Source: Podarcis gaigeae (lineage: Eukaryota). Taken from it: a stretch of DNA of 64,000 nt. Shown in pieces: positions 1 to 64,000 of this stretch. The stretch's first letter is position 1, and every line of letters begins with the position of its first letter. The notes below the pieces were generated by a model that searched no databases, was not told the DNA's origin, and saw only the letters and a program-made list of their open reading frames with translations. The stretch is taken from NCBI GenBank assembly GCA_964106915.2, contig OZ066916.1. One strand, 5' to 3'. A program made the position numbers and the translations under genes.

Positions 1-1699
1 TAGACTAGTTGTAAGTGGGATCTTCATAACAACCAAATTTTTAGGATATTTTTACAAAATCAGTCCCAAATCAGCTCAGCCCAAGTGCTGTCATAACTGT
101 AAACACAAAGATACATGCTAATATCATCATGACATTATAACTTTGGCAGAAATACTTGTGTACAAAGCTTTCTGTGAGAAGCTGCCCTAAGCATAAAATA
201 ACACTGCTGCAGACTAACTATGAAAGGCACATATATCCATTATTAGCAGCTTGGAATTTGGAGCCCGATCACTCTCTGATTGCAGATTGCCCGTACTAAA
301 CATTTTAAAGCAAAATATAATGCATATTTGTGCCCAGCATAACTGAATTGGTATATACAGAACTTGTTCTGAGCTGTTATCAGTACCTATGTCTAAAATC
401 TTGAATGAAACATGCCTTAAGTCAGCAGCTCAAAATATTCCATGTAGTTGCAGTTCTGTGATTCCATGCATTGTGGAACAAAGACCCCAAAACATTTGCG
501 GTACACTGATTTAGAACAGACAAAATGCAGAATGAGAGGGTTCCCAAAGTTAAATTTTGGTGTAAAACTTTGTTTTGTGTTTACAGATTTTCCACACTGT
601 GAAATCAACTTCAGAAACCCTGCCCCCCTTTTAGCTGTTCCACAGGCAAATTCATGAGTACCCATTATTTATGAAGGGAATAAGAGCGCTAAGTAGAATC
701 TACTGTATGTCTATGTAAGTAGAGAGCCTGAAGATGATTATTTAATGGAGTAGAATTAATGGTTGCCTTGGAGAAGGCCAAGCATTCACCCCTCACCACC
801 AGCTGGAAAGTGAGTGCTAGCCTAATGGCAGCTGGGAAATGGTGAGAGCAAGTAAGTCAGCCAAGTAAGTGAGATGTTCACATACTAAGATATTGAGACT
901 TTTCTATATTTCCCATGAGGGAAACATTTATCATTGGCACAAAACTCAGGGTACTTGCACTCACTCATAATGAAACCAATAAAGAAATGATTAACACATT
1001 TAGTAAGCAAATTCTGAACAGATATTTCACCCTTTTAAAATAACATTATTTCAAGTACACAAAGTTCTGTTGGTACGAATACTAAAAATTATTGTCTGCG
1101 GCTTAACAACTTCGGACCAGTATACTTAAAGAATTGCCCTATCCCAAATGTGCCTATTTGCTTACTTCACATTTACAAGTGCCACACAATGTTCATTTGA
1201 CATTTGAGAGAAGTCATTCCTTTTGCACAGCAGCACCTGTCTTCTGAAACTCCCTGTCTGCTGGCATTAAGGAGGTTTCTTCACAGTACTGTTTTATATA
1301 CCTACTGAAAACTTTTCTGTTGTAGCAAGGCTCTCCAGACACATGATTTGCTTTTTTATTTCTTTGAACAAGCAGCATATAAATTTTCTAAATTAGAGCA
1401 GTACTTGCTCTGAAGTTACTTGCCCTTTACTGCTGAATTCATTAGTCCATACTAAAAATGGAAATTGCTCTGATTTAGGAGGATAAGCTACACTTCTTTT
1501 TGAAAAAGAGGATCTGATCTCCAAAGTGCACACAAACTGAGGTTTTCAGTCTACGTTGTTCCGATAACCCATACAGCTAGCAGGAAGTGGCACAACCTGC
1601 ATGGGTCATATGGTACTCATGCTACCTGCATTTTCACAGGACACTGCCTGAACTCTGAACTGTGCATTGAGACCTGAGTCAGGAGCATGGAAAGCTAGC

Positions 1700-3046
1700 A
1701 TCTGGGAACACTCCAAGAAGGGATTGGAGGCAGAATTTTAATCATAAGATGAAGAGGTTTGGAAATTCTCAGCCAGAGGAGCAAGTACAGTGGTTGCAGA
1801 CCTCAGAACACACTGAGGTGGTAGTAGAAGTTACAGCGTACAAAACAATTCATGCTCCTCCCCAAAGAAGAGGGAGATGTGTGGTGGTAGCAGGTGACTC
1901 TCTACAGAGGACAGAGGCAGCAGTGTGCCAAAAAATGGCTCATGGTTTCAGATGTCTCTATACAAATGCACAGAGTACGGAAACAAGCAAGAAAAACTTG
2001 AGCTCTGAATACAGGATGGCAAATATTATCTAATAGGCATTACTGGAACCTGGTGGGATGAGACTAGAATGAGACTGGAATGAAGGAATTGAGGGGTATG
2101 ACTCATTCAAAAGGAATAGATCAAACAGGAAGGGGGGAGAAATAGCATTACATGTAAAAGATGTGTACACTTGTGAAGAGATCCATGAGATTATATGGGT
2201 AAAAATGGTAGGAGAAGGAACTACAGTGACCTTGGACTGAAGACTTGGATGATGCCTTCCTAGAGCAGATTACCAAACATTCAAAAAGGAAAGATATAGT
2301 AGTCATGGGAGACTTCAACTATCCCAATATCTGTTGGAACTCAAATTCTGCCAAGAATTTAAGGTCCAACAAATCCCACAATTGGCTCTCTGGTAATTTC
2401 ATTTCCCAAAAGGTAGAAGAAGCAACAAGGGGGTCATATATATTGGACCTGGTCCTCACCAACAGGGAGGAACTGATCGACAAGGTGGAAATACTCAGAA
2501 TCTTGAGAGGAAGTGATCATGCCCTCCTGGTTTCATGATACAGAGGAGAAGGGAAAGCTGAGTGTAGTCAAGAGATGCACTCTGGACTTTAAGAAGCTCA
2601 ATTCCTAAAAGTTTAAGGAGCTACTGGGAGAAATCCCATGGTCAGAAATACTCAAAAGCCAAGTGAGCCCCAGATAGATGGGAGTTTATTATAGGTGAAA
2701 TATTAGAGGCCCAAATGCCAACAATTCCAACAAGAAAGAAAAGCAGGAGGTAGCTAAAGAAACTGGTGTGGCTGCATAAGGAGCTGATGGATTAGCTGAG
2801 ATGTAAGAAGGGAATGTATTATAAATGGAAGAGAGGAGAAATCACAAAGGAAGGGTAGATACAGGTATCCAACAGTTGCAAGGAGAAGGTCAGGCAGGCC
2901 AAAGCTCAGAATGAAGTCAGGTTTGCAAGAGAGGTTAAAAATAACTTTAAAAGCTTATTCAGCTATGTTCGAAGCAAGAAGAACAATCAAGTAATAGGGT
3001 CCTTGTGTGAAGAAGACAGAAAAATGCTATTGAGTGACAGAGAGAA
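1700..3046 (+). mobile_element. Degenerate CR1 LINE fragment (ORF1 esterase remnant plus ORF2 endonuclease region)
   Basis: Motifs VVVAGDSL, RCLYTNAQS, GITGTWWD, VMGDFNYPNICW, ILDLVLTNREELI and GSDH, with frameshifts and stops; boundaries approximate. Confidence 0.85.
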
Positions 3047-3065
3047 GTATTTTTCTAAACTGAAA

Positions 3066-3120
3066 TAGCTCTGTCAGTACAGCATGAAACTCTGAATCTC
3101 AGGGTCATGGGTTCAAGCTG
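3066..3120 (+). mobile_element. tRNA-Lys-derived SINE head fragment
   Basis: tagct...agcatgaaactctgaatctcagggtcatgggttcaagc resembles tRNA-Lys(CTT) and the SINE at 39692. Confidence 0.6.
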
Positions 3121-3249
3121 CGTACCAATGGCTCAGGCTTTTCTTATACCACCTGTGACCTAATGTACCTTAAAATTCATGTCTATCAAGCAATCTGGCA
3201 TAAAATTTCCCCAACCACACAGGATTGATCTAGGGAGCTAATAAAGACA

Positions 3250-3251
<2 letters not shown>

Positions 3252-3287
<36 letters not shown>
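3252..3287. repeat. (GT)n microsatellite
   Basis: Seen directly. Confidence 0.95.
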
Positions 3288-3289
<2 letters not shown>

Positions 3290-4216
3290 TCTGTGTTAGC
3301 TATTTAATTTCATTCACGTGTACTTTTAAATATGTAGAAATGTCCATTGAACATACCTGATTTTACTCCCCTTGACCTTACAGGGGAAGTCACAGCACTA
3401 ATTAGGTTGCATAATGCTGTTCCTCTGCTAATCATTTTCTGAATGTCAGGTGCCTTCAAACTCCATTCCTCCTCCAAATGCTAAGAAATGAACAAGATGT
3501 TATTTTCAACTACTGATTATATTTGTAAGTGTGACAAAAAGCATTCCACTCTAGATGGGCTGGACATGGCCAGAAATTATCTCATCATGTCACATATCCC
3601 ACTTGCTCTATCATCAAACTGTGCCCTGCCATTTCTCATTTATGACCCAAAAACTGGAGTGAACATTTTTTAAAAAGTGAGATAGCAGAACTCTCAAATG
3701 AAATAGGGCTGGGAAGATGTACTGGTACCAAAATACTGCAAGTACTTTACTCATATTTAAACCATGCCCAGTTTCTTATTATAAAAATGAATCATATACA
3801 GCAATAGTCTGTGTTGAAACATAGCTAAAAATGGGACAAAAGGTGTCTGTCTCAGTCTAGCAATTAGTTGCAAGCCAAGTTCTCCACACTTGCAAGAATT
3901 TCCCTATTCACTAATGTGTGCAGCTGCACAACGTACATCCTTTTGCACACACAGAGGTGTCTTTTGCTTTGAAGTGAGTTGGTAAGTTCTTGCAAGTGCA
4001 TCGTCTGTCCCTTGGAGCTGTGTCATTATGGTCAGTAGTCAACTAAGTCTTACTAGGTGTACACCCATTGAAATAATGGACCTAACTTAGTCATTAATTT
4101 CCATGGATCTACACTGAGTAAAATCCAGTTGAATACCAACGAAAAGATCTACTTAATTCTTTGAAACCAAAAGGACACCATCAGTTGACAAATCAACTGA
4201 CATACAAATCCAATTA

Positions 4217-4432
4217 CAGTGGTACCTTGGGTTACATACACTTCAGGTTACAGACTCCACTAACCCAGAAATATTACCTCGGGTTAAGAACTTTGCTTCA
4301 GGATGAGAACAGAAATTTTGCAGCAGCGGCACAGTGGCAGCATTGGCTAAAGTGGTGCTTCAGCTTAAGAACAGTTTCAGGTTAAGAACAGACCTCCAGA
4401 ACGAATTAAGTTCTTAACCTGAGGTACCACTG
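4217..4432. mobile_element. Tc1/mariner-type MITE, copy 1
   Basis: TIRs cagtggtacct...aggtaccactg flanked by TA on both sides. Confidence 0.85.
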
Positions 4433-4471
4433 TAATGAAATTATTGTCAGAAATGATAAGAAGTCTCTCAC

Positions 4472-4628
4472 CTTGGTGTTCTGCAAATGTTTGTTTAAAT
4501 TCTCCACATTCAAAGAGGGCTGGGTAGCTGGGATTCTTTCCGTCATCTCATCTACCCATTTCTTCAAAGATTCTACATGAAGATTGAACTCATCCATCTG
4601 CTTCTGGCAAGAGGACACATCCTCTTCT
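4472..4628 (-). CDS. DST: DST spectrin-repeat exon (EEDVSSCQKQMDEF...LQNTK), last exon found in the window
   Basis: 157 nt, phase 2/0, donor gtgaga. Confidence 0.92.
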
Positions 4629-5440
4629 CTGCACAATTGAAAACAAGGAAGGGATACGGGAGAGATAGTCTCCTTGTTCTCGGGATAATGTAGGCAAATC
4701 CTCCTTCTAGGTAAAACTATAATATGGGCTTTATTAACAACCAGTATGTATAGCCGGGACTGAAAGCACTCCTATCTATGCACAGAAGGGTTGCAAGTGT
4801 TCCTTTCAGACTACAGCCCCTCATACCACATCTCACATTTCAAATGCTGCTCCAAAGTGAGAGTCTTGTTGGACTAACAGGGGCTTGTCACAATGTACAT
4901 GCAAACCATCACACCCGGCCCTTTAGATCTCAGCCCAACTAGTGGCATTTCCTTATATATTATTACTGTATTTTTACTGTTGTCTGGTTGGTGCACACAA
5001 GTTCCTGGAGATGAAATCCCAGCCACTTCACTCCTCCCTGTGCCATGCTGAGCTAAGCCACATATTTGCTTATCATATCATCTAGAACTGGACTCATGAT
5101 TTAGTTTTCTCCAGAAAACATGCCGGACCAAACTATGGCTCAGCTCAGCATTTCTAGTTCTTTTGCTGCTTGCACCATGCTGAGCCACATATTTGCTTAT
5201 CATATTGTGCGGACTCCTAGAGAAGAGAACCCATACACTTGTGCATCTATGCAAAGCTATGGTTTGGCTTAGAATGACAAGTGTTTCTTAATTCTGCAAT
5301 ATTGTTACAAGCCAGTAACTTTTCCTTCACTTTATGAAACTGCAAAACACACCACAACTGTCTTATAGGTCTGGGCATCACATTATTTGGAACTCTTACT
5401 TTTATAGTTGCAAAATTTAATATTTGTAATTGGTAACCCT

Positions 5441-5475
5441 TTGGTTGGTTGGTTGGTTGGTTGGTTGGTTGGTTG
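5441..5475. repeat. (TTGG)n microsatellite
   Basis: Seen directly. Confidence 0.95.
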
Positions 5476-5804
5476 TCTGATGAACTTGCAAGATTACAAG
5501 TTCAAGGCATGCTTTGCTGAGCCTATTTTGATTCTGCTGTACACTATGGGGGGGGGGATATTAAAGATTAACTTCTAGTATTGAGTGGGATATTTTATCT
5601 ATCAAATTCTAAGTTACCTCAAAAAGGCACCTATAATGAAGTGTTTGAAATATGCTCATGGAAATTATTGTAATTAGGTAAAAATAAATCAGTCACAAGA
5701 CAGATAATCCGCAGAAATTATTTACTCATTGACAACCCTGATTATTTTCATCACCACCAACACCATCAGCACACACTATTCTAAAATTTGATTATTGTAC
5801 TCAC

Positions 5805-5971
5805 TTTTCTCGTATAGTCTCTTCCATTTCCTTGAATTTCTTTGACAAGGCATTTACTTTTTCTAACACTAATGACCTGTCTCCAGGAAGAGCATGAGGA
5901 GAGAGTTCTTCAATGAGGTGTTGCAAATTTTCAAGATCTTTTTTCTGCTCCATCAGTTCAGTGTTGGTTTC
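5805..5971 (-). CDS. DST: DST spectrin-repeat exon (ETNTELMEQKK...EETIREK)
   Basis: 167 nt, phase 0/2. Confidence 0.93.
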
Positions 5972-6147
5972 CTTTAAAATGGACAAGAAAGTAATTGCTT
6001 CACACCTGAACACACTGCATGGTGTTCAAAATTTATTCCTTGGACTCAGCAGGTTCTCTTATAATTGTGGGTGGCATAGTTACGCCAGCCATTGTACTGC
6101 TCAGTAAGGGGCAATGTAGGGCTCACAAAAGTAAAAATCTACAGTAC

Positions 6148-6465
6148 CTGCACATATAAGGACATCTCAGTAACGTCTTTTCCTGGGATGTCAGCCTCGC
6201 CAAGAGCCTGAGTTTTCTTGTCCAAGAATGACTGGAGTTTATCAGTGAGGAACTCAAACAGCTCCACTTTGGTCTTCAATCCCTCCAACTTTTCAAGTTT
6301 TTTCCTGTGTTTATTATTTGCTTCACAAAACCGCTGAGAAAGTTCGTTCATTTTAGCTTGTAAAGAGGATGCAGTGGATGGGTCTGTTGTTTCCATGAAT
6401 TTGTTCAACTTTTCTTTCATGGCATTTAGGCTACTTTGCCGACCCACAATGTCTTGTTCTAGAGC
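6148..6465 (-). CDS. DST: DST spectrin-repeat exon ([16 protein letters not shown]...SLYVQ)
   Basis: 318 nt, phase 0/0. Confidence 0.94.
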
Positions 6466-7413
6466 CTGGGATAAATAGATAAGTCTGAGAAGACAGCCAT
6501 ACTCATGGGTGCATCTCTATGTGAATGAAGTGAATGCAAGCTGATGTAAATGACTGCACTTCCTGTAGTCAGTTTCTAAAGCAATGGAATCCACAAACAA
6601 GAAGTGGCAATGAGGAGAACCCCAAAGATAAAGATGCGGAAGAAATCTGAATTGCATTTAAAGGTGAGCATGAAAGAATATGTGAAGCAAAAGCACAGCT
6701 ATCTTTTGCACGTCTTCAAATTTACCAATGCAGTTCTCAAACTAAAAAAATCTATACACAACTGTGTATATTAGCATGAAAGATTTATAAAAATTCAATG
6801 AATGTAGCACACAAAACTGCATAACAGGCAAAAATTGTTGCAAAAATGTGTATATCAGGCAAAATTGCACACATCTATGTGTACATTTAGGAGAAAGGCA
6901 CACAAAAATGCTAATGAATTGTTGTGACGACTTCTTTAAAAAAAATTGAACTGATGCAGAAATGTGGCAAACAAAACTTAAGATTGGAAAAAGAAGAAAC
7001 TAAAAGAGACAGATTTGTTTGTTGCTACTCTTAGAAAAGGTAGTCATTACTCAATAGCTGCAGACGTGACGACCAATGGTTTTGTGCAGCCCCCTGTGCT
7101 GACCCTGGTAGTATATTTGGATTTCTGGCAGTCTGCACAGAGACTGGGACAGCTGACATGCACTTTTGGGTTGTCTGGCACACTAACATACAATATTAGC
7201 ATGCATCTCACCCACAAATGCACTATGCGCACTAGAGAAAGTCACCGTCTAGATGCACTCTAATGAAACACTGTTTTAAGACTGAATTTTCTTCAGATAC
7301 CTGAATGTATTAATGAAAACTTGTTTTCAGTATCTTGATTTCCCCCGCCCCCACTTTGAGCTTTAAGTTCCTGGCATTAGGAGGAAAATTTGCTCTGCTA
7401 AAAACTAACTCAC

Positions 7414-7622
7414 CATACTTTTACTAATGACATCCTGAATTACAGAAGAATTCAAAGGCACTTGACCTTGCTCCTCAAGACTCTTCTCAACACCATTCAT
7501 CCAATCAAGCATTTCATCCAATCCATCCTGGACGCTTAATGAACGTGTCAGAGTGATCTGAAGTTTCTCATTCCGGTCATTCACTGCTTTAGATAAGTGA
7601 TTATACTTATCCACAATAGTAT
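7414..7622 (-). CDS. DST: DST spectrin-repeat exon ([12 protein letters not shown]...VISKSM)
   Basis: 209 nt, phase 1/0. Confidence 0.94.
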
Positions 7623-7723
7623 CTGAAAGAAACAAGTAGATAAAGGATAGTTTATAAGTTCACAACCATTTTAGAATACAAGCAACTGCCTTTGGCAGAG
7701 TTATGCCAATAGTCCAGCTAAAT

Positions 7724-7852
7724 CAGGGATGGGGAACCCATAGCCACCCAGATGTGGTTGGACAACAATTCGCATCACCCTGGTACCATTGGCCACGGGG
7801 GCTGAAATTGGAATCAAACAACATCTGGAGGGCCACAGGTTCACTACCCCAG
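7724..7852. mobile_element. hAT-like MITE (CAGGG...GGGAACC family)
   Basis: Imperfect TIRs; similar copies at 10511, 21485 and 55767. Confidence 0.6.
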
Positions 7853-10145
7853 GGCTAACACAACATAATTTACTGCAATTGGGAACAGCATTTCGGGGTC
7901 TCAGGCACAAGTCTTTGCCAACCCTGCTCCCTAACACCCTATGACTGGAGTCGATGGAATTGAACCTCAAATTTTGTAATACATCCAAGATAGCTCCTGT
8001 ACCTTAAACAAGTTATTGGGGAAGAAGAGAAGTTAATCCGTAAAGTGTAGCTTGCCTTGGCACACTGCAGCAGGAGTTTGAAAAGCTGCACCTGACAATA
8101 TTCTCTTATCTACGCAAGTGTCAATTTTACAAGAGCCTTAACGCTGAAAGGTTAGCCAAAAATACCAGCAAAGCAATACTTTTCATGTAAAACACACATT
8201 CAAAGTATTGCTAGGTCACGATTTTCGGCCAAGCTTATTTCAACCATGAACAAGATAGAGAGTTGAAAACATAATCCCTTTGAAAACAGGCAGGAGAAAT
8301 TTCCCCTAAGTTTTGGAGCAGGATAGGCAACTAGACAAAGTGGTGGGAGTGTCTCCCCCCCCCCTTTCCAACTTTTCTTTTTTAAATCCCTGTAGCTGCC
8401 TGTATCCCACATATTCTGGAACACTCATGGGAAATAACACACTCTCTCTCCTCTTAAGGAACAGTCCGCACTCCCAAAAAAATTCTTCTAACTCACTTTC
8501 CCAATCCACACCTAAAGATTTGCCTAAGGAGTATTCTTCAGAATTTAGTATTTGCAAACAGCTAGCCAATATGATCAATAATTAGCTGTGACAAGGAGCA
8601 TACCACACGATATAGGAAAGAGGCCAGTTAACACAAGCCGCACACAGTAGCGAACAATGCTTGGCTCTCAGAGTAGCCCCAGAAGGATGCAGAATTTTCT
8701 ACTTGAGGTTCTCTCAAGTGAAACTGTACCTTAGAAACTGAACCTTAAAAATTCACAGCATAGGGGACCCATAGATAAAAGTTATTTTTTTCTAAGAGCG
8801 TACTATGGATTCTTCATCAGTACGCTGACTGGAGTCAGACATATTCGACTCTGAGAACAACAAAGGGTTGGGAACACGTGATTCCCTTTTACAAGGGAGC
8901 TGGGAACATGTGATTCCTTCTATGCCTCAAGTGCATGCCCACAGAAGACAGCCTTGTGGATAAAACAGTTGGATAGAACAGTTAATTGATTCAGGTGGCT
9001 TGACACAGGTTTTAAAAAGGCAAATTGCAAAATATCTAAAAGAAAGAGGTTATATAAAAAGCAAATGTCCCCAAAGACTGCTGAGGCCCGAAGTCAAAGG
9101 GCAATATTCTACAAAAGAAGGATTTCATCTGTTGTTCCTGCTGACTGATTTCACTGATATCACTGTCTCATAAAGGGGACAATTCTATCAGTTGCTCAGA
9201 ACTACCCTACATCTCCAAGCCAGGTAAATACAACCTGGCTTTTATTCTTTACAGCAGGAATGGGGAACCCTTTTCAGCCTGTGGGTAGCATTATTTTCTG
9301 GGCAAGTTTCCAGGGACAACATGCCAGTGGTGCGCTGAGTAATGAATGTAAATTTTGTCCTTGTACAATAAGCTAGTCTCTACACACACTCCCATACGCT
9401 TTTCTATCCTCAAGAAGGGTGCAAAGCGAAGAACGGGTGTAGCTGGTGAGGGGATCTGAAATGGGGGGGTTCCCCAGAAATTCTGTAGTGTCGGGTTTCC
9501 CGCTTTTTTTTGACACATTCTTTATTCATCAAATATCAAACACAAATAGCTAGAAAAGCAGCTAGAAAAATATCAGACGAAGCACTGAAAAACAAACCAC
9601 CAAAAATTTAGCAGGTTAAGCAGTGCCAGGCATGAGTATGAAAAGAGGTATTGCAATATTTTAATACATTAACTTGTAACAGCAGGATGTTAAACAGATG
9701 GACTTCACATACTTGACGGTTGGAACCAGGGAATTAAAGGCTTAAGTCTGCATAGCCAGCTTTCTCTTGCAGGCCTATATACATATTCCAGTAATCTCAT
9801 ATGGCTGCTAGGGCAGAACAGTTATAATTTTAAAAGAAACCTCAGTCAGCTCAGATATCCTCTTCTCCAGACTCTTAGGATGTGTGTCTTTTTAACTCAC
9901 TGAAACCACAAGATCACCCCTGAATCCAAAGTTTAGTTTAACCCGTCATTACCTCTGCACTTCTTGGTAACAGTTTCTCTGTTTCAGCATATTTGATTAT
10001 TATTACAAGTAGAAATATCACTGAACTGTGTGTCATTTCCCCTAATTCTTTTCCGGCTTGAAACAGGAAAACAGATTCTGAACATGCACAGTTAATGCCT
10101 ATGCTGGCCTTTGAATAATAGATAGTTGATGGCCTCCGATCTTAA

Positions 10146-10149
<4 letters not shown>

Positions 10150-10182
<33 letters not shown>
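10150..10182. repeat. (GT)n microsatellite
   Basis: Seen directly. Confidence 0.95.
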
Positions 10183-10185
<3 letters not shown>

Positions 10186-10510
10186 GAGAGAGTAAACTAA
10201 TTTGATTTTTTTTTAAATGGTATAGTGGTAAATAAATATTTGTATAAAGAAATATAGATGTGATGAACTAGAAAGCGATAGTACTCTTCTTAACTATAAT
10301 TGTTTACATATGATTAGCACTACGGTTGTTATGTTGAAACTTCTTTCAACAATGACAAGGTGACTTTTTGCCTTGGAGCAACAGGACACACTACCACCGA
10401 CACCAACACTATGACTCGTCACTAATGGATTTGGAAGGTTCTGCAAGTTTCAAAGGCCATTTGTCGTGTGGTCTGAGTTCTGACCAAAGTGCTTCATAAA
10501 TGTCCTAGAA

Positions 10511-10638
10511 CAGACATGGGGAACCCGTGGTCCTCCAAATGTTGCTGGACCACAATGCCCATCATCCCTGACCACTGGGTGGGACTGATGGGAGCTGGAA
10601 TTCGATGGCACCTGGGGGGCCCAGGTACCCCAATGCTG
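10511..10638. mobile_element. hAT-like MITE
   Basis: TIR-like ends; degenerate 8-bp TSD tcctagaa/ccctagga. Confidence 0.65.
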
Positions 10639-10654
10639 CCCTAGGATCCCCTGA

Positions 10655-10725
10655 AGCTATTGAAGCTAAGCAGGTGGAAGCCTGATCAGTGCCTCACGGG
10701 AAGGCTACTGGGAGTCTCACATAAG
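10655..10725 (+). mobile_element. 5S rRNA-derived SINE fragment
   Basis: gaagctaagcagg...gcctgatcagtgc...ggga...ctggga resembles the 5S internal promoter (box A to box C). Confidence 0.5.
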
Positions 10726-11094
10726 CAACTTCAACACATCTCCCCTCCACCCTTTTGCCCTTGAAAATGGCTCACTCATCCCATTTGTAACATGCGACTG
10801 GAGCAGACCTGCATTTAGACACGGGTCTGTCACTGTCATGTACGGTTCAGCGCTACATTATAGGGACATGACCCAGTCAAACCTGAGCACTAAGTCCTGC
10901 TGGTTTTCATGGGCTGAGAGCTAAACAACTGCTCCGCCTGATTCAGTGAATTATGCCCTTTGCCTTAAAAAATAATAAAGGTAAAAATAGCTGAGTTGTA
11001 GGAGGCCAGGAGGCAACCACCACTTAGTATCTTCTCCAGTCTACAAATATGAGCAATGGAAGAAGGAAATGGAGAAGACAGTTACTCATCTTAC

Positions 11095-11218
11095 CCAGGG
11101 TATTCTGGATTTCATCTTTGTCTGGCAGTAATTCTCCCCTGGTGTCAAAAAGCACTTCGGCAGCTTTTTTCAGTTTCTCTACAGCAACCTGGTGACCGGA
11201 CACTTGCCCTTGAAGCAC
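11095..11218 (-). CDS. DST: DST spectrin-repeat exon ([18 protein letters not shown]...IQNTL)
   Basis: 124 nt, phase 0/1. Confidence 0.93.
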
Positions 11219-11971
11219 CTGTAAAAATGTACAATTTTTCAATTCTACTGCTTGCTAACGTGTGTTTATGTACACACAGGCACACAATAACAGTAAGATA
11301 GGTTTGGTAGACACCATTAAACATCATACAGATGACAATACACATCTTGCTCTGCTGGGCAGAATCCAGTCGGCTACTCGGGATGATAGAAAGCTGCACT
11401 AAATGAAACCATGAGCTGATCCAGAATAGGCACTTCTTATCTTGACTTGGGCAAGTGCAATTTGCAGCCCAAGATATTTTGCTTACTGCCCTTTTTTTGC
11501 ATAGCTCCCATTTACTACAATGGGACTTACGCAATAACTATGCTTTTCATGCTATACATTAAAATTGCAACTTAGCTACCACTATGATAAGCATTTCTTT
11601 TTTAAAAAACAGGCTCTCCTAACCAACTGCCATAAACAGAGCTTCCCTGTCACATAAAAGCAGTTACCCATCCATGGGAAGAGAGTTTTGTTATTAAAAA
11701 CGCAATCTGTGATGTCAGTCGGCCTTTGGGATGGGCAGTCAGTGGGAAGCTGCAGATGGAGAGCCCTCTCTGTTCTGCCTATAGCGCTACTTCTGCTTTA
11801 TGTCACAAGAGATAACATTTGTCGGGAACCAGGAGGATTTGGAGGAAAGAACTCCAGATAAAGAGAATGTTTCATCTACCCTAATCCAGTTCTCTTTTAA
11901 AAACAAAAAACAAAAAAACTTCTTATGAAGTGTCCATATTGTTGTTGTTGTTTCCTCTCTCCACACAAATA

Positions 11972-12189
11972 CAGTGGTACCTCTGGTTAAGAACTCAATC
12001 AGTTCTGGAGGTCCATTCTTAACCTGAAACCATTCTTAACCTGAGGTACCACTTTAGCTAATGGGGCCTCCTGCTGTTGCCGCAGCACGATTTCTGTTCT
12101 CATCCTGCAGTAAAGTTCTTAACCTGAGGTACTACTTCTGGGTTAGCGGAGTCTGTAACCCAAAGTGTTTGTAATCCGAGGTACCACTA
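11972..12189. mobile_element. Tc1/mariner-type MITE, copy 2 (inverted relative to 4217-4432)
   Basis: TA-cagtggtacct...gaggtaccacta-TA; the interior is the reverse complement of copy 1. Confidence 0.85.
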
Positions 12190-12821
12190 TACTTGAATTG
12201 TGATCCCCCCCCCCCCCCCGTTGCCAGCGTGATGCAGTGACTCCAAGTAGGAGTCCTGGGCTTGGACTGAGGAGACTGAGGTCAAATCCCTTCTAAACTA
12301 GGACATATTTTTTTCTGTCAGAACGTTCTGTAACGCTGTTCCGGCACCTCTCAACTGGGCCCAGGAAGTGCGGAGAGAACCCGTTTTTGTCCGTTTTATT
12401 TGTGTGGTGGTTGGATCAGATCCGAGTGTGAGTGGTGGGGTCCCCGTCCCCCCCCCCCCCCCGGCACCATGTGAGATGGATGTTTTGGCCCACAACTGTT
12501 CCTTAGCTTTCCAAATGTGCACCCAGGCTCAAAAAGGTTCGGGACCCCTGACATATAGCCACAATGTTCAAGAAGCACTTGGGGTCCCATGAACAAGTTG
12601 GAAGCCAAAGAGATAATGATCAAAAAAGTTTCATTGACAGGACACTTCCAGGTTTCCCTTGTAACAATCAGCATTATTTTTTTCTAAATTGGACATGTTC
12701 AACTAATGTACACCTCCCCCCCCCCCCAAACACACATACACCAAAGGGGAACATGGCTTTCCTTTATTCTATAAACTGCTTTTTCTTGAAATACAACAGC
12801 TCTGGAGATTTTTTGGTTTAC

Positions 12822-12998
12822 CTTGGTTTCTTCTAGTTGTCTCTGGAGATTTTTTGGATCTACAGCAACTGCCTCAGACAACTGTTTATTCACAGCTTCT
12901 TCAGAGGCTTGAAGTCCTGTCAGAAGCCCAGATGAGGTATCCTCATAATTCTGGTATTTATCTACCAGATCTTTGAGGTTATTTCCAAGGATACTGCA
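12822..12998 (-). CDS. DST: DST spectrin-repeat exon ([16 protein letters not shown]...QLEETK)
   Basis: 177 nt, phase 0/0. Confidence 0.93.
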
Positions 12999-14784
12999 CT
13001 AGAAGTGCACAGAGAGAAAACGGTGTTCAAGAATGGAAATATATTTTAAAGCATTTGTATATAATATTACTAACTAAAAGCTTTAGGCGATTTGAAAACA
13101 TCTTGTAACGGTAATTCAAATACTCTGCTTAGCTCGTACTGCAAGATATTTATGAAATGATAACAATGCCATTTCATACCGCTCCAGTAACGGCTGAACA
13201 TGGAAAGCACACACAAGCCTGCTTTGTCTGACACCCTAAACCAAACCCTTTTCCTGCCGCACTGCATCAAGCAAAGCGAAGGTTTGGCTTAGAGTGTGTT
13301 GTGTGTACCAAGGCTTTTGTTTAAACTTCCCTCCTCACTAACTTCTGACACTCATGTGAGAGGTTTTTATTGCAACTGGCTCCATCTAGTGGTCAAATTT
13401 GAAAAGCCAGACAAGTAGGATTTGCTGACAAAATCATAACCTGGAAGTTTGTATATCCCGAGAAGACCTAAGTTTTAGAAGTTTGAGTTAAATGAACAAA
13501 AGAAGGATTCCAGAATAAATTTCTCTCGTGTGTTGGCTAGTGTGTATCTCAGTTTTTATCTCTCTTCTATCACCACATATGTACAATGGTGGTGTTTTAG
13601 CTAAAATATGAAGCCCAGCACAATGCAAAGCAGTAGTCAAAGTGGTGCTTGCTGATGTCTGGCAGCTATATGAAATTTCTAGTCGATTTCTAGATTATCA
13701 CAGCCTGGGGGACAATTGCCATGATCCTCTTCGTAGTTACTGACTTGTGGCAAGGGCTGAACCTGTTGCTATGTGGTAATCTTATAAAGGTACTTATGGC
13801 ATCACCCAGATTTCTGCTTACCACACCACCACAGAATGTCATCTGAGAGGCAAAGCTTTGATCTGTGCTTTGGGAACATAGTGAAGCAATCAGACTGCTG
13901 CTTTAGGGACGTTCAGGCATTCACCTGAACATGTGGACTGTTAAACGTGTGGACAGGGGTGCACACACAAGCCCCACTCCCCAATGTCATCACATACATC
14001 ACACTACTGCAGTCCCCAGCCTTCCACATTGCACAGAGGAAGTGTGCCAGGGGCTTCTACTTCTGCTCACTTGCACATGAAAATATTCCTCCATGCAACT
14101 GAGGACACTGCTGTAAGAGTTCTACTTGGATTCTAGTGAACATGAATAGAAGTCACCTGCAGAATGCTTATTAGCACATCACAGGAAAGCTCAACAACTG
14201 AGGACATTGGGGATGGAGCGTGTGTGTGTCCCTGCTCCCACCCACTTTCTGTATTCATGTGTTCAGGCACTTAAGGCACTCCTTATAACACACTAAAAGG
14301 GCTGTTTAAATGGCTACAGAGACCAAATTCTGTTCTAAGTTGTCTCAGAGTACACGTTTAAAGGCCTCAGAGTAAATGGTAAGAAAACTAATGGGATTCC
14401 CCAAGAAGATCAAATGTTGTACAATACAGAAAAATAAATAGACTAGGGCAATTTAGTATTTCACATAACACCACCCCCACTATATATCATTAAATAAAGC
14501 CAGTACACTAACATTAAAGCTGCAATCCTAAGCAAACTTACTAGGGAGCAAGTTCCGTTAAACACAGCGGGACTTACCTCTGTAGAAACATGCAATGAAT
14601 TGCGATGCAAGATTTAAACATGGTTTAGGGATGATGAGGAATACTTCCAAGCCTAATTAACATGAAAGCAGTTATGCTCACAAACTACTGGTAATTGTGA
14701 GAACCCTGATTATATCCAGGTTTTGAATGTGATTTTTAGGATCATATCTGGTTCCACTGTAAATTGGTTTGGCAATGCTCCCAA

Positions 14785-14995
14785 AGTGATGCACGGGAAT
14801 GTCAGGCTAGGACAGGAGAGAATCTGGCTGAAATCCCTGCTTAGCCATGAAGCTCAGTGGGTGACCCTGGGCCAGTCCCACTAACTCACAGCCTGACCTA
14901 CTTTACAGCTTGTGAGAATAAACTGGAGTGGGATGGAGGTGGAGACTATGCTTGCCACCCTGAATTCATGGAGAAAGCGTAAGATAAAAATGGAG
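14785..14995 (+). mobile_element. Old tRNA-derived core/MIR-like (Squam3-type) SINE
   Basis: gaaatccc...agccatgaagctc...gggtgacc...ggccagtc...cagcctgaccta pattern; boundaries approximate. Confidence 0.55.
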
Positions 14996-15236
14996 TAACA
15001 ACGAAAAGTGGAAACAAGAGATTGTAGAAACTCACAAACTAAGAGTGAAAGGGAGAAACCTAAACCCTAATTCTGCTTCCCCAATTCAGTTATACATTTT
15101 GCATGATACAGGGAAAACATAAGATACAGAGAGATGCAGCACAGAAAGCACTGCTTTTAATTTCATGTAACAATTCGGTGAACTAAAAGGTTTATCTCAT
15201 GGATACACATTTCACATGAATTCACACACAATTTAC

Positions 15237-15782
15237 CTTTGAGTAGAGAGATTTGAAGCGACCAGTTGCACTATCCAGTTTATTCTGTACCTCAACGTAA
15301 GTTGAAGAAGTATCAATACCTTCCTTGTCATATTTGACACCTTCTCTTTTATTACACGATTTAGCAGCATCCAATACTCTCTGTCCAGAAATGGTGATGT
15401 ACCGCAAGTCCCCTTTGTGAGAAATGACATCTTCCGAAAAACTCTTCTGCCTTTTCAGTTTGATGATAATCCCATTAAAGTCAGATGCACCTGTCTCCAG
15501 GTTATCAAGCTCTTGTTCTCCCTGCTGGAGCCAGCTTTCAAACTCGCCATAGTCCGCATCAAACTTCTCAAGCTCCTCCTGCAAAGAGCGGGTCAACTTC
15601 AGCTTCTGCTCCGACTCCGCTAAGGCAGTTTCATACTGCACCTTCAGTTCCTTCATATTCCTTTGAATCTTCTCCTTTTCCTCTGGAGAAAGATGATGTC
15701 CTTGCTTCTCAAGCAGGGCTTGGGTTGACTGTGTAGCTATTATGACAGCTTGCTGCTGGGAAATAATTTTCTCATGCTGAGC
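15237..15782 (-). CDS. DST: DST spectrin-repeat exon ([11 protein letters not shown]...FKSLYSK)
   Basis: 546 nt, phase 0/0. Confidence 0.94.
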
Positions 15783-16560
15783 CTGGGTGGGGAAGGCGGC
15801 AGGGAATCAAAACGTACATATATAATTAGCAGTGCAATCTGTAATGTGTCCGATTCTTAGGAAATGTACTTAACGATGGTTCAGAAACATTAAACAAATC
15901 AAAATGCTGTGTGCTGCAGATGTACCAACCAACTACATTCCTACTTCCCAATCGCAAGAACAAATCACCAGCATTAAAATATCCCAATACACACACAAAG
16001 GCTTCTTCAATGGCTTCATGTTAGGGGTAGTTCCATTTATGCACGGACGTGCCTGCATGGAGCTATCCATAACACTGAGGCTTTTGAGAGAGACCTTGTG
16101 CTTAAAGGGAGCTGTGTGCGGCCACTGGCATTACAGTGGATGTAAGATGTGCTAAGGCTGGGCTGTTTGGGTGTGCTTGTCAATACTTCCTACTTTGGCC
16201 TGCCTTTATTTTCCACAGCTTTGAGCATTTTCAACACAGAAGCTAGAGATGAAAATGTTCTATTGGTTCATTAGATAAGAGTTAGGAAATAAATATGCTC
16301 TGAGGCTTGTAGTGCAGTGAGAGGTGGTGAAATCACCTCCCACAAAATCGTTCTAGAGATCCCTTGGTATGAAAAGCAGAGATCTGGAGGTGGACCAGAT
16401 TATGTCTCCTGGCTGCACTAGGCTTTTGCTTTTTCAAGGCCACCACAACAGCTGGCAATGCTGGCTCCACAGCACATGAGGTGGGTTTATATCAACCCTC
16501 ATTTCTTTTCCAGGACAAGTGTGAATTGATAAAGCAATTAGTATTATACACCTGTAGTAC

Positions 16561-16845
16561 CTTGGCTTTCTGATATTGCATGTTGAGATTATCTTCTGAG
16601 GGCTTCAGTTGTCCATCCACGTGAGTTTCATTCTGTTGTTGGATTTCCATCAAGTTGCCATTGACTTCATCGTCTTCTCCAGCCAACTCTTCCACCTCTC
16701 CTTCTTGGAAATGGTTGCCATTCTGTTTAATTGCTGGCTTGTCTTTCTTGCCCCCATGTTCAGCATCCTTGTCGACCTTTGACAACCAGTCCAGAAGGTT
16801 CTCTATTGTGGTTTTACTCTCCTCTAGCTGTTCTCTAGCTGCAAC
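16561..16845 (-). CDS. DST: DST exon (VAAREQLEESK...QYQKAK)
   Basis: 285 nt, phase 0/0. Confidence 0.93.
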
Positions 16846-17458
16846 CTGCACAAGTAAAGTTCAAGCTCGAATCTTATGCAGTCATGAAAAGTTCAAATGC
16901 AGATATTTGTGATATTGCAAACAAGGGTATACTAACACATTGGGGGGGGAGGAATTAATGGGACTTTTTCTCCTACTGGTCATGTGCAAACATCTGCAGA
17001 ATGATGCAGTGTGCCTGCACTTCTGTATGCTTAGGAAAAATGAGGAAAAACTAAAATGAATTATTATTCCATGGCATGGCTATTGTTTAAAGGATCCTCC
17101 CTTGGGAGGAAAGACTTATGGAACCAGATGTTTACAGGTCACATTCACATTAGTGAAAGTCTGCACAAGGATTTTAGCTAGTGCAATGGGACTTTCCTTC
17201 TCTGCACTCTGCCCCCCAAAAAGGAAAAAAATGGCTAGGGGCAGTTGGGAGAACCCTCAGAACAGAATACGGGGGGGGGGGGGGGGGACATCTGGCAAGC
17301 AGAACTGTTTTTGCTGAAGCAACTATCTCCTGAGTGCTACACTGAATTGCTCTATATGTTCCTTTCTTTGGGGAAGCAAATACTGACAATTCCAGATGCA
17401 TTTGGTGAATGTCTGAAAATAGATAGATGCATTTCCCTACATTTAATACACACAGTGA

Positions 17459-17501
<43 letters not shown>
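17459..17501. repeat. (AAT)n microsatellite
   Basis: Seen directly. Confidence 0.95.
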
Positions 17502-17503
<2 letters not shown>

Positions 17504-17638
17504 GACAATCAATTCCTTGAGTTTTCAGACATTCACAAACATTGTCAGACATTGTCTGGGATGGTCAGCATTCACATGCAAGGAAAAATTATAGCAATGA
17601 GCCATTTTAAAATTAATATTAAATGGCTGCCAAAGAAC

Positions 17639-17872
17639 CTTTTCTGTTTCTTGCTTAATAGCTGTTGTCACAGCTTTATCCAGCTGTTTCCTGGACTCCT
17701 CCGCCTTCTGGCTAAGCAGCAAACACTTGGTCTTGGCTTCATTAAGCTTCTTTTCAAGAGCAGTCTTGTCTTCTTGCTGCAGCTTTTCTCCATTTTCTTT
17801 CAAAAACATCTCCGTATTTTTCACAATTTCTGCCAGTGCCTGTGTATTTGCTTGCATATCTTTCTGTAGCTC
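17639..17872 (-). CDS. DST: DST spectrin-repeat exon ([11 protein letters not shown]...KQETEK)
   Basis: 234 nt, phase 0/0. Confidence 0.93.
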
Positions 17873-20505
17873 CTGGGGGGTGGAATAAACAATAAAAAAA
17901 TCAGAAGGAAGAGTTATCCATTTATTTTTCACTTCGAAAGCCCCTTTTCTAAGGTACACGCTGGATTTGCCTTCACGTTTCATGAAAATGGCAACAAGAG
18001 AGTAACAATTGCTAAATTTCTACAAGACTGAGATCGAGACCTCTGCTCTATATTGGAAAAGCATGGAATTTCCTGAAACACAACTTCTTCCCTGATAATT
18101 AGAAGCTAACTGATACACCACTTGGGGGCCAACCCTACCATGAGGCAATGTGAGGCAGTCGCCTCAAGCAGCAGATGCAGGGGGTAGAGTTTTCATATTA
18201 CACAATATCATTCCATTTGAGCCACTCGGGCGTCCCCCTCTGTGGGAGGACAAGGTAGCATGTGCCACAGGGCCTGCCCTGTATCCCCAAGCTAGCCTGC
18301 TGACCTTAGGTATGGTGGAGATGTTAGGAAAACATTCTTTAAGAAACATATAAAAGTTCCTGGAAGCTTTAAAGAGGGTTCCAGAATTTACTTTAGTGTG
18401 TAGGAGTGGCACTCTAGGCTTGACTGGTGTCAACTGGAGGTACAAATAAAGGGAGGAAGTTGCAGACTGTAATTTCAGCACGACAAAAGCACACACACAC
18501 ACACACCCTCAGCACGCAAGCTGACAACAAGGTTGGACGTAAGACAATGTGTGCTGCTGATACTGTGAGTTTTGCTGTGTCGGGATTGTTAATTATTGGA
18601 CTGAGATTATACCGTACTGGAGAGATAAAGAAAGAATGCAAATAGCTTGTATATAATAGTAACAGAAATGCTTGTGCAACCAGTCAAGCAATAAAAAGCT
18701 CTTGACTGTGAATTTGAGTATGACTCCTGTTCTTGTCCTCTGCCTCCTGGGAAAATTCTCCTATAAACAGTAAGAAGCGGTTCTACCGAGGTGCCACTAC
18801 ACTAGCAGAAAAGTGCAATGCAAGTGTGTGAGCGGTAACCTCTAATAGGAGAATGCCATCTCACTGGCACAGTTGAAGTAAGATTCAACTGCTAATCTGG
18901 TTGGCATCTGTACATGGAATGGTGTGTGTTTATGTTTGCTATCTCGTCCTTTGCCTCCAGCAGCCAAGCATACTAGATGGCCCTGCCACCACAGCACAAG
19001 CTAGCAAGTTTAACCTTTTGGAATTATTCAAAAACAAGTTTGTTTACTAACGTCTTGCACTGCAAAAAGCTAATATACACAATTCTCTGCATGTTTTAGA
19101 AATCTAATGGGCAGGTCAAATTGACACATGCATTACAGCTAACTGCATGTGTCACGTGATCACAAGATGCCCTGGTTAGTCAAAGTAAACACACTCTGGC
19201 CTTTGCCACTGACCAGGGAAAAAAGGGCTTTTGGAAGCCTTCATCTCCTTCCTTCCCCCACAGAAGGGACACCACCACAAGGGAGGTCCACCCTGACATT
19301 ATGCAAAAGCCTGAAATGGAGCAGCTGTGGGGCGTTTGCTTCTTCCTCTCCCTGCAAGAAAGAACACTTGGCTCCAACTGCTAATTATCCAGGAACTTCA
19401 GGTCAGAAAGGAAGCAAACTCTGACTCCATCCAAGGGACATGGGTTGTGTAAGGAGTTGTTATTTCAATCACTTGCAAGCTTGCCGTGATGGTTGTTTAA
19501 CTGAGAGGGCAAAAAAATAAATAAATAAATCCAAATAAATAAGTAACTAACTAAATGAATCAACTGACTTAGCTCCTTGTATCACTTAAGCAGTGAACAT
19601 TCGCCTGAACCGTTTACTGGCATAAACAAAAAACTGCATGAATTGGAGCAATTGGAAGCCAAACACAAAGAGTTACTTCTTTACAGAGGCTGAGAATATT
19701 GACTGGAACTACTTGTTTATGTTTTTTAAGTATTCTTTTTTTAATACCCCAAATCTGTTTCACATCCTTCTGCTCCAAAAAGGATTCACTTAAAGAAGTT
19801 AATAAAATATAAACAGACACAAATGTTTTTTTTTATAAAAAAAACAATCCATGAAGAATACCAAGCCGCTGTATTTTGATAAATTTGGTGTCAATTTGTT
19901 TTTAAAGTTTGATTTCATCAGTATGTTTTAATTAATGTTTTGGGTTTTTTGTGAGCCACTTAGGATATTTTTGCTGATAAGGTGGTATAGAAATCTTGTT
20001 AAATAAATAAAAACGAATAAATAAAATTGTAGGGTTTTTGCAGTAACATTTTTTTGTTTGTTTTGGTGATTTTAACTCATTTATACTGCTTTGGAATTGA
20101 AGAAATGAAGGGCGATACCTAACAATTTTGCATAAGCATACTAACAAACCTCTAAACTAGGAATGATTTTAGCTCTCCTCTTCTACCGCATTGCTGTTCA
20201 GTGGATTCATTTTACCCCACATTCCTGAGAGCCATTCCAAGATGTTTGTGCAGGCTACATGAGGGGCACTGCTGGAAGGGTACACAAGGGATATTGCTAG
20301 CACCTCACTGATGACCTACCAACTTTCACACTATAAACTCAACTGGACTTCGGGTGAGGTGCAAACAGCTAGTCCAAAATATATTTACAGGGCTTGCAAA
20401 ATGCTACCAAGCGCAATTTACTCAGAAATATTTACAAGTAACTCCAATGTGATTTGTAAGGATTGCAGTCTGGCTCTGCTGCTGCCAATTAGTCAAGCAC
20501 TGTAC

Positions 20506-20658
20506 CTCCTGTTTGATCTGGTATTGCTGCAATTCTGCCTTGGTATCTTCAATAGCAAGTGCTTCTTTGTGGCCGATCAGCTGGTTTTCCGTCTGTGTGA
20601 GAAGGTCGCATATATCCTGTAATTTTTCTGTGAAATCCTGGTGCTGGTCTGCCAAGTC
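20506..20658 (-). CDS. DST: DST spectrin-repeat exon (DLADQHQDFTEKLQDICDLLTQTENQL...KQE), where the a and b isoforms rejoin
   Basis: 153 nt, phase 0/0. Confidence 0.92.
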
Positions 20659-21220
20659 CTAATTTAGAATAAGAAAAAACCTGAATAGAAATGCTCAGAG
20701 GCTCTCAACAACCAAATTTCAAAGCTTTCACCAGACACTATTTCTGAGAGTATGCTGTAAACATGATAGCAGCTGCACACAGTTTAAAGAAGCTGAATAT
20801 AGAAGGTATGAGATAAACCTCACAAATGCTGTAAGTAAAGAGACCAGGTTTTGGATGGAACCGCCCAGCAGAAGTCTGGCCATGCATTATGCGTGTGAAA
20901 ATCCAAATCTCTGAATGGCTTGAAACCTGTAACAGACAGGTATTAATTCTGAAAAGGGGATGGCAAAACAAAGGTTAGTCGAAAACTATGTATTAGATCA
21001 GTTGGTACATGTAATATTACCCGCATATAAAATGCTGTTGTGTTTTAAGCAATACAGAAGCAGACATGCAATGGCACTCATTGTTCTTAACTTTCACCCC
21101 TATTAAGTATATTTTTAAAATCCTGCATTTCCTGGCCTGAAGACTCTCCCTTCTTCCTCAACTGATTAAAAAAGAAATTGTCCTTCAAAGTTAATCTTGT
21201 TTGGTGCTTGCAGACTAATA

Positions 21221-21397
21221 AAATCATAGTTTGGAAGGGACCACAAGGGTCATCTAGTCCTACCCCCTGCCATGCAGGAATCTCAACTAAAGTGTCCAGG
21301 ACATGTAGCCAATCAACCTCTGTTTAAAAACCTCCAAGGAAGGAGAGTCCACAACCTCCCGAAGGAGTTTGTTCTACTGTCAAACAGCTCTTACTGT
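21221..21397 (-). mobile_element. CR1 LINE 3' end fragment
   Basis: Reverse complement of the CR1 tail (ggactagatgacc...gtcccttccaa...ctatgatt), which is shared with the SINE at 39692. Confidence 0.75.
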
Positions 21398-21484
21398 ACA
21401 ACTATGCTTCTTCTTTTTCCCTGTTAGCCCTACTGCTGACAAATTCCCAATGCTCTTGAGTACATTGCCTTCCATACACTAGAG

Positions 21485-21575
21485 CAGATGTGGGGAACCT
21501 TTGGCCCTCCAGATGTTGCTGGACTCCAGCAGTTTTAGTTCATCAATATCTGGAGGCCAAAGGTCCCCACACCTG
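21485..21575. mobile_element. hAT-like MITE (short copy)
   Basis: cagatgtggggaaccttt...aaaggtccccacacctg terminal inverted repeats. Confidence 0.65.
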
Positions 21576-21807
21576 TGCTGGAGTGATCAGAGCTCTTAGG
21601 AGGCCCTCGAGATGCAGAACAAGCACCTGTGGCTATTTCACCCACAAAAGGGCAGCACGCAAGTGGCAGAGTGATTCCCCCAAATCACAGAAGCATCCAT
21701 TGTTGCTTCCTAGCACAGGGAGCTGGTTAGATTCCTGATCTAGATGACAAAGCATCCTTCTTCAACAGATACCCAAAGTCTGTCTTAGGTTTGCTGCCTC
21801 AGCTTTA

Positions 21808-22679
21808 TTAGTTTTATTGCGTGGACAGGCGGAGTCCCCAGATCCCGAGTGGTCCCCCCCCGTCATGTGGAATAAGGACTCTAGACAACGTGCTATGGGA
21901 TTAAATTGGCCACAACTTTATTAAATTTCAAATGTGGGTAGACCTTGGCTCAGGCATTGGGCGTTCTCCCTCCCTAGTCCCCAGCCGGGGACCTAGGGAG
22001 CATCAGGGTTATCCAGTGTGTGTGGGGGGGGGATGGGCCGGCTCTGGAGAACATATGTTCAAGCAGAGATAGCCGCCCCCGCTACGCCACCGCAGGGGAG
22101 AGCAATGACGACCTTTCGGCGTACGGCCAAAGCCTCCCTTCAAAAACCCCTTTAACAGGGAACCCTGGTATCGCCGCCGCAAAGAGGAAGATGGACTAAA
22201 GGATTCCGCCCAAGGCCTGATACCGCCAAAGTTGTGACGTTTTGCTACGGGAAAGGCGAAACCTGCCAATGCAGGGAAATTCCTTTCCGGCCCTTTAACA
22301 GCGACCTTATCGTAGCAGCGCCCGCATACCTGTGGAGACAGGTTAACCTGCAAAACCTATGAAGAAAAGTTAACCTGCAAAAGAAGACATTAACTGAGGG
22401 TGGGTAGGGTGGGAGAAGCTCTGGAGCCAAGTGAGGATTACCAATTAAGATCCACCCTCTATTGTGTGGGCAGGTAATCCCTCCCCCTACCTGGCCTGAT
22501 TTCCCTGGCAACGCTTCCCCCAGGTGGGATTGGACAACTCACTGGGGTAGGCGGGGACCTCCAGGTATCCCACCTGAGGGAAGGCAAAGCCTATGCTGAT
22601 GGGGCCACTCCAGATCCAGGGCTGCATGCGTCCCCGCAAAGGGCGCCCCCCGTTTTAAGTGGGGAGCGGTCATTTATGA
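21808..22679 (-). mobile_element. Unclassified young GC/CpG-rich insertion with 10-bp TSD
   Basis: Direct repeat ctcagcttta at 21798-21807 and 22680-22689; AATAAA near its minus-strand 3' end. Confidence 0.7.
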
Positions 22680-22957
22680 CTCAGCTTTAAAGTAAAAGTC
22701 AAATCATTACCCACTGCTGGGTAAAGCATTTTATCATTTCTATATATTGCTGTTGAAACAAAACTTGCTGTTGAAGGAAGCACACAACTGGTCCCTCAAA
22801 CATTTATCATGTGGCTCTAGAATTCTGAAGGATAGGCACACCGTATTCTTTTGCTTTCGATCTCAGCTAGAGTACAGTTTCTGCACTTCAACATTTTGTC
22901 ACGTCTCCACTTGGGTTCAGTGTCATGCTAAGCACACAATCACACACAAAAGCAAAC

Positions 22958-23191
22958 CTTCTGGTCAACAAGAACTTGTTCTGTCTGTAAGAGAGTTTCA
23001 AAATGGTTGACTTGGGATCTTATTGTCTCTTGCATTTCCTGGAAGCGCTTCTGTGTGGTATTCAAGAGCCTCAAGAGCTGCTTGCTTTGGTTTGGGGAAA
23101 GATCTTGAGCATGCTCAGAAATGAAGAACTGAATATCAAGTGCTGTGGATTCCAACTGCATTTTTGTACATTCAAACTCTTTTTCCAGGTC
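22958..23191 (-). CDS. DST: BPAG1b cassette exon 5 ([43 protein letters not shown]...DQK)
   Basis: 234 nt, phase 0/0. Confidence 0.92.
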
Positions 23192-24037
23192 CTGCAAATT
23201 AAGTAAAAAAAATAGTTAGCATAAAAAACCCTGCAACAGCTTTTCCCAACCTGGTGCTCTCAAGATGCTTTGGCATGCAGCTTCCATAGGTCTGTCAGAA
23301 TGGTTATTGGGCCAATAAGAATTGTTACAAATCATCTAGAAGCCACCAGATTGAGGAAGCCTGCCCTATCATTTGATAAAAGGTTAAGCTCACTCACTGA
23401 TTTTTTTAAATCATTCAAATATCTGATATGGAATTCACTCTGTATCAGTTCATAATCCAGAATCTATTAAAGAATATTCCCAGACATTTAGGTTTGTTGA
23501 GCATTCCTCAAATTCATCGACTTGCAACATCAGATCTACATAATGTTAAGTGTAATGTTGGAGAGGAGAGGGGGGAAACGCCATTGCGTCAGCAGAAGTT
23601 GTTGTTCAAGTCTTCTGCTGACACCACCCTTTATTTTTGAATCATTGCACTGAAGGGAATTACTGAACACTGAAGCTGTGTTTGCTACAGTCTTGGTGGA
23701 CATATATGCAAAATATGTGACTGATAATGAGTTACTGGTAAATCATAAACTTACTGACAGCATTTTCTGATGTTGAGCCTAGCACCAACCTCAAGGAAGA
23801 ATTACTTTCTACTATTGAGATTTAGAACTTCTGTAACCATTCTGTTAAAACTATAGGAATGTTACTTGCACAAATCCTGACTGCCTATCCGAACTAACAA
23901 TAATCACCCAAACTATCACTACTTTTGAACATGTAGGTTATCGGTAACTAGTACCGAATCAGAGTGGAGATCACCTACAAAACATCGTATCTAGAAGTTA
24001 ACAGTCACTGACAGATTAGGCACCAAGTGATACATGC

Positions 24038-24184
24038 CTTGAGTAACTGAAACCTTTGCTTCACATCTTCTACATCACATGTATCCACTTTGAGATTATT
24101 CATTATTTCACTCTTCTCCTCAATCCAACCTGCAAACTCCTGAAGCTTGACTAGATGTTTCTGATGAAGCACTGAAAGTTTAGC
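24038..24184 (-). CDS. DST: BPAG1b cassette exon 4 (AKLSVLHQKHLVKLQEFAGWIEEK...RFQLLK), GC donor
   Basis: 147 nt, phase 0/0 using AAG|gcatgt. Confidence 0.82.
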
Positions 24185-25117
24185 CTAGAAAAGAAGTTCA
24201 AAAAAGATATTTATCCGACAACAGATCTAAACCAAACTAAAATGAAAACCAAACGAAAAGATTTCAGTTAGATGACAGTGAAACAAAGCTACTGGCATAA
24301 TCAGAAAAATAAGGAGATACTTTTCCCACTATATACATGTGGCGAATTTTAGATCTACAAGAACACTTTGCTGATGCAAAGTCTATTTGCATATGCAAAG
24401 TCTATTTAATTCTGACACTTCAACAATGGGCAAAAGGGTTTATATCACTTATCTAACAAAAATTCTTTAGGAGGGAGCAAATTCTTTCCAATCCCAGTTA
24501 CCATTTCACGATAATGGAACTTGTTTCTTTCAAAACTCACTAAATAATGAGACTAAGAACAAGTTCATGTATACTTGCTTATCAATTTAAGTTGGTATTT
24601 TTGTAACATGCTCTGAGACCATTTAGTGCAGGGTGGGTTATAAGTCTACTACTACTACCACCACCACCACAATCAATGGATACACAACTGAACATGAAAA
24701 CATTAAAATGAATTGTTTGAGAAAGCTCTTGTTTGCAGTACTGATCTATGATCACTGAATCACACATGCACATCATCCGTTGATGTTCAAGTAATCAAAG
24801 GATGAACAAGTTTTTGTATTCACTGTGATTCAGAAGGAATGCATCTGCAATCCTACACACACTTTCCTACAAATAAGCCCCAATGAACACAGAAGGCACG
24901 CACAGGATTGTGCTGCAAGTGATCATTCACTGTGAACTAACTTTTAGAGCATGGGTTTCAGCTAGTTAGTATCAGGCAATAAATTTGTCACCACGTATGC
25001 AAAACCATTTTACAATACTTCTGTGCATTTTATACTTGGTTTTGTTTAAAATCAAAGTTTGGAGTTGGATAGGTTAAAAATCTATAGAAGTAAAATAGAT
25101 GTGGGCTATGAACCTAC

Positions 25118-25333
25118 CATTTCAGAGTCTACTGCCAATACTATTTGCTTTGCTCGATTTGAAGACATTTCGCAGACCCCAAAGAAATCCTTCTCCAAAC
25201 ATTCATAGCTTTCTTTTAGATCCACAAGCTGTGCTCTGGGAACATCCTTGTGCTGAAATTTTAGAAACTCTTCTGCTAACTTCATATCTTTCCGCAGAGT
25301 AACAGCAAAGCCAGCAAGCCCTGATTCAAATGA
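25118..25333 (-). CDS. DST: BPAG1b cassette exon 3 (SFESGLAGFAVTLRKDMKLAEEFLK...VLAVDSEM)
   Basis: 216 nt, phase 0/0; LRKDMKLAEEFLK matches recalled human DST-b. Confidence 0.9.
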
Positions 25334-26270
25334 CTACAAAAATAAATAAATACAGATGAGGTGCATTAAGGTCTTGCCTAAAATTAGTAGCACTGCGTGC
25401 AAGACAGAAGAAGAAACTTCTGCATTTTAGGGAGAAGTACCATTAGTCCTAGAGATGGCTGGGAGACCTGAAATCCCCACCCAGCCATGATGTTCATGGG
25501 CACTCAACAAGTCACGAGCCACCTCACAGGGCTGATGCAAGAATAAAATGGGGTCACCCCACCTAAAATTGCCCTGGGAACCTTGAAAATGGCCACACAA
25601 ATGAGATAAATTAACCCTAGAACCCAAGATACACATCTATTTATTTTGCTATCTCTCATTCCCCACTCACCTGCCACACTGCTCATACCATTTTCCATAG
25701 TATGGCAATAGCTCTTGCTCCAACCACTGCTGCACCACCCCTCTTTCCTTCATCTCAACATCCATCTATCCAGGGATACCTTAACTTTAGACATTGTGGC
25801 CAGGCTCACCATGCTCTCTTCTCTCTTCCTCCTACAAATTAGCAGGAATGGACTACAAAATGCACGCACCATAGAGAGGGAATCATCCATGGAGGGAGTG
25901 TAATGTGTAGCCCAGGCCTGTAAATGGGATCTGTGGGGAAAGGACTCAAGAGTGTGCTGTTCCATTCATTTGTATTAGATGACAAATGGATGCACATTTC
26001 TGTGCCTTTGGGTGAGAGAAAAGTAGGCTGAAGATCACTGGCTAATGTTAAGTTTATTTTTTGTGATTTGTCAAATAGATTTAGCATATTTATGAAAGAT
26101 AATACATATTTAATTATACTCTTATTCTGATGACTTGTGTTTTGAGGGTCTTATGAGCTACCTTGAATATATTATTTTACATGGAAGATCAGCATATAAA
26201 GAGACTTAGTAATAATGACATCTGACCTCACTATTTAACCTCACTTTCTATGTACAGATAAGAAGCTTAC

Positions 26271-26405
26271 CTCTAACTGCTCAAGTTGTATTTTTAGGTC
26301 TTCCAGGTCGTTACTGATGGGCTGCAGGTCATCCAAGAGAAATTTCATATCTTGAACCACTGTCAAATGTCTCCTCATATTCTCCAAGTACCAAGAGTAT
26401 TGCTT
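26271..26405 (-). CDS. DST: BPAG1b cassette exon 2 (KQYSWYLENMRRHLTVVQDMKFLLDDLQPISNDLEDLKIQLEQLE)
   Basis: 135 nt, phase 0/0, donor gtaagc; translated by hand. Confidence 0.85.
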
Positions 26406-26619
26406 CTGAAAATATTGTTGTCATTTAGTGTAACTAGAACTTATCAACACAGTAGCAGAAAAACACTTTTAAAAACAAAAAGGAGGGTGTGTGTTTTTAA
26501 AAACAAATGCCTGGAGATGCAATTTAAATGTTCATCTGTGATTCTATTATGAAGTTAGCCAGGGGACATTCAATTCCTTGCGATAGGTGATTAAATGCAT
26601 ACTGGTAATATAGGTGACA

Positions 26620-26984
26620 GGGACGCAGGTGGCGCTGTGGGTTAAAGCCTCAGCGCCTAGGACTTGCCGATCGAAAGGTCAGCGGTTCGAATCCCTGCGG
26701 CGGGGTGCGCTCCCGCTGCTCGGTCCCAGCGCCTGCCAACCTAGCAGTTCGAAAGCACCTCCGGGTGCAAGTAGATAAATAGGGACCGCTTACCAGCGGG
26801 AAGGTAAACGGCGTTTCCGTGTGCGGCTCTGGCTCTGGCTCTGGCCAGAGCAGCGATGTCACGCTGGCCACGTGACCCGGAAGTGTCTCCGGACAGCGCT
26901 GGCCCCCGGCCTCTTGAGTGAGATGGGCGCACAACCCCAGAGTCTGTCAAGACTGGCCCGTACGGGCAGGGGTACCTTTACCTT
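26620..26984 (+). mobile_element. Full-length Sauria SINE (Squam1) with 14-bp TSD
   Basis: gggacgcaggtggcgctgtgggttaaa head, (acctttt)-type tail, TSD taatataggtgaca at 26606-26619 and 26985-26998. Confidence 0.92.
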
Positions 26985-27103
26985 TAATATAGGTGACATG
27001 TTTTGATTATGCTAACAAGCGAAAGCACCAAAATGAACCAAAGATGTTTTTCGTTTGTTTTATATGTCTTTGCTTAAGACAAAAATTGTAAGTTGCTACT
27101 CAC

Positions 27104-30100
27104 CATGCTCTTTGAATCAGGTCTTGGTCCAGATTCCTCTGTTTCCAAGGTTTCAGAGAAGCTTTTTGGTTGCTGGTGTGGCTTCTCAGGCAGAGGGTAT
27201 CCTTTCAAACCAAGAGCCTTACTGCATGCTTCAGTACTCTCTCCAGCGGTTTCTGCTTCTAATCCCAATGAACTTGTAGTTTCTCTTGAGATGGGAAAGG
27301 CATGGTCATGCTGAGAAGCGTTTTTCTCCTGCTCTCTTTCTGTCTGGGCTTTCATGTCCATTGTCTCACGGGTGCTCTCATTTCTTTGACTGCAGTGGTC
27401 TTGTTTCAGTATATCAAGGAGGAGATCAGGACTTCTATTATCAAGCCAAATAGGTGGGGTAGAAGTAGGTTCGTTTGCATGTATGCACAACGAAGCAGCT
27501 ATTGAGGCACTTCTAGTATCCTCACTCGTATGCTGGACAGCAGATTTGGTAGGGTCCTCGTTTTCCCAGTGTGTGCTATCAACCATTTTAAGTAAATTTT
27601 GCATTAAAGCTTTTGTGCCAATATAACTTAATGGTTCCTCTTCCTGCTTGCAGTAAACATCTTTTATTTTTCCTTTAAGTATTTTTGTTAAGCTTTCAGG
27701 TAATGTAGGAGGCACTTCAGAAAAAACAACTTCCTGATCATTGACTGGGGCAGAATTAGAAAGCATCACATCTTTTAGTGATTGTCGCATTTTTATCTGG
27801 ATGCCATTTTGAGAGAAAGTAGGCTCATGGTCTAGAATGTCATCTTCTGCAGGCTTCCCCACACTACTGTTTTGAGTGACCAGCTTCCCCACACTACTGT
27901 TTTGAGTGACCACTGCTTCATGTGCTTTCTGCTCAGTGCTATTCTGGCTATCATCTCTGGTGTCTAAAGTACTAGAAGAAGATCCAATTACCCATGTATC
28001 TTCTCCAGAAGCTGTTTCATCAGCCTTGCTCCCTACTTTTCCAATAGCTTCAACATGCTCCATATTGTTGAAGTCACATCTGTAGCTTTCATCATGATAC
28101 ACCTTGGAATGAGCACTAGCCTCTTTGCTAACTTTATCTCTTGTAGGCTCTGATACAACTGATGCAGGAAAAAGCTGTTGTATGGGGTGCAATTCTTTTA
28201 GGTGCTGTTTTCCCTCGCAGTTTCCACTTCCTGATACCCCAAGCTCCTCTCTATTCTCTTCACTGTCTCTTTCACTTTCCTTTAGGCAAGATGAACCATT
28301 CTTTCCCATCGCTAAGATATCCTTGGCCATTATATCTTTCGCACTTTGCTTTAAATATGTAGAGAGGTCAAACCCCTCTACATAGTCCACTGATTCATCT
28401 TTAGCAATGTCATTGGAGTCTGTAACCAATGTGGGCTTATTTGAAGTTTGATCAATACTTATTTTTCCATCATATGAGGCAGTAATTTCATAACCATTTT
28501 TAATAACTGATGAATGAGGCTCCCTAAGGCTTCCACTTGATTCCTGGATATGATCTTCCTTCAGAATGCACACTCCATTTTTATTTTGTTTCAACGCACC
28601 GATTTCTACTTGACTATGTGGCATACTGGTAGATGCTTGTTTTCCATTATCTACTTCTTGTCTTTTCTCACAATTCAAACATGGCATTGATATATCATCA
28701 AGAATGTTAGCTTCCCTGTATTCAGCATGTAAGTTTCTTTGAGAAGGTATATCAGACTTGGCCCTAATATTTTCTGTTCCAATTGCGTCTTCTGATGTTG
28801 CACCATTGCTTAAGCTTAATTGGGAGGTTTGACTGTTCTGTAATGCAAGATTGTCTTGCATGAAAGGGTCAGAAGCCTGTTCTGTTTCTTGCTGGCTTCC
28901 CTCTTTACTTTTACATGGTAGGTCCTGAATGTTTTCTTTAACAACATCAGCTAAATTTTGATATTCATCAGCACTGTAGCTTTCAGGGCACTGTAAACCA
29001 TTGTTTCCTGTTGCCTCTGAAAGTGCAGACACCTGGACCCCAATGTTTTTATCATGGCACTGAGAGTAATGCATTTCCAATACCTCTTCATCTTCATAAT
29101 CTGTCTCATCATAAGTATCATAATCAAAATCCACATAATCATAACCTTCAAAATCATCCCCACTGTCACCATTATCGCTACTGCCATTATCATCACTATT
29201 GCCACTGCCATCATCATCACTGTCATCCATACATATGCTTTCATGTTCACTCTCAGAGTCATCTTCTTTCATTTTAATGCCCTTGTGCTCACCTCTTTGC
29301 ATTTTAGCTTCATCCAACTTTTCCAGGGAGCTGTCAATCTCTTTACTTTCTTCCCTTTCTTTTTTCTGACCATTATCTTCTATATCTCTACTGCTTTCTG
29401 CCTTGTCTTCTAGAATTGTGCCTAGTAGCCTTGCATTGAATGCTGCCATATTTATAATTTCAAGTGTATCAGAGTCACTTGTTTCACTAAAGCACAGAAT
29501 GCATTCTTCTTCCTTACTTAGGTTGCCCGTGGAAGATTCTGCTTTTTCTTGCAGCTTATCTGCTACTCCATTGATAGCTACTGCACTGTGGATGAGCTCT
29601 GGAGTAGCATCTTCTTTAGCAACAGAGGAGTCACCCTTGTTTATTCTGTCTGAGCTATAAACCGTACCATTGTTATGATCAATTTGTGGAGCATCACAGG
29701 CTTCACTGCAATCTTTATGTTGAGTTGGATCACAAGGATCTTCTGACTGAGTACCATGTTCTCTTTTGGGCAACAGCTCAGATTGCTTGCTGTTATTGCC
29801 TTCCAGAACTAGTGAGCCACATTCAAATGTTGACTTGCTGTCATTCACAGGTGGTTCATCATGCTTCATACAAGTACTGACTTCCAGAGGTGATGTGGAC
29901 TCACTATCAGTATTGATTTTAATGGATGATCCATCAAGAGTGTCAGTAGTGACTTCTACTGGGACCCCAGCATTTGTATCAATGGAATCCTTGAGTGGAC
30001 ATCCAGCATGAGTAATAGCACCGTTTCTCTGAATTGGTCCAATATATTTATCTACAGTATGATATTCCAACAGTGCAATGCCATCAGAACTGGTATGGTC

Positions 30101-32806
30101 ATCAAGCAAAGATACACTACATATATTAGCCTTATCTATGGGTTGTTCTCCATCACTGATATTCATCTGATTTTCTACAGGTTGCCCACTTTCAGTCTGT
30201 TCTTCCTGTAATAATCCACGGATCAAATTTACAGTGTCTTCCAGGAGGGAATCACCATTAGAAGTATTTTCTAGGACTGACATGCTATAGTTATTGGTGC
30301 AATCTTCCAGTAACTGACTGTCATGTGTATGCACTCTAGTTTCCAATGGTAATGCATCTTGTATGCTGGTGTAGTTTTCCAATAGACAGCCAGCAAATTT
30401 ATTAGCATGGTCTTCCAATTGTGAATTGCCATAGCTATCTGTAATGTCTTCTCGTGGTGGCCTATCATTCATATGAAGACATGCACCATGCATTATGGAG
30501 TGGTCTTCTAATGGCAACTTGCCATTCCTATCATCATTGTTATGCAATATTGGGGTGACATTCGTTTCCGCTTGCAATACTCCACTCTCATTACAAGTCT
30601 CTAATTCTTTCTTAGTGAGTTCATTTAAACATTTTTGGTCAGGTTCTATACTGGTGTATAAACTATCCTGAAAGTCATCTTTTACCTCATCTTTCACCCC
30701 ATTGTTCTTCATTAGCATAATGCCTTCTTCAATCTGCAAAACCTGAGGCATGCATTTTTGCAGGCTGTTGTCCATGAGATGTGAAACATTAGTGCTTGCT
30801 TGAGCTTTCTCATCTTTCTTAATAGCTGAAGAATAATTTGCATCCAAAACACTACTGAAGATGCCTGGGGAGTCGTTTTCACTCCCCTTAATGTTCTCCC
30901 ACTCTACTATGCAAATGTTATCTTCATTTACTATTGGAGGAAGGTGTCCTTGTGAACAGTTTGAAACAGATGTTTTCATTTCAGTATTTTCAGCGTTTGC
31001 TTGGTCAGTTAAATTTTCATACACTTCCACTGGCATTTGTTCTGGAAGTTTCAGTAAACTTCCAAGTGCATTTTCTTTTTCAAGATTTTGACCTGGATTG
31101 ATTTCCTTTCCAGATCTATTTGTGACACATTCTGACTGCTCTGAAGCATGAGCCACAATATGAAAACCATTTCTCCCTGAGACTATGTCATTCTGGTGAT
31201 CTTTACAAAATGCCTCCCTCTTATTGCTGCTGGATATATTTTGAATACTTGTATCTTGTTCTGAAACATTGCTAGTGATATCACTAAACATTGCCCCTTT
31301 GGGCTGTTGCTCAATATGTTGTGCTTTTGTGTTTAAACACAATTGCCCCTCAGTCTCATTTGTATTATTTTCAGAACGACTGCCACCCATTAACAGGCTG
31401 ACTGTTTCATTTAAGTCACCACAATGCAACAAAAGCCTCTGACCGGTGTTCGCATCCATACAACTATTTATCATTAGGTAAGACATGAATAGCTTTTGAG
31501 TTTGTTCCGAGTGGCAAGGTATGGGCTCACTGGTGTCAGAAGTGTTTACATCCTTTCCATCAGCATGTTGGTTGGATGCCTGGAGTTCACAAGACGAGAG
31601 CCATCTTGCCGCTTTTTTCAAAGGCAATGGTATATCTTCCACATTAGGCATTTCATCAGGTAGGGTAACACTGTTCAAAATTGATGTAGTGTTGCTTTCT
31701 ATGACTCCCTGCTGGGCTGCATCATCCAGGCTGATCACTTCACATGTTTCTGGAATATAGAGTGCTGCTATTTTTTGCCGCCCCTTTAGAATTTTGCAGG
31801 CCTGCTCATTAGTGATCATGCCTTGATGCAAAGATGTAGATACAGGAAATATTTCCCCACTATGTGGCCAGATGAGTCCAATGAAGCCTCGTTGTGCCTG
31901 TAGTACCAGCAAGGCACTACTAGAAGAGATCAGGTTGCACTGCACAGCTTCATCTACAGACAAATGTTTTGATGAATTTGGACACAAGATCCCACCTGTC
32001 TGAAGCTGATGAGTCAAAATAGCACAAGCAGCATCCTGGTCAATAACCCCTTCTCTCATTGCTTCTTCAACAGTCATTCTGTGTCCTGTATCAGGATGAA
32101 TTATGCCGCCAGAAAGCAGCTGGGCACCTAAGAGCCTGAACATGGTCTCCCTCTCTATGAGTCCTTCATGAGCTGCTCTCAGAATAGTTAGCTTCCTTCC
32201 ACATTTTAGTGTTATTTTGCCTCTTTCTTGAGGGGTCACAGGCAAGAGCCTCAAGCCTGTTTCTCTATGTACTACAGATCTTTCAAGCAATTCCTCAAGG
32301 GTTATCTTCTCTGCAGTGTTGGGGTCAATAAGGTCTTTGCTCATGTCACGTCTTTCCAGGAGTTTAGTGTATAATGCTGCAGAGATCAGATTCTTCTGAA
32401 AAGCTCTGTGCAAAGTCAGCTGTTCTCCCGTGGCTGGTATCATTAGGTGTCCTCTGGAAAGCTGAATCTCAAGAATTTTAATAGCAAGAGGTTCTGAAAT
32501 TAAACCCTGTTCCAAAGCAGCTACAACTGGGAGTGCTGCTGATTGCAGTTCTGAAATGACCATTTTAGCATTCTGTAAACCTTGTAGTTGCAATACAGCT
32601 TGGTCATCGACAAGTTCATGGGCTTTGGCTTCTTCAAGGTCAAAACTTCTTCCCAGGGCTGGTGAAATTATATCTGATAAAATAAGCTGGCTCTGAAGCA
32701 ACTGAATTCCAGTGTCATAGTCAATGAGGCCTTTATAAATTGACTGCAAGACTGAAAACATCTCTCCAGTTGTTTGATCAATAATGCCAGCTATGACTTT
32801 ATCCTC
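27104..32806 (-). CDS. DST: BPAG1b (muscle)-specific giant exon: N-terminal plakin repeat domain and long low-complexity region (1901 codons)
   Basis: ORF 27074-32761 extends to the acceptor ttttag|GAGGAT ([15 protein letters not shown]); donor ATG|gtgagt; 5703 nt, phase 0/0. Confidence 0.95.
27853..27912. repeat. Perfect 30-bp tandem duplication inside the giant exon
   Basis: gcttccccacactactgttttgagtgacca x2, encoding VTQNSSVGK(L/P) x2. Confidence 0.95.
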
Positions 32807-33909
32807 CTAAAAGTGAGTATAAAAATATGAATTGTCAGCATTTTATGAATGGTAAATGATTAATACTTTGAATTTTAATATGATATATGTACAATATAAA
32901 GTCACTTACTTACCAGAGTTCCACCCAAACTGTGAATGTTAGCAGTTCAATGCAGAAGTGATGTCAGTGATTCAACAGCACACGGTGTGATAAAAGATTG
33001 AAACACAACATGCATCGGTAAACCAAAAGCCTATGCTCTGCATACATCAAGAGGGTTAGTGGAAGATAAAATAGTAGATGATCGCATAGTGAGCAAAAAA
33101 GACACGTACCTGAAAAGCAAACTGTCATGCTATCTATGTGCTTTGTGAGAAGTTAGCATATATTGAGGAAACAGTATGTGGTACAAAAACACACATGCTA
33201 TTCATGTTTACAGCATACAGCACTTTTACATAGACACCCAAACACATAAGGATCAAGTATTGTAGCTACTTAAATGCACTGCAACTGTGTTGTATTAAAA
33301 GTCATCCATTAGGAACAACATTTAAGAAGTATGTGCAGAATAGTCTTCCTTTGCATATATTCTCAGGCATTTTGTAATGCCTTCCAAAGGCAGTGTCAAA
33401 TGTAATAGATCTTAAAGTATTATCTCATAGTTAATGTGACTATAAACTCCAAATGATGTACCCAGTTGAAATTTAATGAACTTCGGAAATATGGCATACT
33501 TCCTGAAATACTTATCGGAGAGCATATAGAAGAGTAGAGAGGCTATGGAACTTCCACGTGGTGTTTCTGAAGTACAGACGTTTGACAGAATTCAAAGTAT
33601 GGCTTTTAAAAAGAAGGGTTAAGTGATGTATGATTCTATGCTCTTAGTTCATGCAAGACACAAGGTATAAAAGCCTGTTCATATACAACTTTCCACTTGT
33701 CCATTTATAGACATTCAGCTATAATTCTAATTCCACAAACCGATCGAAAGCTGTCATTCTTTTAGTTCTGATTTTGTTTGTGTGATACACACAATTCGGT
33801 GCAGGTTTTTGTTTTTAGTATTCATACAGAATTCCAAAACCATGCAATGGATCAGATTCAGAGAAGCATATATACTACAGCCAGCAACATAACTCAAACT
33901 GTTGACTAC

Positions 33910-34045
33910 CTTTTCATCCACATTTTCATTATCTGCATCTTGTTCCTGCTGCAACTGCTTCAAATCTTCATTGGACAACAGTTTATAACCTTCTTGCAAG
34001 GACCTCACGTGGTTTTCCATTTCATTTTTCTCTTCATCTGTCATT
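33910..34045 (-). CDS. DST: DST a/b exon (MTDEEKNEMENHVRSLQEGY...VDEK), branch point between the a and b isoforms
   Basis: 136 nt, phase 2/0; joins in frame to either 32806 or 20658. Confidence 0.92.
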
Positions 34046-34519
34046 CTTTTGGGAGGGAGAATAGAAGATGTGAATGGAAGTGCTAGCAATTTCTAAACAT
34101 TAGTTGTTCTCTCAAGAAATAAACATACAGGGTGGAATTCAGCATCATGCTATGAAGACATGTTCCAGCAGACCTGGAGACAAGGTTTGCTTTGTAAGCT
34201 GATAACTTGGCAGTGGTGGTGGGTCATATGGGCAGTTATTCCCAGGGATACACTGGTAAAAAGCAGTGCAATTATTAGTACCACCATTAATTAATGCAAA
34301 CTGCTTTAGTTCAATTAAGTAAGGTACCATTTATAAGGTAGAAGGGGCAGTACCTACCCACACCCCATTGTTTCAGATTTCATATAAGAACTCCTGAAAC
34401 TAGAGGATATCTGCTGCCTGCACACTGATTTTATATAAGAAATGGCTGAAACTTGTCCTCAACACAAATTCTGAAAGGGCACGACTAATTTTAAAGTACA
34501 ATAATCACAATGAACCTAC

Positions 34520-34608
34520 TTATCACCATGTTTTGCTAAAAACGTCTGCGTTGTTTGCAAAGCTTCTGATATCTGTTCTTTCTTGGTTAACAATTCGTCA
34601 GAAGATAT
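34520..34608 (-). CDS. DST: DST a/b exon ([30 protein letters not shown])
   Basis: 89 nt, phase 0/2. Confidence 0.9.
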
Positions 34609-37600
34609 CTGAAAAAAGGAGGAAAATATGTTCACAACTCCATTCTAGAAATAAATTTAAAAAGGGGGCGGGGGTAAAGCAAAAAGGTGAGAAAGGAGTG
34701 AGCATTTCAGGAACAATATCAAGGGCATAATGGGTGGTATCCAGAGATGTATGAACAGTGTTCTGCTTGTGCAAGGAGACTTCCCGTTCCTCACCTTGCA
34801 TGGTCCCCCAACCCTCTGAAACAGATTTTGAGGGTGCACAGGGAGTTGCAGGGGAGAGGGGGTGGCAAGACTATTCTTTTGTATACCACCCTTCATCCAC
34901 AGATATCTGGGCAGTTCACAGTATGAAAATACAAGATAAAAAAAATAGGCTATTGTACAAGGGAAGTCTTTTGAGCAGCAGCATCAGGTACAACCCAATG
35001 TATCTTTAATAACAGCAATAGCTTATATTGCAAATCCATTTTTAGCCAACTTGTCCCTTATTAATGAGCCATAAATACATGCTTGGTTATGAAACACTAA
35101 GGTTGTGTTTATAGATTACTGGGAACACGAGAACCATAATTTTCAGGTATAAATACGGACACCCACTATTAAAAACATTTGTTAGGTGACCTTCTTCAAA
35201 ACTTTTGTCTAAACTGTTCTGGTCTTTGCTTCCAACGAGATGTTGCTGCACTACAACTCCCATCAGCTCCAGTAGGAATGGCTAATGGCCAGGGATACTG
35301 GAGGTTGTAGTTCAGGAACATATGGAGGACCAAATGCTCTCCAAGTTGTTTTAGACAGTTTGTAAATAATCAACTACTAGATTAAGAACAGCCTTGATGT
35401 GTGAAGTCAAATGCTCTGACATTACTCCCTCACAGGATGTCTTGCAACCAAAGAGGTCTATGCAATTTCAAAGCTATCGTTTTCAGTATTTTAATAAGTT
35501 AAATCAACTACTTCACTTAACTTCCTTCGTGGATTTTGTGTGAATGGTATAGTTACCCAGGATACTGATCTTTTATTCTCAAGTATTTCCAAACCAGGAG
35601 TTCTCAAACAATATTAAATGCAACTCTTCATAAATCAAGGATAAAAGTTATAGATTGCCAACTCTAACCAGAGCTGAAAATGTGGATGAGCCTTATACAC
35701 ACACCCAACACTTTTCAACCATGAGGGTTCCCAACTCTTAAGTGTATCCCTGCTTTCTCTTATTCCATAGAACTGACAGAAGTGAAACTAATCAGATCAA
35801 TTCTGGTCTAGTCTATTTCAGATTTCTTTCTTGAAAGTGCTCCATGGGGTACATAGTATATGGATACAGGGCATGGAACCATGCTTTCATATACTAAATT
35901 AAAATGCAACAGTCACTTTGTTGTAATAATTCCAAAATTGTTCTGAGTACCGGAAGAAGGAAGTCTTACTCATTGTGAGCACCACCCAATAACTGCTCAC
36001 AGAAGTCACGTGAAAATGTTCTGCTGGTGCACACAATCTCTGCACCTTGGAGCTTCTCTATCCTACAATGGATACGGATATTCAAGATACTCCCCTTACA
36101 ATTGCTATTTAGCATACTGGGTAAGCCACAATTTACAGGAACTAGACAGAAAGAAAAAGATTGCCATGTGGTACAGGTGGCCCATTTTAACCCCATGGTG
36201 AAGAGGGAATGCAAACCCAGGGATTTAAAACTGCTTCTTAGTCACTGTACGTTATGACGATGAGGCAGATTTCAGTAAGTGGCTTTTTTGTATCTATAAA
36301 AAACTACAAGCAAGGGCTTTTCTAATGAAAATATAAAAGTGCTTCGTTATTTGGTGCTAATTTTCTCTGGAAATCATACAATTAAATGCACCAAAAGATA
36401 CATGTCAATTTACGAGGCAGTTTGTACTTTTCTGCAAGCTTTTTCTTTCACAAATTGCCAGGACAGGAAGCCCAATTCAGAATGGGACCGTGGTGAGGTG
36501 GGGGGGCAGTATTTAACCTTTTGCCTCATGCTGGGACCATGATTTGGATCTCACCATGTGTCTGCAATTTGCAGAGGGGGAGAACATCTGTCCGTAACAA
36601 TGGGAGATCTTTTCCTCCAATGCAAATTCCACATACTGGGGGTCCCCCAAGATCAGGAACATAGGAGGGGCAAAAGGTTAAACTCCACCCACAGCCAGGG
36701 TTCCAGATCTAGATTGCCCACTGATTGTCCTGGCATTTTTTGGAAGCAGCAGCTTGCACTCAAGGACAAACTACGCTGAGTAATGTCATGTGTAGCATTT
36801 TCTCCATGTGTTCAATATGCATGTGGACACATGCATGTCCAGTTATATTAGGCACAACACAAGTATGAAAGACTGAAGAGTTTCTCGGCATCATGCAATG
36901 GGACCAGTAAAATATTGTATCATTTAAGTTCTTCAAATTACTTGCTGGTACAGGACTGACTGCAGATTTCAAGGGTTTGGTTCGGGAGTTACTCTTACAC
37001 GCTTGGCGATGTGAGATTTCAGGTTCTACTCAGCCTCCAATATCCCCCCCCCCACCTCCACCCCTTATTTGAATACAGTGTAACATTTGGAAATGGGGTG
37101 TGTGTGTGTAGGGTAAAATATAATAAACTTAAATTGTGTGATTGATACTCCCTAATAAATTGGGGAAAGCAATCTGATTTGGGCCTATAATCATTGGGTT
37201 TTATGAGGTCCCTGGAGTTTCCAAGGTAGTAGTGGCCTTGAGAATGCCCCCTTGTGCCCATGAAGAATCTGATACACACCCTGTCTCACTGCCCCCTTCA
37301 CCATGAGGTTCCCTCTTGAAACATCAATGGAGTTGAAGGAGGAAACAAGAAGAGTCATTCTCTTTCCCATTTCCTCTGTTAGTTCTACAGGCTCAATTCA
37401 GCCCCTGATTAGGCGGGAAACGGGGATGACAAAGAAAGAAAATGGAAGTGGCCAGTGGGGAAAAGTGGGGAGGCTACAGGAGTCAGGAAGTGAGGGAATG
37501 ATCCCTTCCAAACTGTTTTTAAATTTCTCCTACCTAACCACCATCAAATCACATGTCACATCTGTTGCCATTGACTAAACCATGAAAATCATGGATATGG

Positions 37601-38516
37601 TGCCATTTGCGATGGATGCAGAGCTTTGTGGCTGCTGACTGCAGGAGATCCCTGCAAAACCATCACTAAATCGTGTGCCACCTCTTCGTCTACTCTGACA
37701 GTTTTGCTGTGAGCCTCTGTAAAAACTGTAAAAATATATGAAGAGCAGTGCTTTGGATCCAGATTTCTGTGATATTAGCAAACGCCAGATTTGTGATTTT
37801 TAATATAGTCTATTACTGTAAGCTTTAATCTGATAGGTTTTTGTGGGCAGCATCCCATGTAAACTCATGCAAATTCAAGAGGATTGTTTCTATTCTACCA
37901 GACAAACTTTTACCTAGAACCCATGTAAAAGAACAGAGGGGGGGGGGGGTTAGCATGTGCTGACCTGGAAGAGATTAAAAAACCAAATGCATCATACCCA
38001 TAGTACACACTCTATGAATTCTGAATGGGCCTCAAAGGTTGACAACTCCTGTAACTTATAAAAAAATTACACCTCCATATTAACATCCAGAGGACTAGCC
38101 AAGAACACCTGGTGGGAAAGGAATGAAGGTATTATCATTTCCCATCATAAGTAGGGAATATTATTGTCCAAACACTGTTTCTCCTCTTTGTCTTGAATGT
38201 AGTCTTTCAGGAAAAAACACCCATGTATCAGTTATGTAGTCTGGTGAATTTATATAAAAACACTAGTATGTAAATTATATCTGCTCTTAAGCACTTTAAA
38301 GTGAAGGTTGTATCCAATGCCAGCCCTACTCAGAACAGACCCATTGATATCAATAGGCGTGACTAACTTAGGTCCAGGAAGTTCAATGGGTTTTCTTTGA
38401 GTAAAATATAAGCTGAATACAATGAAATGTTCTTATGCCACATTTGGCACTTTAAGGACAAAACAACACTGTGTCATGCATCTGGTAGCATCTATTCTCA
38501 AGCAGTGTTTTAATAC

Positions 38517-38651
38517 CTGTTTCTTAGGAGAATCTGCTTTTTCAGACTTTTCTCCTCCGCCTTTGCCGAGGCTCTTGGTGATGTTTGAAACCCATTTCAG
38601 TAAGTCCCCAGCTTTTTCAACGTGTTCTTTCTTCTCCTCTTCCACTGACTT
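38517..38651 (-). CDS. DST: DST a/b exon ([23 protein letters not shown]...PKKQ)
   Basis: 135 nt, phase 0/0. Confidence 0.92.
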
Positions 38652-39192
38652 CTGATGAACAATGTGCATTGCAAATATATATATATATTTAAAATTGTAG
38701 GTATATTAAGGTTACAGCCAACCCGAAAAACAGTTACACCGTCAAAAATTTTATTGTGGAAGATGCCAGATAATGAGCTTTATTTTTACTTTCTTTCTTT
38801 TTTATCCCCATTACCAGTCATTCTTATGCATGCTTTTTTTAAAAAAAAAAGGTAAACAATAATAAAAAAAAGTAATTGAAGTAATTAATTCAAAACATCT
38901 GAAAAAACTAAGATAGCCATTATGATACATATAAACACATTCATATACATAGATGATGGAACTCACATTACAGAAACCTCCCAGCCACCACTGCACAAGC
39001 CAAATCTAAGCAAGGGTTTGCCAGGAAAAACACTCTAAATCTCAGCCTTTGCATTAGATGTACACCCAGTTCTAGATTATTATGTTGTTGAAGAAGACAA
39101 TGAAATTCAATAACATACTTCAATCCTGTGCAATTAACATAGCATCTTACATGTTTCTCCTGAGAAGGAAAATTACTAATTTTGTAGTCAAC

Positions 39193-39198
39193 TTTATT
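39193..39198 (-). promoter_or_regulatory. Candidate polyadenylation signal (AATAAA) of the BPAG1e 3'UTR
   Basis: tttatt on + strand, about 1.14 kb after the stop codon, in AU-rich context and before the next exon acceptor (38651). Confidence 0.45.
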
Positions 39199-39691
39199 GT
39201 CGATTTCAGGTTTAAGTTTAATATGGTTGTGGTTTTTTTTAATGTAAAGAATCATGTAGTAGAAGGAAAACCAGAAAAATAATAATCATGTAACAGAAGT
39301 CTATCATTTTCTCTGAAATTTCCAGTGTCACTGAGAATCTTATCTCCATGTAACTTGGGCTGCAATACTATCCCCACTTAAAGACTACAACCCATTAAAT
39401 TCAGCAGGACTTTCTTCTGAGTAGACATGGGGAGCACTGTGCTGTTACAAAGGCGTAACCGCCACCTAACACAGAGAGGCTTGCTTCCATGTAAACATGC
39501 CGTTAGAAGAATATCCAGTCTTTATGACAGAACCCACACCACAGTAAACTTTGCACCGGCAAACAAGCATCCTGTCAAATCTATTTATGATATTGCATAT
39601 TACGTTCTACACAAATATTCAAGTGCCATTGACTTCAATGGGAGGATTTCCATACTTAGCTCCCTGTTTAACTTTGGCTGAATCAATGGAG

Positions 39692-39838
39692 ATAGCGGTC
39701 AGTGGAGCATGAGACTCTTAACCTCAAGGTCATGGGTCTGAGCCCCACGTTGGGCAAAATATTCCTGCATTGCAGGGGGTTCGACTAGATGATACTTGTG
39801 GTCCCTTCCAACTCTAGATTTTTTTTATTTATTTTTTT
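39692..39838 (+). mobile_element. tRNA-Lys-derived SINE with CR1 3' tail (lacertid P.s.1-like), antisense within the BPAG1e 3'UTR
   Basis: gagcatgagactcttaa...agccccacgttgggc head followed by the CR1 tail gactagatga...gtcccttccaactct. Confidence 0.8.
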
Positions 39839-40334
39839 GCAGGATAGTATTGCATCATACATTGATATAAATGCAACAGGGCATATTGTTTCACTTCTGA
39901 AAATTTCCCAAGAGCAGCTGGAATGGCAAAAACAACAACAACTCTGCAACACATTGCTACCACAATGATCCCAGTTAGCAAGCTGCTACTACCATTTATA
40001 CAACATAGAGGATCAATTCAGGGATAGTTTTAAGTATATTCAGGTCCTAATGATTTCAAGGAAAACTAAAGCATTAGCTTAAATTTCCACCAAAATTAAT
40101 GGGCCATAGAAGTGCTTAACTCTTATCAAATTGTGCATCATAATTACAAGCATGGAGCAACGTTAAATCTACTGTACGCTGAAAACTATACATAAGCAAA
40201 CTCAAAATGCTTTGTTCTGCTTAGAAATCAGCCAGGAACCCTATTTCACAACCCAATTAAATCATAGGGAATCATTTCCATGAGCCAGATGGTTTAAATT
40301 ACTGCAGGCCAATTTAATAACTTCCATTGTTAAA

Positions 40335-42125
40335 TTATGACTGTGAGGAAAAATACAGACTAGAAATTCCTGAGGAAATGAGCTCAGCTGCTTCTAGCAA
40401 TCGTAGCCCTGTGTGGCAGTCAAAAACCGCATTATCAAGGGCTTCTTTATACGTCAATTTCTTCTTTGTCTTGGGACACGTAATACCTTTTAAGTAGAAT
40501 TTGTCATTTTTCATCTTTGTAGCAGTGACGGCATCAATAATGCCCCTTTTAATAGCTTCTTCCATCGATAATCTGCAATGAGACTTGGGATCTATCAATC
40601 CACCAGTCAGATGTTGATACTCTAGGCAGCGAGTGCCCATTTCTTTCTCTAGGACATTTGTGTTCATTGCTTCAATGGCTGACAGAACACTCTTTGTTAC
40701 AGGGTGAATAATCCCAGTAAAGACCAGTTCACACTGCTGGACGTGCTTAGCAGACGCCTCATCAATCAGCTCCCTTTGCAAGGCCTCTGCCACACTATAT
40801 CTCTTCCCAGTAAAGGGATCAATTATACCTCCCGTACTTGCTTGTGCTTCAAGGCACCTCAGTGCCGTGGTTCTCTCCACTAGGTTTTTGCGAGCAGCTT
40901 TCAGAAGAGGCATTCTCTCATTTGTCTCGGGCAGCCAGACACCAGCAATGGGGCTGTTGACATCTGTCTGTGGTTTAGAATTGCTCAACAAAACATCCGC
41001 AAGCTCGCTGGCTGTGATTTGCCCTTCCTTGTATTGACTGACCAGCATTCTATCAACTTTGCCATCAGTTAATGCCTCGTCAATGTTGAACTGCATTCCA
41101 GTTTTTAGATCTGTCAGCACAAGGTAAGAATTTCCATGGTGATCAAAGCATGTGGATTCTTTCCACTGAAATTCTTGCCCTGACAGCTGGAGGTAGGTAC
41201 TTTTGTCTATCAGGGACTTTTTATAAGCCTCGTAGGAGGTCATTTCTGCTCCAGTTGTAATATCTACCACAGATATTTTATGAATTTTTTCTGCAGACGG
41301 GGTGGTTATTTTTCTCTCCCCAACAGGGAGCAGGAAGCATTTGCTTCCGATATCAAGTAAACACAGCTTCAGCAAATCATTATAATACATGGCTTGCCTA
41401 TTATTTGGATTCTGGAAGACTTTTTTATTACTGGAATGTTCATATATAAATTTCAGAACGGTGTTGTTCAGCAAGCCCAGCTGGACCGCAACTTCAGGAC
41501 GCACACGGACACTTCTCACAGGGTCAATAATACCTCCACTTGCTATCTGAGCTTCAATAAAACTTTTGCCTTTCTGCCTTTCAAGGATTCTGGTTTCAAT
41601 TGCTTGATAAACAGACAGCTTTTTCCCAGAAAATAGATATCCTAAAACTGCCTTTTCTGCCTCAAGAAGCCTGCTTTTGTATTCATGATCTACAAGTCCC
41701 TTGGCAACTGAATCATCAACCGAGTATTTCTGACCTGCTGTGGGGTCAATGATAAAACCAGTGGCGGCCTGGGCTTCAAGCAGTGCTAACACAGATGCTT
41801 TTTCAATTATTCTCTGCTTAGCTGCAGAAGCAAATGAGACCTTCCCTTTACTAGATTCAATATACAACCCAGCTATTGCAGTAGGCTTAGTCAAAAAATT
41901 CTCAAGATTTTTTTGAACCTCAGCAATGGCCTTCTTTCCTGAATGAAGCTGTTCAGCTGTGCTCAGGTCTAGAAGTTTAACTTCAATCAACTGCTTGGCA
42001 GTTACATCATGGCGGAGACCTTGAAATTTGATATTATCATATTCAGAGGGGATCAGAGCAACCTCCTTGGCTTGCTTTTCCTCTAAGATGGCACTGATCT
42101 TTGATAAATCTTCATTTTGGAGATT
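40335..42125 (-). CDS. DST: BPAG1e terminal coding exon: two plakin (plectin) repeat domains and stop codon
   Basis: Acceptor ctatttacag|AATCTC; motifs LLEAQAATGFIIDP, LEAQASTGGIIDP and HTGLRLLE; ends SSLYFSSQS*. Confidence 0.93.
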   Translation of the reverse strand, partial: NLQNEDLSKISAILEEKQAKEVALIPSEYDNIKFQGLRHDVTAKQLIEVKLLDLSTAEQLHSGKKAIAEVQKNLENFLTKPTAIAGLYIESSKGKVSFASAAKQRIIEKASVLALLEAQAATGFIIDPTAGQKYSVDDSVAKGLVDHEYKSRLLEAEKAVLGYLFSGKKLSVYQAIETRILERQKGKSFIEAQIASGGIIDPVRSVRVRPEVAVQLGLLNNTVLKFIYEHSSNKKVFQNPNNRQAMYYNDLLKLCLLDIGSKCFLLPVGERKITTPSAEKIHKISVVDITTGAEMTSYEAYKKSLIDKSTYLQLSGQEFQWKESTCFDHHGNSYLVLTDLKTGMQFNIDEALTDGKVDRMLVSQYKEGQITASELADVLLSNSKPQTDVNSPIAGVWLPETNERMPLLKAARKNLVERTTALRCLEAQASTGGIIDPFTGKRYSVAEALQRELIDEASAKHVQQCELVFTGIIHPVTKSVLSAIEAMNTNVLEKEMGTRCLEYQHLTGGLIDPKSHCRLSMEEAIKRGIIDAVTATKMKNDKFYLKGITCPKTKKKLTYKEALDNAVFDCHTGLRLLEAAELISSGISSLYFSSQS

Positions 42126-43235
42126 CTGTAAATAGGAATTGTTTGACATAATGAAGGATACTGTACTTAGAAAATAGCATCAAGTTATTAATCTAGCCCA
42201 TAAACAAGGAGAGGGGGAGAGATGCAGAATGTGAACAGCAAACACTAAGAATCAGCAAACTTTATTAACCCTGGCAATATGGAATTTTGTTTGAGAAGGA
42301 AAGTGGGATGGAATGACAGCAAAGTGTAAAAAGAGAAACTATCTCTTAGCAATATCATTACCCTTCTAATTGCAAACTCAGGTGGTGAATGAAGGCAGGA
42401 AATCCCCAAGATTCACAGAAGCACTATATATTAAAACCTAAGGGGGCAAAACCAAACAAACCCTCAAAGGAGACAATGCTCAGAGCATGCTCAGTAGCTA
42501 TGGAATGCAGAGTGCAGCTGGAAAAGAAAAACAAAACAGCGTGGGAAGGGTGGAATGGCCAGTTTGGAGGGAACTGCTGAGAGAACCCTGAATCTCATTT
42601 CCTTTGGGCGAAATGAGAGACTGCACCTTTTTGCTCCAAGTACCACTTTTAAAAATCTAATGCGAATGTGAACAACTTGGATTTGTGAATTTCTTTCTTC
42701 ATTCTAGGAAGCCAGGTCTGTTGTATGTGCAGTACAATACTTAAGAGTGATCTTGGACTTCTGTAGGCCACAAAAAATCATTAGGCAGTTGGATGGGGAG
42801 CTTTTAAGGTTAGAAGTGCACTTTTTGCCTCCACCTCATGTCTTGTTGAAATCATAGGGTGTGGGGACAACTGTGGGCAGAGAATGGTGTAAAGACACAT
42901 CATTCTGCCTGCTGCTTTTATCCGGCAAACACCATTTTGCAGAGAAGTGTGCTCTTCGGTATGTAGGGCCCCCTCTTTTAAACAAATGGGGAACCTTTTG
43001 GTGGGTGTTGGTGGGTGAAATTTTTGCTTCCACACATGCAAGCAACTTCTGCATCTGCACAAATGTCTTGGGGTTATAATGCGGATTGATGCGTGCCAGA
43101 TGTAAGAAAGTGTTCGATATCAGATAAGATGAAAACATAGAAATAGAACAGAAAAGCAATGAAGATTACAGGAGAACAGAAAGTTGTAACAACAACACCC
43201 AAGCAATATCAAACGCCATCAAATGTGCCATGTAC

Positions 43236-45923
43236 CTCCAATGGATGCAGACGCTTCCCTAAGCCCACTTCATAACTCTCTTCAAGCCTGGAACTGAGGA
43301 GTTTGCCGTCTCTCAATTTATCTATTTCTGAAATTCTTGTGATAGGGTTGCTCTTATCAACCGTTATCTCAAACTCTGTGCTTGTCTGGGAAACATATTC
43401 GGCATAGGACTGTTGACTTATTCCATTTTCCAGTTGGTGGGTTACTCCGGACAACTGGAATGGCTTCTCTCGTTGCAATGAATCAGTGGCAACTGTTTGC
43501 AACTTCTGTGCAACCAGCGGTTCAGATTTGCAACTTGAGCCACTTAGGTGTCTCCTTCTTAATAAAGGAGATGTGGTCGTACAGAGGTTAATATGTTCAA
43601 AATCTCTTGGGGAGGTGTCTCCCAAGTAACTAAACCCATTTCCCTTCCACCCAAAGTCTAACTGGATGTTCCTTTTGTTGATCTCATTCTGAAACCAACG
43701 CAGCTGATTGCTGTGATCTCTTTTCTGCAGGTCTATTTGGTGCTTCAAGTTCTCTACTGTCCGCCTCTGCATTTGCAACTCTTCTTCCATTTTGCGGTAT
43801 TTCTGCACATACTCCATTTCTGCATGCTTGCCTTGCTGAAGCTGCTCACGGGATTTCTGAAGTCTGTCTTGCAGGTCTTCAATTTGAAGTTTATACATTC
43901 TAATGTTGTCTTGAGCCATGTGGTTTTCTTGCTGCAGGGTGATGCATTCCATCCTGATACCAGATATGTCATTTTCCGCTATGTTGTGAGTTTCCAAGAG
44001 CTTTTCAAATTTCTTCCTAAACTCTTCTGCAGAATGCTTGAATGCAATTGATTCTTCCTGAAGTAAAGCCACATTTTGGCGTGCCATTTGTTCCTCCAAG
44101 GTCTTCTGATGCAAGTCGTCTTGCAGCTTCTTCATCTTGCTATTGAGCTCATGAATATGAGACTGCTGCTGCTGGACCTTCTGCTCGTTCATCTTCATTT
44201 CCATAGTGAATGTGCTCATCTGAGTACGTAGATTTCTTATTTCCATCTCTGCATTCATGTTATAAGCATTGTCCCTGTCACATTTCTGCTTAAATTCACC
44301 GGCTAATTCTTTTGCTTTTATTAGCTCATCTTCTAATCTCTTGATGTGATCCAAGTGCTCCTGCTCAAGTATTATCTGTTTGTGCAGTTGTTCATTTGTG
44401 ATACGTAGTTGCTCTTTGAAACCTTCAGCCAGGGCTTTTAATTCATCATTTTTTCTGTCAATAATTTGTCTTTCAAGAATTATCTTCTCTGAATCAGTCC
44501 GGACTTCAGTCATCATTATTTTGGTCTCGCTGTTCCATCTAGAAAGCTCCTCAACCTTCTGTTTTAACTTTTCCACTAAGTGATTGCTATCTGCTAAATC
44601 ATCTTTCAGTCTTTGAATTTTCAGCTGGTTTTCTTTTTCTTCTCTTGTCTTTTGAAGGAATTGTTCCTGCATTTTTTTTAACTGTTCTTGTAGGCTGGTT
44701 GCTTCCCCTCTGCTTGAAACAGTTCTCTGTTCAGCTGCCATTTTTTCTTGCTGAAGAGAAGTGATTTGGGAATGCAATTGCTGAATAGTAATTCCAGTGT
44801 TTGTGTGTGTCCTAGCCAACTCTTCCAGCTCCATCTTTAACAGTGCCTTCTCCTTCTGAAGTGACCTCAGCTCTTCTTGATACTTCATATTTATTTTCTT
44901 CAGATCCATGGCTTCTTGCATTACCTCTTCAGCTTTGCCTGTGGTTTTCTGCAGCTGCCTGTCAAGCTCTTTCAGCTGCTCCAAGTATCCTTGCTCTACC
45001 AGCTCTTTCTGATCCAGCTCTACTTTAAGGCGCCTGAGAGAATTATTGGCATCATCCAGTTTTTCTTTTAGTAAGCGAGCCTTTTCTTCAGCAGACGCAT
45101 TCTGCAGTTCAAGTTCACACAGTTCGTATTTTAGGTCTTTGATGGTTTTCTCGGACTTTTTGTTGGCAAATGTTAGCTCATCCACCAGTTGCTGGAATTC
45201 CTCTATGTTTTTCAGTTCTTGCTTTTCTCTGAAAAAGTCTGAACCTGTTGGCAACAGAGTTTCTTGTCCTATTATAGTAATTTGCCTTCTGACTTCGGTT
45301 ATTTCCTTTTCTCTGCATTTGCTTTTCACTAGACTACCTTGAAACTCCATGTCTTGTTCCATTTCCTTAATGAGTTTCACAAGCTTCTCTTCTTCAGCAG
45401 TCTTCTTCCTCAGCTCCTCCATCAGTGCTTTCTTTTGCTGCTCTAAATCTTGAAGATTGGTGTCCTTCCTTCTTAACTTATCTTCAAGAGCATCTCTAGC
45501 TACAGCAGTTTCCTCTAGCTGCATTCTGAAAGCTCTGAACTTTTCCTCAACCATACTTCTCTGAGCCTCAGTCTTCAAAGCGAGCTGCTTCACACGCTCC
45601 AACTCCTGCTCTGCGTCTTCTTTCTCTTTAAGAGCATCCTCTAGTTCCATGCGATAGCGCTTTGCTTCTTGCTCAGCCTTGGCTTTCTGGAGAGAAATCT
45701 CCTCCATTTTGGTCTGCTGCTTCTTCATTTCTTTCTCTGCATCGGCCTTTGCTTTTGGAAGTTCTACTTCCAACTGGAACTTCTGTTTCCTCAACTCATC
45801 CAACGTCTCCTCAAGCTCATTTATCCTCTCCATAAGTTTTCTGTTCTCACTCATTACTTCTTTTTGCTGCTGCTCCAGATCAGAATATTCACCACGTACT
45901 AGTGCCTCCTTATTCTTCAGGAT
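43236..45923 (-). CDS. DST: BPAG1e/BP230-specific coiled-coil rod exon (896 codons)
   Basis: ORF 43209-45854 extends to the acceptor at 45923 (ILKNKEALVRGEYSDL...). Heptad-rich; ends ...LHPLE|gtacat; 2688 nt, phase 0/0. Confidence 0.95.
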
Positions 45924-46959
45924 CTACCAAAAAAAATAAGGCAACAAGAAACATTGAAATCCATTCTTTTAAAACGTTAGGTAATGTTGTAATGTTAAAA
46001 TGCACAGTTGCAAATACTTACAAACTTCAACTACAGCATGTCAGCAGCACAGACTGAGGGATTCCCACCACCACTGTCACCATCAGAAAGGGACCGTTAG
46101 TTAGAGTAAAGAGAAAGCTGCATGAAGGAATCCACCAGCTGAAGTCCTCAAGAAGAATCCCTTTGCTTTCAGGATAAGAGTTGTTTCATAGGTTGAAGGT
46201 GATGCCCAGAAGCTCACTTGCATGAGTCCTTGCTTAAAAGCTACAGAGCAACTTCTCAGCAAAACACACCATGCAAGAAAAAAGCACTTCCTCATTTGAT
46301 GGTTAGTTGAATAAGAAGAGGAGGGTGTTTTAGTGTAAAACATGATACAATTAGCAAGAAACCACATTTAATTAGCTATGTCCTTCAACAATAGTTATTT
46401 AGGCTCTGAACATAATGCTCTTTCTTTTAACAAAAGACTAGCACAATGTTACAGTATCATTAACTCACCAAGACATACTAATGCAAAGGCAGCTTTATTT
46501 CCTTCTGGATTGAATTTAATTCTTTCTAACTATTGCTGTTAAATGAGATTTTATTTTCCAGTAGATGTCCCATTACACCAATAAATGCGACATCTACTGG
46601 TATATAACACAAACCACAAGATACTTGGAAACGCCAATGCTAAAGATCATTAAAATGTAATAATTTAATTATCTCCCCGCCCACTAATCCTGATCAGCAA
46701 AACAAGTTGTCAGCTGGGAGGTTTCTGTAGCTGATCTTGCTACATAAATGAATAAAAGGAATGATTATGCAAATCAACAGCTTAGCAGTTTGTTTAAATA
46801 TTGCAACTCCATTGAATCAGTTTTAAATCAATTTTCGCACCACACAAAGACATATTTAAGTTTCAAGTGATGATTAGGAATGATTTTGAAGTTGTATTTA
46901 TTTCTATAATACTATTATATTCGTTATGATTGCCTCTGATTTTCAATACAACTATGTAC

Positions 46960-48227
46960 CTCTTTCTTTTTTATTTCTTCCTTTTGGCCTATGCTTTCTC
47001 TGCACATTCTCGATTCAAAAACTGGCTGTTCGTTTCCTGTGTTTCCATACTTTGTTCTCCTGACATCCTCTCTCAGTTTATGATTTTTGTCTTCTTCGAG
47101 TAGCTTTGAATGGTCATGTACATCTTTATGCAGCACTAACTCAGCTAGAAAAAATCCTTCCTTTTTTTTAAAAAAAAAACATATCCACTTCCATCTCTAC
47201 ATTTTCTTTGTGAACACCAGTGAATAGAGTGGTCAAAGCACAGACAACATTCTGTGTCAAACTCTCAGCATTTGAAGATTGCAAGAAAGGGTATCTTCAA
47301 ATTTTTCCTTTCTTGGTTCATGTCCAAATTACCCTTCCTCAAAATTATTTTGCTTTAGGAACTGGCCAGCACTACATCACTATTTATTTGAATAACATAA
47401 CAATACTGAATTCATATTTTGGTTGACGTTGCTTTGCATCATTCCACAATTTAGTTCATACACTTTTAGACTATGCTGTATAACTGTGTTTTCTACTGTG
47501 TAAACCTTTGAAACAGCACAGAAACAAGTTGTGCTTCCTTGGCCTTCAACATTTATTTTCTTTGGAATTTGTACAGTCTTTCTTGTGGCGTAGCTGTTCT
47601 AAAATTGCTGCTACCTAGAGACATATTATGTAATGTATTAGTAGTATTCGCCTGTCAGAAGGACACGGTTGTCTTAATTGTTGCTGCATTGTCTTACTGA
47701 TTCCTTCCTTGGTTTTAAATTGCTTAGGGCAGTTTTGCAACAATGGCTAACAATTCACCTGTTTGAATATTCTCTTCCACCTTTATCAGTACACTGTGAG
47801 AATATTTTTCAAAGTCTTTATTCAGGTTCTCAGGGTGCAACCTTTCTGAAAGGCAAGTGGGTTGTTGAATTGGGCTGATTCCCATGGGATAATGCCCTGC
47901 CTTCAGACTTCTATTCTTTATTCTCATCACAGGCTCAGAATTAGTTTTCCCATGTTACTCTTGCTCTCTCCTTCAGTGAAATAGACCATTTAAATTTCTC
48001 CTCCCTTTCATCAGCAACATGCACTGCCTCCACTGGCAGCTTTGTCTGCCTGCCATTTTTATTTGCAGACCGAATAGAAAACTCTTTTCTGAATTGGCCT
48101 TGTTCAATACTATACATCACAGGAACTATTGAGATATCTTTGCTTGCATGCAGATGCCTCTCTTTGCCATACTTCCCAACCCTGTCCATCCTGTCATCAC
48201 TACTTAGACTACTATCAAATCCAGCTG
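46960..48227 (-). pseudogene. Putative decayed (fossil) coding exon in a DST intron
   Basis: Acceptor tttcaacctag, donor GAG|gtacat. Between them are consecutive coding-like, E/K/N/S-rich open stretches broken by frameshifts and stops. Confidence 0.5.
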
Positions 48228-48553
48228 CTAGGTTGAAAGCACAGCAGTGTGAGAGAGCTTATAAGCCAATAAATATAAAGGTATTTTACAAGTTTCTCAG
48301 TACCTTAGGGAAATTCTCTTATAGAACCAATATCCTGCAATAGAATTTTAGCAAACTAAAGTAGGAAAAATAGTAAGGACAATGAGAGCAGATAATTTTA
48401 GGTCAGTCTTGGTGTTCACTAGATACGTGATGTCAACCTTCATTTTATATCTAGAGAGTACGTAAGGAGTTCACATCATCTATCCTTATACTTAAAAAAG
48501 TATAGCTGCCTTAGTGGTTTTACTATCCCTTTGAAAGTTATCTGCTGACTTAC

Positions 48554-48652
48554 CTCTTCCTCCTCCAGCCTTTTGAGAGAGTCACCAGCAAACTTTATAT
48601 ACTGAGTCATCAAGGTCACCAAAGCTGTGTAGCGTGTTCGTAAGTCCATAAA
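48554..48652 (-). CDS. DST: DST last shared plakin exon ([33 protein letters not shown]), branch point between the e and a/b isoforms
   Basis: 99 nt, phase 0/0, donor gtaagt; joins in frame to both the 45923 and 38651 acceptors. Confidence 0.95.
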
Positions 48653-49477
48653 CTGTAATGAAACAGAGGAACGGTACTGATTCATGCTGAAATGGAGTGT
48701 CTTAAATTTATTTACTTTTATATAGAACAAATAAGGTTACAAGATGATTTCTGAAATAAAAATGAACTGTGTCTTCATAAATCATAATATACAAAACACA
48801 TTAGAAAGATTACCCTGAGTCCAACAGATTCTTAGAAGAATCAGTGTAACAAACAGAGTGTTGAGAGAAGTTGACTTCTGTCTGCTTTGGGGGTAGCAGG
48901 TGTGGAGGTGCTCTTAAGAATGAAAGATGAAGGACCAAATTCATCATGGGATTAACCTCCTAACCCCTCACGCCTTAAATCATTTATTTTATGAATTATT
49001 GAATGCAATGAATCCCAACACATTTTTCTGTATGAAGCAGAGACATCATTCAATATGTTATATTAGAAAAGGATGCTTCAGGGTCCCGAAAAGACATGAG
49101 AGTTACAGACATATACAGGAACATAATCTTTCATAAATCATTCTGTAACTCTTTGTATTCTGGCTATCATTCACAGAGTCTGTGATTATATTCAGTCTCG
49201 ATTGCACTTAATCTCTATCTTGCTGATGGGTGAGCTTGCAAACTCTGGAACAAAGAAATGTCTATACGCAGCCTCATTTCAATCACAGGCAAGGATAGGT
49301 TCCAAACGTCAGTTTGTTGTACTCTTACCCTATGGTCACCAGTATCCACATTTTAATCTAAGTTCTTTAGATCCTTTAACTCTAAAGAACTCCCTACCTA
49401 CACTGAACTTCTAAATTGCAGTGATTTGGGGGTTTTCGTTTACAAATCCTCATTAACTCTTTTGGACACATTAATCT

Positions 49478-49668
49478 ACCTTATACCAAATCAGACCAAC
49501 TGTTCCATCCAGTTTGGTACTATCTATGCTGATGTGTAAAAGCTCTCCAAGGTATCATCCACCAGATGTTCCTTGTCATGCAACCTGTGATTCCTCTTGC
49601 TAGAGATGCCAGTAGTTGAACCTGGAACCTTCTTGATGCAAATCATGTATTCTACCTCTGAGCAACCA
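49478..49668 (-). mobile_element. Old tRNA-derived SINE (Squam2-like)
   Basis: Reverse complement reads gctcagaggtaga...gcatcaagaaggttccaggttcaac...ggcatctc with a ctgatttggtataagg tail. Confidence 0.55.
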
Positions 49669-50032
49669 CCTCTCTTCAGAATCACGGGCACTGGCCACAG
49701 TCCATTCCACAACTGTACATTTGCACATTACACTGAAGTTGATGATATGGAAACTGGTGAAACTGTACCCTGGAATAATGTGATAAACTAATCTATGTAA
49801 CACTGGCAACTTCAGGTGACCACATCGTGCTCTCTGACTGGATATATTGTCCAAGTAGCTGTAGCTAGACTAGCTGCACCCAAAATGAAGCAGCAGGGTG
49901 TAACATGATCAATTACTAGCTTTGTATATTTATACTGAAAGTATTTCATGAACGTGGCTCAAAAGCTTTCACAATGCAGAAGTGGAATGTGGGCCATTAT
50001 AAAGCATTATATATTAAGGCACGTCCACCTAC

Positions 50033-50140
50033 CTCTTGGATAATGAAATCAGAGGAGCTCTGCATTCTTCGGCGTTTCACTGGAGATTTTTGCTGGGAGT
50101 CAACCATGGCTCTGTATGTCATCGTTTGCAACTCATAGTC
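50033..50140 (-). CDS. DST: DST exon with the basic PVKRRRM (NLS-type) motif ([36 protein letters not shown])
   Basis: 108 nt, phase 0/0; motif typical of the spectraplakin plakin-domain C-terminus. Confidence 0.94.
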
Positions 50141-50854
50141 CTGCAGAAAATAAATGGAAATAGGTAAACCTGTAAGCTACTTGTTCCATACTAGGAGTCC
50201 TTCAAGTGCTGCATGAATTCATCTGAAGACTATGGGTGATATCCAATGGCGACTGGTCTGCTGACAGAAGGGAATGTGGCAGGAGAACTGGGAAGGAGGC
50301 AATTGTAGGCAATCCCCCTATAGCATACAATCTGGACAGTTCTAGATCCCCCTCAAGATCTGGACAGTTGGAAGGTGGGGAACATCTTCCAGAACAGATT
50401 TTGAGGGGGAGGGGATGCAAGGTATTGGAAGGGAAAGATTAACTCCTGTCAGCTGACAGTCACCAGAAGATATCTTGGACACCAGGGCAGTGAAGCTGGA
50501 GCGTAAAAGAAGACAATGCAGCTGCTGTGGAACTCACATTATAACTGGACTGGGAAACAGCAACTTCCCTCAGCTCAACTGGCAGGTTTCATTGATAGTT
50601 TTCCATACAAAACCCGTCACTCTGGAAACAGAAGTAGAGATAGGAAGAATGCCTGCACACAGCTGAACAGGACCATTGGAGGTTTCTCTTGGCTTTTCTC
50701 TGTTGTTTTGGTGACAGGTAAAGCTGCCACTCAAGTGGGTAGGTTGGATTGTCTGATTACAGACCACACCCAGCAGCACAGGAGAGGGTGGCATGGTGGG
50801 GTGGCACTGTTTGCCTGACCTCTGGTCTGTGGTGCTGCTGCAGTTTAAGATAAA

Positions 50855-51223
50855 AAAGGTAAAGGACCCCATGATGGTTAAGTCCAATCAAAGGCAACTA
50901 TGGGGTGCAGTGCTCATCTCACTTTCAGGCCGAGGGAGCCAGTGTTTGTCCACAGACAGCTTTTCCAGGTCATGTGGCTAGCATGACTAAACCGCTTCTG
51001 GCGCAATGGAACACCATGACGGAAACCAGAGTGCACAGAAACGCCATTTACCTTCCCACCGCAGAGGTACCTATTTATCTACGTGCACTGGCATGCTTTC
51101 GAACTGCTAGGTTGGCAGGAGCTGGAACAGAGCAATGGGAGCTCACCCTGTCACGGGGATTCAAACCATTGACCTTCTGATCGGCAAGCCCAAGAGGCTC
51201 AGTGGTTTAGACCACAGTGCCAC
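50855..51223 (-). mobile_element. Sauria SINE (Squam1)
   Basis: Reverse-complement match to the 26620 copy (ttcgaactgctaggttggcagg, aaaggtaaagg tail). Confidence 0.88.
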
Positions 51224-51591
51224 TATGAGGTATAGGTGAGGCAGCAGCAAGGTCAGCATTTTGCAAATGCACTGGAAGGAGCACCAGATTGCCTATGCTA
51301 GAGTTCAGCTGAGAGCCGCCACCCCAGCCCACTACTGCTGCCAGCGCCCACTGATACAATGCAGCCTAACAATGTGGATTGGAGCAGCAGCTGTGGCAGT
51401 AACAGCAACATGTGAAGCAATGTGTAAAGTGTATCTCTCAGAAGACACGGCAGCTTCCACATTTCCACACCCAGACTTCCAGGTGCAGGAACAGCAGCAT
51501 CACTGTCGTCATTCTGGATGCTGAGCAATGCTCACATTTCCACAAAGAATTAAAAAATAATAATAACTGTGCAGAGAAGTTATAGCTTTAC

Positions 51592-51675
51592 CTTTACTGC
51601 AGCTGAATACTGCTCTGAGTGCTTCTGGCATTCATCTAGCTTGTTTTGTTTTGTCTCTATTTCCGAAACTAGCAT
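51592..51675 (-). CDS. DST: DST exon ([28 protein letters not shown])
   Basis: 84 nt, phase 0/0. Confidence 0.92.
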
Positions 51676-52155
51676 CTGTAAAATAAACAAGAGAATTTTA
51701 GTATGTAAATGTAACAGTATCAACCTATGCAACTTTCCCCATCCTAAAGGCTGGTGTTCTACTTGTTTTTTAAAACATACTAGACTGAAAACTTGAAAGT
51801 TGTGTTTATGTATAAAAACTTAGCATGAAAGGCTGTTTCCCTGTGGTCCACTTTATAAATTACCTTTGGCTCTACAAGAAAAATGGAAGGGGGGGGGGAC
51901 ATTGCCCCTCAACCAACATATCCAGAAACACACTAGATTATTAATAATGTAAGATACAGAGGTATATCCAGTACACTGCTTAAAAGGGGAAATTTCTTAT
52001 TAGCTGAACTGAAACTGGCTGTCTTTAGCTTAGTTATTAATTCTTTACATCTAAGCCCTACAACAAAACCTGCATGTTATAAGTGGATATTTTTTATCAG
52101 CTCACTACAGAAAGGTGGCATATAAACAAATTAAATCAATCAATCAAGCTTTTAC

Positions 52156-52318
52156 CTTTTGCTGGTTTAGCTGTTTGGCCAGAGCTTTACTGTTCTGAGG
52201 TGGGTTTTCCTGGAATCTCTGCTGAGTTTCTTCGACTTGCTTGATCCAGTTATCCAGTGCACCATATGTATCCCTGTAGTACTTTAGGGATTTATTGATA
52301 GCTTCTAAGTCACGCAAC
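52156..52318 (-). CDS. DST: DST exon, plakin domain ([16 protein letters not shown]...QLNQQK)
   Basis: 163 nt, phase 2/0. Confidence 0.93.
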
Positions 52319-52404
52319 CTGGTTGAGTGAAAATCAAGCTGTTTCAGTGAGGAAGAACAAACTAGTAGCAATGACAATAAAGAACTAACCATCATCACCA
52401 ACAG

Positions 52405-52583
52405 CAACCTTACAATAACCTTGTATGGGCAAGTCAGTATTATTATTCCCCGCATAATAAAGATCTTTGGGGTGGGCACAAAGTCTGAAACAGAACAGAG
52501 ATTGCCTAAGGCTACACAGTAAGTTCAGGGCAAAGGTGAAAATAGAAATTCCTGGTTTGTAGCTAAGCGCTAGGCTACACCAC
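52405..52583 (-). mobile_element. Old MIR-like SINE
   Basis: acaataacc...tattattcccc...ttgcctaaggctacacag pattern. Confidence 0.45.
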
Positions 52584-53884
52584 TTCATAAACATGTGGCT
52601 GTCAGAAGCTATCATTCGGCTAGAAGTCCTTTTCTCAGGATTTCTACTGCAAACCTTCAGAATGAAAGGCTTTGCCAATTTCATTAAAAAAAACCTCTCT
52701 GAGTTCTTTTTAATTTCCATGCCTTTTTTGAGGAGCTCACAGTTATCAAGAAATGTATTAGTTCTGAGGAATACATGCCAAAGAACATACATTCCTGTGT
52801 TCATAAAGCTCCAGGCAACCTTCTATCTCTCTATCAAACATCCCTTCATCTTTATAGGAAGCCAGATGTCTCTCCCTGTGTTCCTTATTTCAAAGGGCTT
52901 TGTCTTTCTCCATCTCTATCTACAAGTTCCTCATTTCAAATGCCAGGCATTGAAAAATAAGTGAATCCCCTGCCATGATAACCTCCAGAATCAGACAAGT
53001 ATGCTTACATGTACCAGTGTATTTTAGACATAAAAAGCTACTCAGGGTGACCACTAGAGGGAAGTTATGTAGAATTCAGCAGCAGCTTAAAAAACAAAAG
53101 GAAAAAAACAGAGCAGTCACGTTCCATGTCCTGCAACAGTATTCCTCAGCTGCAAAACTTCAGGATTAAAATGTGGAGAAAGACTCAGTTTAGAATAAAT
53201 TCCTAGTTCTTCATATGCTGACTAAATCCATGGTTGTTAGGGGAAAACAGGTACCTAGTCTATTACAAAAGTCTTTATAGAAAAGGGCCTTGCAATCTAC
53301 AGGAATAATACTAAAAATAAGGAACTTTTTTCCCCTGTAGTTTTCAAGTTTGAGGCAGAAAGAGAAGAAAAAAAGTGAAACATTATGTGGTAATTCCGAT
53401 AACTGCAATCCTAAAAACTGACCTGTGGTGCTGGAGGGGGTTAAGATTGAAGGGATTCCCCTGTCCACTGTTGTCTACCACTTGGGACACTCCCACAGAA
53501 AGCTGAAACTGTGGAAAGTGAGGCAGTGGAAATATTGTTGTCATCAGTGCTCCCAACAGCAGTACGCAGTGTAAGACACTGAAATAGAGCATTTTGAGAG
53601 CTGGGGCCAGGGACCTGCTCAGTCCTACCTCAGTCCATTTCCCCAGCCTGATACTGGTGCAGCAGGAAGAAGAAAAGGAAAAGGAAAAAGCAAATGCTCC
53701 TTCACCAACCTTCCGGCTTGGCCTGGCCTGGCTGAGGCTGTGGGGTAGTAGAACCCCCACCTCCATACCTCTCTATGACCCCTCTTGTTCTGGGAGTAGC
53801 AATTAGTAAATAATGTGGGCAATAGTTAAAATGGCTAAGTTTTATACAGCTGAAGAAAAATTATACTGATAACTAGCCAGGTTT

Positions 53885-53894
<10 letters not shown>

Positions 53895-53942
<48 letters not shown>
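53895..53942. repeat. (TA)n microsatellite
   Basis: Seen directly. Confidence 0.95.
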
Positions 53943-53945
<3 letters not shown>

Positions 53946-55135
53946 AGGAGGGTGAACATTTGTAGGGAACAGTCTGTTTACAGTTACAAGTGGCAGTCGA
54001 CACAAAATCTGTTACCTCTCGCGCTCAGAGTGCCTAAGTGTTGATGGTGAACTGCCAGCACAGCCAATTAAGCTGTCCGAGAGAGGCAGCATTTGCTTCA
54101 TGTTTATCTCACAAGCAAGCAGGAGCATTCTCATTTGCCATAAATAAGAGTACCTTAAACTGTCAGGACAGAAGACTACCCACACAGTGCCGCCTATTGC
54201 GAACCCAGAACTCAGTGCTTCTAAGACAGGCATGCTTTCCTGAAGATAGCAAGGATTGAACCAAGGGAATCACAGACGTGCAGCATGTATCTTGCAGAAG
54301 CCACAGTGTGGAAGTTGCTTCCCTGTGGCTTCTTTCCACATTGCTGCAGTAACATGTGTGCAGGGTCATTGAGGGCGCCACATGGAGGTGACAGCCCTGG
54401 GTTTAGTTGGCCCTGCAGCTTCTCGCCCACCGGGCAAATCTTTCCAGCTCCTTCGCTCTTAGAGAAAAGCAGGGAGGTGGAGGCAAAGAATCCCAGTGCC
54501 AATACTAAAGACGCAGCAAAAGAAAGAAAAAATTAAGCCAGATGGAAAGAAAGGGGAGGAGAGACCGTTGCTACTAACAGAAGCTGCAAAAAAACCCCAA
54601 AAAAACAAACCTTAGGAGGAGGTGCAGAGAAATGTGTTTACTGAAGGTTTTCTTCATATGCAATGTGTAAATTTACTGTCAATGCACTGGTAGCAGTTGG
54701 ATGGATTTGTACAATGGTGGAATTCAGTGTAAAACAGGAACACTTCCACACGCTTGGTGAATCAGCAGCTGGTTTCCCACATATTAAGTGGCGACTCTCC
54801 ACAGGGAGACTGAAGAGGAGCCACGGCCACTACTGGGCCAGGCAGGGGGTAGGTGAAGGCAACAAGGAACCCAAACAGTAAGATTTGTCCGGCTCCACAC
54901 ACTTCCCTAGGGACGGCCTTGCGTATGCATGAAGGAACCATATTCACTGCTCAGTGTTCCTTCATATATATGTTATAGGAGTTGTCTCAAGAAAGCAGCT
55001 CCCGCCCTCCTGTCAAAATGGACATGACCAAACCAGAGAAGTTTTATCTTCTTTATTTCTTTCTCTCCTCAGTTATGCTGTACATGACACAAGGTTTCAC
55101 TCTGAAGTTTCTGAAAAGAAAGTAGGAGTACTAAC

Positions 55136-55329
55136 CTGTTCTCAATCTGAGAATGAACATTCTGCCATCTCTCAGTCAGCTGATCTGCTTTCTCTTTGTG
55201 CCAGTCGAAGTCGAGATCACGTTCCTTGTGTGTTTTAAACATCTGATCACTAATTGCTTTAGCTTTCTGGAGTTCGTCTTCTAGAGCATGGAATACTTCT
55301 CTTTTTACATCAACCTCTGATCTCCATTG
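55136..55329 (-). CDS. DST: DST exon, plakin domain ([13 protein letters not shown]...SQIENR)
   Basis: 194 nt, phase 0/2. Confidence 0.93.
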
Positions 55330-55766
55330 CTGGTACACAAAACATGTGACATCTCAATACGGATCATAATGCTGCTGTTTCAAATCAATATGCATCATTA
55401 CTAACTAATGCATCATATTATTAACTAGTCATAGGGTATCCATGTGGGAAACAAACAAAGCACCCAAATTTTCAGTGAAATGCTATAAAAATGGTTTTGT
55501 ATTTGCACCATTACTGCTTCTGTAACTATAATGAAGAGGAATACTTTGCTAATTATAGGCATACCTAAGTTTATCTCTCATGTGGCTAATCTTCCCTGGT
55601 CTTCCACTTCTCAGCAGTTAAGGAAAATTAGCTGCATAAGAAGGAAGGGAAAAGGCTGCATTCTTTCCTGGTATAATTTGGCTGTGTTTTTCTTTTCTGA
55701 AGAACCATATGGGAAGGAAAGGGACCAGTGACTGCTTCAAGTTCCTCCATCTTTTGTTGCCTATAA

Positions 55767-55896
55767 CAGGGATACAGAACCTCCAAATGTTGTTGGACTA
55801 CAACACCCATCATCCCTGACCATTGGCCATGCTGGCTGAGGCTGATGAGAGTTAGAGTCCAGCAACATCTGGAGGAGGACAGGTTCCTAATCCCTG
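55767..55896. mobile_element. hAT-like MITE
   Basis: cagggat...gaacct / aggttcc...atccctg TIRs; degenerate 8-bp TSD gcctataa/ccctatag. Confidence 0.7.
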
Positions 55897-56099
55897 CCCT
55901 ATAGGGATGAGAGGAAAACCTCAGGATTCTAAACTTCTGGTCTTCTTTTCACAAGATGGTGTAATATGCAGCTCAGCTCTTAGCTAAGTGTTACTGGGAA
56001 ATGACATAATAATCAGCATTCATTCCTAATTCACAATATTTGACCAGTCAACTGGCTACATCTCAATGCCACTCATGCTACTTCGTTTCCATTCTTCTA

Positions 56100-56418
56100 A
56101 AGGCCAAACAGAAAGCAGATGATTCAAGACAGATAAAATAAAGTACTTATTTCCACCGTACATTGTTAAACTGTGGAATTTGCTCCTACAGGAAGCAATG
56201 AGGGCCACCCACTTGGATACAGGAAGTTTAGACAAATTCATGGAAGAGAGGGCTATTGATGGCTATGCTCTGTCTCCAAGGTCTGAGACAGTAACACTTC
56301 TGAATACCAGTTTCTGAAAACCACAGGAGAGTGTGTGCTCTTGCGCTCAGTCCTGTTGCAAATTTCTCACAGGCATCTGGCTGGCCATTGAGAGAAGAGG
56401 ATGCTAATGTTCTTACAT
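56100..56418 (+). mobile_element. CR1 LINE 3' end (second subfamily)
   Basis: Encodes a FKTDK.KY..VKLWNLL.QE-like ORF2 C-terminus, then tagacaaattcatgga and a ttctta tail. Confidence 0.7.
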
Positions 56419-56514
56419 TTGTATGACAGTATATATCAATCTCCTTTATTTCTTTATATCACTTAAAAGCACACCTATTTCTCATTATTATTTTTCTGTA
56501 CATCATAAGAATAC

Positions 56515-56653
56515 CTTCAACGTAGCCATAAGGTTCTCAATATTGCTCTTGTCAGCAGTTAATGGTTCTTCCTCACATAGTTTAGTCTCATAGAGTTTTA
56601 CCAGTGCTTCGGCTCCTTGGGTGTTTTTCAGCACCAAATTTATAGTTTTTAAC
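56515..56653 (-). CDS. DST: DST exon, plakin domain ([25 protein letters not shown]...MATLK)
   Basis: 139 nt, phase 2/0. Confidence 0.92.
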
Positions 56654-56973
56654 CTGAAACAAAAGGGATCACTTGTCATTCATAATTTCCAAATAGTTCT
56701 AAAGTTTTAAAACTTGTTTTAGTATATGATGACTATACGACTAAGATCATTCTTCTATTTGTTTGTTTGTTTAAATTTATTTCTGGCCTTTCAACTTTAT
56801 AAACACTTTCAAGGTGGCCATATGAAATTCTGTATCTATTATTCAATTCAACAAAATATATTCAAAACTGTGAATATACTCAGCTTCCCCTCCAAGCACA
56901 CGCTACATCATCCTATCAAATGATGATGATCAAAAAGTGTTACAAAATGTGAATGACTTGATGGCTTACTTAC

Positions 56974-57152
56974 TTTTCTATGTAAATGGAAGACATGGAG
57001 TAAACCTGATTCATATTTTGAATTACTAGGTTAAGCTCCGACCGCAGAGTAGGAACTGAGGGCGAACCAGCAGCTTGACTGAAAAAATCATCGCATTTGT
57101 CTGTGATTGTTTCCAAGTCCTCCTTGAGTCGATCCAGATCCTTCTTCAGTTT
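56974..57152 (-). CDS. DST: DST exon, plakin domain ([13 protein letters not shown]...SMSSIYIEK)
   Basis: 179 nt, phase 0/2, donor gtaagt; translated by hand. Confidence 0.92.
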
Positions 57153-57388
57153 CTACAGAACCAAAGATAAAATGTTTTTCCCCCTATAGCAAGGAGCAGT
57201 TCTCAAACAATCATAATAAGCATCCTTAGGTCAAGAGTCACTAATACTATAGAAGATAATATGAGCAAAGGGTTATAGGACCCTTTGGAGCAGCGTGAGA
57301 GGCTACAGGGGAAAGAGGAAATCACAAAAAACTGCCCTGCCTTTGTACCCCTGTGGGGAACCTCCACTGAATCTCAGTTCCTTCTGAA

Positions 57389-57478
57389 CATAGCTGTCAA
57401 CGTTTCCCGTTTTTCAAGGGAAATTCCCTTATTCCAAATAGGATTCCTTACAAGAAAAGGGAAAAGTTGACAGTTATG
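57389..57478. mobile_element. 90-bp hAT-type MITE
   Basis: TIRs catagctgtcaac / gttgacagttatg; 8-bp TSD cttctgaa/cttttgaa. Confidence 0.75.
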
Positions 57479-58196
57479 CTTTTGAAATTGAAATGAGCCT
57501 TTCCATTTTTCTAAATTATTTTTTATCGGGGTTTTGTGTTACAAAGCAAACAGATAAACAGTGAACGGTACATCTACTGTCTCCACTTTCAATTCATTGT
57601 CTTTTTCACAGTTCGTTTACATTTGGTGAGAGACATTTTTGTCATAGACGTCTTGCAGTTGGGGGAAAGGGAAGGTGGGGAGAGAGATGGGGATATCATT
57701 CTTTTGTTCTATTGCCTATTCTTAGTGTAGGATGGTTGTGTCCTTCCATTGTTTGTTTGCCCTTCCATTTGTTGAGGACTAGGATACTCAGAATCAAGAC
57801 AACTAGCTAGGGTTCAAGCCAGTAGAAGCAAAACTAGTTAATCCGAGCTAGAACTCAAAAGTCGTAACCACTGCCACACAAAAACCAAAAGACTTATTTG
57901 ATAAGATCTTTGCTCACTTTTATCTTCAAAGAACCAGTAAAGCTTACCTGCTCGGTTTGGGAATTCCAAAATGAAGGCATTTGTAAACAGACTGCCCCAA
58001 AACCAACTGGTGGCTCAAATGTTTACTTCACTTTAATTAGCTCTACAAGTGAACATTACTCGTTTTAATTTGTAGATGCAGCCATGCAGATAATTGTAGC
58101 AGTCCCTTCTGAATAAGCTCTTTATGAGCTCATCATTACACGACTGTTACATTTCATGAGCTTTGGAGAGCCCACAGAGAAGCTCAGAAGACTCAC

Positions 58197-58354
58197 CTCT
58201 TGTTCAGAGATCCGAAATACACTTTCATGTAAGTCATCTCTCTCCAGTGGGGTTCGAATCTGCCTAATCAAACGATCTTCACAATTCTCCAAACGAAGTC
58301 TCATGTTTCGAACTTCTGAGATGTATAGGTTGTAAATGGATTCTTCATGCTCCT
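58197..58354 (-). CDS. DST: DST exon, plakin domain ([17 protein letters not shown]...RISEQE)
   Basis: 158 nt, phase 1/0, donor gtgagt. Confidence 0.93.
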
Positions 58355-60200
58355 CTGTTGGAAGGAAATGGAAGAATGCAAGTAAAACCAAGTATATTTA
58401 ATGTTCTTCTGCCGCCACACAACAGATATTCTAAAGTCACAGTGCTATAACCTTGTCTGCAGTGTCTCTGCTTCATCTAAAAAATGTGCAATTAACTTTA
58501 ATGGGAAGTGGTCAAGAGGAGAAAGGGATGTGCTAACAATGTAGGGAGAAGAGGAAGCATGTCTTCAAATTCTTGTTTCCATGTTCTCCATCTCTCTTTT
58601 TTTAAAAGCTAATATGTTTGCTACAACTATTAAAATATACAGAAACTGAAACTTACACCCCACTTATACTGAGACCTGCAGGTGTAGGGCAGTATATAAA
58701 TTCAATAAATAAATAATATAAAAACCACCTTTCCATAAAATAATATACATTTTAAACAGGCAGAATATTGCCCACTCTGTGGAGTTTCACCATTCAAATT
58801 GGTCAAAAGCCAGTAAAGAATGTTCTTTACCACACAAAAAAAATCTATTTTAGTAACAGGTTTGAATGCATTTGAAAATTTTCAGATTGCTGTTAACTTA
58901 GACCCACAATTTCCCCAGCCAACCATATTTCAAAGGTACCTCTGTACATTTGCAATAACAAGCATAAACAAATCTAGCAAACCGCACCGCCCCCTCATTT
59001 CAAACAGATTTTCTCCCCAAGGGGAAATGTGGAAGTTCACAAATTGGGGTCACCTTGAGCATCTTCTCAAGTGGAGAAATGCAAACATCATAACTGCAGG
59101 ACACAAAATCAACTTCTTGCTTGCCATACATTATCATCATCATGTCTAAATATGGGCATCCCCAAAAAAACTAATATGCACATCACTTTAGTCATAGGTA
59201 TTATCATCCCATTTGTGTATGCACAGTGATTAATTGGATTGTTTATGGTTTGTCCAGAAATTATTTCATAATAAGATGGTATTAAATCTATAGAAATGAA
59301 TCCCTTATCATTTTCTCCAGATACACAGTTGAGCACAGTATATCTCTGCTCCGTACTTATATATTTACTTTAATCAGCTTTCATCTGTTATTGCATTCCT
59401 TTCTATATCAGCATCAGCCTGAATGCATAATATAATATATCTATTCAGCTTTATGGAAGCATTTAAGGCTCAGTGATATCATATATTTTCAGAATGGAGA
59501 TGGAATATTTACAACAGCAAGGAAGAACTTCAAAGACTTTTTTAAAGCAGATACTCTTACTGTTTTTCCAAAGGATATAGGGTCCATTTATGACATACTT
59601 GCAGATTTATTTATTTTTTAAGGAGAGTAAGTAAATAAATGTAAGTGATGTGGTATGATACTCCTGGTATTTTATTTTGAGAGGAAAAATATGTTCCTTG
59701 TATATTTGTGTGTAACAGTAACAGATGTTCTTCCTCTTATTGTGCAACCTGCCAAAATAATTGTTCTATTTACGCACACAAATTATTACCAGCTCATTTT
59801 AGGAACCCAATTGAGATCTCAGATTGTGTGCCAGTAAAACGCATATTACATTTTCAGCAAATATGCAGGGGCACAAGTTCTTTTATCTGCAATATAACAT
59901 TTCAATATTTGAATCAGTTCTCTGTGTTATGAACAACAAAACAAACAGGAGAATCATGGGAAGATCAGCTCTTCTTTTTCCTTCCTGTTTCATAAGTGAT
60001 TTTCTCAGGAGCATCTGTGTTAATGACAGCTCACTGATTTCAAACAGACACAAAACAAGTATAGTTACAGTCAACTGACCTATACCATGTGGGGCGCGGG
60101 ACACAGAATATCACACTTCCTCTTCTGCTATTTGAAAAGCAACATCTTAATGTCTGAACTGGCTCTGAGTGCTCACTGTTAGACGTATGTAATTGCTTAT

Positions 60201-60527
60201 GTGCTGTGGGTTAAACCACAGAGCCTAGGACTTGCTGATCAGAAGGTCAGCGATTTGAATCCCCGAGACGGGGTGAGCTCCCGTTGTTCGATCCCAGCTC
60301 CTGCCAACCTAGCAGTTCAAAAGCACATCAAAGTGCAAGTAGATAAATAGGTACTGCTCCGGTGGGAAGGTAAACGGTGTTTCCGTGTGCTGCTCTGGTT
60401 AGTCATGCTGGCCACATGACCCAAAAGCTGTATGCTGGCTCCCTCAGCCAATAAAGCAAGATGAGCACCGCAACCCCAGAGTCGGTCACGACTGGACCTA
60501 ATGGTCAGGGGTCCCATTACCTTTTTA
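60201..60527 (+). mobile_element. Sauria SINE (Squam1), slightly 5'-truncated
   Basis: gctgtgggttaaaccacagagcctaggacttgc...cctgccaacctagcagttc...ttaccttt. Confidence 0.88.
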
Positions 60528-60845
60528 CTACATATGCATGCCAAAAGCATACATGCCAAAGTGTGTGTCTGTTTTGACAACAGTGCAGCAGCAACTGTAG
60601 AAAAAGTAACAAATACTTATGTAAGCTGCTCATTTTTTCCATTTGACACTGTAAAAAAGAATGGGCCTTTGGACTTTACCAACTCACGTCTTCCACTGGT
60701 ATCTATTTCCCTCTCTGCTTCTGAAATGAGCATCGCTGTGAAAGAGCCACAGCAGTATAGTTCACATATGTAACATTGAAAGGGTAGTCAATACCATAAG
60801 CATCTTGTATGGGAGACTTCTGCACAGTTGATGTGCTATATTTAC

Positions 60846-61029
60846 CTCTCTCTGCAGACTTAAGGAGCTCTTGGTAGTACTGCTTGCACACATTCACCTC
60901 CCTCTCCAGCTGAGCAATGTCAGCAACTGAAAAGGCTTTGGACTCCTGGCTGTCTTCAAGGAAGTCATCAAAGCGGGACTGCAAGTTGCTTAAAACCTGC
61001 TGGTGTTCACCTGGCAAGAGTGTCTTTAT
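60846..61029 (-). CDS. DST: DST exon, plakin domain ([13 protein letters not shown]...ELLKSAER)
   Basis: 184 nt, phase 0/1. Confidence 0.93.
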
Positions 61030-61679
61030 CTAGGAAATAATCAGGAGGGGTAATTAAAGTCTTTCTAATGTTGGGTGCCATTTTATAAACCACATACTGT
61101 TTTGTCAGTTTCTTAAGGCAGTATTTTAATGTTCCAAAAAGGTAGTACACATGTTGCTCTGTGAGGGCAGCACATCGGAAGATGCCTGTAGAGGAACTGC
61201 TCTTTAGAAACTAGAAGAAAAGTCAATTGTGATGACTCATTTCAATGAAATGCATACAGCAACTTTCAAATACATACAAGTTAAAAACCTGTATAAATGT
61301 CCTGGACACTCCAATGAGACCGGACAACATGCGCTGGGTGTTTACAGACATTGACATATGCACATTTTAAGTGCTTAGTATAAGAAACACCAATACAACA
61401 CTGACATACCTTCAGCAATGGTGCCCACTATGGAAAACATGGAGCTTCCCAGAATCTTAGCCTATCATGATATAAAGGGAGGTTGTAGCTTCTGGATGCA
61501 ACCAGCAAACTGTTATTGCACAGAAATAACACAGGAATACAGTACATTACAGAACCAAATATTCAGGAACTGTGTGTGGCTACACTCAGTTTTAGCCACT
61601 ATAGATAACTGCTTCCGAATCATGGAAAATTAGGCTAAGTATGTTTTGTTATGAGTGCTGGAACAGGCGCAGAACTTAC

Positions 61680-61806
61680 CGAAGCAACATTACTGGCTCG
61701 AACAGTTTCAATTTCATTTGTCAAATAGTGCCAGGAGACCACGCTCTTCATGTTTACATGTGATTCATGCCACAGGGCCAGGACATTCTGATATTGCTGT
61801 TCAATT
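61680..61806 (-). CDS. DST: DST exon, plakin domain ([28 protein letters not shown]...)
   Basis: 127 nt, phase 2/0, donor gtaagt. Confidence 0.94.
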
Positions 61807-61983
61807 CTGAAATGCACAAAGAGGGGGTGGGGAATGACCGAGTCTAAATTAATGATTTGTCAAGTGGCAGTCGAAAGGGTACATGTTATAAATTTCCTGT
61901 ATGCTGTGCACAGAAAAGCTGCTGGAAGGCAAATAAGATCAATAAGGACTTCCATGTTGTGTGCACGCTATGCCAGCACTTAC

Positions 61984-62138
61984 CTGTTTGCAGTGTCTAT
62001 TGCTTCTTTGTTGGGTGGAGGAACAGTAAAACAGACGGAGGGAACCATGGCCTCATTACCGCTTGGACTAATCACTTTCCATTTTGCCCGATGGGAGTTG
62101 CTTGCCAGTACACATTCATCATCTCTGTAAATGGTTAT
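61984..62138 (-). CDS. DST: DST exon, plakin SH3 ([11 protein letters not shown]...[13 protein letters not shown])
   Basis: Within ORF 61980-62219; 155 nt, phase 0/2. Confidence 0.94.
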
Positions 62139-62399
62139 CTGGTTTTCAACAGACAGATCAGAAAATCTGAGTGAGTCTAATATGCATATATTGTTCTTCC
62201 AGCACACTCCCTTGAACATGTGCCACTAGGAAAGTGACAGGGGAGCAAAATTGGGGGCTGGGCAGGACCCAACAACTTAAGCCCCAATTGGGAAGGCAGG
62301 GACTTGTTTCGTTTGATAGGGAAGAGAATTCCAAGAACATGCCATTAACTGTCTTCATTAACTGCCCATAATTGATTTGAAGAAATCTAAGGTTCCAAC

Positions 62400-62552
62400 C
62401 TCAATTTGTCTATAGTCACAGATGGCTTTGATTGGGATGGATGTTTTCAGTGGATTATCTGGATTCCTCGGCTTCAGCTGAACTATTGTCTTTGCTCTCC
62501 CCACAAGGCCAGCCACTGTGTTCTTGTACTGCAGGAGCTGTTCTTTCTCTTC
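62400..62552 (-). CDS. DST: DST exon, plakin domain / start of SH3 ([10 protein letters not shown]...[12 protein letters not shown])
   Basis: AG/GT bounded, 153 nt, phase 0/0. Confidence 0.93.
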
Positions 62553-63443
62553 CTAAAAGCCAATTTATAAAGAAAACAAGAGGAGGGGAAACATTAGAAG
62601 CAGCTGCAAATTAAATGTGTTCTTCTTTGAAACTTAAAATATATTTTCTGCTGTTTGTGGTATCGTACAAAACATTGTTCACATAAACCAGAATGGTATC
62701 TGTGGTGCTATTAGTACTCACTAACCACCACTGTTTATTAGGTCAACAGCGCTAGACAGCGATGGTCCATTTGTGTAATTCACCATGAAAGAGTTGGGGG
62801 CAGCCATGTATGTCCCATTTTCAATAGTAAGGGCTATGAGGGGGCAGAGCTTAATTCCTGTGCACTGCTTACCAACCACATTGAGAAGCAGTGGCAAAAA
62901 TTAATGTACATGTCCTAAGATTCTGTTTGTGAAGAGGATTACGTTTTTGTTTTATGTAACTGCATGCTTTGTAAGCTGAAGATGTTCCCTGGCTGTTAGC
63001 TAAGAAGAAGAAGAACAGGATAGTTTCTATATCTGGGCATGTCCTAATCAGTTTACTGGCTTGTGGCCACTGTGCAATCTGTTGACACTAAAAGCCAGTA
63101 TATAGGTTGTCCAAAAGCCCCAAATCAGTCAAGAGCTGCAATTACTGCTCTTCTTCAGTGGTGGAAACAGAAAGGTACAGAATACTGCCAAAAATGGTCA
63201 TCAGGAATTATGAGAAACATCTCATCCATATATTTCACTGACATTGAGCTTCTTGAATTATTATTATTGAAGCTAGAATTTTTGAAGCTACAATTGTGGA
63301 AATAATGGTGATAAGATTAGTTCCCCGTAAGAAAGAACAGTTTGTGATGAGACTTCCTTTACGTTTGGGTTAACTGTCTACCTTTAGTACTCTGCTAGCA
63401 GAGCACAAATGGCTTTAGCTGAGTATGTATGGATGATACCTAC

Positions 63444-63569
63444 CATTGACTCTTGGATCAGATCTTCCAGTTTATGAATACTGCTGGACCTATCACAGCT
63501 GTATTTTCGATGAACCGCATCTCTTAAATTCTTCAAGTAATCTATGGCCTCTTTGGCGTCGTTGAAAAA
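63444..63569 (-). CDS. DST: DST exon, plakin domain ([42 protein letters not shown])
   Basis: Acceptor ttttag, donor gtaggt; 126 nt, phase 0/0; not in the ORF track. Confidence 0.92.
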
Positions 63570-64000
63570 CTAAAATGAAAAAAAAAAACCCCACACCTTT
63601 TGATTTAAAAAATACAGCATTGCAAGCTCCGTCCTCAAGCGAGTAGTCAGTACAGCAGTCTGAAGCCCAGGCTGATAATCCAACAGTGTGGTATACTTTC
63701 TTATTAGATGAAGGAGGTATAAGTTTCTAAAATCAATTAAAAACTAAATGAGCCCGTTCACCCCAGGGTACTCCAGCACCAAAGGGGATAAAACCACCAG
63801 TCCTCTTTACCCACTGGGCTGCAAAGTTAACAACTCTCTCTGCCTTCAAACATGCTGCTTACAACAGTCTGCAATGCCCAGATACTTATGAAGTTAACTG
63901 GGTACCCTTTTAATGATCTGTATATGCATTATTTCTTTGCAGTTGGGAAAAATAATAATTCCTGTACAGGGACTTTCTTTCCAGCGCAACCTGAGTAAGT

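Follow-up and report, generated by a model that had tools for sequence, protein, structure and literature searches.

The choice among isoforms of dystonin, a cell-scaffold protein, sets whether it functions in skin, nerve or muscle. The isoform scheme derives from mouse and human. In mammals, BPAG1-a, -b and -e diverge right after the plakin domain, the rod and the tail are each encoded by a single exon, and the b isoform contains a giant, partly low-complexity exon (Leung 2001, PMC2196450). The rodless BPAG1eS (PMC10602294) is compared here as a mammalian form alongside a, b and e. Mouse and human skin cDNAs join exon 22 to either exon 23 or exon 24 (PMC2196450, PMC10602294), and the parts of these two papers that were consulted mention no further exon of mammalian DST that would separate the rod from the last plakin exon. 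Long-range RNA boxes have been reported around exons 47-52 of DST (Pervouchine 2014, PMC4174434; table 1 of PMC8052449).

Our literature search on an exon that follows the plakin domain in birds or lizards yielded no paper. The kind of event described below is known, and both forms of the exon stand unremarked in automatic annotations. The avian dystonin models of Struthio (XP_068793519.1), Columba (XP_064912233.1), Anser (XP_047934760.1) and Parus (XP_015476460.1) share with the lizard locus an insert between KRLEEEE and KSxEEEKK, in phase 0-0, which is a single exon of charged low-complexity sequence and never occurs together with the rod. Unlike the lizard, which has about 420 broken codons, 48 of them live, the avian models, all automatic predictions, carry an intact insert of 488-535 aa (323-324 aa in galliforms). 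The lacertid RefSeq models of P. muralis (XP_077782429.1, XP_077782417.1) and Zootoca (XP_060128491.1) contain a 48-aa version whose junctions equal those of an RNA-like contig; they annotate the last 144 nt only and leave the decayed upstream part unmentioned. A preliminary description of the lizard stretch had spoken of a lost or unknown isoform, of which "unknown" does not hold, as the exon is already present in automatic RefSeq and Ensembl protein models. In birds the exon would make the linker about 500 residues longer, and to the mouse and human scheme it adds an unstudied class of isoform. The lizard locus documents the decay of an exon with partial rescue via an internal acceptor, in which relatives still reveal which breaks are recent, and is thereby of relevance to specialists in plakins and splicing evolution.

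The dystonin locus and a broken exon within it

The window, that is the whole analysed stretch of 64,000 nucleotides from the lacertid lizard Podarcis gaigeae (assembly GCA_964106915.2, contig OZ066916.1), covers the central part of dystonin (DST/BPAG1), which is encoded on the minus strand. In tblastn its exons mostly match isoform X25 of Podarcis muralis at 88-100%; the domain names used here (plakin, rod, plectin repeats, a/b/e) follow parts of PMC2196450 and database labels. Transcript evidence came from assembled contigs of three runs (X15, X17 and X19), which were taken to be RNA by guess. The last plakin-domain exon (48554..48652, minus strand) ends with KRLEEEE in phase 0 at a donor GT at 48553, according to both tblastn with isoform X25 and RNA-like contigs. 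It is the branch point between the e and the a/b isoforms, as RNA-like contigs hold the joints 45923-48554 and 47103-48554. The former leads to the BPAG1e coiled-coil rod exon of 2688 nt (43236..45923, minus strand), which was also covered by a 2688-nt contig. Further along lie the BPAG1e plectin-repeat tail exon (40335..42179, minus strand; an open frame with an approximate acceptor, identified from the DST anatomy given in part of PMC2196450) and the first a/b-specific exon (KSVEEEKK..., 38517..38651, minus strand; tblastn and contigs). Two observations concern the rod exon itself. In 35 of 222 lizard and bird dystonin models, the rod exon (45923-43236) is joined to 38651, giving the order plakin, rod, KSxEEEKK, and two such Podarcis models insert 69 aa of the tail exon first; this hybrid, a spectrin-repeat isoform with the BPAG1e rod, lies outside the three major mouse forms as given in the consulted part of PMC2196450. 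In addition, one X19 contig joins 46022 directly to the start of the rod, omitting a 98-nt GTAAGT..AG intron, which marks a cryptic donor just 5' of the rod exon.

The stretch of interest, 48227-46960, sits within the 2630-nt intron upstream of the rod exon and had been read in the preliminary description as a fossil coding exon. All six peptide pieces named there are present at their places, and the donor GAG/GTACAT at 46960/46959 is the same 9-mer as the donor of the rod exon. The stretch is purine-rich, as had been stated: its purine fraction is 0.602 (0.585 without its last 144 nt), and that of the intron pieces on its two sides 0.474 and 0.486. Across 39 overlapping segments of intron in the window, the mean is 0.487 and the maximum 0.526; real exons range from 0.572 to 0.632. 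The purine rise sets in near 48250 and ends near 46900. The sequence is also codon-like: based on DST codon usage, the larger open stretches score +0.12, +0.05, -0.015 and +0.13 bit/codon, and 92 intronic open stretches score -0.22 ± 0.11 with a maximum of +0.09.

Other features turned out differently. The supposedly good acceptor is of moderate strength: in a rough matrix made from about 25 sites of the window, the tandem AG (TAG CAG, 48225..48230, minus strand), likely the old acceptor, reaches 2.5 bits for an exon start at 48227 and 4.5 bits for 48224. These values rank 12 and 7 among 133 AGs, and real acceptors score 0.7-14.1 bits; use of the tandem AG was not seen in the three RNA-like runs. 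The AGFDSS piece, with which the coding sequence was thought to begin, is out of phase with this acceptor, since phase-0 entry at 48227 yields QLDLIVV and a stop, that is 7 codons. Instead of a few stops, the donor frame holds 18, and the other two frames hold 22 and 36. With the stop after 7 codons, a length of 1268 nt, which is not a multiple of 3, and no joint at 48227 in the three RNA-like runs, the whole of 48227-46960 fails as a live exon. The decayed part is the 5' 1124 nt of the old cassette exon (47104..48227, minus strand), recognised by its composition, its stops and its alignment to the insert of birds; it retains open stretches of 94, 76 and 71 codons with frameshifts and stops between them.

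Some of these lesions are lacking in relatives. A single base at 47955 has no counterpart in two of four runs (X17 and the DNA-like X14, which is from another organism; X15 has no such row and X19 no cover there), and P0122, a natural open reading frame of a relative, reads through the first frameshift between the described pieces, with P0124 also being open across 47955. Two bases at 47667..47668, to be placed at 47667 or 47668, are missing in all four runs. Without the base at 47955 the AGFDSS and NSEPV pieces become one open stretch of 177 codons, and both changes together put five of the six peptide pieces into the donor frame. We generated a relatives' state by script, in which both indels were removed from the window and 11 shared substitutions applied. 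Its donor-frame stops fall from 18 to 13, compared to a mean of 28.8 in dinucleotide shuffles, none of which (0/2000) had as few. The longest run within the exon is 166 codons (1/2000 shuffles), and the three longest runs sum to 317 codons (269 without the live exon) vs a maximum of 252 among 117 intronic segment-frames. Even in this state, no fewer than three frameshifts persist, along with several stops. Coding-type composition, a residual long frame and lesions partly absent in relatives bear out a decayed phase-0 coding exon.

How else might the stretch be explained? If it were plain intron in which a 144-nt piece had recently become an exon, the open stretches 5' of this piece having arisen by chance, one would expect what is seen in the intron-like divergence to the relative of run X17 (16/327 in the broken part vs 12/482 in intron, p = 0.08; no sign of constraint), in the unremarkable acceptor at 48227 with no use seen, and in the borderline stop depletion of the unchanged window without the live exon (p = 0.06). 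However, the purine content exceeds that of all 39 intronic segments, the codon scores are above or near the top of the 92 intronic stretches, the two independently observed indels both bring pieces into one frame, and, with the live exon left out of the relatives' state, 1/2000 shuffles had as few stops and 0/2000 as long a run, so that this explanation is largely refuted and very improbable. Still harder to credit is an origin as a processed pseudogene or as a fragment of an old transposon. A very old repeat could go unnoticed in the searches made here, but nothing positive was found: the stretch is single copy in the genome both as DNA and as protein, its six frames match no Pfam family, it contains no tandem array, and its only two protein matches among 1.84 billion representatives (HMMER) are the same locus in relatives. 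The earlier remark that transposon hallmarks are missing was confirmed in this respect, as DNA, protein and Pfam searches gave no other copies, no parent gene and no element domains. The broken stretch might also belong to a long non-coding or poison exon (about 48227-46022) that is spliced to the rod and tunes BPAG1e or gives a headless rod transcript. In run X19, contigs span 46022-47930 and 47988-48186; one of them reaches 46022 and then carries 30 further letters, 27 of which match the start of the rod. Against this, the evidence comes from one run at a depth of 5.7 vs 92.5 for the rod, runs X15 and X17 are unspliced through 46022, no junction was seen at 48227, and the rod frame meets a stop 4 codons before 46022; we regard this possibility as improbable. 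As run X15 holds the whole intron unspliced, pre-mRNA explains the cover, and RNA cover of the broken part was not counted as inclusion. Its composition, its frameshifts and stops, and the 144-nt splice form show the stretch to be a broken dystonin coding exon.

Searches with parts of the stretch outside dystonin remained empty: the first 94-aa piece gave 36 candidates among proteins of 166-2000 aa, a range that excludes dystonin, none of which scored, and the ESM Atlas gave one match at 0.75 (a KNL1 fragment), which is below the meaningful level.

A 144-nt cassette still in use

The designation as a fossil holds for the 5' 1124 nt; the remaining 3' 144 nt (46960..47103, minus strand) are still spliced in as a live cassette exon of phase 0-0 encoding 48 charged residues (LLEEDKN...EIKKKE). 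A search with the donor frame, in which stops were written as X, returned one match among 570 candidates, dystonin isoform X25 of P. muralis. In this protein, KRLEEEE and KSVEEEKK are separated by 48 residues, which correspond to 47103-46960; 46 of the 48 match the window. The 48-aa exon is found in 6 of 34 lacertid proteins from two genera (P. muralis isoforms X8, X9, X10, X19 and X25, and Zootoca isoform X19) and accompanies both a- and b-type models. Correspondingly, contig 11 of run X17 (199 nt) leads from the plakin exon through 47103-46960 into the 38651 exon, whose first 25 bases it matches (25/25), and contig 14 of the same run skips the cassette. The depths were 4.7 for the included and 14.8 for the skipped form, values from which no inclusion rate was derived. 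Neither of the other two RNA-like runs gave an inclusion contig. RNA junctions from the KRLEEEE exon, which had been named as a check on the proposed exon, were thus seen to 47103 in one of three RNA-like runs, but none to 48227.

The cassette has AG..GT ends, a length divisible by 3, an open frame, and both an inclusion and a skip form in run X17, and is therefore frame-keeping. Its retained donor GTACAT (46954..46959, minus strand) is identical to that of the rod exon and is used towards the acceptor at 38651. None of the 6 lacertid 48-aa proteins, and none of 33 bird proteins with an insert, continues into the BPAG1e rod. The placement after the plakin domain was right, but the exon goes with dystonin-a/b via the KSVEEEKK exon and is not joined to the rod, between which and the plakin domain it had been put. 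What is produced is a minor dystonin-a/b splice form with 48 extra charged residues.

Just upstream, at 47160-47176, lies a T-run/A-run. The AG at its end is in frame and free of stops, would start an exon at 47160 and scores 4.7 bits, above the acceptor actually used. This AG was not seen in any model or contig, and the T/A-run is variable or skipped in contigs of relatives.

The insert of birds and its relation to the lizard exon

Of 84 bird proteins, 33 have an insert between KRLEEEE and KSMEEEKK; these 33 come from 11 species, among which are ostrich, goose, chicken, pigeon and passerines. The protein sample comprised the best 120 of 896 scored dystonins plus cluster members, is biased to lizard-like flanks, and holds the junction in 222 of 242 proteins; crocodilians and mammals are absent from the protein rows compared. 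In this sample (best 120 of 896 matches plus cluster members), none of 96 proteins from squamates other than lacertids (8 species) and none of 8 from sea turtles (4 species) showed such an insert. The expectation of an intact exon in other lineages is thus met in birds by a likely counterpart, a single-exon insert at the same junction, but not in these squamates and sea turtles. That the bird insert is one exon follows from P0193, an open reading frame of the goose cluster, which is open through both insert ends and terminates E/V as at the lizard donor.

Pfam returned for the goose ORF only Med26_C at E = 0.063, under the cut-off of that family. The charge-hydropathy index called 76-93% of bird insert windows unfolded, but also 60-62% in plakin and spectrin controls, and separates the two poorly. 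Goose and ostrich share 58% identity in the insert, compared to 85% for the rod in duck and ostrich. In chicken and guineafowl (P0050, P0101-P0105), about 200 central residues are missing in frame compared to other birds.

The lizard cassette and the bird insert have junction and phase in common. Bird inserts searched against the window by tblastn, hmmsearch and local frameshift alignment gave nothing significant; the local frameshift alignment scored 30.4 in the region and up to 42.6 elsewhere in the window, and the goose ORF had no match in the lizard's own genome. This lack of matches in unanchored searches is expected, as the insert diverges fast and its identity between lizard and ostrich, scaled by the rod, would be about 18%. 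A frameshift-aware alignment anchored at the donor had 19-23% identity (about 21%) over about 385 columns, starting from bird position ~107, which is consistent with the ~18% expected from rod-exon rates. The earlier estimate of about 420 residues matches the ~420 broken codons of the lizard; the bird exon exceeds this by about 110 aa and aligned only from that position on.

For statistical support, a 12-bird profile anchored at the donor was compared with shuffled profiles. Against the relatives' state it reached z = 3.1-4.1, with 0/300 shuffles as good at each of three block sizes; against the unchanged window z was 2.2-2.5 (3-7/300 shuffles), and 2 of 42 control segments were higher (2.94, 2.69). 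We quote shuffled-profile nulls and set aside codon-shuffle nulls (z 3.0-5.1) as too generous, since the control segment 23000-24265 reached z = 3.49 with them and a reversed profile also lay above the shuffle mean. When 11 donor-like sites in the interval from the plakin to the KSVEEEKK exon were compared as anchors, the donor at 46960 came out best (2.48, next 0.62). The unedited P0122 matched the bird HMM at positions 159-234 with P = 2.6e-5 (1 of 9 segments tested) and beat 300/300 shuffles in overlapping regions of 6 birds. The live 48 aa fell on HMM positions 493-521 of ~535 (P = 0.01). Together with a match at 317-330, three matches lie in order, the latter two being weaker. For the piece 47598-47386, the best place on the bird profile breaks this order (HMM 84-112, P = 0.007). 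Of the 9 segments, 7 did no better than their own shuffles when tested pairwise, and the live 48 aa are one of these. Taken together, these comparisons make it likely that the lizard stretch is orthologous to the bird exon.

Two further explanations accept a coding exon but differ on its origin or on its present role. Lizards and birds may each have gained an insert at a permissive phase-0 junction, the lizard exon then being of separate origin. This would go along with the identity of only ~21%, the missing BLAST or HMM match at the level of the window, the absence of an insert from the sampled turtle and other squamate proteins (best 120 of 896 matches plus cluster members), and the fact that the rod exon can also use this junction. 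We nevertheless consider it unlikely, given the P0122 match to the bird HMM, the donor-anchored z of 3.1-4.1, the three matches in order (HMM 159-234, 317-330, 493-521) and an identity as the rates predict. The other explanation is compatible with a shared origin and concerns function: the 48-aa cassette could be a selected functional lacertid exon, a shortened spacer, instead of a leaky leftover of the donor. It is open and annotated in two genera, occurs with a- and b-type models, and is identical at 43 of 48 residues between P. muralis and Zootoca (5 differ), similar to the functional b-exon region (90.2%). However, it is less conserved than the rod (96.2%; 34/896 differences between P. raffonei and Zootoca) and the exons flanking it (98-100%; 2/125 differences in the next exons), its acceptor in use (AG 47105-47104) scores -4.5 bits, under all 24 real ones, and run X14 has a 2-nt deletion inside the cassette at 47074, in one contig at depth 91, where a compensating change is possible. 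Selection on the cassette is on these grounds possible but doubtful, and the 48-aa cassette is probably near-neutral. Our preferred reading remains that of a broken DST exon whose last 144 nt are still spliced into a/b. Its likely source is a cassette exon of the ancestors of reptiles and birds, which is still intact (~530 aa) in birds.

A predicted long-range RNA pairing and a proposed history

A perfect 17-bp pairing connects 46729-46713 with 38985-38969, 7.7 kb apart. The predicted 5' arm (46713..46729, minus strand) lies 230 nt past the donor of the cassette and the predicted 3' arm (38969..38985, minus strand) about 320 nt before the a/b acceptor, and both the rod and the tail exon of BPAG1e are inside the predicted loop. 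The pairing, predicted from one genome, has -31.5 kcal/mol, and 0/500 shuffles were as stable; this energy-based null was used because a first null had let in low-complexity matches (10/200 at >=17 nt). The 17-mer has three copies in the genome, two of which are the pair itself, and the 5' arm has no difference from relatives among those listed. The pairing may place the epidermal exons for rod and tail in a loop and draw the donor, which lies just outside this loop, close to the acceptor at 38651. Such a loop would account for the cassette occurring with a/b and never with the rod. Against a strict loop stand the 35 models in which the rod itself is joined to KSxEEEKK.

The old exon probably served as a long, charged and probably disordered spacer from the plakin domain to the spectrin-repeat rod of the a/b isoforms. 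In the lizard line, about 100 codons would have disappeared from its 5' end, and three or more frameshifts as well as several stops would have accumulated. Transcripts with such an early stop are generally degraded by nonsense-mediated decay. Inclusion of the whole exon in the lizard would lead to a stop after 7 codons and probably to this fate, and the intact donor, combined with a weak in-frame AG 144 nt upstream, may have given rise to the minor frame-keeping 48-aa cassette. We put forward a wider scenario that we regard as finely balanced: the ancestors of reptiles and birds may have possessed a fourth dystonin module that the mammalian a/b/e scheme lacks, a fast-evolving, disordered spacer exon of ~530 aa after the plakin domain. 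Crown birds would have kept it, galliforms halved it and lizards let it decay, with lacertids rescuing it as a 48-aa mini-exon and the 7.7-kb RNA loop making the exon exclusive with rod and tail.

Among published DST structures, the boxes in the consulted part of PMC4174434 belong to a different exon cluster from that enclosed by the 46713-46729 pair. Pairing around the BPAG1e exons was not found in the consulted texts of PMC4174434 and PMC8052449 on DST RNA structure; the catalogue of PMC8052449 may list the pair. A second perfect 17-bp pair in the window (33202-33218 with 20750-20766) extends to ~22 bp beside a GCATG motif and surrounds the b-specific exon cluster; its word occurs at only these two places in the genome. 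Like the mammalian boxes, as far as these are described in the consulted part of PMC4174434, it combines perfect intronic complementarity over ~10 kb with a loop that would take out an exon cluster, and is likely their lizard counterpart. This resemblance to a published mammalian DST structure lends the pairing method some weight.
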